Of a stretch of 64,000 nt of DNA, positions 1 to 64,000 are shown in pieces; position 1 is the first letter of the stretch, and the number at the start of each line of letters is the position of its first letter. Both the position numbers and the translations under genes were made by a program. The DNA is from an uncultured Acidobacteriota bacterium (GTDB taxonomy: Bacteria > Acidobacteriota > UBA6911). Where the stretch lies: the NCBI GenBank assembly GCA_963827655.1, contig CAWHCF010000037.1:1-64000 (forward strand), given 5' to 3'. The notes under the pieces are model-generated. The model was not told where the DNA came from and ran no database searches. It saw only the letters and a list, made by a program, of their open reading frames with translations.

Positions 1-237
1 CTTTGCGGTCGATAGCCTTTGTCGAAAGCGGTCACGAAAGTTCGCCCGCGGGCGGGCCATCGGGCGAATCGGCAGATCTTGAAACCCGCTTCTGTTTAGA
101 AGCGAACGACAGACGCGACGTCTCGGGTTAGCTAGGCCCGCGAACCGGTACGCATCGCACTCGGCGGCGAGCACGTATGTTGCGCGGCCCTCGCGGCGAC
201 GTCCGCCTATAGTTGGCCCCATTACGAGGAGATCAAC

Positions 238-1017
238 ATGCCAGCGATTCTCAGCCAGGTGGAGGGCTTCGTCGGAACGATCACCCTCAATCATCCGAAG
301 AAGCGAAATGCGCTGAGCGAGCATTTGGTCGATGGCATCATCGCGGCGCTCGAGGACTTCAAGGCCCGCAACGTGCGCGTAGTCATCCTGCGCGCGCTCC
401 CCGGATCCGGGGTGTGGTCAGCCGGGCATAACGTCGAAGAATTGCCGGAGGCCCGCCGCGACCCCCTTGGCTGGGACGATCCACTGCGCAACCTGATTCG
501 CCAGATCGAAAACTTTCCAAGGCCGGTGATCGCGATGATCGAGGGGACCGTCTGGGGCGGGGCCTGCGAAACCGCGTTCGCCTGCGACCTGATCGTCGCT
601 GCACCGGCCACCACGTTCGCCGTGACCCCGGCCAAACTCGGCGTGCCCTACAACGTGAGCGGCATGATGACGTTCCTTAATGCGGCGAGTCTCCGGATCG
701 TCAAGGAGCTGGCTTTCACCGCCAGGCCTTTAAGTGCTGAGCGCGCGGAGCGCCTCGGCATCATCAACCATGTCGTGCCCGCTGACGCACTAGAAGCATT
801 CACCTACGACCTGGCCGAAGACATCGCGGCGTTGGCGCCCCTGTCGATCGCCGTGATGAAGGAACAGTTGCGCATCCTCGCCGGGGCTCGCCCGATGTCG
901 CCGCAGGGGTTCGAACGCGTCCAGGGACTGCGCCGGGTCGTCTACGACAGCGAGGACTACCAAGAGGGCATTCGCGCGTTCAAGGAGAAGCGGAAGCCGC
1001 AATTCAAGGGCAACTGA
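238..1017 (+). CDS. scpB: Methylmalonyl-CoA decarboxylase (crotonase superfamily)
   Basis: Motifs SAGH..ELP..RDPL.WDDPLR, VWGGA, LGVPYN and ER.QGLRR.VYDSEDYQEG..AF.EKRKP.F match E. coli ScpB/YgfG as I recall it; GAGGAG RBS upstream. Confidence 0.9.
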   Translation: MPAILSQVEGFVGTITLNHPKKRNALSEHLVDGIIAALEDFKARNVRVVILRALPGSGVWSAGHNVEELPEARRDPLGWDDPLRNLIRQIENFPRPVIAMIEGTVWGGACETAFACDLIVAAPATTFAVTPAKLGVPYNVSGMMTFLNAASLRIVKELAFTARPLSAERAERLGIINHVVPADALEAFTYDLAEDIAALAPLSIAVMKEQLRILAGARPMSPQGFERVQGLRRVVYDSEDYQEGIRAFKEKRKPQFKGN

Positions 1018-1158
1018 GCAAGTACGCAAGCGGTCGCGGGCGCGCCGCCGTAGCGCGCGAGAATCGCGGACTCCGCGGGCGGCCCTCGGGTTACAACGCG
1101 AGATTGTGTCCGCTATGAGGCTGATTAAGCGATCGACATCAACGGCAGTTCTTGGCCG

Positions 1159-1566
1159 TCAGAAGGCGCAGCATTCCGAGCTCTTTCGATCGGCAAGCAG
1201 GGCGATGGCGATAGAGCACAACAAAAAGAACGCCTGCGACTCAAGGCCGTAGGCGCCGGATCTGCTTAGCGTCAGTAGCTGTGCCGAGTGAGCTAGGCCG
1301 ATCGCCACCACCATGTTGAATGCCATGATCAAGGCAGCCGGGCGCACACAGACCCCAGCAAGGACGGCCAGTGGAGCAAGGACTTCGCCAACCAGCACGC
1401 CGTACGAGAACCAGGTTGGCAGTCCAAATCCTGTAAGGAGCGATTCGATACCGCCTAACCCATTCCGCAACTTGGCAACGCCGTGAAACAGCATGAGGCC
1501 GGCCACGGTGAAGCGCAAAAGCAAAACACCAGGGTGTTGACGAGAAATGTCGGACGAATATGTCAT
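1159..1566 (-). CDS. DoxX family membrane protein
   Basis: LLLRFTVAGLMLFHGVAKL, GEVLAP and MVVAIGLAH motifs; four hydrophobic segments. Confidence 0.85.
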   Translation of the reverse strand: MTYSSDISRQHPGVLLLRFTVAGLMLFHGVAKLRNGLGGIESLLTGFGLPTWFSYGVLVGEVLAPLAVLAGVCVRPAALIMAFNMVVAIGLAHSAQLLTLSRSGAYGLESQAFFLLCSIAIALLADRKSSECCAF

Positions 1567-1843
1567 CGAAGGAAGACTGCGATAGGCGTGACTGGGAGAT
1601 TGTGCCGAAGTCCCCTGACCGCTATCGGGCCAGTCGACGGACAGGACAGAACGGCTGGTGTTGACCGGGAGCCGAGTTCTCGCGGTGCTGACGGCGGCAA
1701 CTTGGCCGACAGGCGCCGATCTACAGCGGCATGCGACCGTGACCCTTCCTCGCCCGCGGCGCGCAAGTGCCTTCACACGGCGACTGCGGTATGTTCAGGT
1801 TCCGGCCCGTGGCCGAATCCGCCGCGTGGCATCGCAATACCGC

Positions 1844-2896
1844 ATGAAGAACCGCCGTTCGCTGCTTGCCGTGCCTGCCCTCGTGGCCGCCTTTGTTGTC
1901 GCCATGCCTGAGCTCCACGCACAGACGCCCACCGCCGCCCGAGCGGCGCAGCGCCTGATCGAGGCCACCGCGCCGGCGCAGCGCGGAGAGTTGTTGCTGC
2001 CGTTCACTGAAGCGGTCCGCAGCGACTGGCACTACACGCCGCGCCGGCGCGACGGCTTGGCCTGGAAGGCCATGTCGACTGCGCAACGCGAGGCGACCAC
2101 GGCTTTGCTGCGCACGGCACTGAATGAGCGCGGCCTGGACAAGGTGCGCGCCGTGATGGCGCTGGAGATCACGCTGCGCCAGCTGGAGGCCTTCGGCCTT
2201 TCGCGCGACCCCGAGAACTACGCGCTCGCCATTTATGGCGAGCCGGGCGTCGGCGGCTGGGGCTGGCGCATCGAGGGTCACCACCTCTCGCTGCACTTCA
2301 GCCTCGAGGGCAACCGCTACGTGTCGACGCTGCCTCAGTTTTTCGGTGCGAACCCGGCCGTGGTGCCGCGCGACGTAGGTGGCGGCGCACCGCGCGAGGG
2401 GTTTCGGCTGCTCGGCAGCGAGGAGGACCTGGCCCGTCAGTGGCTCACGAGCCTCACTCCGCCTCAGCGGGCGCGCGCGATCTTCGACACGCGACCCTTT
2501 GGTGACATCGTCAGCCGCAACGCTACCCGTGCACGGCCGCTGGATGCCGTGGGGCTGCCTTTCGCGGAGATGGACACCGCCCAACAGGCACAAGTACTGA
2601 AACTGATCGGCGCGTTCGCCGATCACCTCCAGCCTGAGCTCACCCAGGCGCGCCTCGCGCGTGTGCGCGCGGCTCCACTCGATTCGATCCAAGTCGGCTG
2701 GGCTGGATCGGATCAGCCGCGTCAGCCGCACTACTTTCGCATCCAGGGCGCGAACTTCCTCATCGAGTTCGACAACTCGGGCGGCAACCACATCCACTCG
2801 GTGTGGCGCGACTTCGAAGGCGATTTCGGCCGCGACGTGCTGCGTGACCACTACCGCGGCGCGGAGGGCACCGCGCATCGGCATGGCAGCCGCTGA
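1844..2896 (+). CDS. Exported DUF3500 family protein
   Basis: Signal peptide; WGWRIEGHHLSLHF, PQFFGANP and NHIHSVWRD..GDFG motifs. Confidence 0.85.
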   Translation: MKNRRSLLAVPALVAAFVVAMPELHAQTPTAARAAQRLIEATAPAQRGELLLPFTEAVRSDWHYTPRRRDGLAWKAMSTAQREATTALLRTALNERGLDKVRAVMALEITLRQLEAFGLSRDPENYALAIYGEPGVGGWGWRIEGHHLSLHFSLEGNRYVSTLPQFFGANPAVVPRDVGGGAPREGFRLLGSEEDLARQWLTSLTPPQRARAIFDTRPFGDIVSRNATRARPLDAVGLPFAEMDTAQQAQVLKLIGAFADHLQPELTQARLARVRAAPLDSIQVGWAGSDQPRQPHYFRIQGANFLIEFDNSGGNHIHSVWRDFEGDFGRDVLRDHYRGAEGTAHRHGSR

Positions 2897-3035
2897 GCGG
2901 ATGCGCCTGCATCCGTCGGGGGCAGCGCACACGGCCCCGAGGCAATCGTTGAGTAGCCACTGGCCGCTTCGTGAGCATGGGAGTTGGCCGCCTATCGCCG
3001 GTTCAAGCAGTGTGATAGGTGCTCGCGACTGGTCC

Positions 3036-3410
3036 TTACGCATCCCCTTCCGGGACAATGGCGGCGGTTTCGATCATAAGAATGACCGCCGGGTCCGGCG
3101 CGCGCGTACGGTGAACGACTCCTTTGGGTACGACAAAACCTTCTCTGGGTTGAAGGTCGACCGACCTGTCCTCCAGATCAATGATGAAGTGACCGTCCAA
3201 GACGAAGAAGAACTCGTCGTCATTGGCATGTTTGTGCCAGTGATACTCGCCTTGCATGACTCCGAGGCGAACGACGGATTCGTTGACTTGGCAGAGCGTC
3301 TGGTTGTACCACTGATCGGTGCACGCCTTGACCAGACCGGGCACGTCGACTACTGCTAGCGCAGGAAACTTGACGTCGAGGTGAGTTGCATAGGGATGAG
3401 TTGGTGCCAC
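3036..3410 (-). CDS. Cupin domain protein
   Basis: GEYHWHKH..DDEFFFVLDG and VVPKGVVHRT cupin motifs; GTG start after GGAGG. Confidence 0.85.
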   Translation of the reverse strand: MAPTHPYATHLDVKFPALAVVDVPGLVKACTDQWYNQTLCQVNESVVRLGVMQGEYHWHKHANDDEFFFVLDGHFIIDLEDRSVDLQPREGFVVPKGVVHRTRAPDPAVILMIETAAIVPEGDA

Positions 3411-3463
3411 AGAACCTCCTGCCACGAAAGCAAGCAGCCTAAACGCAGACGCACCGCTGCACG

Positions 3464-3727
3464 TCACGCAACACGGCTTGCCGCTTCGGCCGACGTGATG
3501 ACCGGCAAGACCTCAAAGTCGACGAGATCGGACCACTTTTCGGTCCACTCGTCGAGCTGGGCGCGGCCTTCACAATCCATGACCTGATAGCAACTCGCGA
3601 GATCGGTCGTTACCCAGCTCGCCACATAAGACACTCCTGGCGGTGCCAAACGCCCCGACTTGCGAAACCTGCGATACACCGGCGACGGATCGCCGTTTTT
3701 GAAGCGCTCGATGACTAGGAACAACAC
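3464..3727 (-). CDS. DUF3303-like small protein
   Basis: MLFLVIERF, YRRF..SGR, CYQVM and WSDLVDFEVLPV pattern. Confidence 0.75.
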   Translation of the reverse strand: MLFLVIERFKNGDPSPVYRRFRKSGRLAPPGVSYVASWVTTDLASCYQVMDCEGRAQLDEWTEKWSDLVDFEVLPVITSAEAASRVA

Positions 3728-3792
3728 AGCGCCTCCATCAATTTGTATCTGCTTTGGAGCGAATTCGGGGCCGGCTTCCGCCGACCGCTACT

Positions 3793-4019
3793 GGCCGATT
3801 CTGTTGAAGAACTCCTTTTTCTGCCTCGATGAAAAAATCCGAGGCTCGTGAAGGCGACGAGAGTCTCAGAACACGGGGGACCGCGATGCCCCACGAAAAA
3901 TTCAACCACGGTCCGCCTGGTGAACGTGAGCGCATCTACCAAGCGACATCCTTGATTGCACTGGCGTCAGATGGAATTTCGAGTCAGACCAGATTCCGAG
4001 TTTTTCAACAGAATCGGCC
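3793..4019. mobile_element. 227-bp MITE-like element with IS1182/IS5-like terminal inverted repeats and no transposase
   Basis: GGCCGATTCTGTTGAAGAACTC (3793-3814) and GAGTTTTTCAACAGAATCGGCC (3998-4019) form a 22-bp inverted repeat with one mismatch. Confidence 0.8.
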
Positions 4020-4129
4020 GGCAGACGCCGGAATTTAGGTAGTTTCGCCGGCGACATTGGGCGGCGTCGGTGGTAGCACAGCATCACGGCGGCCGCGCGA
4101 GACAAGTTGACTCCCAGGCGTTTCGCGAA

Positions 4130-5906
4130 TCACCGTTCGGGAACTCCAGCCTTGCGTAAACCCGCAAATAGGTGGGTCTCGCTCTGTTGTAACCAGGCCG
4201 GTTCGTTCGAGAGTTCCCCTTGGTTGAGATCAGCGATCGAGAAGCCCGGGCGGCTGCGCAACAGTGCGGCCTTGGCCGCTTCGGCCTTGGCGACTTCACC
4301 CTCGTGCCCATAGGCTGCAACGAGGAAAAGATGGACACCCCAATTATCCGAGGAGGTGCCCGCCGCCTTTTCACATGCGGCAATCGCATCCTTGTAGCGG
4401 CCGAGCGCAAGATACAACCAACATCTAAAAAATAGTGCACGACCATCGAGCGGATCCAACGCCAAGGCCCGGTCCAGTAGTGGCAACGCCTCGGCCGGCT
4501 TCCCGAGCAAGTTCATCATCCATGCGCGCTGGACGATGGGGTGGGCGCGCGTCGGGTCGAGGCTCTGCTCCTTCGAGTTCGCTTCGAACGCCGCCTCCCA
4601 GCGCCACTGCCATGCCAGAGCCTGAGCGCGCAGCGCCCACGCCATGGGATCGTCGGCGTCGAGCACCACGGCACGACTGGACAGAGCGTCGAGTTCCTGC
4701 ACGAGGCGGTCGCGGGCAGCTCCACCCAAAAAGAGTTCGGCTTCCAGGGTCCAGCCACGCCCGAGCAAAGCCAACACCAGGTTGGGATCGAGCCGCAGAG
4801 CTTCGTCGTACAGTTTGCGCGCCTCGAGCGCGCCCTTGAGCGGATCGGTCTCCTGGTCCAAGACATTGTTTCCTCGCAGTACGAGTTCCATCGCATCGGG
4901 GTGGATTGCAGACCGTGTTCCGATGCGACGGCGCTCGGCTGCAAACAGCGCCGCACGCAATTGTTGAATCAGTGGTGTAACAAGCGAGCCCGGGTCTTGC
5001 TCAGCACTTCCGCGTTCTAGCTTCACGCGATTGCTCCACGCCCGGGTCGCGGTGCCGGTGTCGATGAGCTGGATGTCGGTGATGAACCCCTCCCCCGCCG
5101 AGCGGACCCCGCCTTCGACGAGGTAGCGAACGTTGAGCTCTCGCCCGACTAGGCCAGCGTCAATTGCCTTGCCTTTGTAGGTCGAGGCCAGGGCATAGGA
5201 AACGACTCGGGCCCACCGGATACGCCCGAAGGCAACCGTGAGATCGCGCGTCAGGCTGTCGGCAAGCTGCGCATCCGCCGTGCCGCCGCTGGACGCCGCA
5301 AATGGCAGGATCGCAATCGAGAACCACGGTGCGGCTCCGCCGACAGCGGAAGTACCGGTCGTGTCGGCGGTTTGCGATGCGGGTTTCCAGTAATTCCATG
5401 ACAGCGTAGCCAGCACGATGAGAAGAATCGCTGCGGGGAAACGCTGCCCATCGCAATTTTCTTGGGGACACGCCGGAGGCGCCCGCCGGGCGGGCGCTGT
5501 CGCCGGTCGGACCCCTGGCGTCCGCCGGAGCAGCGGGCACTGGTGCTTCGACGACCGGATGTGACTGCGTGTTGTTGGCCGCCGCAATCGGGGGCACCGA
5601 GGACGCCTCGGCCTCCTCGGGCGGCAGCGTGAAGCGGTATCCCTGACCAGGGATTGTTGCAATTGCGTCCTGGCCGAGCACCTTGCGCAGAGTGCTGATC
5701 TGCACCTGCAGGTTGTTCTCTTCCACCACCAGCCCGGGCCAGACCAGGTCAAGCAGTTCGCCTTTCGTGACCGTCCGGTCACGCCGTTAGACCAGCGCCA
5801 ACAGTAGGTCAAAGGCGCGCGCGCCCAGCGATGCCGGCTGCCCATCGACCAGCAACCGTCGCTCGGTGAGCCGGATCTCACAGTGATCGAATCGGTAGGA
5901 GGTCAC
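4130..5906 (-). pseudogene. Winged-helix DNA-binding / TM / TolB-like / TPR one-component regulator, interrupted
   Basis: YRF..LGARAFDLLLALV*RRDR..LLDLVWPGLVVEENNLQVQISTLRK with in-frame TAA at 5787-5789; frameshift near 5440; SIAILPF, ELNVRYLVEG and TPRs downstream. Confidence 0.8.
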
Positions 5907-6059
5907 AAGTTGATCCGTATTGCAGCGGACGCGCTGCACAACTTTAGCGCGGAATCTCGATTTCAGGACGTTTCAGCCTTGACTTCAGGCCGCTCAAGGA
6001 CTGAAACGGGGGTCGGCCGGCACAGTGCGTCCGTCGTCCACGCCAACCCGGAGATTCCG

Positions 6060-6226
6060 ATGAACCGCTCCTTCCAGCCGACCTCGCCGCTGCAGCGTTG
6101 GATCTTCGCCGCTGCTGCCGTCCTGACCATGCTCGCGACCGCCGGCGGGATCGAGGGCCTGATCGCGCACACGGCACCGACGCGCCGCTCGCGAGCGCCC
6201 AATTCAGCCGATTGGCGCAGCGATAA
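6060..6226 (+). CDS. Small membrane/exported protein (one frameshift)
   Basis: GGAGA RBS; MNRSFQP..WIFAAAAVLTMLATAGG hydrophobic helix; divergent from the wHTH regulator. Confidence 0.45.
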
Positions 6227-6313
6227 GGCAAACGAGTCTTACAAGAACCTACCTACACAGCTGGTCGGCAGTCGAGGTCGCGACGCGAACACCGAGTTCG
6301 TAACCGACCTCGG

Positions 6314-7228
6314 TCAGTTCGGTGCTTTCAACCACGACGATGCTGGGTAGATGACGTGCCGGGCCCGGATCAGGTTCCCGGTGTTCCCGAGCACCGAATA
6401 TGGAATTCTCTCGCCCCACCGAATCGGGTCTCCTTCTCCGACCCACCGATAAACCTGGCGCGCCCACTCTATGGAAGGGAGCCACTGAACCGCCGTCGAC
6501 AGCGCCGCAACCAGCGCTACACCTCCCAGCGCCAGGAGAGGGATGATCCGGGCCCTCCACGGCGATTGCTTCCAATCTCGAAAAAGCGTGAAAAGCGTGT
6601 AGAAAAAGAGCAGCAGTCCTGCGTGCACCGGCGGCACATGGTGTCCGGCAAGAAAAGAAAGTCCGAGACAGGCTCCGCACCACAGGCTCCAGCGCAGGCG
6701 AGCTCTGGACGTTTTCTCCAGCAGAGCCCGGCGGAAAAGCAGCAAGACCAGAGGCATCCAGATAAAGCCGCTCAGGATGTTTACAAATCCACTAATCTGG
6801 ATGGTGTATCCCCCGAGCGCAAACGCAACCCCGGATGCGGCGGCGCCCCAGGGGGTGATCGCGAAGGAGCGGGCCAGCAGATAAGTAAAACCGCCCGCCA
6901 GAAAATAGTTCAATATCAAGAGCGCCTGGAGCCCTTCGAGATTGATTCCGCCGCCACTCGCCGGAAGCAGCATGAAAAGCCAATTCAGCGGATAGAGGAC
7001 GCCGGGCTGGAGTTCACCCAGGTTGGCCTTGCCCGAATAAACATAGGGATCCCAAAGTAGAAGACTCCCTTTCTTGAGCCAGTAAGCGGCAATGTTGAAC
7101 CAGGGGAAGGTCTGGCTGCACATGTCGCCTCCGGTAAGGAGCGTGAACTCCGGATGGAAGAGAACCTTCCAGAAAGCAAGGAGCATCACAGCGGCCAGGA
7201 AAACAAGCGGACGAATCTTACGGAGCAC
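6314..7228 (-). pseudogene. YfhO-like GT-C membrane glycosyltransferase, 3'-truncated
   Basis: Colinear with the N-terminal ~300 aa of the 7268-9993 paralog (LWDPYVYSGK, LYPLNW, QWLP..EWAR); similarity stops near 6370. Confidence 0.75.
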
Positions 7229-7267
7229 AAAACCTCACCGCGAAGACGCAAGGACGCAAGACCCGCG

Positions 7268-9993
7268 CTACCTGTCTCTGGTCAAGAGCAGGAACAGAGC
7301 CGCGCCGATCAGGGATGTAAGGCTGACAACCAGTCCCCAGAGAAGAGTCTTCGACCGAAAACGGAGTTCGATGGTGTGCTTCCCCGCCGGAACCGGAATC
7401 GCGCGCAAGACCAAGTCGCCAGGGATTATCGGGGCCGGGCGGCCATCCACGAAGGCCTCCCAGCCGGGATAAAACACCTCGCTCAAGACAACGAACGACG
7501 CCCGCCTCAGCTCAGCGACCAGCGTCATCCGGTTCGGTTCGTACGATGTTATCCCGACCGTGCCAGGTTCCGGTTCTTCCTGGGGAAGCGATTTAGCAAT
7601 GCTTATCGAATCGATCCAAGGGCTGACACGTCTCCGTCTTCTCGAAAGAGAGATGATAGTCAGCACGATCAACTCGACCCAGGTCCAGAACGGCGGTTCG
7701 CGGCCTCTCGGGTTCCAGCTCCTGGTTCAATGTTGCGACAAGCTCTGCTGGAATCGACGTCACCCCCTGCGGACCTTGCAGGGTCAGGGTTAGACCACAC
7801 TTCTCTTCGGGCGCTGCGGACAAGCCGAAGATCACGAAGCAATGCTCCAGCGGCTGGTCGGGGCGGAACAGGATCGCCAGTTCATCGCCGGCGCTCGCAC
7901 CCCAGGCCGGACGAAACACATTCATCTTGTGACGCTCCAGCTCATCCTTGAGCAGCAGAGCCTTTTTTTCTGAAGCAGCTCCACTGGTCGATACGTCGTA
8001 TTTCGATCCCATCACTCTCGTTTCTTGCCTCTTTCCAGAACCAATCGGGAATCAGGCTCATGTCCTGTTCGCGCAGAAGGACGGTTTCCCGCGGGGACAG
8101 AAACGGGCTCGCCAGCCAGCGGAGCAATTGTTCCCGGCTGGAAAAGACTCGGTAGCTGGAGGCAACAAAAGCTCTGGGGACGGCCTTCGGGTTCAGGTAG
8201 ACGGCATCTCCATCCTCAAAGATCTTTTTCATTCCGGGAATAGCAACCGGGCTGGCGAAATATCGCACATTCAGCAGGGCGGAGGCATTGGATGCAGGCC
8301 CCCAACCACTCCCGCGAAAAGCGAAATAATCCACCAGCGCCGTGGCGCCGTGGCCCATGGTAGATTCCAGCCTCCAGACGTCACCGAAGTTGGGAGGGAA
8401 AACCAGCGCGGGATCATCCACTCGAAAATATTCCGTCTTCCGCCTGGCTCTGAGAAATTCCACCGCCGGCCGCTTCTTCCAGATATTGCGCACATAGGTG
8501 TTCTGCTCTTCGGGCTCTCGCCCCTTTCCTGGAAGCGTGCTGGAAAGCTGCGAGGAGAGATCCAGGACAACCAGAGCCACAATCAAGCCTCGAAAAACCG
8601 GGGGCCGGATCGACCCCGTGTGCAGCATAAAAATCAGAACACCCAGAACCGTAAGGTACGTTGCCAGCGCGGCCATGCCCGTAATGTATGGATGATCCAT
8701 CCCCATACCGAAGCGAAAGTGGAGCAACACCATGAGCATTCCTGAAAACAAGACGAGAAGGGCTATCCCCCAGCCGGCCCGCCGGACGAACACCCTGAAG
8801 ATCTCGGCCGGAGCGCCAGAGTATTGGTCTACCAGGTAGTCGAGCCCCCAGCCCGCCAGCAGGGCAAGGCTCAATTGAAATGGAATCAGGTAGTGAAACA
8901 CCTCCCGGGCAAACCAGACGCCTGGAATGAAAGTATTGACCCAGCCGTGCAACGCGGAGAAAAAGCCCCAACTCAAGAAAAGGTAGAGAACGACTGCGCT
9001 CCGAAAGAACCACGCTTCCCTCTGGCGCGCAAACAAGAGCCCAACCAGCGCCAGAAAGAGCACAAAGCAACCGACGTAGATGCTTGTCCTGGCGCCGAAA
9101 TAGGGTATCAGCAGGGAAACGATGTCCTGGGGAGCGATGTTGCCCCCGTGCTGGAGCTCTGAGTACGGCACCTTTTGCCCCCAGACCACCGGCGGAGCAC
9201 TTCCAGTCCATCGATAAACGCCGCGGGCCCATTCCGACGCCGGCAACCACTGTAAGGTAGTGATCAGAACTCCGGTGACAGCTACGACGGCCAGCGCCAG
9301 AAGAATTCCGGTTCTCGCCTTCCAGGGGGACTTCCAGTCTTGCAGGAGGGTGAAGACAGCATAAAAGAGAAGGAAGAGCCCGGTGTGGATGGCCGGGATA
9401 TGATGTCCGGGAAGAAAGGTCAGCGCCAGTCCGATCCCGCCCCAGACTCCCCAGCGAACGCGCGCCTTCCAATGCTCCGACAGAAGCGCGCGACGGAAGC
9501 AAAGAATGACCAGCGGCATCCAGACAAAGCCGCTCAGCTTGTTTACATAGCCGAAGATATGAACGGTATAGCCGCCCAGCGCAAATGAAACTCCCGCGAT
9601 TGCAGCGCCGTAAGGCAAAAGACCGATAGACCGGGCCAGCAGGAAGGTGAAACACGCCATCAGGAAATAATTGAGGATCAAGAGGGCCTGCATGCCGTCA
9701 AGGTTGATTCCCCCTCCCCGCGCCGGCAGCAGCATGAAGATCCAGTTTAGAGGATAAAACAATCCCGGCTGCGGTTCTCCCATGTAAGGCTTGCCGGAGT
9801 AAACATACGGGTCCCAGAGAATGAGTGTTCCCTTCTTGAACCAGTACGACGCTACATCGAACCAGGGATAGTACGCGCTGGCGACATCACCACCGATGAG
9901 AAGGGTGAATTCTCCGTGGAAGATTACCTTCCAGAACGCCAGCATCGTCACGATAAGAAAGAAGACTGGCGGATATAGTTTCCGGCCCATCAT
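7268..9993 (-). CDS. YfhO-like GT-C membrane glycosyltransferase (two frameshifts)
   Basis: Multi-TM N-terminus; C-terminal VVLSEVFYPGWEAFVDG..RAIPVPAGKHTIELRF motif; ORF pieces 7942-10071, 7593-8015 and 7268-7672. Confidence 0.85.
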
Positions 9994-10024
9994 CGTTGAT
10001 CGGGAAATAACAAATGGATGCTGC

Positions 10025-10108
10025 GCGTTTCTTGGTGTCTTCGAGTCTTTGTGGTTAGTGCGGCGGAACAAGGCTCGACCACCAAGACTTAAGGACTCGA
10101 AGAAACGC
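10025..10108. repeat. REP-like inverted pair of the AAGACACG/AAGACGC ~9-mer repeat family
   Basis: GCGTTTCTTGGTGTCTTCGAGTCTTTGTGGTT ... ACCACCAAGACTTAAGGACTCGAAGAAACGC. Confidence 0.8.
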
Positions 10109-10988
10109 TAAGTGCCTTCTCAGTCTGGTCGTGCTCCCACCCTGGACCGCAAGCAGTTGAGCCAGCCATTGACTCTTCTTCTCGAACTCTTCCTCAACAA
10201 ACACCAGACGCATGTATTCCGAGAGCAACGGGACGAACCAATCACCCATGCGTCTGAGAGTTTGAAGATTGTCGGGATGGGGAAACGTACTTTTTGAGGG
10301 CGATTCCAGCAACGTAACGTACTTGCGATCTCCCAGGAAGGATGCTTTCAGACCCAGGAATCCTGCGAGCACGCCAAATGTCTTCAGCGAATAGATGCTG
10401 ATGTGCCCGCGATTGGACGGATCGATATAAGCAGCCTCAGGATCGTACTTTTTTATGTATTCCTGCGTCCCGGTATTTATCAGGATCTTACCCCCTGGTT
10501 TCAACAGGGAGCTCAGAATAGTCAGAATTCGCTTCGGATCTTCAAGGTGTTCAAATACCTCGATGCTGTAGATGGCATCAAAGTATCCGGGCGGATATTT
10601 CTGTTGCAGTTCCTCCAGACTCTACCTTGTGCAAATAATCCGAAGGCTCGAATTCGCCGGTGGGGTCTACTCCAACGGCATTGAGTCCTAACGATTCGCG
10701 CAGGAGCGTTACGGTGATTCCAAGTCCACAACCGAAATCGAGAATATTCCGTACGGCAATTGTCGAAAGGTACAGAAGCTCGAGGGCTCTATCGAAGCAA
10801 TCCTCGCGCTCTCTTCGGAGCGCTTCGAGCCGTTCCATGGACCAGTACTTGTTGTCGTAAAAAGGGGTCGTCTCTTTCCTGGTTTCGGCGCGATGAAACA
10901 AGAACTCGCAGCTCGAACAGCGAAAGTAATCGAAACCATCTTTCGTGAGGGTAAGGGCCGAACTTGAATTACAGACCGGGCATTTCAT
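10055..10988 (-). CDS. Class I SAM-dependent methyltransferase with N-terminal Zn-ribbon (frameshifted)
   Basis: CPVC..CSSC; ILDFGCGLG; LKPGGKILINT; GHISIYS. Confidence 0.8.
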
Positions 10989-11035
10989 CCGAATGATTTC
11001 CTTGCGTCCAAGCAGCGGCAAACGGAAGAAACAGG

Positions 11036-12782
11036 TTATCTGACGATTACTTGAACGTCTACAGGGATCCACCTCTCAGGGTCGGAAGCCCTGGAATCCC
11101 GAATCGCCTTGTAGTGATAGACCCCCCTCGGGGTCGATTTATCGACGAAAACGGTGGCGCTCCGATTTTCGTCGAGCGCCCAGCCGATCAAGGGAGGCAT
11201 CGGCCTGCCGTCGAGTGTGTAGAGGATATCCACTGCCGGAATGTCGTAGTTGACTACCCGGAGCATCAAGTAGTCTTTTCCGGCCTGAATTTCCCCCGAG
11301 CTGACTTCCAGCCGGGCGTTCGACCCGACAAGAGACTCGAACTGCCGTGCGAGAAATGGCTCGGGGTCACGCCGAAACTGGTCGGTGCTGTTTACAAAAT
11401 CGCCGCTCCAGTAAATGAAGCCGTAATAGTTTCGCAGGCCGCCGGTTTTCTTGAGAATCCGGATATGTTCGGGGTGCGAGTCGTCCAGACCGATCAGAAT
11501 AAACTTCTCCGTGGGAAAACCATAGGCCTTGAAAGCCGCGTCACTCTGCATGATGCCGAACTCATCCCGGCTAAAACCAAAGATACATGCGATTTTCCCC
11601 TCAGGTACCTGCCGCGCTACGGCCGGCATTTTTTCCAGGATACTACGACCGACAAAAGTGCGTTCGTTCCACCACTTCCCTTCAAGCCTGATGCTGTTGT
11701 GTGAAACCCACAGGATGAACACAACGATTCCCAACGACCAGATCCATCCTTGCCTGTCTGACTTTCCTGGCGGCGGAAGCGCTGACGCAATCAGCAGCGA
11801 GATCGCCGCCAGTGACGGAGCCAGGTAGTAAGGATATATATGCTGGGAGAAATAAAGCACGGGCTGCAAAGCCGCCACAAACCATATCAAGGAGAAGAGC
11901 GCAATGCGTTTGTCGCGCGCTAACCCGACCAGCGCCGCAAGCGCCGCGACGAACGCCGCCGCCGCCAGCAGGATAACTCCGCTCGAGATTCCATTGAAAC
12001 TTCATTTTGAGCAGGGTCTCGCTGAATCCTGCGGCCCACGAAAGATAGGCCATCAAGTTATTCCATGCTTCCCAGCCGAACGTGAGCGGGTAGGGAGAAG
12101 CTCGCACCAGCGGACTGGCGGCTCTCAGCGAGACGTACAACAGCGATATCGAAAAGTAGGGCAAAGTCCACACCAGCTTGCGGCGGGAGATGAGCAGGCA
12201 ATAGGCGGCCAGGACCAGAGGAAGACTGAGGATCGACTCTTTCGACAGGATACCCAATACCATGGCAGCCAGGCTGAAAACATAACACCGGCGGTCCCCT
12301 CCGCGGTCGAAGCGGATGAACAGTATCAGGGCTGCCAGATAAAACACCAAAGCCATCGGTTCCGGAAACGCGGAAATCCAATAGACCGAGGTGAAATGAG
12401 CGCTGTGTACGGCATAGAACAAAGTCCCCGTCAAACACGGGAGTGGTGATAAAAAATTCCGAAGCAGCGCGTACACCAGCGTCGCGCCCAGCAAATGGGC
12501 TATCAGGCTCGCGCCATGAAATCCCGCCGGCCACATGCCAAAGACTAGCTGTCCGAGCCAGAAGAAGGTCTCCTGCGTCAGAGGACGGTAGGTAAGAGCA
12601 GGATTGAACTGAAAAAAACAAGGAAGGTATTCCTTCAGGCTGCGAAACCGCGATGTCTCCAGCCAGCCGAAGTCATCCTGGACAAAAAACCCGCGCAAGC
12701 CTCCCGCGTAGACCGCCAGCGCCGCCCCCAGAACAATGAACAGGCCGGCCAACTCCATCAGTTTCGTATTCCTTTGCGTCAT
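11036..12782 (-). CDS. GT-C / PMT-like membrane glycosyltransferase (one frameshift near 11960)
   Basis: FVQDDF, YRPL, FYAVH and LSKES motifs; ~10 TM helices; soluble C-terminal domain. Confidence 0.75.
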
Positions 12783-12822
12783 CGCGACTCTTGTAGAAGC
12801 GGCCTAACCGCTTCAATCCTGT

Positions 12823-13995
12823 TCACCGCAACGACGCCCGGAATCTGCGCCACTGATATCTTAACCAAAGGAAGGGGTGGTTCAGCTGCCTGGTCAGGTC
12901 TGCGATCTCGACAACGCGCTGCTCGATGTGAGCCTGCAATCGGGCGACGTGTTCTCGCTGCGCATTCACCTCCTGATCCAGATCGAGAGCCCAAAGGCCG
13001 CGGCGATCAAATTCACGCCGCATCTCCTCCATCTCCTGCTGGAGTCTGGCTACCGTTTCTCTTTGCCCGGTTACCTCCCGGTTCAACTCCTGCGCCCAGC
13101 GGCTTCGCTCTTCGACTAATTCCCTCAAGCGCTCGGGCCTGGTTTCAGGAAAGCGCTCCCACTGCAACTGCACGGTCCGCTCCAGATCATCGAGGCGTTC
13201 GATGACCAGGCTCGAAGGATGGCAGTTCCGCACCCCGCAGACAGCACAGGTCCATGGCTCGGTTCCCGAGTTCGCGCCGGCGCCGCCCGGCCCGATCGCC
13301 GTTTCGTCCGGCGAGCCGCATGCGTAACAACACCGGAGGTGCTCGCGGAAACCGGGGCCGGCTGACGCGAATTTCCGTAGCACGAACACGTAGCCGCTTC
13401 GGCTGTGGGCGTCGAGCCCCACGGTCCGTTTCAGGGCATCGACAATGGCCCAGGTCAAATGGCGCAGTTCCTCGCTCTCTCCAAGGAAAGTGAAACCTGC
13501 CGGCAGCTCGAGATAAGAGACCAGCTTCAACGAGGTATTCTCATACACGTGGCGCAGGAACCATTCGAAGGAGGGCCGTTGAAGGTGGCCGCCACCGGAG
13601 TAGAGATTGCGATAGAGCTGATCCTCGAAGCTTCCGGCGTTGGGCATCGAAATCCAGACGCAGCCGCCATCGCGGGTCACCCGTTCGACCTCGCGCAGCG
13701 CCGCGACCGCATCAGGGAAATGCTCGAAGGCGAAATTGACGATTGCGAGATGGAAAGCGCCGTCGCGCGCCGGAATCGCGGATGCAACTCCCTGGATGAA
13801 TCGCGCGTTGGGAGTGAAATCCCTCACCTTTTCATCAATTCTCTCATCGATCGCGCGAATCTGCACCTCCGGGAACTGAGCATAATTGAAAGTTCCGCCG
13901 CCGCACCCGAGGTCGAGAACTGTTGCGCCTGCCGGGAGCGCTCCCATCAGTTCTCCGAGCGTGAGCGGGCTCTTGGAAGGAGATTCCTTGATCAT
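12823..13995 (-). CDS. SAM-dependent methyltransferase with Cys4 motif and C-terminal coiled coil
   Basis: VLDLGCGGG; FEHFPD..AALREV.RV; CYAC..CAVC; heptad-rich E/R/Q tail. Confidence 0.8.
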   Translation of the reverse strand: MIKESPSKSPLTLGELMGALPAGATVLDLGCGGGTFNYAQFPEVQIRAIDERIDEKVRDFTPNARFIQGVASAIPARDGAFHLAIVNFAFEHFPDAVAALREVERVTRDGGCVWISMPNAGSFEDQLYRNLYSGGGHLQRPSFEWFLRHVYENTSLKLVSYLELPAGFTFLGESEELRHLTWAIVDALKRTVGLDAHSRSGYVFVLRKFASAGPGFREHLRCCYACGSPDETAIGPGGAGANSGTEPWTCAVCGVRNCHPSSLVIERLDDLERTVQLQWERFPETRPERLRELVEERSRWAQELNREVTGQRETVARLQQEMEEMRREFDRRGLWALDLDQEVNAQREHVARLQAHIEQRVVEIADLTRQLNHPFLWLRYQWRRFRASLR

Positions 13996-13996
13996 C

Positions 13997-14066
13997 GTTT
14001 GCGTCCTCGCGTCTTGGCGGTTAACTTCGCCAGGGGCTTTTACCACGAAGACACGAAGACGCAAAG
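13997..14066. repeat. REP-like inverted pair, 9-mer family
   Basis: TTTGCGTCCTCGCGTCTTGGCGGTT ... ACCACGAAGACACGAAGACGCAAAG. Confidence 0.8.
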
Positions 14067-14071
14067 GCTTG

Positions 14072-15061
14072 CTAAGAAAGGAGAGTCCTTGCCAGGCGCA
14101 CATAAAGTTCCACGCCTTCGAGGAGTTCCTGCTTGGAAATCCGTTCGTGGTCGGTGTGGGCATTGAGGATCGAACCCGGGCCGAGGAGGAACGGTTTACC
14201 CCATTCGGTTAGAAACGGCGCGTCACTCGCGAAGGAAACGACCGTCGTTTCGAACCCCTCCATCGCCTGCATGATGAATGGCGGAACCTCAAAAAGATAG
14301 CGGCTGTCGGCACGCCCGGCAATAAGGATTTCCAGACGCTCCTTCAACAACTCGATCGGTTCAACCGAACGGAACATCAGCTCTGCCCGCGCGGAGTCGG
14401 GAATGATGTTCGCTTTGGTTCCTCCTTCCAGAACGCCGATGTTGCAGGTGCTCTCTCCCAGGATGGGGTCGTGGGGAAGCGCCATTGCGCGAATCTCCTC
14501 GAGCAGATCCAGGAGCTTGAGGATGGCTGATTCACCCATTTGAGGATAAGCCGAATGGGCCGCCTTGCCGCGCGCGCTTATTTCGACGCGCAGGGAACCC
14601 TTCGAGCCCAGGGCCAGATGATTGTCCGTGGGCTCGCCGTCGATCAAGAAACGAGAACCGGGAGGAATCTTGCTTGCCGCCAGAGCCCCGACGCTGTCTC
14701 GCTCTTCGCCCACGACAAAGAGAAGTCCCACGCGGCTCGCTCCGCTCGCCCGCAAATTCTCGGCTGCCTCAATCTGCGCCGCCACAATGCCCTTGGCATC
14801 ACAGGCGCCCCTACCGTAGAGGTATTCCTCGTCTTCGGCGACCGGAAGATAGGGAGGCACGGTATCGATATGAGTGCTGAAAACGAGCTCAGGCTTGCCG
14901 GCAAAAGCGATCACATTGAAGCGATTGGGAGCCGCCTCCTGCAGCGACACGTCATATTTCAGGCCCGAAAGGTAATCCCTCAGAAAGTATCCGGCGGCAG
15001 CTTCGTTCCCCGTGATCGACTCGATCTCCATCAGCCGACGCGTCAGTTCGAATATGTGCAT
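14072..15061 (-). CDS. M20 family metallopeptidase (ArgE/DapE-like)
   Basis: STHIDTVPP, GRGACDAKG, VGEE, GEPT, GKAAHS and AHT..E motifs. Confidence 0.9.
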   Translation of the reverse strand: MHIFELTRRLMEIESITGNEAAAGYFLRDYLSGLKYDVSLQEAAPNRFNVIAFAGKPELVFSTHIDTVPPYLPVAEDEEYLYGRGACDAKGIVAAQIEAAENLRASGASRVGLLFVVGEERDSVGALAASKIPPGSRFLIDGEPTDNHLALGSKGSLRVEISARGKAAHSAYPQMGESAILKLLDLLEEIRAMALPHDPILGESTCNIGVLEGGTKANIIPDSARAELMFRSVEPIELLKERLEILIAGRADSRYLFEVPPFIMQAMEGFETTVVSFASDAPFLTEWGKPFLLGPGSILNAHTDHERISKQELLEGVELYVRLARTLLS

Positions 15062-15098
15062 AGGCCCTGAGCAAAGCTCACCGCGAAGACGCGAAGGG

Positions 15099-15596
15099 TC
15101 AGCCGGTGCGAAGACCAGCGGCGGCCCGCAGTTTCTCGGTCTCTTGCTCGGACATGCCCCTTACGACAATGAGAATTTCATCGTCCGAGAGCGTGTCCGT
15201 GAACCCGGTGGCATCCCTGGGCTGCTTGCGCAGGAGCTTCCCTTCCCAAAGCATCCCCGCCAGGGTAAACAGAATCGCGATCAACATCATCATCTCGTAC
15301 GTGACGATACCCACGGGAAGCGGCGAAACGATGGGCATGCCGCCCGTATTGATCGGATAGAGACGGGCGGTCACCGCCGCCAGCCCGTACCCCGCTGCAA
15401 TTCCCAGCCCGGCGCCCGATATCACAAAAACCGGAAGGCGTGACTTGCCTGAGATGGCCGCGCCGACATCATGGATCGGCTCGGCAGAGAGCACCTCGAT
15501 ATTTTTCGGCGGGATCGCGCGGCTCAGCAAGAATGAAACCACGCGTCTGGCTTCATCGAGTGTCGCACATCGAATACGCAGCCCGGGAGGGCTCAT
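15099..15596 (-). CDS. actD: ActD-like (DUF3341) subunit
   Basis: Two TM helices; YPINTGGMP and IVTYEM motifs; overlaps the actC stop. Confidence 0.75.
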   Translation of the reverse strand: MSPPGLRIRCATLDEARRVVSFLLSRAIPPKNIEVLSAEPIHDVGAAISGKSRLPVFVISGAGLGIAAGYGLAAVTARLYPINTGGMPIVSPLPVGIVTYEMMMLIAILFTLAGMLWEGKLLRKQPRDATGFTDTLSDDEILIVVRGMSEQETEKLRAAAGLRTG

Positions 15597-16963
15597 GTTT
15601 CTAACCTTCCAGAGGCGGGCAAGTCGGCAACCGGAAGCGTGCCGGTCACCGTGTGGCTCCGCGCGTGGTATCCCTCTTTCAACTCCCACATGGAGATGAT
15701 GGGGAACAACTTGGTGAAAAATACATAGAGAAGGCCAAAGTAAGCAAAGGTTCCGATCGTAATGGTGACTTCGACCCAGCGCGGCGTGTAGCCTCCGCGC
15801 ACAAAGGGGAGCCGAGGATTGGCAAGAGTCGGGACGATAATCAGAAATCTCTCCAGCCACATTCCGATCACGATGGTCAGCGAGGCAAGCGCGACCCCGG
15901 GTATGGTGCGCAAACGGCGAATGCCGAGGAAAATCATCGGCACCACGAAACAGCCGGCAATCATGCTCCAGAAGAGCGGCGCGTATCGACCGCTGACTTT
16001 GGACCAGAACACGACCAGTTCGTGAGGCTCGTTGTTGTACCAGACGGTCAGGTACTCCGCAAAGGTAAAGTAGAACCAGAGGCAGCTCATGGTCAGCAGC
16101 AGCTTGCCGAGATTATCGAAATGCAAAGGTTCGAGATACGCCTCGAGCCGCAGGACCCTCCGCAGCACCGCCATCGCCAGGATCAGCGCCGCGATTCCGG
16201 AGAAGATCGCCCCCACCACGAAGTAGGGTCCGAAGATCGTGCTCTTCCACATGGGATTCAGAGTCATGGCGAAATCCCACGACACGATGGTGTGAACCGA
16301 TATCGCCACCGGCACGATGATAACCGCCATGATCGCAATCGCGCGCTCCAGCCGGTCCCATTGGGTCGCAGTCCCGCGCCAGCCCAGGGATAGCACGGCG
16401 TAAATCCGGCGGCGCAGTCCCTGCGAGCGGTCGCGAATCGTCGCCAGGTCGGGCACCATCGGCAAGTAAAGGTAGGTCAAGCTTCCGACCAGATATGTGT
16501 TGATGGCCATGAAATCCCACATGAGCGGCGAACGGAAGTTAGGCCAGATCATCCGCTCACTCGGGTAGGGGACCAGCCAGTAGAAGAGCCAGGGACGACC
16601 GAGGTGAACAATGGGAAACATCGATCCGATGAGGAGCGCAAAGACTGTAATGGCCTCGGCGCAGCGCGTGATGGGACGGCGCCAGGTGGCCTTCGTGAGG
16701 CGTAAGATGGCCGAGATCAGGGTCCCGGCATGGCTGATGCCGATCCAGAAGACAAAGTTGGTGATGTAGAGGTTCCACATCACCGGCCAGTTTTTGCCGG
16801 TCACACCGATCCCTTGATAAACCTGGTATGCGAACGTGAGGATCGCTGCGGCGAGGATTGATCCCAGGATCAGAACCGCGGCGTAAAAGCGCCACGTCGT
16901 GTCTAAAATCGGGCGCAGCAGATCTTCGTTGATCTGCTTATTTGACGGAGGTAGCCGCTCCAT
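15593..16963 (-). CDS. actC: NrfD-family quinol-binding subunit, ActC type
   Basis: YITNFVFWIGISHAGTLISAIL, HLGRPW, NFRSPL.WD and SVHTIVSWDFA motifs. Confidence 0.9.
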   Translation of the reverse strand: MERLPPSNKQINEDLLRPILDTTWRFYAAVLILGSILAAAILTFAYQVYQGIGVTGKNWPVMWNLYITNFVFWIGISHAGTLISAILRLTKATWRRPITRCAEAITVFALLIGSMFPIVHLGRPWLFYWLVPYPSERMIWPNFRSPLMWDFMAINTYLVGSLTYLYLPMVPDLATIRDRSQGLRRRIYAVLSLGWRGTATQWDRLERAIAIMAVIIVPVAISVHTIVSWDFAMTLNPMWKSTIFGPYFVVGAIFSGIAALILAMAVLRRVLRLEAYLEPLHFDNLGKLLLTMSCLWFYFTFAEYLTVWYNNEPHELVVFWSKVSGRYAPLFWSMIAGCFVVPMIFLGIRRLRTIPGVALASLTIVIGMWLERFLIIVPTLANPRLPFVRGGYTPRWVEVTITIGTFAYFGLLYVFFTKLFPIISMWELKEGYHARSHTVTGTLPVADLPASGRLET

Positions 16964-17684
16964 TTTTTCCCTTGGGGACGCTCAGACTTGTGTCGTCGTC
17001 CCACGAGTCGTTCTTGAGGTAAACCACGCGCGGTTGGGTTCCCAGCTCTTCCAGCAATCCAAAGTGCCGCTTGCTCCGGCTGAGGCGCGAAACCCGGCTG
17101 TCGGGATCGCTTCGATCGCCGAAAACGATAGCCTCGGTCGGACACGCCTGCGCGCAGGCCGGTTGCACCTCGCCGTCTCGAACGGGCCGTTTCTCATCCT
17201 TGGCGGTTCCCTGCGCCCGCTGGACACGCTGCACGCAAAAGGTGCATTTCTCCATGACCCCGCCTTCACGAATCGAAACGTCGGGATTGAGCTGATGGCC
17301 GAGAGGCTCATCCCACCGGGGAGCAAAGAAGTTGAAGGAACGAACCGTGTACGGGCAGTTATTGGCGCAATACCGCGTTCCCACGCAGCGGTTGTAAACC
17401 TGAACGTTCAATCCTTCAGGATTGTGATACGTAGCATAGACCGGGCAAACCGGCTCGCAGGGAGCATTATCGCAGTGCTGGCAGAGGACGGGCATGAACC
17501 GCGCCTTTACATCCGGGAACTCGCCTTCCAGGTACCGTTCGACGCGAATCCAGCTCTGATATCTTGCCCTGGCACATTCGTCTTCGCCTCGCGTCGGTAC
17601 ATTATTTTCGGCCCGGCATGCCACGACGCAGGCTTCGCAGCCTGTGCAACGATCGAGATCGATCACCATCGCCCATTGAGACAT
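16938..17684 (-). CDS. Fe-S electron transfer subunit (ActB2/NrfC-like)
   Basis: CTGCEACVVAC, CQHCDNAPCEPVCP, CVGTRYCANNCPY and EKCTFCVQR..CAQACP. Confidence 0.9.
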   Translation of the reverse strand: MSQWAMVIDLDRCTGCEACVVACRAENNVPTRGEDECARARYQSWIRVERYLEGEFPDVKARFMPVLCQHCDNAPCEPVCPVYATYHNPEGLNVQVYNRCVGTRYCANNCPYTVRSFNFFAPRWDEPLGHQLNPDVSIREGGVMEKCTFCVQRVQRAQGTAKDEKRPVRDGEVQPACAQACPTEAIVFGDRSDPDSRVSRLSRSKRHFGLLEELGTQPRVVYLKNDSWDDDTSLSVPKGKNGAATSVK

Positions 17685-17726
17685 TAAGACTCTCCTCTCA
17701 CTGCCAGGGTTCAAAGATGCCGGGGC

Positions 17727-20012
17727 TCAGCGATGTAATTCCTCGGCCGAATGCTCCCGGTCGTGACCAATCCTGACCACGCTGGCTCTTTCCCCGGTCT
17801 TCGAGATTCTCACTCGCGTAGCCGCCCAGGCCGGTTCGCCCGTCCCCTGCACCAGGCCGGGAGACAGGATTTTCCAGGGATTGGCGCCCCGGCCGGCCGC
17901 ATATCTTCCGTAGAACCTGTGTCCCTGCCCGAAAGGCATGCTGACCACACCGGGGCGGGCTGCCGGACTCAGCAGCGCGGGCACATTGGTTTTTCCTGAA
18001 GCGGATTCAACCGAGACCACGTCGCTGTCTTCGATGCCCAATTCGGCCGCGGTCCGCGGATTGATCTCCACCCAGGAACCCCACACCACGGAGGTCATCG
18101 GATCGGGAAGCTCCTGCATCCAGGGTAGGTTGGCGCCGATCCCGGTTCCGAGCGCGGTGCTTTCGAAAGGCTGGAGTGAAAAGGGGTATTGTGCGGCGTC
18201 GCGGGCCCGCGGGTCGGGAGGCTGCAGGTCTTTGAAAAACGTGAGATCTGCGGAGGGAACGGGCCCCGTGGCCGGCTCCTCCGTCCACACGCCGGCATCC
18301 AGAAGCCTGGTCCAAAACCCGTCCAGATCGTCTTCCGCGAAACTCCCGTGTTTCAGGACACCTTCCTCGTTGAGCCGTCTCTTGAGAAACTCGCGGAAAT
18401 CGGCGTACGGCAGCGCCTGCTGAACCCTTCCGCCCAGCCGCTTCGCCAGCGCGAGCAGCACGTCGGCGCGGTCGCGCGCTTCATACAGTGGCCTCACGAC
18501 CGGCTGCGCAATCGAGAGCGTGCGCAAACCGGAAGTGAGTTCGGGCTTCACGACATCCCAGTGTTCCAGAAACGTCTGGTCGGGAAGAATCAGATCGGCC
18601 TGCGCGGAGGAATCGTCCATGAACGTGCTGAAGGCCACCACGAAAGGAATCCTGGCCAACGCGTTCTCCAGGCCAGTCGCAGCAGGCGTGTGGTGCAGCA
18701 GGTCTGACTGCCAGAGAATCAACAGCTGAATCGAACTCGCAGTCGAAACCAATTCCTCGACCCAGGACTTCCCTGCCGCCGCTGGAGCCTCTGGTTTTCT
18801 TGAAGACGGCGTCCACGAGATTCCTCCCGGGCGGCCGACGCTGCCGGCGAGGGCGTTGAGACTATGCGCCGCGGCCGCTGTGAAGATTCCGTGCGAGTGA
18901 GCCGTCGCGGCTCCGCCGGCGAGCGCGAATCCGGGCTGGTGGCCGGCAAACTCTCGGGCTATGCGAGTGATGTCTCGGGCGGAAACTCCTGCAACTTCCG
19001 CAATCTTCTCGGGGGCGTAGTTCTCCAGCACCCAGGAACGGAACAGCTCGAAGCCCTTGGTAGAGGATCGAACAAACTCCTTGTCGTACAGTTCTTCCTG
19101 GAGCAGGACATGAGCCATCGCCAGCGCCACGCCGGCTTCTGTTCCCGGACGGGATGGGAGCCATTCATCCGCGTTCGCAGCCGTGAGAGAAAACCTGCTC
19201 TCAACCTGTACGAATTTGCCGCGCTGTCCCGGACGCCCCTGGCGAAAATGCCCGAGACCCCTGCCGTACCGAACCGGCGAGGTATGAGTATCCACAAAGT
19301 TTGCGCCGAAGGAGAGGACATACCTGGCATTTTCAATGTCGTGGACTTCGAGTTCCGGGCGTGCGAAGACGCGACGGTTCGCTTCTTTCAGCACTCTCCA
19401 TCCCAGAGGTTCCTCGACGTAACAACGGACGGAGCCCGCCCCGGCCATGAACTCGCGCAGCAGATCCTGCCGCGCGGGCGAGCCGGTCCCGCTGATGGCG
19501 GTAATCATCGATTCCGACCCCGAGGAAAGCAGCGGCTTCAATTTGCTCTCCAGGAGCGCGAGAGCTTCGTCCCATGAGATCGGCGTGTATTGAGCTGACC
19601 CACGCGCGCCGGCGAGTTTCAAGGGAGTCTGAATCCGGTCGGGATTGTACAAGACCTGGGGCCCCGACTGACCGCGGGCGCACAATCTTCCCTGATTGAT
19701 GGGGTGGGCTGGATTGCCCTCGATCTTCTTCACCTGGGCTACCATCTGGCGAAATTCGCGCCCGTCGTGCCGGACCCTCGCTTCTCCCAGCATGGAACGG
19801 ACCAGAATGCCGCAGCCCGCCGGGCAAATGGCGCAGGTGCTTGGAGTCCATCGATCTACGCCCGGAAGTATGCGTTCCTCGGAAACCAGCAGAGGAATCA
19901 GTTTCTCCTCGTGCCCACCGCAGCCGCTTAAAGTTACCGCAGCGCCAGCGCTGGCCGCGCCCGACCTGATGAATTCGCGCCGGTTCATTATCGGTTTTCC
20001 TTCGTCACTCAT
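17727..20012 (-). CDS. Molybdopterin-oxidoreductase-fold subunit (ActB1/QrcB-like), Tat lipoprotein
   Basis: NRREFI Tat motif and LSGC lipobox; CAICPAGC..EGNP.HP.N.G.LCARGQ; WMQELPDPMT. Confidence 0.88.
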   Translation of the reverse strand: MSDEGKPIMNRREFIRSGAASAGAAVTLSGCGGHEEKLIPLLVSEERILPGVDRWTPSTCAICPAGCGILVRSMLGEARVRHDGREFRQMVAQVKKIEGNPAHPINQGRLCARGQSGPQVLYNPDRIQTPLKLAGARGSAQYTPISWDEALALLESKLKPLLSSGSESMITAISGTGSPARQDLLREFMAGAGSVRCYVEEPLGWRVLKEANRRVFARPELEVHDIENARYVLSFGANFVDTHTSPVRYGRGLGHFRQGRPGQRGKFVQVESRFSLTAANADEWLPSRPGTEAGVALAMAHVLLQEELYDKEFVRSSTKGFELFRSWVLENYAPEKIAEVAGVSARDITRIAREFAGHQPGFALAGGAATAHSHGIFTAAAAHSLNALAGSVGRPGGISWTPSSRKPEAPAAAGKSWVEELVSTASSIQLLILWQSDLLHHTPAATGLENALARIPFVVAFSTFMDDSSAQADLILPDQTFLEHWDVVKPELTSGLRTLSIAQPVVRPLYEARDRADVLLALAKRLGGRVQQALPYADFREFLKRRLNEEGVLKHGSFAEDDLDGFWTRLLDAGVWTEEPATGPVPSADLTFFKDLQPPDPRARDAAQYPFSLQPFESTALGTGIGANLPWMQELPDPMTSVVWGSWVEINPRTAAELGIEDSDVVSVESASGKTNVPALLSPAARPGVVSMPFGQGHRFYGRYAAGRGANPWKILSPGLVQGTGEPAWAATRVRISKTGERASVVRIGHDREHSAEELHR

Positions 20013-20060
20013 CGCAGAACCTTGTTCCCCCGTCGCTTGCAGAACGAGGGCGACGTCCCC

Positions 20061-20594
20061 TCACCGATGGCAGGTCGAGCAATCGCCAGCGAGCTGTTCC
20101 ATGCGAAAACTCGAGCGTTTCTCCAGGTGACAATTCACACAGAAACCCATCGTGAGCTTGACTTCCTTGTGCAAAGCATCTCGCGTTCCCACCTGGCCAT
20201 GACAGGTGGCACACGGCACTCCGGCCGCCGCATGGCGATGATGGTTGAAAAATACGTCGGCCTCCGGCGGCAGCGCATAGATCCGCTGCCAGGGGATCTC
20301 TTCCTTACGATCAAGGTATTGCTTGACTTTGAGAACCTCGGGGCTGTCGGCCTTCACCGCAGAATGACAGCTCATGCACAGCGCGACGCTGGGAATGACG
20401 GCCTGAGCGTTCTTCTCCGCCCCGAAGTGGCAGAAGGTGCAGGCCAGTTTCTTTTCAACATGTTGCCGATGGCTGAAGGCGATCGGTTGGCTGGCAGGAC
20501 TTTCCTGCGCGCAGGATGAGAGGGGAAGGGACAAAACCCCCAGAGCGCCAGCGATCAGAGTCAGTCGAAGGAGCCTACGCCATCTAGTTCGCAT
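20061..20594 (-). CDS. actA: Pentaheme cytochrome c (ActA-like)
   Basis: Five CxxCH motifs (CTFCH, CMSCH, CATCH, CVNCH, CSTCH); QPIAFSH..H and MGFCVNCH. Confidence 0.85.
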   Translation of the reverse strand: MRTRWRRLLRLTLIAGALGVLSLPLSSCAQESPASQPIAFSHRQHVEKKLACTFCHFGAEKNAQAVIPSVALCMSCHSAVKADSPEVLKVKQYLDRKEEIPWQRIYALPPEADVFFNHHRHAAAGVPCATCHGQVGTRDALHKEVKLTMGFCVNCHLEKRSSFRMEQLAGDCSTCHR

Positions 20595-20733
20595 CAGATC
20601 GTAATCGGCGCCAGGGAACAGGGAGAATATCCAAATTCACGCGACGAGGCAAACTTAATCTTCGGCCCCCTTGCGTCTTGGCGCCCTTCGCGGTTGTGGT
20701 GTCCTGGCGAGTCTCGTGGATCCGAAACGGAGC

Positions 20734-20762
20734 TTGACGCATTTCGGGCGAGTTCGTATCAT
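20734..20762 (+). promoter_or_regulatory. Sigma70-type promoter for the cupredoxin-ctaA-ctaB operon
   Basis: TTGACG-N17-TATCAT about 85 bp upstream of a GGAGG RBS and GTG start. Confidence 0.65.
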
Positions 20763-20847
20763 GAAAAGCTATTTTAAGCGTTGCGTCCAATTGAGAAATA
20801 CGCAGCTTTCGTAAAATTCCACTACTTTCGTTTTCCAGGAGGTTTCA

Positions 20848-21628
20848 GTGAAGAATTCAAGACTACTGGTATTGGTGGCGTGTCTCGCGCTTGCATTGGC
20901 AGCCGCCTGCGGCAAGAAGGAAGAAGCCCGCGCCGTCGGCCGAGCCGGCCGCAGGCGCTGCGCCGGCCGCCGCTTTCGACCCCGCAACAGGCACCGCGAA
21001 TGTAAATGGAAAGGTGACGCTCGAGGGAACTGCTCCGGCGCCGGCCTTGATCAAGATGAACGCGGATCCTAACTGCATCGCGCTCCACAAGGAGCCGGTA
21101 CGCACTCAAGAGGTTGTGGCGGAAGGCGGGAATCTTCAGAACGTATTCGTCTATGTGAAAGAAGGCATGGAGAAATACACCTTCACTCCGCCGTCGGAAG
21201 CCGCCTCTATTGACCAGCAAGGTTGCCAGTACACGCCTCATGTCGGCGGAATGATGGTGAATCAAAAACTCAAAATCATAAACAGCGATCCGACTCTGCA
21301 TAACATTCACTGCTGGGCCGAGAAAAACGCCCAGTTCAATATCGGCCAGCCTGTAAAGGGAATGGTGACTGAGAAGACCTTTACCGCCCCGGAAGTCATG
21401 GTTCCCTTCAGGTGCGACGTGCACAAGTGGATGTCCACCTACCTCGGCGTCCTGCCTCATCCGTATTTCAGTGTGACCGGGGCCGACGGCGCCTACAGTC
21501 TGAAGAACCTTCCGCCGGGCGAGTATGTCATCGAAGCCTGGCACGAGAAGCTTGGCACCAAGACCCAGAAGGTGACGGTGGGCGACAAGGAAACCAAGGA
21601 AGTCGCGTTCAGCTTCTCGGCTAGCTAA
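20848..21628 (+). CDS. Lipoprotein with cupredoxin-like and carboxypeptidase-regulatory-like domains (frameshift near 20930)
   Basis: LAAAC lipobox; DQQGCQYTPHV, LHNIH and CDVHKWM; LPPGEYVIEAWHE. Confidence 0.75.
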
Positions 21629-21727
21629 CCTTCGCATGCTTGTTCGCGTCTTTGCGTCTCAGGGTACGGATTGTCTTACCCGCTCACCGCCAAGACGCGA
21701 AGCTACCGCCTTCGGGGTCGGTCTCCG

Positions 21728-22738
21728 GTGAGACATAATCTCGGGCTTCATCGCTTCGCCACTCTGGTGGCGGTGTGTACGCTTCTCTTGATTTTTATCG
21801 GGGGATTGGTCACATCCACCGGTTCCGGCCTGGCGGTGCCGGATTGGCCTTTATCTTACGGCCAGGTCTTCCCCGAGATGGTAGGAGGCGTGGCTTACGA
21901 GCACGGCCACCGAATGGCCGCGGCCGCTGTAGGGCTCTTGACTGTCGTTCTCGCGCTCTGGCTCTGGAAACAGGAGCCCCGAAAATGGGTACGAAGGTTG
22001 GGGTTTGGGGCGCTTGTTACGGTTGTCTGCCAGGGGATTCTTGGGGGGATTACCGTACTGTTCCTTCTGCCGACCGCCGTTTCAGTCAGCCACGCCGCTC
22101 TTGCTCAGATCTTTCTCTGCCTGACGGTCTCCATTGCCGTTTTCACTTCTCCTCGATGGCAACGGGATGAGTCACGGCTCTATGGATCCGGATCTCGTTC
22201 GGTTCGAACTCTCGCGGGCGCGATTACGGGAGTGGTGTACCTTCAAATCCTGATCGGTGCCCTGGTGCGTCACACGGGAAGCGGGTTGGCAATTCCGGAT
22301 TTCCCGCTCTCCTATGGCAGGCTCATTCCTCCATTCTTTACGCGCCAGATCCTTTTGCATTTCACCCACAGAGTCGGCGCCCTCCTGATCATGCTAATGG
22401 TAGTCTGGCTCGCCCTCAGAGTATTTAACCTCTGGCCGCCCCAGGAGAAGCTTCGACGCGGCGTCATCTACTTGATGCTGGCCGTGGCAGGGCAGGTTTT
22501 GCTGGGGGGTGCGACCATCTGGTCGAGCCGCGGTACGATGCTGACAACGTTGCATGTTGCGGGAGGAGCTGTCACGCTGGCCTTGAGTCTCTACCTGACG
22601 CTGCAAGCCCATCGTATTCTGCAGCCGAATCCCCATCCTGGCCGCGCTATGTCTTCATGGTTCATGCGACATCAATCAGCCGGGAAGAACCCAAGACATG
22701 AAGAAACACCAAGAATCCTACCAGGAGTTGATGCTTGA
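21728..22738 (+). CDS. ctaA: Heme A synthase (COX15/CtaA)
   Basis: GGLVTSTGSGLAVPDWP, EHGHR, QGILGGITV and HFTHR; eight TM helices. Confidence 0.88.
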   Translation: MRHNLGLHRFATLVAVCTLLLIFIGGLVTSTGSGLAVPDWPLSYGQVFPEMVGGVAYEHGHRMAAAAVGLLTVVLALWLWKQEPRKWVRRLGFGALVTVVCQGILGGITVLFLLPTAVSVSHAALAQIFLCLTVSIAVFTSPRWQRDESRLYGSGSRSVRTLAGAITGVVYLQILIGALVRHTGSGLAIPDFPLSYGRLIPPFFTRQILLHFTHRVGALLIMLMVVWLALRVFNLWPPQEKLRRGVIYLMLAVAGQVLLGGATIWSSRGTMLTTLHVAGGAVTLALSLYLTLQAHRILQPNPHPGRAMSSWFMRHQSAGKNPRHEETPRILPGVDA

Positions 22739-23643
22739 AAGCTGATGTGGAGTCGGTTTCACCTTTGATTCCAGTTCTGGCGCGGACTCGATGCCTGGAT
22801 TACCTGGAGTTGACCAAGCCTCGGATCACTCTTCTGGTGCTGGCAACCACGCTCGTCGGCTTCTACCTCGGCACTGAAGGCAAGCTTCAGATGTTGCCGC
22901 TGCTCCACGCGCTCCTCGGTACCGGGCTGGTGGCTGCCGCAGCCAGCGCGCTTAACATGTGGCTCGAGCGGGACCTTGACTCTCTCATGAAGCGAACCGT
23001 CGGGCGCCCTCTGCCGGCCGGACGCCTGCAACCCGGTGAGGCTCTCGCATTTTCACTTGTCATCGCCGCAGCCGGGCTGGTCTATCTACTCCTGTTCGCC
23101 AATGTCCTCGCGAGCGCGCTGGCGGCAATCACGCTGCTCAGCTATCTCTTCGTCTACACGCCACTGAAAACCAGGACCTGGCTTTGTACCCTGATCGGTG
23201 CTGTTCCAGGCGCCGTCCCTCCGATGATTGGCTGGGCCGCCGCGAATGGAGAACTGGCTTATGGAGCCTGGATCCTCTTCGCCATCGTCTTCTTCTGGCA
23301 AATGCCGCATTTCTACGCTATCGCCTGGATGCATCGCGAAGACTACCGGCGCGCTGGTTTTCCCATGCTTCCGATCATTGATCGAGACGGCAAGCGGACC
23401 AGCCGGCAGGTGAGTCTCTATCTTTCTGCGCTGATTCTGGTGACCCTGCTGCCGTCGGCAATTGGTCTGGCCGGCTTCGCCTATCTGATCGGGGCTCTTG
23501 CCCTGGGGCTTATTTTTCTGACTTCCGGCCTTTACTTTGCGCGCATGCGCGATCGAATATCCGCGCTGCGGCTTTTCATAATCTCGGTATGTTATCTACC
23601 TGCCTTGATGGCACTCCTGGCGATCGACAAGGTCTCACCTTGA
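22735..23643 (+). CDS. ctaB: Heme O synthase (protoheme IX farnesyltransferase)
   Basis: LTKPRI, ERDLD..MKRT..RPLP.GR, YTPLK, FWQMPHF and DY..AG.PMLP. Confidence 0.93.
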   Translation: MKADVESVSPLIPVLARTRCLDYLELTKPRITLLVLATTLVGFYLGTEGKLQMLPLLHALLGTGLVAAAASALNMWLERDLDSLMKRTVGRPLPAGRLQPGEALAFSLVIAAAGLVYLLLFANVLASALAAITLLSYLFVYTPLKTRTWLCTLIGAVPGAVPPMIGWAAANGELAYGAWILFAIVFFWQMPHFYAIAWMHREDYRRAGFPMLPIIDRDGKRTSRQVSLYLSALILVTLLPSAIGLAGFAYLIGALALGLIFLTSGLYFARMRDRISALRLFIISVCYLPALMALLAIDKVSP

Positions 23644-23658
23644 AACCGGCAGCCTCGG

Positions 23659-24620
23659 ATGAATCGCCCTGCCGCGGTTGAAATTCAAAGTCTCAGCCTT
23701 ACCTATCCTCCGGCACGACGCGGTGGAACGGGCCGGGATGCACTCCGGAACGTTTCGTTCGGCGTGCAGCAAAGGAGAAATTTTCGGATTGCTTGGGCCG
23801 AACGGCGGGGGGAAAACCACCCTCTTCAAGATCCTGTCTACTTTGTTGAAGCCCTCGAGTGGCAGCGCCAGAATTGGCGGCCTGGATGTCCAGAGCGACC
23901 CGCGCGAGATCCGGAGACACCTCGGCATTGCTTTCCAGGCTCCCAGCCTGGACAAGAAGCTTACGGCCGAGGAAAACCTGCGCCACCAGGGGCATCTGTA
24001 TGGAATGCGGGGAACGGCACTCAAAGATCGAATCAGTGAGATGTTGCGGCGGGTGAATCTGGAAGATCGATCCCGGGACCTGGTCGAAACTCTTTCCGGC
24101 GGCATGTGCCGCCGAGTGGAGTTAGCCAAGGCACTCCTCCCTCGCCCCAAAGTGTTGCTTCTGGATGAACCGAGCACCGGCCTCGATCCGGGCGCCCGAA
24201 GGGATTTATGGACACAGTTGAAGACGCTACGCGACGAGCGCGACGTTACGGTGCTCCTTTCAACTCATCTGACCGAGGAAGCCGCGGATTGCGACCGGCT
24301 GGTTCTGCTTCATGAAGGCGAAGTTGTGGCGCTTGGTTCGCCGGACCAGCTAACCTCGGAGATCGGCGGAGATATTCTGACCGTGCATACGCGGCAACCG
24401 GAGCACCTCCTACCCAGAATTCAGAGTCATTTCGGGGTAGCACCAACAATTCTGGACGGGAACATACGGATTGAAATACAGGCCGCCCACCGATTCATTC
24501 CGCAATTGGTGGAGGCCTTTCCCGGGCGAGATCTCTGCGATTTCCCTCGGCAAACCGACCCTGGAAGATGTCTTCATTCGCAGAACCGGGCACAAGTTCT
24601 GGGATGAACCACCGGCGTAG
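23659..24620 (+). CDS. ABC transporter ATP-binding protein (frameshifts)
   Basis: GPNGGGKTT, LSGGM, LLLDEP; the KPTLEDVF tail lies in another frame. Confidence 0.88.
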
Positions 24621-24656
24621 AACTGGCGCCGCTCATCGAGAAACCGGCAGGGCGGA

Positions 24657-25433
24657 GTGATGATGAATTTCCTTTTAGCGGTATATACCCTCTGGCGCAG
24701 GGAAATCGTGCGTTTTCTGCGGCAGCGCAACCGAATTGCCGGCGCGCTCGGAACTCCGCTGGTTTTCTGGCTGATAATTGGCTCGGGAGTGGGGAGCTCG
24801 TTCAAGGCCCCTGAAGCACTGGGGGGCGAAGGATATCTGGAATACTCCTTCCCTGGAACACTCGCTCTGATACTGCTGTTTACTTCGATCTTTTCCACGA
24901 TCTCGATCATCGAGGACAGGCAGGCGGGGTTTCTTCAGTCGGCGCTGGTAGCTCCCGTTCCCCGATCCGCAATAATTCTCGGCAAAATACTGGGAGGCAC
25001 CAGCCTCGCGGTGCTTCAGGCTTTGATTTTCGTTCTATTGGCGCCGACCGTGAAAATCTCGTTGAGCTGGGAGAAATTCGTTGCGGTTGCGGGTGTCCTC
25101 GCCCTGGTTGGGTTTGCGCTGAGCGCCCTGGGGTTCTTGATCGCCTGGAAAATGGACTCGACCCAAGGGTTTCACGCCGTCATGAACTTGATCCTGATGC
25201 CGATGTGGCTGCTTTCGGGCTCTTTCTTCCCAGCCTCGGGAGCGCCGGTGTGGATCCGAGCGATCATTTACGTTAATCCGCTGACTTATGGTGTAGCTGC
25301 CGTCAGGCGGGTGTTGTACCTGAACGACGCACCGGCGGCGATCGATCTTCCTTCCTTTGCGGTCTGCCTGGGAGTCACGGTGGCATTCGGGCTGGTGGCC
25401 TTTGCGACTACCACGTGGGTGGCGTCCGATTGA
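24657..25433 (+). CDS. ABC-2 type permease
   Basis: Six TM helices; EDRQAGFL...LVAP, ILGK, LSGSFFP and NPLTY. Confidence 0.9.
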   Translation: MMMNFLLAVYTLWRREIVRFLRQRNRIAGALGTPLVFWLIIGSGVGSSFKAPEALGGEGYLEYSFPGTLALILLFTSIFSTISIIEDRQAGFLQSALVAPVPRSAIILGKILGGTSLAVLQALIFVLLAPTVKISLSWEKFVAVAGVLALVGFALSALGFLIAWKMDSTQGFHAVMNLILMPMWLLSGSFFPASGAPVWIRAIIYVNPLTYGVAAVRRVLYLNDAPAAIDLPSFAVCLGVTVAFGLVAFATTTWVASD

Positions 25434-25599
25434 CGATTGACGATTTACGATTGACGATTGACGATTGAAAAACAGATTAGACGATTGTCAATCGTTAAAG
25501 CGGTTCGGCTTATCAAAGATCGATTTACGATTGGCAACCAGTTGATGGCTTGCAATCGTCAATCGTCAATCGTAAATCGTCAATCGTCAATCGTAAATC
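25428..25599. repeat. Inverted arrays of the heptamer GACGATT / AATCGTC
   Basis: About six units GATT(G/T)AC at 25428-25470 and about six reverse units at 25554-25599, with partial copies between. Confidence 0.9.
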
Positions 25600-26455
25600 G
25601 GATATCGCGCTCCAGCTTGAAGGTAAATTCCTGTTCGGCCGGAAATTCCACTTCCTTTCCTCGAGTAGCCATAACAGTCGCCGTCCCGGCACCCCCGCCA
25701 ATCACGGCCCCGATCGCTGCGCCTTTGCCGCCGCCGGCAATGGCCCCGATGGCTGCGCCTATTCCAGCCCCGGCTCCTATCTTGGCGACATCGTCTTTCG
25801 TAGAGGATTCAGCATCGAAGGTGAGAGTGTTCGTTTCCATCCCATACGATTCGCCGCGAACCTGAAGTTCCGTCAGAATCATGGCCAGGCGCGCGCGTCC
25901 TTCGACCTTGCGCGCTCGCTCGACATCAGAAAGCCTTCCAATCACGATGCTGCCTTTCGGCGCAAGGAGCCTCCCGCCGACCTCAAGGTTGTCTGCCAGC
26001 GTGGCCTCGAACTTGTCCCCGGACCGCTTCTCCGCTGAACTGATGGCCTCGGTCAGACGGACTTGGAACCGAGTTCCCGCAGGAATGATCGCCACCGAAG
26101 GGCGTATGGGGGCAGGAGCCACCGGTTCTCTCACGTCGGGAGGATAGGTACGGGAAGGCGCGCGCTCAGCCCGCTCCGGCACCGGAGCAGTCTGGTCCGG
26201 CATTACCGTGGCGTCGCGCATGGGAGCGGGAGCAGGCTGCTGCCGCACCGCGGTCTGTGAACGCTTGGCGGCAGGTTGGAGTTTTCCGGCCCGTGGCGCC
26301 GCTACGGTCTCGGGGGCCGTGGCAATCGTTTGCTCGACCGGAGGCGCTTGAGGGGTCGGCTGCACCTGGGCCTGCGGCGCTTCGTTCTTTTCTTTGCTGC
26401 ACGCTAACAGGGCAACAATGAAGACTGTGGACATCAAAAACCTGGCTCGAGACAT
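25580..26455 (-). CDS. Lipoprotein with Pro/Ala-rich linker and glycine zipper
   Basis: LLAC lipobox; IPAGT.F.VRL...ISS; GAGAGIGAAIGAIAGGGKGAAIGA. Confidence 0.8.
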   Translation of the reverse strand: MSRARFLMSTVFIVALLACSKEKNEAPQAQVQPTPQAPPVEQTIATAPETVAAPRAGKLQPAAKRSQTAVRQQPAPAPMRDATVMPDQTAPVPERAERAPSRTYPPDVREPVAPAPIRPSVAIIPAGTRFQVRLTEAISSAEKRSGDKFEATLADNLEVGGRLLAPKGSIVIGRLSDVERARKVEGRARLAMILTELQVRGESYGMETNTLTFDAESSTKDDVAKIGAGAGIGAAIGAIAGGGKGAAIGAVIGGGAGTATVMATRGKEVEFPAEQEFTFKLERDIRFTIDD

Positions 26456-26520
26456 GAGGCGAACTCCTTTTCTAACGATATGAGTCTTTAGATGGAATGT
26501 CCCGAACCAGTGTTCATCCA

Positions 26521-26605
26521 ATTGACGATTGACGATTGACGATTGACGATTTGAAAACTTCGACAATGGTCAATAATCGTCAATCGTAAATCGTAATCGT
26601 CAATT
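26521..26605. repeat. Inverted heptamer arrays
   Basis: ATTGACGATTGACGATTGACGATTGACGATT ... AATCGTCAATCGTAAATCGTAATCGTCAAT. Confidence 0.9.
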
Positions 26606-26612
26606 GGACTGA

Positions 26613-26641
26613 TTGACATTAGCCGGCACCGCGTCTATGTT
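26613..26641 (+). promoter_or_regulatory. Sigma70-type promoter for the DUF420 gene
   Basis: TTGACA-N17-TATGTT. Confidence 0.55.
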
Positions 26642-26659
26642 CGCGAGGCAAGGATAGTT

Positions 26660-27078
26660 GTGGCTATTTACTCGATACTGCCGCATCTCAATGCGGTTCT
26701 TAACGGCACGAGCGCGTTGCTTCTCGTTACAGGCTATTTCTTCATTCGACAAGGAATCATACGGCTGCACCGCGCCTGCATGCTCGGAGCGCTAACCGCA
26801 TCTTGCTTGTTCCTGATTTCCTACTTGATCTATCACGCCCAGGTGGGTTCAGTCCGCTTCCGGGGGAGGGGTGGGTACGCACCGTCTATTTTGTGGTCTT
26901 GATTTCACACACGGTCCTGGCGACTACGGTAGTGCCGCTCGCCATCATAACGCTCCGGCGCGCATTGAAGGAACGATTCGACCGCCACAAGCGCATCGCG
27001 CGCTGGACCCTGCCCATCTGGCTCTACGTGTCGGTGACCGGCGTGATTGTTTACTTCATGCTCTACCACTTCAATTAA
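26660..27078 (+). CDS. DUF420 (CtaM-like) cytochrome oxidase assembly protein (frameshift in a G-run near 26865)
   Basis: LPHLNAVLN, FLISYLIYH, LISHTVLA and HKRIARWT.PIWLYVSVTGVIVY. Confidence 0.88.
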
Positions 27079-27130
27079 CGATTGAGTGGGGTTTTCAATC
27101 GTCAATCGTCAATCGTAAATCGTCAATCGA
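27077..27130. repeat. Heptamer array between convergent genes
   Basis: AATCGTCAATCGTCAATCGTAAATCGTCAATCG. Confidence 0.85.
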
Positions 27131-27992
27131 CTTCATCCGGACGATGCAGTCTCTGAGGTGTTGCCGCATCTCGGCGGCGGGTCGATGCGCGCGGCGGCCA
27201 TGGCCAGGCAGTACCCACTCAAAGTCGTAGTCGAGCAGGCGTTCCATCGAACGAATCTGTTCCGGCCACGAATACCAGCAGACATCGCGAGAGGCGTGGA
27301 GCGACTGGATAGAGTCCGACCAGCGCGCGTGATCGCCGGAAAAAAGGTAACGATCGCGGTAAAGCAGGACCATATGGCCGCGAGTGTGGCCTGGCGTGGG
27401 GACAGCGATCAGATCGTGATCGAGCCGCACGGCGCCGCGGCCTGAGAGGACGCGTTCCATTCCTGCGTGCGCATGCCGGATGTCATCCCGGTGCATGATG
27501 CGCTCGGCGCCGAATCGTTCGGCCCACGCCCTGTGATCTGCAACATCATCCTGATGGGTAAGGAACATGAGATTGACGCCGCCCAGAGCAGCGATGCGTT
27601 TCGCCAGCGGGCGGGCAAACCTTGGAGAGTCGACAAGCACATTTCCTTCCGGGCGAACGATCAAGTAGCTCGACGCGCCATAGGAAGACTCCGAGGCGAA
27701 GCCACAGAAATAGACTTCGTCGTCGACTAATTCGGGATACGCCTCGACCGCGAGTTTGGCTGAATGCTGCCCCAGATCACCGATGGAAGCCGTGGGGCAT
27801 GTAACCAGGGCTTTCAGAGCCGCGAATTCGCCCGCGCGCCCTTCCGGCTGGCGATAGACGGCGGACTGCTCGCCGACGCGCGCAAAGGTTTCGGGGGCGA
27901 TTTGCCGGCAGAGATCGCAATCGATGCATGAGCTATCGACGTAAAAATCGCCGCGCCACATTCTCCGGCCGGGTCTGTCCGATCAATGCCAT
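27095..27992 (-). CDS. MBL-fold metallo-hydrolase with N-terminal ferredoxin (frameshift near the start)
   Basis: CIDCDLC...CP; THQDDVADH; PGHTRGH; GDH; PGHG. Confidence 0.88.
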
Positions 27993-28039
27993 GGATCAAA
28001 GAATACCACACCACGGAAGGCCACCTTTTGGCTGCGGTG

Positions 28040-28112
28040 TTCCTTCGTGTCTTTGTGTCCTGGTGGTATCTGTTTCGCAGCGCTAACCACGAAGACACGA
28101 AGACACCAAAGA
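28040..28112. repeat. REP-like inverted pair, 9-mer family
   Basis: CTTCGTGTCTTTGTGTCCTGGTGGT ... AACCACGAAGACACGAAGACACCAAAG. Confidence 0.85.
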
Positions 28113-28176
28113 ACCAGTAGCATTCCGATTTGTTTTGGGTTATCACATACCCCATACACTCCTGGAGGTCCTTGCC

Positions 28177-31100
28177 ATGGCACTCCGTACCCTGCCGCTG
28201 TTGCTTTTGTTTGTATCGTCAGCCTTAGCCCAAACAACCGGAACTGCCACGATTGTCGGGGCGGTCACCGACCCTACCGGAAGCGTGGTCGCCGGAGCCA
28301 AGATTACCGTGGTGAACGTGAACACCTCGTTCGTTCACAATAGCGTAACCACGCCCGAGGGCACTTACTACATCCCGAACCTCAATCCGGGGACCTACCA
28401 GCTGACCATCGAGGCCACCGGCTTCCGCACCCACGTGCGGGACGGAATCATTCTCCGGACCGCCGAGCAACCGCGTCTCGACGTTCAGCTCGAGGTCGGC
28501 ACCATGGCGGAATCGGTACAGGTCACCGCCGCCGCACCGCTGCTCGAAACCGAGACCGCCGCTGCCGGACAGGTGCTCGAAGGCGAGACCATCGTCAAGA
28601 TTCCCGTTCTGCAAAAGGCTTTCTACCGGATCTACCTTTACATGCCGGGCATGAATGTCGTGAACGGGCAGCATGCTGTCGGCCAGCGGCAGCGCGCGCT
28701 GGGCTACACTCTCGACGGTGTCAATGCCAAGGAACCGGTGCTGGGCAACCCGAACAGCCTGGATACCGTCATCACCTCGACCCTGGACATGATCCAGGAG
28801 TTCAAGCTTTGGACCACGGGGCTCCCCGCCGAGTTCGGCCATTCGGCCGGCGGCCAGTTGAGCGGCGTCTTCAGGAGCGGGAACAACGAATTCCATGGCT
28901 CGCTGGAAGACCGATACCTGAACGGAAAGCTGGTTCATCGCCAGTACTTCGATCAGCTCAAGCGTTGCGAGAACATCCTGAACATCTGCAATCCCTTCAC
29001 CTACCATGAAATGGGCGCCACTGCGGGCGGTCCGGTCTATATCCCCAAAATCTACAACGGGAAGGACAAGACCTTTTTCTTTTGGGGTTTCCAGCGGCAT
29101 CACGAAAAAGTCTCGGAAACTTTTATCGGCGCGGTCCCGAGCCCCGAGATGTACGCGGGTGACTTCAGCTTCGGCGGCCGCGGGTTTCCCATCTACGATC
29201 CCGCCACCATCCGGCAGGATGCCAGCGGACAGTGGATCAGCGACCCGTTCCCCGAGAACCGCATCCCCACGACTCGATTCGATCCTGTAGCTCGCAATCT
29301 GCTGAGCCGCAATCCCTGGGAGCCTCAGAACACGACGGGGGTTCTCACCCCCAGCGGTCCCAGCCAGAACCTGGTTATTCCTACCAAAGGCCGCTTCTAC
29401 TTCACGCGCTTCGATCAGAAAATCGACCATCAGTTCAGCGCCAACCACAAGATCTTCGGCCGCTACTCGCACATGCGACATCGGAATGTCGGGCGCTTCT
29501 CGGCGCAGATTTTGTGGCCCCTTGTCGACCCGCAATTCACGATCCCGATCGATCAGGGCAACCTGGTGATCTCGGACACGTATACCATCAATCCCACCAC
29601 CATCAACGAGGCGCGCTTCGGGTACAACCGCCGCCGCCGCAATCGCGCGCCCGAGAGCATGGGCCAGAACTGGGCGAGTCAGCTCGGCATTCCCAACGTG
29701 GGACCGGAAACCTTTCCGCAATTCGAGCCGCGCTACTTTGCCATGGGGCCGGGCGGCCGCGATCAGCAGGTTGCGGAAGACATTTCTTTGCAGGAAAATT
29801 TCACCAAGGTCATGGGCCGCCACACGGTCAAGTTCGGCTACGAGATGGTACGGACGCGCTACAACGCGCTGCCGGCGGCGCTTCCCTCGGGTCAGTACAA
29901 CATGGGAGGGACCGAGTTTCCGTTCAGACCCAATACCGGCAATGCCTTCGCCAGCCTTCTGCTGGGCTCAGTAGGGAGCGCGGTCTTCACGCAAAACACC
30001 GCCACGTGGCTCCCGCGCTGGTGGCACCACGCCTGGTACGTGCAGACGGACTGGAAGCCCATCCGCAGTATGACCCTGAACCTGGGGTTGCGCTGGTCTT
30101 ATGAATCACCCCTGTCGACCAAGTACGGCCAGCAATCCCAGTTCGATCCAGCCGCCATCGACCCGATTACCGGTCGTCGCGGGGCCATCGTGCACGGCTC
30201 CGGATTGCTTGCCAGGCGCGACCTGAACAACTTCCAGCCACGCTTCGGCATGGCCTGGAACTTTAAACCGAGAATGGTGTTTCGCGGCAACTTCGGCCTG
30301 ATCACCGCCGACCTGCTCGCCAACAGCATTAACCAGAACTTCGAAGAGTACCTGGCGACGGCCAACCTGCAGCCCACCGCCGGCGATCCCCGGCCGGCCT
30401 TTTATCTTTCGCAAGGTCCCCCGCCGGTGCGGTTCAATATCGCGCCGGACGGATCAACGCCCTTCATCGGCGCCAATTTCAGCGCGCGCGGCGTCTCCTG
30501 GTTCGATCCCAATATGCGGATGCCGTACATCATGAACTGGTCGAGCGGATTCCAGTATGAGTTCCTGCAGAACTGGGTGGCCGAAGTGCTATATCAGGGT
30601 TCGAGCGCAGTGGGGTTGCTGAATGACTGGAACGTCAACGTGCTGCCCCTCAACGTTTCCAGCGACTTCGCGACTCTCGACCAGATCCGTCGCGAATACC
30701 AGAATTTCCGGCCGTACCCACAGTTCGGCACCATCAGCCACTTCAGCAATTACGGCCACAATACCTATCACGGGGTGACGGCGCGGGTGGAGAAGCGGTT
30801 CGCCTCCGGGTTCGCGCTGAGCTCTTTCTACACGCGCTCGAAAGCCCTGAACGACGTGGATGACGACGGCACGGCGAGCGGCATTACTTTCTACAACCGC
30901 CTGCTGGAGAAGGGACGGGCTAACTACGATGTCCAGAACCGCTGGGTCACCACGTTCACCTATGAGCTCCCCTTCGGACAGGGAAAACGGTATATGACCG
31001 GCGGGGGCTGGCGCAATTTCTTGCTGGGCGGCTGGGAGCTGGTCTGGTCGCAGCATTTCCAGACGGGGCCGCCTTTCACGGTTTCGTTCGCGGGCAGTCG

Positions 31101-31537
31101 AAACGTCTATCTCCCGCTCATGGCGCTGCGTCCGCACCAGGTGCTGCCCAACGACCAGGCCAAGCTGGCACACGTCGATATGGGGCCCAACCGGTTTCCC
31201 TTTTCCGCCCAGAATCGCTACCTGAAACTGGACGCATTCCAGTACCCGGACTCGTTCACGCCGGGCTCGCTCGGCCGCAACACCCTGGAGGCCCCCGGCA
31301 TCATTTGGGCCCAGACCTCTCTATCCAAGGAGTGGGTGGTCTACGAACGGCTGCGGTTTCACTTGCGTTTCGACGTCAACAACCCCTACAAGTACCATAG
31401 CTTCAACCCGCCGAACTCCACGTACAACGCCACCGATCCCTCTCATGTTCGGCACCTTCAACGGTACCCGCGGCAGCTTTTCGGACATCGGCACCGGTCG
31501 GTGGCACGGAATCATGGTATTCCGGGTGTCGTGGTAA
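28177..31537 (+). CDS. TonB-dependent receptor with N-terminal carboxypeptidase-regulatory-like domain (frameshift near the C-terminus)
   Basis: Signal peptide; [16 protein letters not shown] and NNFQPRFG; the corrected frame ends VFRVSW-TAA. Confidence 0.88.
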
Positions 31538-31688
31538 CCACGAAGACACCAAGACGCAAAGAAACACGAAGAATCTTTTTACTGGCCTGAATTACAATAG
31601 AATCCAGGCGTGTCTCGACCAGAAATTCCCGATCGGGAAACAGACTTTCTCGGGTGGGGCGGGTAAGGCTATGCTTCAAGAGATGCTC

Positions 31689-34318
31689 ATGACCGGAAAG
31701 ACTATCTCACACTACCAGGTCCAAGAACGGCTCGGCAGTGGCGGAATGGGTGTGGTCTATAAGGCCGAGGATACCCGGTTGGGGCGGACCGTGGCTCTGA
31801 AGTTTCTGCCTCTGGCTGCCGCCGCCGCCCCACTGGACCTGGAAAGATTCCAGCGGGAGGCCCGCGCGGCTTCGGCAATAAACCATCCCAACATCTGCAC
31901 TATTTACGATGTCGGCGAATACGAAAGACAGCCTTTCATCGCCATGGAACTGCTGGAGGGCCGCAGCCTAAGGGAATACATTGCGGGCAGGGCGCTCAAG
32001 ACCGATCAAATGGTGGACCTGGGGATCCAGATTGCTGACGCGCTGGATGCAGTGCACTTGAAGGGGATCGTACACCGGGACATCAAGCCGGCAAACATAT
32101 TCGTCACGGACCGGGGCCACGCCAAGATTCTGGATTTTGGACTGGCTAAGCTGGTAGCGGACCAATTAGCGTCGCCGGAAGCAGCGACGGTGTCGACAGA
32201 TCGGCTGACCACGCTCGGGACGGCACTGGGGACGGTTGCCTATATGTCCCCCGAACAGGCGCGAGGGGAAGCTCTCGATGCACGCACAGACCTGTTTTCG
32301 CTTGGCGTGACGCTGTACGAGATGGCCACCGGATCTCTCCCTTTCACGGGCACTACATCTGCCACGGTCTTTGATGCCATCCTCCACCACGAGCCGATGC
32401 GTCCGTCGCAGGTGAACCCCAAGTTGCCAGCTGAACTGGAACGGATCATTCTGCGGGCGCTGGAGAAAGACCGGGAGGTCCGCTACCAGACGGCATCAGA
32501 CCTTCGCGCCGAGCTGAAGCGTTGGGGCGGCAAGCCGGTGAGACAGCGCCGAGCGCGCGAGAGAGAGGGAGCCGAGCGACGCATCGCCGGGGGAGAGTGC
32601 TTGCGTTCGTTGTCTGCGCAATAGTCGTTGCTGCTGCCGTGGGCTGGTTCCTGACACGACAATTCCCCAGCCGACAGCCCCCAAACCTTACCTTCACCAA
32701 GCTCACCAATCAGCCGGGCCTGGAGTTGTTTCCCAGCCTCTCCCCCGATGGCAAGTCCTTGGTTTACGCCAGCCGGGTCTCCGGCAACTGGGACATCTAC
32801 TTGCAGCGCGTTGATCGCGGAACACCCATTAACCTGACCAGGGACTCGTTATCGGACGACATCCATCCGGCCTTCTCTCCCGAGGGCGAGCGGATTGCGT
32901 TTCGGTCTGAACGAGACGGCGGCGGCATTTTCTTCATGGGCGCCACCGGCGAGTCGGTCCGTCGTATCACGGATTTCGGTTATCACCCCACATGGTCCCC
33001 TGATGGAAAAGAGATCGCGTGCGCCACCGAGGCAAGCGGTGTCTCCTTCGATCCGCCCCGGCCCGAACAGCAGCTTATGGGCTGTTCCCATCGGGGGCGG
33101 CCAGAGGCGCCCAATCGCAGAGAGTGGTGATGCCCTGGAACCCATGTGGTCTCCGCACGGTCACAGGATTGCCTTTTGGGGCCTACGATCCGGTCGGCCG
33201 GACATATGGACCATTCCCGCTACCGGGCGAGGAGAGCCGGTTCGGATCACAGATGATTTGCATGTGGATTGGCACCCCGTCTGGTCGCCGCTGGGCGACT
33301 ACATCTATTTCGTCAGCGATCGCAGCGGTGTCATGAATATCTGGCGGGTCCCGATCGAGGAGCGGTCTGGGAAGGTGCTGGGTTCCCCACAGCCGGTCAC
33401 CACGGCCGCCTCGGACGCACTGTCGATCAGCCTTTCCGGCGATGGGCGGATAGCGTATTCGCAGGGCACTTCCCAAGAAAACATCCAGACGATCGGATTC
33501 AACCCAGCAATGGAAACAGTGACCGGCCCGCCGGTGTGGATCACACAAGGCTCCAACCGGGTCGCTTCACTGGATCTCTCGCCGAATGGCGAGTGGATCG
33601 CCTTCGCCTCCCGAGGGTCGCGGCCCGACATCGCCATGATCCATCGGGACGGGACCGGACTTCGCTACTTGACTGACGACTCCCATCAGGATGCTTCAGC
33701 CTCGCTGGCACCCGGATGGAAGACGCATAGCATTCATCTCCCGTCGGAGCGGGAAGCTGGAACTCTGGATCATCAACCGGGACGGCAGCGGGCTCGAGCA
33801 GATAACACACACCCAGGACCGGGGCAGCGTGATGTATCCGCAGTGGTCCCCTGACGGTTCGCGACTTGGCTACTATGTCAGCGATGAAGGTTCTTACCTT
33901 CTTGATGCCGGCAAACCCTGGAAAGAGCAGACGCCTCAGGCCTTGCCCAAGATGAGCAACGGAGAGCTTTGCGGCGTACGCTTGGTCGCCTGACGGGCGT
34001 AAAATCGCCGGACTACACTCGCCGCGGACCGGTGCCTCGTCGGGCCTCACCATCTATTCTCTAGAATCTCGAGGATACGAAAAGGCCACCGAATCCGGAC
34101 TCGACCCGGTCTGGCTGAGCGACAGCCGCAGGCTTCTCTTCCTTCACAATCGGGATACGATCAGCCTGATCGACAGCCAGACCAAAAAGGCGCACCCGGT
34201 CTACTCCGTTGCACCGGCCACTATCCAAGGGAAGTTCACTCTCTCTCGCGATGATCGGGTGATTTACCTCAGCGTGATCGGTGGGGAGGCGGACATTTGG
34301 CTGGCGAGCCCGCAGTAA
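31689..34318 (+). CDS. Hanks-type Ser/Thr kinase with TM and PD40/TolB beta-propeller (several frameshifts)
   Basis: [28 protein letters not shown] and YMSPEQ; repeated (W/F)SPDG motifs. Confidence 0.88.
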
Positions 34319-34607
34319 TTTGCTGCGACGGGTAGGTCGAGATGTCGAAGACTCCATTCCCCAGAATACCAATCACGCCCGATGCTTGGGACCGTCTCAG
34401 AGAGGCGCGTCTCCACCATCTTGAAGGAACCGTAAGATTTTCCCGTTCGGAAAGTTACGCGTCTTCGTGGTCTTCGTGGTTAGTCGGTGCGAAACTACAG
34501 CCACTTAATACACAAAGACACGAAAATGTTGGCCGGATCGTCCCCGCACAGTCCCGCTCGTCCCGGAATGATTGAACCGGAATCGAAAGAGCCCCAGACT
34601 CACCTCC

Positions 34608-36460
34608 ATGATGACCAAACGAATCAGATGGTTTGCTTTCTGTTTTTGGCCTGTGCTGGCGCTGGCCCAGACGCCGGCCTCGCAGCACTCGTCACTGGCG
34701 AAGATCCGCCGGGAGAACGTCGCCCAGTTGAAGGTGGCCTGGACGTACCGCACCGGAGAACCGCTGACTCCGGTCGAGGGCGGCGGGAGACCGCCCGCAT
34801 TCGAAGCCACACCCATCTACGACGGCGGCTTGCTCTATATCGGCACTCCGTACGGCAAGGTAATCGCGCTCGAACCTGAAACGGGAAAAGAGAAGTGGTC
34901 GTTTGACGCCCGGATCAATCGCAAGGGCAACTACGGCGATTTCGCCAACCGCGGCGTTGCAATCTGGCAGGACCGGGCGAAGGCTGGAACGGGTCCTTGC
35001 GGGCGACGGATCTTCTTCGGAAGCATCGATGCGCGCCTCTTTGCGCTGGATGCCGCTTCCGGGAAGCCCTGCGCGGACTTCGGCAACCAGGGACAATCGA
35101 CCTCACTGCGGGCCTGCGCCGTGGACCGTCTTACCCGGGCGAGTACCAGCAGACGTCGCCTCCCGCTATCGTCGATGACCTGGTCATCGTGGGGTCGGCA
35201 ATCGCCGACAATCACCGCCTCGATTCTCCGAGCGGCGAGGTGCGCGCCTTCGATGCGCGCACGGGCGCGCTGCGCTGGAAATGGGATCCGCTGCCAGACA
35301 ATCCCAACGCGGGCGGAGCGAACGCATGGTCGCGCATTACCGTGGATCCTGACCTGCATCTCGTGTTCGTTCCGACCGGAAGCGCCAGTCCCGATTATTA
35401 TGGCGGCCTGCGACCGGGGCCCAATCGATATGCCAACTCCGTGGTCGCGTTGCGGTCCAAAACCGGAGAGGTCGCCTGGCATTTTCAGACCGTGCATCAC
35501 GATCTCTGGGACTACGATGTCGCCTCGCCCCCCGCGCTGTTCACGGTCAAACGCGATGGCCGCGTGGTTCTGGGAGTTGCGGTCGGCTCGAAAACCGGCC
35601 ATCTGTTCCTGCTCCAGCGCGAAACCGGACAGCCCCTGTTTCCCGTGGAAGAACGGCCCGTGCCGAAGAGCGACGTCCCGGGCGAGCAGGCCGCCTTGAC
35701 GCAGCCGTTCCCGACCTCGCCGCCGTCGCTGGTTCCTCAGCGGCTCACGGCCGACGAAGCCTGGGGAGCGACGGAGAAAGATCGTCAATGGTGTAAAGAA
35801 CAGATTGCAGCGCTGCGCTCGGAGGGCATCTTCACGCCGCCGAGCCTTCGCGGCTCGATCATCACGCCGGGCAACATCGGCGGATTGCACTGGGGTGGGG
35901 TCGCTCACGATCCGGAGCGGGGATTGCTGATCGCGCCGGCCAACCGGTTGACGGCGGTCGCGCGTCTGATTCCGCTGGACCAGGTCGCCGCCTACCGGAA
36001 GGAGCACCCGGAATGGGAGACCACAATCCAGCAGGGAACGCCGTATGCCATGTCGCGTACGTTTCTGCGATCGCCGAGCGGCTTGCCCTGCAATCCACCG
36101 CCATTCGGCACGCTGACCGCCGTCGACCTGGCCAGCGGCGGTATCCGGTGGCAGGTACCGCTGGGCAACCTTCCGCTGCCGGGCGCATTGCCCGAATGGG
36201 GATCGATCAACCTGGGCGGTCCGCTGGCTACCGCAGGAGGGCTTCTGTTCATAGGCGCGAGCCTGGATCCGGCGATCCGGGCGTTCGACCTCGATTCCGG
36301 AGCCGAGCTGTGGAAGGGCGCGCTGCCCGCCAGTGCGCGCTCGACGCCGATGACTTTCGAGGCGCCGAGCGGCAGGCAGTATGTGATAATCGCCGCCGGC
36401 GGTCACGACCCGAAGTTCGGCAAGCTTGACAATGCACTGGTGGCATTTACATTGCCATGA
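34608..36460 (+). CDS. PQQ-dependent glucose/quinate-type dehydrogenase (frameshift near 35090)
   Basis: VAWTYRTG, FEATP, NRGVA, ANAWS, FQTVHHDLWDYD, PCNPPPFG and QYVIIAAGGH. Confidence 0.9.
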
Positions 36461-36476
36461 TTTCAGGAGCGCTCTC

Positions 36477-37581
36477 GTGTCGCCCATCTGGAACCGGATC
36501 CGCGGCTTTCCCTGGCGCCTGATCTTTCTGTTGAGCACGGCCTTCGGCGTCTTACTCTTTTTCTACAGAGCTCTCGACCGTCCGGCGCGAAACCAACCCG
36601 TCGATTGGATGGAGGTGTTCCTGGAGGAGATGACGGGAGCTTACGCCGGGCTTCCGCTGCTCCCGCTGGTGGCCTGGCTGGTTTTGCGTTTTTCCGCTCG
36701 TGATGGCGGCTGGAAGAAGTATTGGCCCCTTTACTCGGCGGCCGGCGTCGCGTACGGTCTCACCTACACGACGCTGATCTACGGCCTGCGCCTCGCAGTG
36801 TTCGCCATCCTCGGAAGAGGTCCTTACGATTACGGGATCATGAGCTTTCGCTACCTGATGGAACTGCCGGTGCAATTGATCATCTTCTCGGTCATTGTCG
36901 TCGTCATCACACATGCCGAAGACCGGCGCGTGGCGCGGGAACGGCAGCTGCGAATGGAAACGCTCGAGCGCCAACTGGCCCAGGCGCAATTGGAGACGCT
37001 GCAACTTCAGCTGCGGCCGCATTTCCTGTTCAATGCCCTCAACGCCGTCTCGTCGATCATGTACGAGGACCCGCGGGCAGCCGACCGCATGATCGGACGA
37101 CTGAGCGAATTCCTGCGACGCGTCCTGCGAACCGACAGCGCCCACGAAGTTCCGCTGCGCGAAGAGCTGGACTTGCTCGAGCTGTATCTCGACATCATGC
37201 GAGCCCGCTTCGAGCACCGGCTGCAGTGCTCCGTGGAATCGGACCGCGACCTGGACAGCGCCATGGTGCCGCAGTTGATTCTCCAGCCGGTAGTGGAGAA
37301 CGCGATTCGATATGGAGCGGATCCAACGTCCGGCGAAATCAGAGTTACGGTTCAGTGTGCAGCGGTTCGATGGACGGTTGCGTCTCGAGGTAAACGATTG
37401 CGGACCCGGCACGAACACGAACCAAAACGGGCTCGGGTTGGGTTTGAAGAACCTCGCCGGCCGGCTTGAACGTCTCTATGGGGAGCGCGGGCAAATCGCT
37501 ATCGAACACCATGCGGCGGGCACACGAGTTGTCATCTGGCTGCCGTTGGGCCGCGCGTCCGAACTGGAAGGGAGCCCATGA
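36477..37581 (+). CDS. LytS-type sensor histidine kinase (frameshift)
   Basis: Four TM helices; QLRPHFLFNALN; LQPVVENAIRYG; GLGLKN. Confidence 0.88.
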
Positions 37582-38336
37582 CGATTCGCGCCGTGATCGC
37601 CGACGATGAGCCGCCGGCCCGCCGGAAGCTCCGGCGGCTCCTGGCGCGCGAGGCAGACGTGTCGATCGCCGGCGAGGCCTCTACCGGAGAGGAAACGGTT
37701 GCGCTGCTGCGCGAGAATCAGCCGGACGTTTTGTTTCTGGACGTGCAGATGCCAGGGCTTGACGGGTTTCAGGTTCTGGAGGCGCTGGGCGATCTGGGTG
37801 AGACCGCCGTCGTCTTTGTGACCGCCCACGACGACTACGCCGTCCGCGCTTTCGAGGTTCAGGCTCTCGATTACCTGTTGAAGCCCGTGACTGAAGATCG
37901 GTTGGCCGCAGTGATGCAACGGCTCCGGGCCCAACTCGGCCGGCGCATGCCGGCGCCGGAGCCTCAGGGCCGTTTCTGGAAACGAATTCTGGTCCAGGGG
38001 CCCCGCCTGGCCCGTTTTGTCCAGATCGCCGAGATCGACTGGATCGAGGCAGATCGCAATTACCTGGTCCTCCATTGCGGCGCCCAGGAGCACCTGGTGC
38101 GCGCCACGCTCGAAGCCTTCGCCGAGCGCCTGGATCCCAACGAATTCGTGCGCATCAACCGTTCGACCGTCGTGAATCTCGACCGCGTGCGCGAGCTGCA
38201 GCCCTGGACCCACGGCGAGTTCCGCGGTGATATTGGAAGCGGCGGCCGCGAGCTCACATGGAGCCGGCGCTATTTGTCGTCGAATCTGGATAGATTCCTG
38301 CGATCTGTAAGGGTGCCAGGCTGCGCGCTAAGCTGA
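37578..38336 (+). CDS. LytTR response regulator
   Basis: DDEP..R, FLDVQMP, FVTA, DYLLKP and F.RI.RS..VN. Confidence 0.92.
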   Translation: MTIRAVIADDEPPARRKLRRLLAREADVSIAGEASTGEETVALLRENQPDVLFLDVQMPGLDGFQVLEALGDLGETAVVFVTAHDDYAVRAFEVQALDYLLKPVTEDRLAAVMQRLRAQLGRRMPAPEPQGRFWKRILVQGPRLARFVQIAEIDWIEADRNYLVLHCGAQEHLVRATLEAFAERLDPNEFVRINRSTVVNLDRVRELQPWTHGEFRGDIGSGGRELTWSRRYLSSNLDRFLRSVRVPGCALS

Positions 38337-38368
38337 CCACCGATTGCGCCAGAATGTGAAGTATTCCG

Positions 38369-38758
38369 ATGGGAGCCGCAAGGATGGCCGAGGATAAGTT
38401 TGATCGAGGTCTGAAGAAGCGCCAGCAGATTTCCATAACTGTCGTCGGGCGCCGTAGCGGGCGAACCATTACCCTGCCGGTCTGGTTCGTCTCTACGGAC
38501 GACGGCTTGCTGCTGCTGCCGGTCTACGGTTCGCAGACTCAGTGGTACCGAAACCTGCTGAAGAACCCCACCATCACCATCCAGGCCGGAAGCGAGCGGC
38601 GCACACTTCGGGCCCGCACGCTGCGAGACGCGCGTGCCGTGGGCAAAGTGATTCGGGAGTTCCGCGAGAAATACACGCCCGAGATGATTGCGCGCTTGTA
38701 CCCCGGCCCCCTGGATGCCGCCGTCAAGGTACAGCTTCAGCGCGGGGTCGAGACCTGA
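38369..38758 (+). CDS. Split-barrel F420/nitroreductase-like (Ddn/DUF2255-like) protein
   Basis: GRRSGR...PVWFV and WYRNL..NP motifs. Confidence 0.7.
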   Translation: MGAARMAEDKFDRGLKKRQQISITVVGRRSGRTITLPVWFVSTDDGLLLLPVYGSQTQWYRNLLKNPTITIQAGSERRTLRARTLRDARAVGKVIREFREKYTPEMIARLYPGPLDAAVKVQLQRGVET

Positions 38759-38802
38759 AATTCGGCGCTCTTGGGTTTCTTTGCGTCTTGGAGTCTTTGT
38801 GG

Positions 38803-39105
38803 TTAGCCCCGTCTACCCAATTTGCCCAGAATCCGGCTCATCTCGTCGGTGGAAAAAGCCCGCAGGGATTGGGTCCGAACGTTGCCCAGCGCGCCGACAC
38901 TCAAGAGAAGCGCGGTGACGGAGGCGTCGTCGGGCGCTTCGATGACGGTCGCGATGTCGTACTGGCCCAGGGTCCAGTAAACCTCTTTTACCGTGGCCCC
39001 CACCCGCTTCGCCATTTCTTTGAGGGCTTCGGAGCGTTTGGTAGTCTCCTTGATGTTCCGAATCCCCTGGTCTGTGTACTGTCCGAGAACGATGTACGTT
39101 GCCAT
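38803..39105 (-). CDS. GYD domain protein
   Basis: YTDQGIRN, YWTLGQYD and GNVRTQSLRAF. Confidence 0.88.
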   Translation of the reverse strand: MATYIVLGQYTDQGIRNIKETTKRSEALKEMAKRVGATVKEVYWTLGQYDIATVIEAPDDASVTALLLSVGALGNVRTQSLRAFSTDEMSRILGKLGRRG

Positions 39106-39174
39106 GTTGGCCTCCTTGCCAAACTGCTTGTTTTTTCTTGATCGTCCAAGAAACCCTGATGCTACGTCAAGTAA

Positions 39175-40509
<1,335 letters not shown>

Positions 40510-40676
40510 GGGGAGATTATAGCGGAGCCCGAGGCGTACACCATCTTAGTGTTTCTTCGTGTCTTGCGTGCCTAGATCCTATGTAGGGCGGCAGCTCGCA
40601 GGGTCGAAAGAGCGGGCCGTTCTTGGTAAGCTCCTTTTGGGTTTAGTTGTCTAATCCAAAACAAAAAGGAGAAACT

Positions 40677-41831
40677 ATGACCAAGACGACCCGCAACCAA
40701 CAGTATAGCGATATTCGACCGACATTGTTTATGGCATTTGAGCTAGGGATGTCGGAATGGAAACTGGGGTTCACGATTGGGCTGGGGCAGAAGGCGCGAA
40801 GGCGCACGGTAACAGCCGGCAACCTTGAAAAAGTACAGAGGGAGATCGTGGCCGCCAAGAAACGGTTCCAACTTCCGGAGACGGCCGAGGTGGTGAGCTG
40901 CTACGAAGCAGGGCGGGATGGGTTTTGGCTGCATCGATACTTGACGCAGTCTGGGATCGGGAACCTGGTGGTGGACTCAGCGAGCATTGAAGTGAACCGG
41001 AGAAAGCGGCGAGCTAAGACGGATCGCATGGACGTGGAGAAGTTGCTGACCATGCTGATTCGGTATCAGTACGGAGAGCACAGGGTCTGGAGCGTGGTGC
41101 GAGTACCTTCGCCCGAAGAGGAAGATAACCGGCAGTTGAATCGAGAGCTGCGCAGCCTGAAGAAGGAGAAGACGCGGACCACCAATCGCATCAAGGGACT
41201 ACTGGCGAGCCAGGGGGTCAGGCTTGAGCCTGGGAAGGAGCTGTCGGACAAGAAACTGGACTCGATCAGGTTATGGGATGGCTCGCCATTGCAGCCGGGG
41301 TTAAAAGGCCGCCTGCAGCACGAGTGTGCGCATGTGGTGTTTTTGAAGCGACAGATCCTGTCGCTGGAGGGGGACCGCAGGCGCGAACTCAGAGAGGGAG
41401 AGAACCCGGACCTGGACCAGGTTCGCCAGCTTGCGTCTTTGCGCGGCATTGGTGTCAACGGCGGTTGGGTGCTGGTGCGAGAGTTCTTCGCCTGGAGGAA
41501 GTTTAACAACCGGCGCGAAGTGGGGTCGCTGGCGGGCCTGGCGCCGACCCCCTATCAGAGCGGGGAATCGAGGCGGGAGCAAGGGATTAGCAAAGCCGGC
41601 AACCGTCACGTCCGGGGGGTAATGATTGAGCTGGCCTGGTCTTGGGTGCGCTTCCAGCCCAAGAGCAAGCTTACTCAGTGGTTCGAGGAGCGTTTCGGCG
41701 GTGCGGGCAAGCGCGTCCGTAGGGTTGGAATAGTGGCTGTGGCACGACGCCTGCTGATCGATATGTGGAAGTTCCTCGAGACCGGAGCTCTGCCCGAGGG
41801 CGCGCAACTGAAAAAAGTAGTAGTCGCTTAG
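40677..41831 (+). CDS. IS110 family transposase/recombinase
   Basis: CYEAGRDGFWLHR, KTDRMD, GIG, GLAPTP.QSG, ISKAGN and VAVARRL; frame intact. Confidence 0.95.
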   Translation: MTKTTRNQQYSDIRPTLFMAFELGMSEWKLGFTIGLGQKARRRTVTAGNLEKVQREIVAAKKRFQLPETAEVVSCYEAGRDGFWLHRYLTQSGIGNLVVDSASIEVNRRKRRAKTDRMDVEKLLTMLIRYQYGEHRVWSVVRVPSPEEEDNRQLNRELRSLKKEKTRTTNRIKGLLASQGVRLEPGKELSDKKLDSIRLWDGSPLQPGLKGRLQHECAHVVFLKRQILSLEGDRRRELREGENPDLDQVRQLASLRGIGVNGGWVLVREFFAWRKFNNRREVGSLAGLAPTPYQSGESRREQGISKAGNRHVRGVMIELAWSWVRFQPKSKLTQWFEERFGGAGKRVRRVGIVAVARRLLIDMWKFLETGALPEGAQLKKVVVA

Positions 41832-42024
41832 ACGGAGAGAAACCAGAACGTGAGAACGTTCGAGACCTAAACAGCCTATGAAACCTCAGGTGTTGTTTTC
41901 CTCTTGCGGCCATTGTGCTCCGGCCGGCCCCAGCGGCGTCAAGGCTAAACCCTTTGGGCGCGCTGTGCGCGGCCTTGACCCCGCGGGCCGACCGGAATTT
42001 TTGGCCGCTAAGAGGAAAACAACC

Positions 42025-42270
42025 GAGAGTAAACCAACTTCTCGGCATGGTGGGACTGCCCGAAAATACCACTGGTATCCGTTTTGGAACCGGTTCCTAG
42101 ATGGGGCGTCCCGAAAGCGCTCGCACATTTTTCGCCACCGCGCGAATACAGGATTGGGTGTCCGATCACTACACGATCGGCACGGATAGAAGTTTCATTC
42201 GGGGTCTATCCCCGAATCAGACACCGAGCCACCAGCTGCAGACGTAACCAAGGAGGTCAACCGAAAGGAG
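42025..42270 (+). ncRNA. Candidate bridge/seek RNA in the IS right end
   Basis: Non-coding, several stems; contains ATAGAAGT and CCTAGAT, identical to the element's junction sequences; boundaries approximate. Confidence 0.5.
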
Positions 42271-42295
42271 CTTGACACCCAAGACTACATAGAAG

Positions 42296-42780
42296 TGTTT
42301 GATCGGGCTGCGTTCCTACGCAGGCACGCAGTGATCACCGGCACGAACGGCGCAGAGCCCTCAGGCGGCATTCGGTGGATCGGGGTTCAAGCGGCATGCC
42401 GGTCGGAATTGGGCGAACATTCGATCCTTAGGACCGGGCAGTACTCTCGTCGCCATGATCCGGAGTTGTTGGACTGGTCGGCCTCGGCCCTCCTTCTCGA
42501 TGGCAGTGATCTGTGGATGGGTTTGATTGTTCGACCCGAAGGAGCCGTCGACCCGGGAGGGCTCGCCCGAATCCCACTAGAAGGCGGTCCTATCCGGAAG
42601 TACCGAGTCCCGGCCGTGATTCACAGGATCCAGAAGTTTGGCGGCGCGCTCTATCTGGCCACGTCGGAAGGCATCTTCATCGTCGACCGCAGCAATCTCG
42701 TTCACGTGAACCTCGACCCGGACAGGAACGGGGAGTACAGTCTCAGGTCGAGCACACACGCGCTGGTACCTCAACCATAG
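42296..42780 (+). pseudogene. 3' fragment of a beta-propeller-like protein gene
   Basis: LWMGL and LYLATSEGIF blade-like motifs; no convincing start, begins at the IS end. Confidence 0.45.
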
Positions 42781-42814
42781 AGACCTTGCCCTTCTCTTGA
42801 CCGCTACCGAGTGG

Positions 42815-43673
42815 TCAAGCTTCGGCAGCCTGGGTCGCGCTCCTCGCCCGGCGGCTAATCAGGAACACACCCACCGCCAACCAGATCACGATGACGAACC
42901 CGATGCCGTACTCATACGTCAAGTAGTGAGTCACTCCGGTGTCGATGGTGAGGACCTCGAAGCTGGTCTGCGCGCCGTTGCTCGCCGCATGAAGGAACAC
43001 CGCCGGCCACACGCTTCCCGACCGCTGCCTCAGCCAGGTGTAAAAAAAACTCACGCCGACCACGCTCAGGGTGAAACACGCCGTCGCGTACCAGAGCGGC
43101 AGCTTGGGACGCATGCTGGGGAGAAGGACGAACATCAACGGGTAGTGCCAGACGGACCAGATCAAGCCCACTACGACGCTCGCCCTGGCGAAGCTCGTCG
43201 CCTCGGACAGGCGAGGGGCGAGCAGGCCTCGCCAGCCCAGCTCTTCGCCCAGCGCCGAGGCTGCGCTCGTAACCGCTCCGAGCGGAGCAATCACAAGAAG
43301 CATGAATGGAAGGACGAATTTCGGATTAAAACCTCCAAGGCCGACGCGAGCCAGAAAAGTCGAAAGACGGTCGGAATTGAACGCGCCCAGACCGAAAATC
43401 CAAACCGTGAGATAGACGGCCGCGGCGAGCAGGTATGGGAAGAAGATCACTCCAAGAAGATAGCGCGTCGTGTTGCCCCAGCGCAGCCCGAGCTCGGCGA
43501 GAGGGCGACGGAGAATGAGTTTGGTGGCGATTGCCGCCAGGCCCGGGCACCACATGAAACGCGGCCGAGTGCGCCTCGCCCCATCGTGGTTGCTGGCTCG
43601 CAAAAAGATATACGTAAAACGCAGCACTAAAACCAAGCGTCAGGGAAAGAAACAGGAGGACTTCTTTCTTCAT
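42815..43673 (-). CDS. CPBP (CAAX/Abi) intramembrane metalloprotease (frameshift near the start)
   Basis: GEELGWRG, W..WH and H...N motifs. Confidence 0.88.
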
Positions 43674-43727
43674 GTTCAGTCCGGCAGCAAATCCGTTCGC
43701 GATGGTAAAAGGGAAAAGCGTAGCCTG

Positions 43728-45152
43728 TCACCGATTTCTCGGCCAGTCATTCACTCTCTGATCCTCGGCTGCGGCGACCTCGCTCAGGAGCTTGTCGAGG
43801 CCCGCACGGTCGAAGAGGCGTCCGCGCAGGATGACCGCCCTGATCCGTCTCAGGTTGCGGATGTCCTCGAGAGGGTTTGCGTCCAGGAGAACGAGGTCCG
43901 CGACTTTGCCGGCAGCCACCGTCCCTGCGGAATCGGCAAGCCCGAGAAACTCGGCCGGGCGGATTGTAGCGCATTCGATGGCCTGCGCGGGTGTCATGCC
44001 CAGCTCGTTGACGAATAGTTCCAGCTCCTCGTGCAGAGAGGAACCCGGGAAGATATTCAGGACCCCCACGTCGGAGCCCGCCATGATCCGGACGCCGGCC
44101 TCGCGCATCTCGCGCAGATTCCGCAGCGCGCTCGGAGCGATCTGGCGGAACTGCGCGCGACGCTCCGCCGTCTGTTCCAGCACCTGCTCCTTCCAGTCGA
44201 GGATCAGGAACCGGGAGAGATATCGGCGGCGAAGATCCAGCTTTCCCTCCGCGTCGTCCACAATTGCGCGCAGGACATCGTCGGGCGCAAGGATCGACTT
44301 GGGCACGGTGACCATCGTGGGTACAACTCCGATACCCGCGGCGGCGAACCGGCGAAAGAGGGCGAGACGCGCGTCGCGCGACATTTCATCCAGGGTGGGA
44401 AACAGTCCGTGCTCGATGCTCTTCTGCCCGGCGGCCAGGATGTCCTCCGGCGCGATGCCGAAGGCGTGGCCGACAAGAGGAAGCTTGTGAGCCCGGGCGG
44501 CCGCGGCGATGGCCATATATGTCTCACGATCCTGAACCGTCCGGATCTTGACATGATCCACTTCGCTTCGGGCCAGCGACGCCACAACCCGGCGCGCATC
44601 CTCGGGAGAACCGACAGGAATGCGCGTGCGCTCGACCGGCTCGACCATTTCCTCGGGCGGTGTCTTGCGCATGCGCTCCACGTTGCCGGCCGATTCGAGG
44701 TAGGGACCCGCAAGCAGGATCCGCGGTCCGATGCGAACACCCGAGCGCACCTCGCGGCGCCAGCGCAGCAGCTCCTCGTGGTCACCCCCCATGTCGCGCA
44801 CGGTGGTCACGCCGTTGACGACAAACAGGCCGAGCGCCGATGAGCGCGTTTTCGAAATGTGCGCGTGCATCTCGAAGAGTCCGGGAACCAGATATTTTCC
44901 TGTACCGTCGACGATCCTTGCGTCTGCCGGGACATCGGTTGCGCGGTCCGGACTCACAGCCGAGATCCTGTCTCCCCGAACCAGAACCGTCATGTGCTCG
45001 AGCGGAGGTGCGGGCGTGACCGTAATGACCGTTACGTTCCGGATCGCGAACGTCGCGGGCGGCTGCGCCCCGACGCCGGAGCAAAGGACGATGGCCGCGC
45101 ACAACGCGAGGGCAACCACTCCGCCGCTGATTGTCAAAGCTTTTCGCCGCAT
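43728..45152 (-). CDS. Exported amidohydrolase family protein
   Basis: Signal peptide; PGLFEMHAH, GVTTVRDMG, SIEH, AGSD and GKVADLVLL..NPL. Confidence 0.9.
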   Translation of the reverse strand: MRRKALTISGGVVALALCAAIVLCSGVGAQPPATFAIRNVTVITVTPAPPLEHMTVLVRGDRISAVSPDRATDVPADARIVDGTGKYLVPGLFEMHAHISKTRSSALGLFVVNGVTTVRDMGGDHEELLRWRREVRSGVRIGPRILLAGPYLESAGNVERMRKTPPEEMVEPVERTRIPVGSPEDARRVVASLARSEVDHVKIRTVQDRETYMAIAAAARAHKLPLVGHAFGIAPEDILAAGQKSIEHGLFPTLDEMSRDARLALFRRFAAAGIGVVPTMVTVPKSILAPDDVLRAIVDDAEGKLDLRRRYLSRFLILDWKEQVLEQTAERRAQFRQIAPSALRNLREMREAGVRIMAGSDVGVLNIFPGSSLHEELELFVNELGMTPAQAIECATIRPAEFLGLADSAGTVAAGKVADLVLLDANPLEDIRNLRRIRAVILRGRLFDRAGLDKLLSEVAAAEDQRVNDWPRNR

Positions 45153-45247
45153 CGGGCCTCCCGACAGTCTGTTCTGATCCAGAACGTTCCCGGCATGCGT
45201 TTTGTTCGACCATGAATGCAGTAGCGCGGAATCAGGCATCAGTCGTC

Positions 45248-45276
45248 TTGACCCCCACGGGATTCGAGGCTATGTT
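45248..45276 (+). promoter_or_regulatory. Sigma70-type promoter upstream of the ACT gene
   Basis: TTGACC-N17-TATGTT. Confidence 0.55.
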
Positions 45277-45417
45277 AGCTATGTGAAAAAGACCAATATA
45301 GCTGAGTGAAAACTCACCTAACTCATCGAGCGGCAGGCGCTACTGAAGGCCTGGCGCACGATCCCGCCGAAAGCACTGCGGATTGCAGATTGTGAATTGC
45401 ACAACGGGGAGGGATTC

Positions 45418-45822
45418 ATGGCCAGGGCGATGCAACTGAACCTGACACTGCCAAACACGATGGGAACGCTGGCGCGGCTATGCCGCGACCTGGCCGACGG
45501 CGGCGTGAACCTGCTCGCGCTGGCCGCTGTGGAGACCGACGGAACTACAGGCCTCATCCGGCTGGTCGTTGCCAATCCCGAGCTGGCGACGCGCGCCGTA
45601 GCAAAGGCCGGGTATGCCTTCACAACTCAGGAAGTCCTCTTCATCGAACTGAAGAACCGGCCGGGCGCGCTGGCCAAGGCGACCGAGAAGCTCCAGCGTG
45701 CCGGAATCGTGATCCGCTATGCCTATGCGACGGCGTACTCGAAGGCGCAGAAGACCGCCGCTGTCATCGCCGTCGACGCGGACGATTTTGAGCGAGGGGC
45801 GCAGCTGATGGCAGGGCGGTAG
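45418..45822 (+). CDS. Tandem ACT domain protein
   Basis: N..GTLARL...LAD.GVN and NRPGALA..EKL...GI.I.YAY. Confidence 0.85.
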   Translation: MARAMQLNLTLPNTMGTLARLCRDLADGGVNLLALAAVETDGTTGLIRLVVANPELATRAVAKAGYAFTTQEVLFIELKNRPGALAKATEKLQRAGIVIRYAYATAYSKAQKTAAVIAVDADDFERGAQLMAGR

Positions 45823-46131
45823 CGGCGAGATGGCCGCGCGCTCAAGCGCCGGGCGCTGGAAGGCCTCACGGTTCTTCCTTATCGAGATTTCCTCGAGGCG
45901 CTTTGGGGTGGAGAGTACACGTAGCTGTCCGAGTTGGCCAAGGCTTCGCAATCAGCTCTACTGTGGCTCAGAACAAGCCCTCGTGTGCGACGCAACAGGC
46001 TTGCAGAACTATCAGATGCTGAGAAATGACCAATGAAGCTTTTGTGCCTAGGAAGCCGGACGGGCTTGATAGCCCGCCGCACATGAACCGGGCTAGTTTT
46101 GCAACGTCTCTGCTGAGGCGTCGGGCGCCTC

Positions 46132-47019
46132 TCAGGGTTTCTTGGGCGTCTCGGGTTTCCGGTGCTCTTCACCCTCGGTCGGAGCAACCCCCGACCGGGT
46201 ACCCGGAGCCGCGGTCATCCCGAGCGCTGCCTGCGCTCCCGAACGTATGAGGCTGGTTTCGCCGGGGCCCTGGAAGAAGGTGTAACCGGGGCGGTTTTTC
46301 CAGGCCAGCGGACCGCCCAGCTTCAAACCGGCCTTCAACGTCAGATCGTGGACCTTGGTCACCAGCGTCTCATACTGGGGCTCTCCCTGTTTGTATCCCG
46401 AAAAGCTGCTCAGGTCGGTGCTGGCGACAAACACCACATCGATTCCAGGGACGGCCGCGATCTGATCCGCGATCGCCACGCCGTCCGGCGATTCGATCAT
46501 GGCAACGACCATGATGTTGTCGTTGGCGGTCCGGCGGTAGTCATTCCCCCACAGTGCGCCATACTGACCACCCCCCTGGCTGCGCTTTCCGATGGGCGGA
46601 AACTTGGCGAACTTGACGCCGGCCCGTGCTTTCTCAACGGTATCAACCATGGGAATGATGATGCCCAGCGCCCCGTTGTCTACCGCCTTTTGGATATCCC
46701 CCTCGGTCGAATCCGGCACGCGAACAAACGGAATCGCCGGGGTTCCCTTGGCGGCCCACATCATTCTGGCTACCTCATGATGAGTCAGCGGACTGTGCTG
46801 CATCTCGATCCAGAGAAAATCGAACCCGGCATTCGCCATCGCATAATAGATTTCCGGGTCGGAAGAGGATACAGTTCCGCCGACAATCTGCTTCCCTTCC
46901 TTCAATTTCAGCTTTGCCGTATTGTACATTCGCCCCTCTCCCTGCTGCGCGTGCGCCGCCCATCGAATCGTCAAGCAAAGCATCGCGCAGACCATGATCC
47001 ACAGAGTATGTCGCCTCAT
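46132..47019 (-). CDS. HpcH/HpaI aldolase family protein with signal peptide
   Basis: GFDFLWIEMQH, PFVRVP, GIIIPMV, PPIGKRS, MIES and TDLS; N-terminal MRRH..AHA-QQ. Confidence 0.85.
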   Translation of the reverse strand: MRRHTLWIMVCAMLCLTIRWAAHAQQGEGRMYNTAKLKLKEGKQIVGGTVSSSDPEIYYAMANAGFDFLWIEMQHSPLTHHEVARMMWAAKGTPAIPFVRVPDSTEGDIQKAVDNGALGIIIPMVDTVEKARAGVKFAKFPPIGKRSQGGGQYGALWGNDYRRTANDNIMVVAMIESPDGVAIADQIAAVPGIDVVFVASTDLSSFSGYKQGEPQYETLVTKVHDLTLKAGLKLGGPLAWKNRPGYTFFQGPGETSLIRSGAQAALGMTAAPGTRSGVAPTEGEEHRKPETPKKP

Positions 47020-47283
47020 AACCATAACCTCTCTTTCTCGGAGCATCACTTCGGCTTTGCGGAAGTTCCCGGGCTCGCGCAAGCGTTGCCGCGCATTCCT
47101 GGCCCCATCCCTGAGTGCCGCAGTTCGCACCAACAGTGACGTCTTGGAGTTCGGCCGCTTGCTTAAGCCTGCTGCCGCATTCGGTGCCAATCAAAGCGTC
47201 TCGCTTTTGCGGGACGCGCTTCAAAAAAAGGCCGCCGGAAATACGTTACCGTTATGAAACCGTTTGCCAGAAGCCTGGTCGGC

Positions 47284-47854
47284 CTATCGAACCTGAACCA
47301 GAGTCTGCAAATCGATGTCCGAGGGATTGGCGTTGGTAATGGCGCCGGCGAGCGGAAGTGAGATCTCGATGTCAACGTTCTTACAGATCGATTCCGTACA
47401 GGCCTGGCCGCGAACTGCGATTCGCGCGGGCGCCGACCCCGAACGCCGGATCTTCGCTGCAAACAGAGCCTCCTTTTCGAAGATCCAGGTGAACCAGTTC
47501 AACTCGGGCCTGCGAGGCGTCTTTCGGCGGCGTCTGATACCAGCGCCCTACCACCTCCAGCCCTTCGGACACTTTGATTTCAGTAGGACGCTCGATGCCA
47601 AGAGACTGTTTGCCCGCGAGTTTCTCCTTCGCGCGTTGACTATTATCCATCGCGAACGTGTGCCATCCGGGCTCCAGTGTCGCCTGGACGACCAGATACT
47701 GTCCGCTCAGTCTGGCGCGGTACGAAAGGCAGCGGGTGACCTCGTGACGCACCTCGACCGGCATCGTCCAGTCACCCGCCCGAATCGCTTCGGCCCCCGA
47801 GACGCCGAGAGCAATCATGATCTGTAAAGCAGTCCGCCCGATAAAATTGATCAT
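47284..47854 (-). CDS. DsbD N-terminal (alpha) domain-like periplasmic protein (frameshift near 47510)
   Basis: Signal-like N-terminus; LEPGWHT motif; QACTESIC cysteine pair. Confidence 0.65.
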
Positions 47855-49096
47855 TTGCGAAAACTCATCCTGTAAGTCTTGAGGGGCATCGGTATTCGCT
47901 TCCCCTCGCGCAGCACGTCAAGCATAACAGAATCCCCCGCCTTCTTTCGCAGCTTGATGAAAAGGTCCGCCGTATCCGCCAATTCATCTCGCTCCACACC
48001 GTCGACGCCGACGATAATATCACTGACCCGCAGTTCGTGGCTCTTCACCATTTTGACAAGTTCATCGACGCGTGTGACCTCGCTGGCAAATCCTTCCGGT
48101 AGGAGCCCACGCTGGCGCTTTTCGGACTCGGTCAGTGGACGAGATGCGAAGTATACCCGAGGCTCGACGGTCGATTGCCGGAACGTCAGATCGGTCCACC
48201 ACCAGCGCGTCGGGAGTGCTACGGTGAGCTCGATGGCCTCGCCGCCTCTATCAACGCCAAGCAGAATCCGTTCGGCGCGACGATCAACCTTGTCGTATTG
48301 ATACTGCAGGTCGCCGAAGGTCCAGACCGGTGTTCCATTGAGCGCGGTAATCCGATCGCCCGGTTTCATGCCGGCCGCCTGAACGGCATCACGCGCGTCC
48401 TTCACCATCAGGCCCTTGGGCACGTCCAGGTGAATACCGAGGGTCTTGATGTCCGGCGAACGATACACGTGCTTCAACTTGTCAAGAGTCCCATCCTGCT
48501 CGCGATGGAGGTTCTGAAAGTCGCCGATGAGATGACACTCGACGCAGGCGTTGCGCTTGATGGTCCTCTCGACCAGTAATGGAATTTCGCGGGGAAACAG
48601 CGGCTTGGGACGCTCCGCCTTCTTCAATTCACCTTGCTGGTAACGGCGATGTAGTTCCAGACCCTGCTGCAGCGCCAGCTCCAGACTACTCAGATTCAAG
48701 TAGGTGTCCGGCGAGGCCCAGTCTCGCCCGCCGTACCTCATATAGATCTGCTCGTCCTCATTCAGGATGAAAAAATAGAGCGTATTGTTCCAATCGCGAT
48801 CGAACAGGCCGATATCGACCTCATCCATCTTCGTGACGCGCACCAACACGTACTGACTCAGGAGTTTGCCGCGCGGCGAATCTTTCGGTGACAGCACAAC
48901 CTGTGCGTCAAAAACCCGTCCGGCAATTCAAGCCTCACACCGAAATTCGAGAAAAATCGGCTTGTGGGTTTGCTTGGCCTGCCGAAGGGCTTCACGGTAG
49001 TTTTCCAGCCAAACGATTCCCTCGTTCTGCGGAAGTAAGGGACCGACCGTGGGTATGACCAGACAGGCTAGAAGAGCAAATCCTCTGCACTCTCAT
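47851..49096 (-). CDS. Thioredoxin-fold/PDZ selenoprotein with CxxU motif and CxxCH
   Basis: Frame continues upstream through TGA at 48928-48930: WLENYREALRQAKQTHKPIFLEFRCEAU; GGGAG RBS and ATG at 49096, one base out of frame; YGGRD, CVECH and two PDZ-like segments. Confidence 0.82.
48889..48910 (-). promoter_or_regulatory. Candidate bacterial SECIS hairpin
   Basis: UGAC-GCACA-GGU-UGUGC-U-GUCA starting 17 nt after the in-frame UGA. Confidence 0.7.
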
Positions 49097-49344
49097 CTGA
49101 AACTACTCCCGAATAAACAGGTCAGTCCGGACCCGGGGCCGTCAACTACCGGGACGCGGATTTCGCTCGACCAACAGTACGCCGTCGCCTCGCGCCGCGT
49201 TTCAGAAGTATACAAGAATCCAGCATTGCGGCAGGCAACGATTTCGCCGGTGACGGAAAGCGCCGTCGGCGTTTCGCCGGATGAGGGTTTTGACCTTCGA
49301 CAGCGCCGTTCTGGTGTATATTGCGGCAACAAGGAGGTTCCACT

Positions 49345-49937
49345 TTGACCACGATAAACGACCCAGCGCTCAAGGCCTGCGACGATTTTATCCACGACAA
49401 GAACATCGACACGACGCGCGATCGCTGGCGGACGAGCTTGCCGCAGCCGCCGAGGCTGCCGTTCGACGCCCAGCGTACCTACTACTGGAAGATCGAGACC
49501 AACGTCGGCACATTGAAGCTGAAGCTCATGCCCGGCGTCGCGCCGATGCATGTCTCGAGCACGATCTTCTCTCGCGCCTCGGTTTTTACGACGGCCTCAG
49601 CCTTCACCGCGTGATCGACCGGTTCATGGCGCAGGGCGGTTGCCCGCTCGGCAGCGGCACTGGGGGACCGGGCTACAAGTATGCGGGCGAGTTCGAGGCG
49701 AGTATCCGCCACGACCGTCCAGGCCTCTTGAGCATGGCGAACGCCGGGCCCGGCACCGACGGAAGCCAATTCTTCATCACATTCGTCCCGACTCCGCACC
49801 TGGATGGCAAGCACACGATCTTCGGTGAGGTAACGGAAGGGATGGACACGCTGAAGGCGCTCGAACAGCGTGGCTCGCGCAGCGGCACGCCGACTGAGCC
49901 GCTCGTGATGACGAAGACGACGATCGAGGTGGCATAA
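49345..49937 (+). CDS. Cyclophilin-type peptidyl-prolyl isomerase (frameshift near 49570)
   Basis: [34 protein letters not shown] and [10 protein letters not shown]; AGGAGG RBS and TTG start. Confidence 0.9.
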
Positions 49938-50121
49938 CGAGAGGCACACTTCAATATTTCTTCGTGTCTTTGTGGTTAATCAATCTCTTCACGGCTCCAG
50001 AGTCGGTAGTAGAGCTTGAGGCTCAACGGTTCTGCCGGTACAATTCATTCGTTACCGGAATCGTTAATGGAACAGGGCGAAGGCGGCGTACACAGGTCAG
50101 CCCCGCCTCAGAGGAGGTCTC

Positions 50122-50877
50122 GTGAAAAACACTACAATCGCCAGATCGTTGCTTGTTTTACTGCTTGCTCTGGCCTCGGCCGTGGTCATTCCGGCACAGA
50201 CGCGCCTTTTCGAGCAGGACCTGACCGTTCATCAATCCACGACCGGAAGCGGAATGGGAATGGGCACGAAGGCAAAGGCCCGCAGAAGAGCGTCAGCTAT
50301 TTCAGCGGCACTTCCATGAAAAGGACGGGCGCCGAACGGCACCGACATGATCGTGCGCTACGATCAGGGAAAGATCATCACGGTCGATCACAAAAAGAAA
50401 ACCTACACCGAAATGACGCTCGAGCAGCTGCAGCAGAAGATCAACGAGGCCGCGAAGGCGATGAACGAAAACAAAGAGCAGATGGAAGCCCTGCGAAAGA
50501 TGATGGGCCAGTCCTTCGGGCCGGTCTCGGTCACGAAGGAGGGTCCGGGCGAGACGATCGCCGGCTACGCCACCGAGAAATATCTGGTGAAAGGGCCGAT
50601 GGAGATGCAGATCTGGGCCGCTCCCGACCTGAAAATTCCCGGAGCCTATTACGACATGATGAAGCTCAACGTGCCTCAGAATCCGCTTTTCGACATGGGG
50701 AAGATGTTCGAAGAGATGAAGAAGATAAATGGCCTGAGCCTCAAGACGGTCATGACCATGAACGTGATGGGCCGCAGCATGACGACCACGACCGTCGTGA
50801 CCGAAGTGCAGAAAGGAACCATTCCTGCTTCGACTTTCGAGGTCCCGGCGGGCTACAAGGCGGTTGCGGGGAAATAA
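50122..50877 (+). CDS. Exported DUF4412-like protein (frameshifts)
   Basis: Signal peptide; ETIAGY..EKY, IW.APD and IPASTFEVPAGYK. Confidence 0.7.
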
Positions 50878-50927
50878 AGTGCTTCCGCAGGAAATTACTT
50901 GATTGTGAATTCGCGTGGGAACGCTTG

Positions 50928-51545
50928 ATGACATCTATGCGCAAGTTGACGCTCTTTGCTTTGATAACGCTGCTGGCGGACTTCGGCCTGAGGGCCCAGA
51001 ACTCTTCGCCTTCGGAAGAAGCTCTGCTGGGCGGAAGTCTCGACGCTCCCATCCGGATCGATCTCTTTTCAGATTACCAGTGCCCTGTCTGCCGCAATCT
51101 CTACCTGGAAACGATCCGGCCTGTCCTGAAGGACTATGCGGAGGCGAACAAGGTCTGCATCGTCTATCACGACTTCCCCCTCAAGGGGCACCAGTATGCG
51201 CGCGAGGCCGCCCGCTATTCCCAGGCGGCCCTGAGGGTCGGCCGCAGGCAGTGGCTGGCCGTCGTCGACGCCCTGTACACGAACCAGCCGGCCTGGTCAC
51301 AGGACGGCAAAATCGAAGCGGCCATTACCGCGGCCGTGTCTCCCGAGGATCTGCAGAAAATCAAGAAGCTCCTGACCTATCCTTACATCAATGAAGCCAT
51401 CGATCGCGACATCGCGCTGGGCCAGAACCGTAAAGTCGAATCGACCCCCACGCTTTTCGTCACTGCCGTCGGACGTGAACAGAAGGTGGTGGGGGGGATT
51501 CCCTACCCGGTCCTCCGGGACTTCTTCAACCGCATCGTCAAATAA
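50928..51545 (+). CDS. DsbA-family thioredoxin-domain protein
   Basis: FSDYQCPVC, HDFPL..H and V.STPTLFV. Confidence 0.88.
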   Translation: MTSMRKLTLFALITLLADFGLRAQNSSPSEEALLGGSLDAPIRIDLFSDYQCPVCRNLYLETIRPVLKDYAEANKVCIVYHDFPLKGHQYAREAARYSQAALRVGRRQWLAVVDALYTNQPAWSQDGKIEAAITAAVSPEDLQKIKKLLTYPYINEAIDRDIALGQNRKVESTPTLFVTAVGREQKVVGGIPYPVLRDFFNRIVK

Positions 51546-51551
51546 TCCCGA

Positions 51552-51971
51552 ATGGGACTCCTGATCCTGCGCTGGGTGTGCATCATCCTTCTGGCGGCGG
51601 TTTTCCTTTACAGCGGATACTCCAAGATGCAGTCGACCCTTCAGTTCGCTGCAGTGCTGGCGCAGTATCAGCTGGTCCCCACCGACCTCGTCCTGCCTCT
51701 CGCGACCTATCTTCCGTGGGGGGAAATCGTCCTGGGACTCTTTCTTCTCACCGGCTGGAAAACGCGCCTCGCCGCCTCGGCCGCCGCTGTGCTCCTGATA
51801 ATCTTCATTGCCGCAATGACCGTGACTTACCTCCGGGGCATCGAAGCCGACTGCGGCTGCTTCGGTATCGGCGAAAAGATCTCGCCGCGAACCATCGGGC
51901 GCGACGCTCTCCTGCTCCTGCCGGCAGTGTTTCTTCTCGCCGAACGGCGCATTCGCGCGCGAGTGAAGTAA
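51552..51971 (+). CDS. MauE/DoxX family redox-associated membrane protein
   Basis: LP..EI.LG and DCGCFG..RD motifs; follows the DsbA gene. Confidence 0.85.
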   Translation: MGLLILRWVCIILLAAVFLYSGYSKMQSTLQFAAVLAQYQLVPTDLVLPLATYLPWGEIVLGLFLLTGWKTRLAASAAAVLLIIFIAAMTVTYLRGIEADCGCFGIGEKISPRTIGRDALLLLPAVFLLAERRIRARVK

Positions 51972-52090
51972 AAGCCACCGCTAAGACCTGACGCGGCTAA
52001 GAAATCTTGGTGTTTTTTCGTGCTTTGTGTCCTGCGGTATTGGTTTGGCGTAATTCTGGTGTATATTGCTGCGCAAAAGGAGATCTCCCT

Positions 52091-55000
52091 ATGAAAGCTA
52101 TCACCTCGCTTCTGGTGTTGAGTCTGCTCGTCCCGGCCGCGGCGGCCCAGACCACGCTGGGTACCATCCGCGGCCTGGTTACCGATCCTAGCGGCGCCAC
52201 TGTGGGCGGCAGTTAACGTAGTCGTGCGCAACGTCGACACCAATATCCAGCATCGAGCCGTGAGCAACGACAGCGGCCTCTACGAGGTCACGAACCTGAT
52301 CCCGGGTCGATACCTGGTCACCGCTGAATACAGCGGCTTCAGGACGGTCGTGGTCTCGAACATCATTCTCGAGACTTCCGCAACCGTCCGCGCCGACGTT
52401 CGCCTCGAGGTGGGCGAGCTGGCTACGTCAATCAATGTCGAGGCCGCTGCGCCGGTGATCAATACCGAAAGCGCGGATGTCGCCGCCGTTCGAAACCAGC
52501 AGGTGATGCTCCGTCTCCCCCTCAACGTCCGGGGCCAGTTCGACGGATTCTATTACAGCATGCTGGTGACGACCCCGGGCGCCATTCGAGGACAGGGCTC
52601 TAACTTCAGTTTCGCCGGAGCTCGCGGATTTCAATGGAACACGACGGTCGACGGCACCAGCCAGCGCTCTCCGCTCTTCGCCAACAGCATCGGCCCGGCG
52701 CAAAGCAACATGGAAATGACCCAGGAGATCCGGATTCAGCTTTCCAACGACAAGGCCGAATCCGGCCTGCCCGGCGGGTTTTATGCGACCTCGAAGTCGG
52801 GCGCCAACGATCTCCACGGCAGCGCCTTCTACTACTATGCCAACTCCGGGCTCACGGCACGCAACACCTTCTCGACTTCGGTTCCATACCGCTCGGAGAA
52901 CGATTACGGCGGAAGCCTCGGCGGGCCGATCATCAAGGACCGGACCTTCTACTTCGCCACCTACGAACGATTTCCGCTGAAGACCGAGAGAATCTTCAAT
53001 CCCAATGTTCCGACCGTCGCGTTTCGCAGCGGCGACTTCTCCTCGCTCCTGCCCGGGACCACGGTCCGGGATCCGCTCACCGGCCAGCCGTTTGCTGGAA
53101 ACCAGATTCCCGCATCGCGCCTGAGCTCCGTTTCCCTGAAGGTCCAGGAGCGTTTCTTTCCCCTGCCCAACTCCGGCGCGGCGAACACTTACCAGCAGAA
53201 CTGGCAGGGAGTCGGGCCGCAGTCGCAGTACAAGACCCAGGTGGAAGGGCGCGTGGATCACAAGTTCACGGATGCGAATTCCCTTTTCGTTCGCTTCTCC
53301 TGGAACCGCACCGGCGCCAACGTGTTTGACACCAACCTGCCCACCGTGCCCCTGCGCGACCAGGATCGCCGCACGAACACCTTTACGGTTTCCGATAACC
53401 ACATCTTTAATCCCGGCCTCATCAACGAGTTCCGGTTCGGCATCATGAAGACCAGGAACCCGACCTGGAACCAGCTCGATGGCCCGGCGCTGGTCGCCGA
53501 ATTCGGCCTGCAGGGACTGACCTGGCATCCCGACCTGGCCTGGGGCGCTCCGACTTTCGGCTTCTCCAATTTCACGGGCTTCGGGGGCGGCGGGCAGAAC
53601 CCCAGCGAGAGGATTTACCAGGCCGTGAACAACCTCACCTGGACGCGCGGCGCCCACACGATCAAGACCGGCGTCGATTTTCGCTTCAACCGCGCGACCA
53701 ATTATCCCGGCGGCACCAGCTTTCCGGTGAACCAGTTCGGAACTTTCGGGTTCACCAACGCATTCAGCGGATTTGACTACGCCGACTTCCTGTTGGGGCT
53801 CCCACAGAGTGCCAGCCGCGCCGTCGCCGCCCCTCTTTATAACAACCTGAATACCGACTTTGCCGTGTTTCTGCAGGATGACTGGAAGATTGGCCGCAAA
53901 TTGACGCTCAATGTCGGCGTCCGTTACGAGTACAATCCGCCTTACCACGAGAAGGACGGGAACTTCTTCAACTTCGACGCCGCGACGGGACGCGTCGTCG
54001 TGCCTGACGAGGAATCGCTGAGCCGCGTCTCACCGCTCTTTCCCCAAAACCTGGTCCCGATTGTCACCGCCGCCCAGGCCGGGACTGCCGACCAGCCTGT
54101 ATTTCACGGATCTCAACAACATCGTGCCGCGCTTCGGTTTCGCCTATCGTCCCTTTGACGCCGGCCGGACCGTGCTGCGCGGAGGTTACGGCGTCTATGT
54201 CGATGACCTCACCTCTTCGCTATGGGGTCTCGGCAACGGCGGGCCTTACATCTCATCCGAGAGCTTCACCAATTCAGTCACCAATGGCGTTCCGCTATTC
54301 CAGTTCCCCAGCGCCTTTCCGGCCGGCTTCGGCGCCATCGGCGCCCAGAGCTTCAGCCCCATCGACGCTCATTTCTTGAATCCCTATATCCAGCAGTGGA
54401 ACCTCACCGTGGAGCATGAAATTTTCGATATGGGGATTCGTGTTTCCTACATCGGAACCAACTCGCGGAAACTGGCCTTTGTTCGCAACATCAACCAGCC
54501 CCCGGCGAGCGGCACGACGTTCAACAACAACCTGCGTCCCTTCCCCGCCCTGCGGGACATACTGGTGCGGGAAAACGGCGGGGTCCACAACTACAACTCG
54601 CTGCATGTGGTAGCGGAGCGGAAGACGCGGGGCGGCCTCTACTATCAGCTCGGCTGGACCTGGGCGAGCAATCTCACCGACTCGCAGAGCGACAGCGAAG
54701 GGGGCAGCCGCCCTGAGGATGCTTTCCTGCGGTCGCGCGAATACGGCAACGTCGACTACACGCCGCGCCATCGCGTGACCGGCAGTCTGCTCTACGATCT
54801 TCCATTCGGCGCCGGACGCCGGTATTCCGGTATGAGCGGCATTTCCAACGCGCTCCTCGGCGGCTGGACGATCAGCAGCATCCTGACAACCCAGACCGGA
54901 CAGTTTTTCAGCCCGAGCTTCGACGCTTTCGACACGTCGAATACCAACACGGTGGGCGGCCGGCCGGACCGCATCGCCGACGGAAACCTGCCCTCCTCGG

Positions 55001-55344
55001 AGCGAACCATTGATCGGTGGTTCGACGCTTCGGCATTCCGTGTCCCGGGCGACCTGAGTGGAGATGGCCGGCCGGATGTCGCGGTTGCCCGCTTCGGCAA
55101 TTCCGGGCCGAATGTGCTCGTAGGCCCCGGCGTTGTGGACGTGAGCGCCGGATTGCACAAAGAGTTCAGGGTTACCGAGAAGTACCGCGCGATCGTGCAG
55201 GCCACGTTCCGGAATGTTCTGAACCATCCGATCTACGGCAACCCTGCCACCAACATTCGCGCCACCAACGTCACCACGATCCGTTCTCTCAACGGGCTCT
55301 ACAGTCCTCGCGCCGGCCAGTTGGCCGTGCGGCTCGAATTCTGA
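52091..55344 (+). CDS. TonB-dependent receptor (frameshifts near 52205 and 54080)
   Basis: Signal peptide; G.VTDPSGA, QDDWK and PRFGFAY; ends RLEF. Confidence 0.88.
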
Positions 55345-55546
55345 TCGGAGGGCATGGACCAAAACGTATGGCGGTGCCTCCTCGAGCGGCGCCGCCTGAA
55401 CGATGAAGACGCCGCGGAAGCACTGTCCGGTCCGCACGCGATTACAATGGGAACGAAGAGGATTGAAATGGTCAGCCTCCGGACAGAAACTGGTTAGTTG
55501 AATCGTCGGTGGACCAGGCCCCAAAGTTCCCGTCAATTTTCTTCGT

Positions 55547-55780
55547 GTGAATTTTGAAATCATTGGCGAGATTCATGACATTGAACGCATCGCCGCTGGC
55601 CCTTCCATCCGCGACTTTGCGCGCTTGAAAAGAGTGTATGGTGGACGGCGCTGGAGAAAGTTGAAAGGAATTGCACAAGTGCGATTGAGAAGCGGACGAG
55701 TTCGTCTGGCAGAATTGCACTGGTACGAAGGTCATGGGATCGGCAAGAAGGAGATCCGACGAAAACGTTACCTGGACTAA
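55547..55780 (+). CDS. Small basic hypothetical protein, putative toxin
   Basis: 77 aa, Arg/Lys-rich; WRKLKG and AELHWYEGHGIGKKE motifs. Confidence 0.75.
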   Translation: MNFEIIGEIHDIERIAAGPSIRDFARLKRVYGGRRWRKLKGIAQVRLRSGRVRLAELHWYEGHGIGKKEIRRKRYLD

Positions 55781-56025
55781 TGGCCAAAAAAAGAATTAAG
55801 AAAGCTGCTCTACGATTCGCAGTCTGTATTGATAATTCGAAGTACCCCGTTTCCCTCGAGCTGCACAAGATTTATCGTGTTCTTCCAGATGACGATGCCG
55901 CGCGAGATGGCGACCTTCGGATCATCGATGAGAGTGGCGAGGACTATTTGTATTCTGCGGACCGTTTCATGGCGATTGAAGTCTCGAAGCCACTTGAACG
56001 CGCAATCTTGAGGAACGTTTCCTGA
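55780..56025 (+). CDS. Small hypothetical protein, putative antitoxin/immunity protein
   Basis: 81 aa; TAATG coupling to the upstream gene; acidic RIIDESGEDYLY motif. Confidence 0.75.
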   Translation: MAKKRIKKAALRFAVCIDNSKYPVSLELHKIYRVLPDDDAARDGDLRIIDESGEDYLYSADRFMAIEVSKPLERAILRNVS

Positions 56026-56063
56026 GACATGGCGGCGGACTGAATTTCGGGGGTTACTGGACT

Positions 56064-58296
56064 GTGGCATCACTCATAGTTCTCGTCTTTCTTATGCTGG
56101 CGCCAGCTGTAATGGGCCAGTCCCTCGATGTTCCTTTGACGGTCGAGGAGACGGCCGGCTCGGCGCGAGTGGCTGAACCGGTCACTTTCGGAGTTCCGCT
56201 TCCGAAGGGAGCCGTGCGGGATCCAGCCCGCCTCCTCCTCTATGGACCAAACGGCAAGCCGGTACCGGCGACGTTCCGCGTGGTCAACCGCTGGTGGGAT
56301 GATGCAGCAACCCAGTTACCTTCGATCCAGTGGGTCCACGCCGATTTCTTCGCGGAAGTGGCGGCGGGAGGCCGGTCCGTCTATCGGCTGCGACTCTCCG
56401 ATGTTCCCTCGCCGATCCCATCCACGCCATTGCGTGTCGAGACCAAGGACGACCGCGTCACGGTCCATACCGGAACGGTGTCGTTTACCGTGAACCGGAC
56501 CGGACCGCTGCTCGAGGCCCCTGGGCTGCGTGACGTCGACCTTCTCCTGCGCTCCGACGAGCGCATTTATAAGGCAAGCCAATGGCCCGGCTCCGAGCTT
56601 GTGGTGGAGGAACAGAACCCTCTTCGAGTGGTGCTCAAGCGCACCGGCGCCCACGCCTGGATGAATCGGGAGGACCGCGCCCTGGACTACGTGGTCCGCA
56701 TCATTGCCTACGCCGGCCGGCCTGTATATCCGAATTGTATATAGCTTCGTCAATCGCCAGGGCCGCGAAATGAGCGACTTTGTGCGCCTCGACGGGCTGT
56801 GGCTGCAGGGCCAGCTCGAGCAGCCGGCGGCGCCGACGAAGATCGAGCAGCTCTCGTCCGAACCGCGCCGGCCAGGTTGGTTCGAAGCCGGAGGAGTCGG
56901 CTTTGGTCTGCGGTGGTTCTGGCAACTCTATCCCAAGGGATTCGAGGTCCGAACCGGCGGTCTGGTCCGCCTGGCGCTCTTTCCCGAAACCGCGCGACCC
57001 CAGAACATCTACACGGGAGTGGCCAAGACCCACGAGCTGATGCTTTCGTTCGGCGGCGAGAACCTCGCTGCCCAGCTCGATCACCCGCTGTATGCCGTCG
57101 CCCCCTCAAAGTGGTACACGCGCGAGACGCGCGCCCTGGGCCGGCTGGTGGAATCGTCACCAGAGGCCATCCGTCCGGAGTACTGGCCGCTGGTGCAGCG
57201 CTACGACCGGTGGCTCACCGCCTCCCGGGATGCGGTGCTGGCCAAGCGCGACCGCGGCTTCGAGTTTCAGGGGCGCCGGTTCGATGAATACGGCATGCTG
57301 AACTTCGGCGATGCCATGCACAAGTTGATCACCAACGATCGCCGTCCGGACTACGGCATCCATTGGGAAACCGAATACTATGATTTCCCGCACGCGCTGT
57401 TTTTGCACTTCTTCCGGACCGGCGACATGAAGTCGTTCAGCATGGCGATCGAAGCGGCCGCTCATCTGGCCGACGTTGATATCTCACACTACGAGGTGGA
57501 ACCCGGACGCCACGGGGCTCCCCGCACCGGACCAGGCTTGAATCATTGGACCCGCTACTCGAACGGCGTTTTCATTTCTTCGACCAGCTGGGCGTTCTAC
57601 AAGAACGAAGGGTTACTGGACCGCTACTTGCTCACCGGAGATCTCTGGTCGCGGGACGTGGCGCGGCTATCCGCCGATTTCGGCGTTACCTACAATGGAC
57701 TCGACCTGCATAGCAACACGCGTTCGATCGGCCACGGGCTGTTCGCCATGCTGAAGGCCTACGAGGTCTTTGGAGACAAGAAGTACCTCGATCGCGCCCA
57801 CTGGATCATCGATTGTGTGCAGGCCTGGCAGGACGGCGACGTCGAGCGCCTCCGCTCCCTGAATGAGCGCGTCGTCTGGGACCCGCAGTTCAAAGGGGGC
57901 TACAGTCACCAGTCCTGGATGTATGGCATCGCGCTGGAGGCGATGGGCCAGGCGTCACAGTCGCTTGGCCGCCCCGAGATGCCGGGCTATATGCGCCGCG
58001 CCGCCGACTGGATCTTTGCCAGCCCGCGCGAGTGGGACTCCGGGCGGCGAGTGTTCCTGAACGCGCCCGTGCACGCGGTGATGCTCACCCCGGGACTGGC
58101 CTACATTGGCGAGACCAGCGGCGTAAAGAAGTACTGGGACGTGGCCCTGGAGAGTTTTCGACGGCAGACCGAGGAAGGGCAAGTCACCGACCGGCTGAAA
58201 TTGTTCGCTCAATTGTTCAGGAACTCGCAGCGCTTTCTGTGGTACCTCTCAATCGAAGGTCCTCCAACCGACCCATCGAGCGTAAGCACGCGCTGA
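56064..58296 (+). CDS. Exported PcRGLX/YetA-like (PL26-like) polysaccharide lyase (frameshift near 56720)
   Basis: Signal peptide; PVTFGVPLPKG, YG..NFGD, W..EYYD, F.RTGD and YLLTGD. Confidence 0.6.
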
Positions 58297-58499
58297 CGAA
58301 CGTTACACGCTGGCGCGCCCCGAACCGTCCCACACTAACGACGCTCGCACCCGCAACAGCAGCTCCATATCAATCTCGCAGCGCCCGGCGGGGCGTGCGG
58401 CAGACGGCCACGAGATTTCGATGAACTGAAAGCTTGCTATACCCATTCCTGCGAAGCTAAAATGCCACCAATTGAAAATCCTGCCTTCAGGAGGGCCAC

Positions 58500-61400
58500 A
58501 TGGAACGCGTCCTGCTACAGACGTTGGTTTCCTTGCTCGTTTCGGCCGCTCTCGGCTGGGCCCAAACGGGCACAGGCAACATTCAGGGAATAGTCAAAGA
58601 TGCTACCGGCGCGATCCTGCCGGGGGCCACCGTGACGCTTACTCACGTCCAAACGTCCCGGCAGTACACCACACCAACTACCGAAGTCGGCTTCTACCTG
58701 TTTCCGTCGGTGCAATTGGGAACCTATCAAATCGCCGTGGAAGCGCCGGGGATGGAGACCTGGAAGGCTGAACTGACCCTGCAGGTGGGCCAGACAGCCG
58801 AAGTAAACCCGGTGCTGAGGGTCGGCGCCACTGCCACCGAGGTAACGGTGGCGGGCGACGTCACGCCGCTGGTCACCACCGCCAATCCCACGCTATCCAG
58901 CGTGGTGGAGCGGGCGCGCATCGACCAATTGCCCCTCAACGGACGTTTCATCCAGGACCTGCTCTATATGACGACCCCAGGCTTCGAGTCCGGCGCCAAT
59001 CTGCCGCGACTGTTTGGCCTGCGCTTCGCCGTCGAAATGTTGCAGGACAGCGCGGTCCTGATGAACCGCCAGTGGCAATCGATTCCTCTCCGGCCGCCAG
59101 GACTCGACACTATCGACGAGTTCCGCTCCGAGACGAGCAATTCCTCGGCCAAGATGAACCGTCCCGGCACCGTAATCCTGACGACCAGGGCCGGCACCAA
59201 CCAGCTCCATGGTTCCGTCTTTGAGACCCACCGAAACAGCGCCATCGGCGTGGCCCGCGCCCGTCAGGATTTTTACGTCAAGCCTCCTCACCTGGTGCGC
59301 AACGAGTTCGGCGCCGCGCTTGGAGGGCCGGTCTACCTCCCCAAGCTCTACAACGGCAAGAACAGGACTTTCTTTTTCTTTGCCTACGAGGGCTTTCGCC
59401 TGAGGACAGGCCTCCACGAGATCGGTCAGCATGCCGACTGCCGAGATGCGGCAGGGCGATTTCAGCGGCTTGATTGACGCCGAGGGACGGCCATTCACCT
59501 TGTACGATCCCATGACCACCGATGCCAACTGGCGGCGGCAGGCCTTTCCCAACAATCAGATTCCGATCAACCGCCGCAGTCCGCTGGCGGCACATCTTTA
59601 CAGCATCACGCCGCTGCCCACGCATCCCAATGTGAACCCCCTGGTGTCGGCCAACTGGTTTGGATTGGGCTTCGACAACCGGAATCAGACCACAATCACA
59701 ACGCGAGTCGACCACCAGCTCTCCCCACGCGACCAGCTCTTCTTCCGGTACTCCCACAACCCTGCCGATCGGTGGTATACGACGTCGCTGGGCGGGGGTC
59801 CCACGACCCTGGATGGCAGGGCAAATGCGGCCACCGACCGAGGCGAGAACGACAGCGGCGTGGCCTCCTGGACCCACACCTTCTCCCCCACCTTCTTCAG
59901 CGAGACGATTTTCAGCGTACAGCGCGACAACCGCAACATCACGCCCATCGTCCTCGAAGACATTGCCACGCAACTGGGCCTTTCCAATCCCTTTAAGGGG
60001 CTGGGCTTCCCGCGCACGATCGACACCGGGTTGGGAATGGACTACGACTCCAGCGCCAATCTCAATATCGACTTCAGCAGGATTTACAACCTGGACCAGA
60101 ATTTCACCAAAGTACGCGGGCGGCACGAGTTCCAATTCGGCGCTCGATGGCGTTACGAGTCTCTCGATATCCTTGCGGACCAGCAGCAGACCATGGGAAC
60201 CATCTCCTTTGCCTCGCTTGGTACGTCCCTCTATGATCCCGGAACCGGCTCCGCCTACGGAGCTGCCCCCTTCACCGGCCACAATGCCGCCAATCTCTTT
60301 ATGGGCCTGGCAACCTACAGCGCGAGGTATTTCCCATCATTCTTCCGGTTGAGGACAGGCGAGATCGCCGCCTACTTCCAGGACAACTTCAAGGTCACTT
60401 CCCGGCTGACCTTGAACCTCGGCTTGCGCTATGAATACAGTCGTCCGCCCAGGGACCGTGACGACACCATCCTGAGCTTCAACCCCAAGACCCACGCGAT
60501 CGTGATGGGCCGGTCGCTCGACGATCTCGTGCAGCTGAACCACGCGCATCCTTCCATCGTGAGAGCCTACGAAACCCTGGGAGTGAAGTACGAAACCCCG
60601 GAGCAGGCCAGCCTGCCGGAGAATTTCATCCATTCGAACAAGTGGGACTTCGGGCCGCGCCTCGGATTTGCGTACCGCCTGGGGGACATGAGCCGTCCTA
60701 CCGTCCTGCGGGGCGGCTACGCCATTTACGCCATTCCCGAGCAGTTACGGGCGATCACCTGTGAAACACGAGCGATTGTGCCCACCACCGCCACTTTCGC
60801 GAACAATCCGAATTCTGCTCAGCAGAGCCCCGACGGACTGCCGAACTACCTGTTGCGCTCCGTCCCCAGGGTCATCGCCGGTGTGAACAGCAATGATACC
60901 CTGAACCTGGAGACCGTCCCGGGCATCACCCGAGGTACCGGAACCGTTTACTACCTCGACCCGAACCAGCCCACGGCGCGCGCCCATGAGTGGAACCTCA
61001 CCCTGGAGCGGGAGATTCTCGCGAACACCAGCGTCAGGCTCAGCTACGTCGGGACGAACGGCATCCGGCTGGCCCAGTATTACTCCTACAATGACGCCCC
61101 GAACGACTATGTCTGGTTCACGACCACCGGCGAGCCGCTCCCGACCGGCGAGTATGCCAACGTAGCCCGGCGCAATTTCGATCGGGAGATCTTCGGCACG
61201 ATCTGGCAGTACCAGAAGAGCGGCTGGTCCAACGACAGCAGCTTCGTCGCCGAGGTGACCGCACCGCTATTCCCAGGGCTATGCCTTCCAGGTGTTCTAC
61301 ACGCTGAGCAACGCGCTGCGCGCGGGCGGCAACGGGTGGGCGGACGACATTCTGCCCGAGACCAACTTGTTTCTGCCGGGAGCGGTCCCGGCAGAGCAGG

Positions 61401-62164
61401 CACCGCGCAACCGGCTTCTCTTCTACCGGCGTGACACCGGGATTCCCAAGCACCGCGTGAACTGGAACTGGATTGTGGATCTTCCCTTCGGCCGGGGCAA
61501 GGCGCTGGGCCGCAATTCCAGCGGCTGGATCAACGGTCTGATCGGCGGCTGGCAGATTGCCGGCAACGGGGCGCTCTTCAGCAGATATTTCCAGCTACCA
61601 ACATCGATGTGGGGCCCGCTGGGCAACGTTGAGGTTTACGGCAAGAAATATCCGATACAGGACTGCCGGAGCGGCGTCTGTTACGACGGGTATCTCTACT
61701 ACAACGGCTACATCCCGGCAAACCGGATCAATAGCGTGGGCGCAAACGGGAGACCGAACGGCGTAATGGGAGTTCCCGCGAGTTACCGACCTTTCCAGAC
61801 GCCGCTCATTCCGACGCCCGCAAACGGCGGGAGCCCGAGTGATCCGCTGTTCCCGTTCTACGAAACTAATACAGTCTTTGTGCCTCTGAAAAACGGCACC
61901 CTCCAGCGGGTCGATTACAATCCCAACCTGCACCCGATGCAACAACAGTTCGTCTCCGGCCCCATGGTCTGGTCGATGAATGCGTCGGCCTTCAAGGCCA
62001 TCCGGCTCACGGAAACCCTGTCTTTGCGATTCAACATAGATTTCTTTAACGTCTTCAACATGCCTGGCACCACGCTGCCGAACTCGACCACCGGGATCAT
62101 CCTCAACCAGACGTCCCAAAACTCAGCGCGCGTCCTGCAATTGACCGGGCGGCTGAGCTGGTGA
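58500..62164 (+). CDS. TonB-dependent receptor (frameshifts near 59410 and 61260)
   Basis: Signal peptide; LPLNGR, RNEFG, YFQDNFK and DFGPRLGFAY; ends GRLSW. Confidence 0.88.
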
Positions 62165-62235
62165 GTGAGCTTCGGCTGAGACAGTCGGATACACCCGTGA
62201 AATGACGGCGAGGGGAACGAGCCTCTCTTGACGTT

Positions 62236-63429
62236 ATGCGCCTTGACCTCTGTGGTTTCGCCAGGATGTTCCGTGACGGCATTGGTTCCGGCTGGCGCAA
62301 AAAGCTTGCCGTTCTAAGTCTCTCGGCATTCTGGGCGGCCGGCTCTTTGAGCGCAGACACAATCCGCGTCTCCGAAGTTGTCCGGAGAGCTGTCGATTAT
62401 CAACGCCAGGGCCTCCATCGAGAAGCCGAGAGTGCGGCGGCAGAAGCTCTGTCGATGCTGGATCGCAGCCGCTCGTCGCTGGATTTCGACGGAGCGGCCG
62501 GTTTGAATGACCTGGCGACGCTGGCCTATGCTCAGGGGGAATTAGACCGGGCCGAGCAGCTATTCGAACGGTCCCGAAAGGCCTACCAGGCGCTCACGGG
62601 GCCTGACGACCCGAGGCTCGCCAGCGTTCTGTACAATCTGGCCGGAGTGTATGTCGAACGAGGCAGGTACGAGCAAGCCGAGCCGCTTTATCGAACTTCG
62701 CTCGCGATCTGGGACAAGGCGTTCGGAGCCGGACATTCGCGGCAAGCCGAGGTATGGAATAACCTCGGGTTCCTCTATCTGCAGCAAGGTCGACATAAAG
62801 AAGCCGAAGCCTGGCTCGGACAGGCCCTTGTAGCATGGGAGAAGGGCACGGGGCCTAGTGCTGCCGTTCATTCAGCGGTCGCCTTGAGCAACCTTGCTAT
62901 GCTGCGCAGGGTTCAGGGCGGCTTCGATGCGGCGGAATCCCGGTACAAGCAAGCCCTTGCCGTGGAAGAAAAGACTTTCGGTCCGGATCATCCCGAAGTC
63001 GCCGCTACCCTGATGAGCCTGGCGGCTCTGTACCAGGCGCAGGGGAGGAGCAGGCTGGCTATTGAAACGTATCGGCGAGCACTGGCGGTACTGGAAAAAA
63101 CCGTCGGCCCCCAGGATCCGCTGGCGATCGAAACCCGGGAACGACTGAACGAGTTAACCCTCGCCATCCAGACGTTGGGCGAGTATCAGATCCTGGTCGT
63201 GCGAACAAAAGAGGAAGCCGAAGAGCTGCGCAGGAAAGTCGAAGCGGGTGGGAATCTCGCCGAATTGGCTGCGCGGCACTCCATAGATCCGCACGCTTCC
63301 CAGCTTCGAGATGAGCTTCGCATGGAGCTGGACCGAATCGCCGTAGGACAGCTGAGCGCGGTGTTCCCGCTGGCTGGCAACTGGGCTATCGTCAAGAAGA
63401 TTTCGGCACCCACTCCGGCACGAGAATGA
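62236..63429 (+). CDS. TPR-repeat protein with C-terminal parvulin-like segment
   Basis: Kinesin-light-chain-type repeats (NLA.LY..QG...AE.L, FGPDHPEVA); ILV.T.EEAEEL and LAARHSIDP; start uncertain. Confidence 0.78.
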   Translation: MRLDLCGFARMFRDGIGSGWRKKLAVLSLSAFWAAGSLSADTIRVSEVVRRAVDYQRQGLHREAESAAAEALSMLDRSRSSLDFDGAAGLNDLATLAYAQGELDRAEQLFERSRKAYQALTGPDDPRLASVLYNLAGVYVERGRYEQAEPLYRTSLAIWDKAFGAGHSRQAEVWNNLGFLYLQQGRHKEAEAWLGQALVAWEKGTGPSAAVHSAVALSNLAMLRRVQGGFDAAESRYKQALAVEEKTFGPDHPEVAATLMSLAALYQAQGRSRLAIETYRRALAVLEKTVGPQDPLAIETRERLNELTLAIQTLGEYQILVVRTKEEAEELRRKVEAGGNLAELAARHSIDPHASQLRDELRMELDRIAVGQLSAVFPLAGNWAIVKKISAPTPARE

Positions 63430-64000
63430 CTTCCGAAAAGCGAAAGCCGCGCGCCACGAGAGCGAGCCTGGTATTGCTGGTTTCGTCGCTGGCGCTATCA
63501 GGTGCATTGACGCAGGAAAAACCTTCGCGGCGGCCGTGGCACATCAAAGGCCAGTTATCGGAAGCCTGCACCTGCAACGTGCCTTGCACCTGCAATTTTG
63601 GCGAGCGACCCTCGCCTCATGAATTCTGCTACGCGATGTGGTCGTACTGGGTGCAGGAGGGATCCTGGGAGCAAATAAAGTTGAATGACCTGCGAATAGG
63701 CGGGGTCGATGGCCCGGGAGGGATCCTGGGACTGCTCGACGCGCGCGCGGACGCGACGCAGCGCACGGCGATGGAAAACATCTGGCACGCCTTGAGCGGA
63801 CGCATGCTTTGCCTGATGCGCCTGTGGCCATTCAAGGCCGGCGGCACTGAACCCGGGCCTGACCGGCCGGCGCGTCAGAGCTCGATCATTCGCACGCTGT
63901 ACGCAGAGCGCCAGTTCCTCGGTTTCGAATATGTGCAGATTGATCAGGCGATCACCAGGCAGGGATCACGGCTGACTTTCCCTGACAGGGGAGGATTCGA
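63426..64000 (+). CDS. DUF1326-like Cys-rich exported protein, running off the window
   Basis: ATGA overlap with the TPR gene; signal peptide; W.IKG..SEACTCNVPCTC and C..MWSY.V.EG. Confidence 0.75.
   Translation, partial: MTSEKRKPRATRASLVLLVSSLALSGALTQEKPSRRPWHIKGQLSEACTCNVPCTCNFGERPSPHEFCYAMWSYWVQEGSWEQIKLNDLRIGGVDGPGGILGLLDARADATQRTAMENIWHALSGRMLCLMRLWPFKAGGTEPGPDRPARQSSIIRTLYAERQFLGFEYVQIDQAITRQGSRLTFPDRGGF

Follow-up and report, generated by a model that had tools for sequence, protein, structure and literature searches.

An IS110-family insertion sequence of the ISRel9-like clade with a predicted 3′-encoded guide RNA in an uncultured Acidobacteriota bacterium

Analysis of a 64,000-nt stretch of DNA from an uncultured Acidobacteriota bacterium (contig CAWHCF010000037.1, positions 1 to 64,000; hereafter the window) identified, at positions 40574-42295, an intact IS110-family insertion sequence that belongs to the ISRel9-like clade and displays an IS1111-like layout, with a short left end and a long 3′ non-coding end. 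The element most probably carries a 3′-encoded guide RNA with a target arm and a donor arm and moves by a mechanism like that of IS621 and ISEc11, a reading to which a probability of about 85% is assigned. The first-pass annotation of this DNA had proposed an IS110/IS1111-type element with a guide RNA in its right end, and this overall view holds, the predicted junction promoter and the Glu at the first catalytic position included. Bridge/seek RNA systems are of an already known kind, and the element is a further member in a little-studied branch. IS110-family RNA-guided recombinases are under development as programmable genome-editing tools; the map supplied here resolves to single residues the target and donor guides, the core, the handshake-like positions and the seven-helix scaffold for a clade that is large, environmentally widespread and without an Rfam family.

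The insertion sequence, its target repeat and its recombinase

The boundaries of the element were defined by aligning its copies in the genome, four full and one 5′-truncated, and by the analysis of empty sites. The copies have in common the sequence from AGATCC to CATAGAAG; AG borders every copy, and the empty repeats of the genome contain a single AG. The features are as follows.

40574..42295, + strand: insertion sequence, one copy of the AG core counted in (copy alignment and single-AG empty sites)
40574-40575 and 42294-42295: copies of the AG core
40545..40573, + strand: left part of the REP-like repeat hit by the element (sequence and empty-site search)
40548-40549, + strand: AG of an unoccupied 'site 1', CTT-AG-TGTTTC, inside 40545..40573
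40579..40586, + strand: left subterminal inverted repeat CTATGTAG
40677..41831, + strand: recombinase/transposase gene, 384 aa, with putative catalytic residues E22, E77, D116, D119 and S295
41884..42018, + strand: 135-nt imperfect palindrome located after the transposase gene and before the RNA
42285..42292, + strand: right subterminal inverted repeat CTACATAG

The bounds annotated earlier (40573..42296) therefore shrink by one base at each end, since copy alignment and empty sites place T40573 and T42296 in the flank, outside the mobile unit. The T core proposed at the same time, in an empty site GTGCC-T-GTTTGA, gives way to an AG core because the empty repeats hold a single AG, and the reconstructed empty site of the window copy reads GTGCCT-AG-TGTTTGA. 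Its left target, GTGCCT, is the end of the left part of the REP-like repeat. Many empty REP-like sites of the forms ...CCT-AG-TGGTATTT... and ...CTT-AG-TGTTTC... are found in the genome; the counts are 86 for CTTAGTGTTTC, 83 for AGTGGTATTT and 25 for CTAGTGGTA, and every site among those listed carries a single AG at the insertion point. For annotation, this accounts for the location of such elements in REP-like repeats and sets their true ends. The non-coding sequence comprises 464 nt downstream of the gene (41832-42295) versus 103 nt upstream (40574-40676). The subterminal inverted repeats form an 8-bp pair in the window element; in most of 37 lineages exact identity is limited to 4-6 bp, and the repeat is often longer if one indel is allowed. 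The 135-nt palindrome is not common to the relatives.

The transposase gene is intact, as had been annotated, and its start was moved from the listed TTG at 40647 to the ATG at 40677. The C-terminal domain of the product matches PF02371 (Transposase_20; E = 2.3e-18, 66.8 bits versus a cut-off of 21.3) and contains the motif G..P....SG as GLAPTPYQSG, in which G, P, P and S are invariant in 30 sequences. The N-terminal RuvC-like DEDD profile, PF01548, reached 27.1 bits, below its cut-off of 29, over profile positions 35-151 only, and a Pfam search with the N-terminal 83 aa alone gave no match. Searches of PDB sequences with phmmer and with a profile of 30 homologues aligned the C-terminal domain alone, leaving the first catalytic residue unplaceable by sequence. 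With an AlphaFold model as query, Foldseek placed the recombinases of ISCro4 and IS621 as the best structural matches (E = 1.8e-12), and the match to the IS621 fold, with Z = 18.6 over 289 residues, runs from residue 5 onward. The acidic tetrad E22, E77, D116 and D119 begins with Glu, where Asp is expected of the IS110 family. E22 terminates strand 1 in the model, and it would stand opposite D11 of IS621 if the first strand contains no gap within the aligned ranges (19..380 and 5..321). Among the 120 homologues listed, a regular expression assigned Glu to the first catalytic position in 100 and Asp in 11; seven of the nine unmatched sequences have Glu as printed and the other two are truncated. 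The Glu noted earlier in the motif AFEL is thus a property of the clade, ISRel9 included. A literature search for EEDD in connection with IS110 found nothing. This Asp-to-Glu swap at a catalytic position is conservative, and can be of use for bench work. The protein search returned at least 8000 relatives, and the phyla with related loci include Acidobacteriota, Chloroflexota, Gemmatimonadota and Planctomycetota, besides others.

A predicted structured RNA in the right end and its candidate guide segments

Judging from sequence comparison, the 3′ non-coding end encodes a bridge/seek-type RNA of about 190-200 nt on the strand of the transposase gene, where it would be transcribed and bound by the recombinase. 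A covariance model describes an RNA with seven helices, and its match in the window is given below with the helices and the candidate guides.

42041..42240, + strand: conserved structured RNA of bridge/seek type (covariance-model match, 126.5 bits)
42046-51/42231-36: helix P0, the closing stem
42052-61/42104-12: helix P1
42074-80/42086-91: helix P2
42119-24/42224-30: helix P3
42132-35/42142-45: helix P4
42158-66/42176-83: helix P5
42197-204/42210-17: helix P6
42063..42073, + strand: right target guide (RTG) AAAATACCACT, in the 5′ strand of the internal loop between P1 and P2
42093-42100 (with the next AT, 42093..42102), + strand: left target guide (LTG) GTTCCT+AG
42149..42154, + strand: right donor guide (RDG) CAGGAT
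42186..42193, + strand: left donor guide (LDG) ATAGA+AG, identical in sense to right terminus and core

The right-end region was present in 71 of 80 related loci by nhmmer and the RNA in 70 of the 80 by the covariance model; in all model matches the RNA lies on the transposase strand, with the exception of one inverted second copy (locus L048). When 20 lineages were aligned with MAFFT, blind to structure, 87.6% of the cells were paired, versus 33-46% when the partners were slid, and compensatory changes were found in 27 of 49 pairs. For 65 distinct model-aligned sequences the corresponding values were 90.3% and 35-41%, with compensatory changes in 41 of the 49 pairs and 452 compensatory cells versus 147 in shuffles. 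Many of the pairs are G-U, which fixes the strand of the RNA. A search of Rfam at a permissive threshold gave no match in 40300-42600. An alternative hairpin, GCCCG/CGGGU, around the right target guide is possible in many relatives and impossible in the window copy; it was set aside because the longer P1 has compensatory changes in 10 of 11 pairs.

The four guides correspond to the junctions of the element with its target. RTG is the reverse complement of AG+TGGTATTTT. LTG is the same, in sense, as the left flank plus core, and the AT that follows it equals the first two post-core bases of the element, in a handshake-like manner. GGAT within RDG is the reverse complement of ATCC, left-end positions 3-6, and the T that follows ATAGAAG in LDG is the first base of the right flank, again handshake-like. 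The scores of RTG, LTG, RDG and LDG in fixed register each exceeded all 2000 flank permutations, in tests that count the 37 related lineages as independent. In the target loop the two sides correspond to the left and right target on opposite strands, and in the donor loop they correspond to the right and left ends of the element; for either side of either loop, 0 of 2000 permutations reached the score.

Counts of 5-mer matches in the 37 lineages localised these signals. The left flank, in sense, gave 30 and 55 matches at 42090-42101 (2.6 and 6.4 when permuted), the reverse complement of the right flank gave 49 around 42066 (3.5 permuted) and the reverse complement of the left end gave 18 around 42146 (6.8 permuted). 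The LTG region is hypervariable and copies the left flank, with exact matches of at least 7 nt in 29 of 37 lineages versus 10.1% of cross pairs. The two variable bases of RDG match fully in 21 of 37 lineages, by half in 13 and in none of the positions in 3, versus full matches in 15.7% of cross pairs; RDG is the weakest of the four guides. The combination of C in the RNA with A in the DNA is seen repeatedly at this guide.

The loops had first been drawn in another way, with a donor loop made of ATAGAAGT (42186-42193) and GGGTCTA (42202-42208) and a target loop made of GGTTCCT (42092-42098) and TCGCACA (42121-42127). All four strings are found at those positions, and covariation with flanks and termini was observed for two of them: ATAGAAGT, which is located at both 42186-42193 and 42289-42296, corresponds to LDG, whose internal copy and next base track the terminus and the flank, and GGTTCCT corresponds to LTG and covaries with the left flank. 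The other two could pair as DNA-matching segments, GGGUCUA with TAGATCC (40573-40579) with one G-T wobble and UCGCACA with TGTTTGA at 6 of 7 positions, one wobble counted. However, GGGTCTA is the apical part of hairpin P6, a stem with compensatory changes, and its 5-mer matches to the reverse complement of the left end number 5 versus 4.0 permuted, while TCGCACA occupies the 5′ strand of P3 and the stretch between P3 and P4, and neither flank is enriched at its columns. Covariation with the left end is instead seen for CAGGAT at 42149-42154, and the complement of the right flank is AAAATACCACT at 42063-42073. With its T core also contradicted by the empty sites, the arrangement as first drawn is very improbable.

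The evidence for the donor loop is weaker than that for the target loop, and a guide with a target arm alone has to be considered. The element would then use a short seekRNA of the ISEc11 type, its protein would read the ends through the subterminal repeats and the donor matches would reflect shared conservation. Movement of ISEc11 was supported by an RNA of 82 nt that has only target matches (Siddiquee et al., main text of PMC11187229). The RDG signal is modest, and ATAGAAG and the terminus are near-invariant across the family, so that their match is mostly uninformative (69 matches versus 62.7). Against this, a changed right terminus is mirrored in the internal copy in four lineages (L058, L081, L084/85 and L086), and in 34 of 37 lineages, versus 45% of cross pairs, ATAGAAG is followed by a base identical to the first one of the flank. 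Mirroring of the two variable left-end bases exceeds the cross pairs as described above, and the donor-arm helices P3, P5 and P6 are held by compensatory changes. A single uncompensated mismatch between LDG and the right terminus occurs in five lineages (L022, L032, L069, L078 and L087). Taken together, a target-only guide is unlikely, and an RNA with both arms is the preferred reading.

The internal copies of the junctions could also act as DNA, whether as sites for protein binding, as alternative ends or as remnants of previous insertions. The matches exist equally in DNA, and the contigs from RNA libraries that cover the region may be derived from DNA: these assembled metatranscriptome contigs, of 90-99% identity, come from four runs of three studies and span 41779-42300, 41992-42295, 41882-42297 and 42103-42300. 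Assembled contigs cannot give ends, strand or level, and they were left out as evidence of transcription. The guides, however, lie in unpaired parts of a scaffold held by compensatory changes and strand-specific G-U pairs, which points to selection at the RNA level; the pattern repeats in 37 lineages with unrelated targets, and the closest solved relatives of the protein are RNA-guided recombinases. A role as DNA is thus scarcely credible next to that of a guide RNA with two arms.

Predicted mechanism and natural variants

The proposed RNA would consist of the closing stem P0 plus two arms. The target arm would be the internal loop between P1 and P2; its 5′ side, AAAAUACCACU, would pair with core and right flank on the top strand, and its 3′ side, GUUCCU-AG, with left flank and core on the bottom strand. 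The donor arm would be the multiloop inside P3, where CAGGAU would pair at the left end with the top strand and AUAGA-AG at the right end with the bottom strand. The recombinase, with a RuvC-like domain (E-E-D-D) plus a Ser-containing domain, would bind this RNA as for IS621 and ISEc11. The junction of the circular element, ...CATAGA-AG-ATCC... (at greater length, ...CTACATAGA-AG-ATCCTATGTAG...), would recombine with the target ...T-AG-T... at the shared AG, and the targets would be two positions in the REP-like repeat abundant in the genome. Copies, boundaries, core, empty sites, RNA conservation with compensatory pairing, covariation of four segments and kinship of the protein fold to IS621 are the observed elements of the scheme; that the RNA is transcribed and bound by the protein, that a circle forms and that the promoter is active is deduced.

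Circularisation would also build a promoter across the junction, from a hexamer of the right end, a 17-bp spacer and GATCCT.

42272..42277, + strand: -35-like TTGACA, separated by 17 bp from the downstream GATCCT (core G and left end) in the predicted circle

The first-pass annotation had placed TTGACA 18 bp before TAGATC in the circle. The arrangement is conserved, with TTGAC[A/T/G] near the right end in 36 of 37 lineages and at 17 nt from GATNNT in 27, and the spacing is amended to 17 bp before GATCCT. A scan for sigma-70-type promoters gave a single site, inside the gene on the minus strand; on the + strand, the sequence before the RNA had none. Two terminator-like matches were found, one of which is the 3′ strand of P1 and the sequence after it.

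The copies in the genome fall into two variants, A (C37 and C44) and B (C10a, C10b and C20), and 53 of the 1722 positions distinguish them. Four of these differences are inside the 17 target-guide bases (Fisher p = 0.0014); relative to A, the B guides have three changes in 42066-42069 and C42097T. All three B copies are located at AG-TGTTTC, the exact complement of the B guide GAAACACT. C44 is located at AG-TGGTATTTG, to be compared with the A guide AGTGGTATTTT, and the predicted target of the A guides is CGTGTCCT-AG-TGGTATTTG. The fit of the window copy to its own RTG is poor, comprising AGTG plus scattered positions only, and its right flank, AGTGTTTGA, is a better fit to the guide of the sister variant. 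On the strength of these comparisons, the variants, which differ in RTG and LTG and are found at two different sites, look like a case of natural retargeting, and such a pair within one genome is ready material for the bench. The donor guides are identical in the co-resident variants, so their RNAs could mobilise each other's copies; if true, this would explain the presence of the window copy at a site that better fits the sister RTG.

Relation to known RNA-guided elements

IS621 and ISCro4 resemble the window element in the fold of the full-length recombinase (Z 18.6-18.9), in the 2-nt core common to target and donor and in a single RNA with target and donor loops, in each of which two opposite-strand guides flank a distal hairpin. 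The 3′-side guides likewise run 1-2 nt into the match of the other partner, like handshake guides (PMC11208158). In contrast, the RNA follows the gene here and precedes it there, the guide order is mirrored, with the top-strand guide first here, the core is AG rather than CT and the first catalytic residue is Glu rather than Asp. Sequence identity is about 18-21%, with only the C-terminal domain aligning by sequence, and the protein has 384 aa versus 326-341 aa.

For IS1111-type elements, right ends that encode bridge/seek RNAs and a reversed guide order are described in the text of PMC11187229 and in passages of PMC11208160. According to the main text of PMC11187229, the seekRNA elements ISEc11, ISPa11 and ISKpn4 share with the window element a long non-coding region downstream of the gene, subterminal inverted repeats (7-17 bp in the IS1111 subgroup, 8 bp here), a top-strand match placed 5′ of the bottom-strand match (here RTG 42063-73 before LTG 42093-100), a promoter across the circle junction, predicted here, and naturally retargeted close relatives (ISEc11/ISXne4); ISPa11 also has REP-type targets. 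As far as that text goes, the window element differs by a longer transposase (384 aa versus 330-350 aa in the IS1111 family) and by covarying donor and target guides in one conserved RNA. According to the abstract of PMC12288879, ISPpu9 of Pseudomonas putida is another IS110-family element that is inserted in REP sequences, and its transposase gene is followed by the gene of a small RNA, Ssr9. Extra stand-alone copies of its RNA gene are reported there, whereas a whole-genome nucleotide profile search for such copies found the RNA of the window element solely inside the five element copies.

The closest named transposase is of the ISRel9/ISMno20/ISAzs35 group (IS110 family in ISfinder), with 38.1% identity over 98% of the query. 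The earlier label 'IS1111-type' fits the layout, while by protein (38% identity, ISRel9-family transposase) the element belongs to the deep-branching ISRel9-like clade; ISRel9 itself is about 20% identical to IS1111-type transposases in the identity matrix of supplement file 3 of PMC11187229. The clade is mentioned neither in the main text of PMC11187229 nor in passages of PMC11208160, in whose supplements ISRel9 occupies one alignment row; no description of the RNA of ISRel9 was found in the main texts consulted, and the figures and some tables of both papers may show the RNA of the clade. It is possible, although doubtful at present, that the clade constitutes a third deep-branching lineage of RNA-guided recombinases, distributed in many phyla and characterised by a Glu-first site, a three-way-junction bridge RNA and mirrored guides, in which co-resident variants could cross-mobilise. 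The ISRel9 locus (L093) is too diverged and gave no match with the nucleotide profile or the covariance model. ISRel9 has Glu at the first catalytic position (SLELS) and similar ends, from AGATCC... to ...CATGTGAG, that were deduced from a single copy. Downstream of its gene, exact substring matches chosen by eye follow the same order of four matching segments.

The mobile unit, its AG core and the target repeat

A DNA search of the element's own genome (8.18 Mb, 53 contigs) recovered four full copies and one 5′-truncated copy, and alignment of the copies with their flanks showed that the sequence common to them runs from AGATCC... through ...CATAGAAG. The mobile unit is 40574-42295, and T40573 and T42296 are target bases.

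Copies of the element, named by contig
C37: the window's copy
C44: full copy, 6 differences from C37
C10, two copies (C10a and C10b): 53 and 57 differences from C37
C20: truncated copy (5′)

The first-pass annotation had taken the T on each side of the element as the shared core, a proposal that did not survive comparison with the empty sites of the same genome: in each of those listed, AG is present only once where the element would insert. Since the right end terminates in ...GA-AG and the left end opens with AG-AT..., the core common to target and element is AG. The sites lie in a REP-like repeat that reads ...CTT-AG-TGTTTCTTCGTGTCTTCGTGTCCT-AG-TGGTATTTGTT..., often with an inverted copy after it. 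Pattern counts in the genome gave 86 occurrences of CTTAGTGTTTC, 83 of AGTGGTATTT and 25 of CTAGTGGTA, and put the repeat family at about 80-110 members (e.g. C4:69699, C14:87716, C8:45033 and window 40545-40573). A repeat unit has two AG sites open to insertion, and both are used by the element's two variants, A (C37, C44) and B (C10a, C10b, C20). An empty upstream site, CTT-AG-TGTTTC (AG at 40548-49), survives in the left flank of the window copy. The insertion falls in this intergenic repeat and leaves uninterrupted the upstream gene at 39175-40509 (-), which encodes a 444-aa protein whose CxxCH motif near the N-terminus (QACH in the translation) suggests that it may bind haem.

A conserved RNA scaffold in the right end

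A protein search with the transposase returned at least 8000 relatives, and a scan of reference genomes provided 80 loci, spread over many phyla, of 50-62% identity. In 71 of these 80 the right-end sequence was detected by iterated nhmmer. What the relatives have in common with the window there begins at about 42031, and the window's first 200 nt past the stop codon are lineage-specific. This stretch includes a palindrome that has no counterpart in the relatives, where the conserved part begins about 50 nt past the stop codon.

Features of the region downstream of the transposase gene
41884-42018: 135-nt imperfect palindrome, after the stop codon and before the conserved RNA, present in all five element copies
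42041-42240: the one covariance-model match in the window, 126.5 bits

In one RNA-library contig (run X16), 41883 is joined directly to 42019 onward, skipping the palindrome, with GAAA flanking the joint on both sides; this could be a palindrome-less variant or a reverse-transcription or assembly jump across the hairpin.

A MAFFT alignment of 20 lineages, folded with RNAalifold, suggested long-range and local helices that were extended to seven, P0 to P6. In this structure-blind alignment 87.6% of the cells were paired, against 33-46% when the partners were slid, and 27 of the 49 pairs had compensatory changes. A covariance model built from it gave full-length matches in 70 of the 80 loci. Among 65 distinct model-aligned sequences, an alignment biased towards the structure because it was fitted to the model, 90.3% of the cells were paired (35-41% slid), 41 of 49 pairs were compensatory and cells changed on both sides numbered 452, against 147 in shuffles. 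Folding 42044-42238 as a single sequence recovered P0, P1, P2, P4, P5 and P6, and not P3. Because G-U pairs are frequent, the predicted RNA is assigned to the strand of the transposase. We infer that it would be transcribed, processed and bound by the recombinase, and that the element would have a circular form; RNA-library contigs from four runs cover the right end, which does not amount to proof of transcription, and a promoter scan found no consensus promoter upstream of the RNA. At a related locus, L048, two right-end RNA copies stand tail to tail on opposite strands (1678-2069, +; 2310-2701, -), which would imply two elements adjoining in inverted orientation.

Guide segments and the two variants

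Guides were sought in 43 loci with both ends mapped, representing 37 lineages, by searching the 5-mers of each locus's flanks and ends in its own RNA, with flanks taken from other lineages as control.

Matches of 5-mers to the RNA of the same locus, real versus permuted
Left flank plus core, same sense: 42090-42101; 30 and 55 versus 2.6 and 6.4
Core plus right flank, reverse complement: about 42066; 49 versus 3.5
Left end, reverse complement: about 42146; 18 versus 6.8
Right end, same sense: about 42183; 69 versus 62.7, uninformative because right end and internal copy alike hardly vary

The left target guide had an exact match of at least 7 nt in 29 of 37 lineages (10.1% of cross pairs), and the right target guide in 10 of 37 (2.1%). 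When registers were fixed, every segment scored higher than in all of 2000 permutations: 5.32 of 8 for the left target guide (permuted 3.36), 5.60 of 8 for the right target guide (3.65), 1.49 of 2 for the two variable left-end bases (0.90) and 0.92 for the base after ATAGAAG compared with the first flank base (0.46). An altered right terminus is mirrored in the internal copy in four lineages (ATAGGAG, ATGGGAG, TGGAAG, ATAGGAG), and five lineages have a single uncompensated mismatch between the two.

Guides of the window's element
42063-73: right target guide, AAAATACCACT
42093-100: left target guide, GTTCCT-AG, then AT
42149-54: right donor guide, CAGGAT
42186-92: left donor guide, ATAGA-AG, then T

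All four lie in unpaired parts of the scaffold, the target guides on both sides of hairpin P2 within P1 and the donor guides on both sides of hairpin P5 within P3. Two segments proposed from the sequence alone, ATAGAAGT and GGTTCCT, were correct, since the mapping places the left donor and left target guides there. Their suggested partners were not borne out: GGGTCTA, proposed as a donor guide, is the apex of hairpin P6 and gave 5 matches versus 4.0 permuted, no excess, and TCGCACA, proposed as a target guide, had no excess of matches in the 5-mer test.

The AT that follows the left target guide corresponds to the first bases of the element past the core, and the base after the left donor guide agrees with the right flank's first base in 34 of 37 lineages; the 3′-side guides therefore match the recombined junction. 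The same logic is described for the handshake guides of IS621 (PMC11208158), and by analogy these extensions may act as handshakes here. Four copies of one relative in a single genome (L036, L037, L039, L040) all lie in the repeat GCTTTCAGCTGTC / CGATCAGCTGTCAGC and carry T after ATAGAAG where the flank has C, one of the three exceptions among the 37 lineages.

Variants A and B differ at 4 (42066, 42067, 42069, 42097) of the 17 variable bases in the target guides and at 49 of the remaining 1705 positions (Fisher p = 0.0014), a pattern that looks like natural retargeting. All three B copies have AG-TGTTTC as their right flank, to which their guide, GAAACACT, is exactly complementary. In variant A the guide is AGTGGTATTTT, and C44 is inserted at AG-TGGTATTTG. 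The window copy fits its own guide at 5 of 6 positions of the left flank, GTGCCT. Its right flank, AG-TGTTTGATCG (42296-42310), matches its own guide (42063-42073) only in AGTG and scattered positions and fits the B guide better, over seven contiguous bases. A sister RNA acting in trans, a later change of the flank or recombination between copies could each account for this exception.

Proposed junction promoter, recombinase and known relatives

TTGAC[A/T/G] occurs near the right end in 36 of 37 lineages and, in 27, stands 17 nt from a hexamer made of the core G and the left end (GATACT in 11 lineages, GATAAT in 8, GATCCT in 5, the window's among the latter). This supports the earlier idea of a promoter formed at the junction, with a spacing of 17 and not 18. 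Junction promoters have been reported for ISEc11 (PMC11187229).

The recombinase matches PF02371 (E = 2.3e-18) and, at 27.1 bits, falls just under the cut-off of 29 for PF01548. Its AFELG motif is nearly invariant in 30 close homologues, one of which has AFDLG. Among the matches listed, a regular expression over 120 homologues found Glu at the first position in 100 and Asp in 11; two of the nine off pattern are truncated, and the other seven read Glu in the sequence as printed. In an AlphaFold model (mean pLDDT 80.1) the motif Glu ends strand 1 and E77 ends strand 4. Its best structural matches were the recombinases of ISCro4 and IS621 (Foldseek E = 1.8e-12; Z = 18.6, model 19..380 on chain 5..321), and the motif Glu would lie opposite D11 of IS621 if the first strand is aligned without a gap. 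The first-pass proposal of Glu at the first catalytic position is supported, and Glu characterises the clade, Asp being the minority state.

Published work describes both right-end bridge RNAs in IS1111-type elements and the mirrored order of their two target matches (PMC11208160; PMC11187229). The element shares the IS1111 layout, with a non-coding region downstream, a subterminal repeat of 8 bp and guides in the same order. Its transposase, at 384 aa, lies outside the 330-350 aa given for the IS1111 family. The closest named transposase, at 38.1% identity, is of the ISRel9 family. ISRel9 likewise has Glu (SLELS), and exact substring search found in it four matching segments arranged in the same order and TTGAC near the end; searches with the nucleotide profile and with the covariance model gave no hit at the ISRel9 locus. 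The element is filed as a further case of an already described kind of RNA-guided insertion sequence, not as a new kind.

The transposase ORF starts at an ATG at 40677 preceded by a Shine-Dalgarno sequence. At 40620-40680, and in the left ends of related loci, a 5′ leader carries a conserved GGTAAGCTCC(TT) block; because this block is complementary to the Shine-Dalgarno region AAGGAG immediately 5′ of the ATG, a leader hairpin could mask the predicted ribosome-binding site of the transposase gene.
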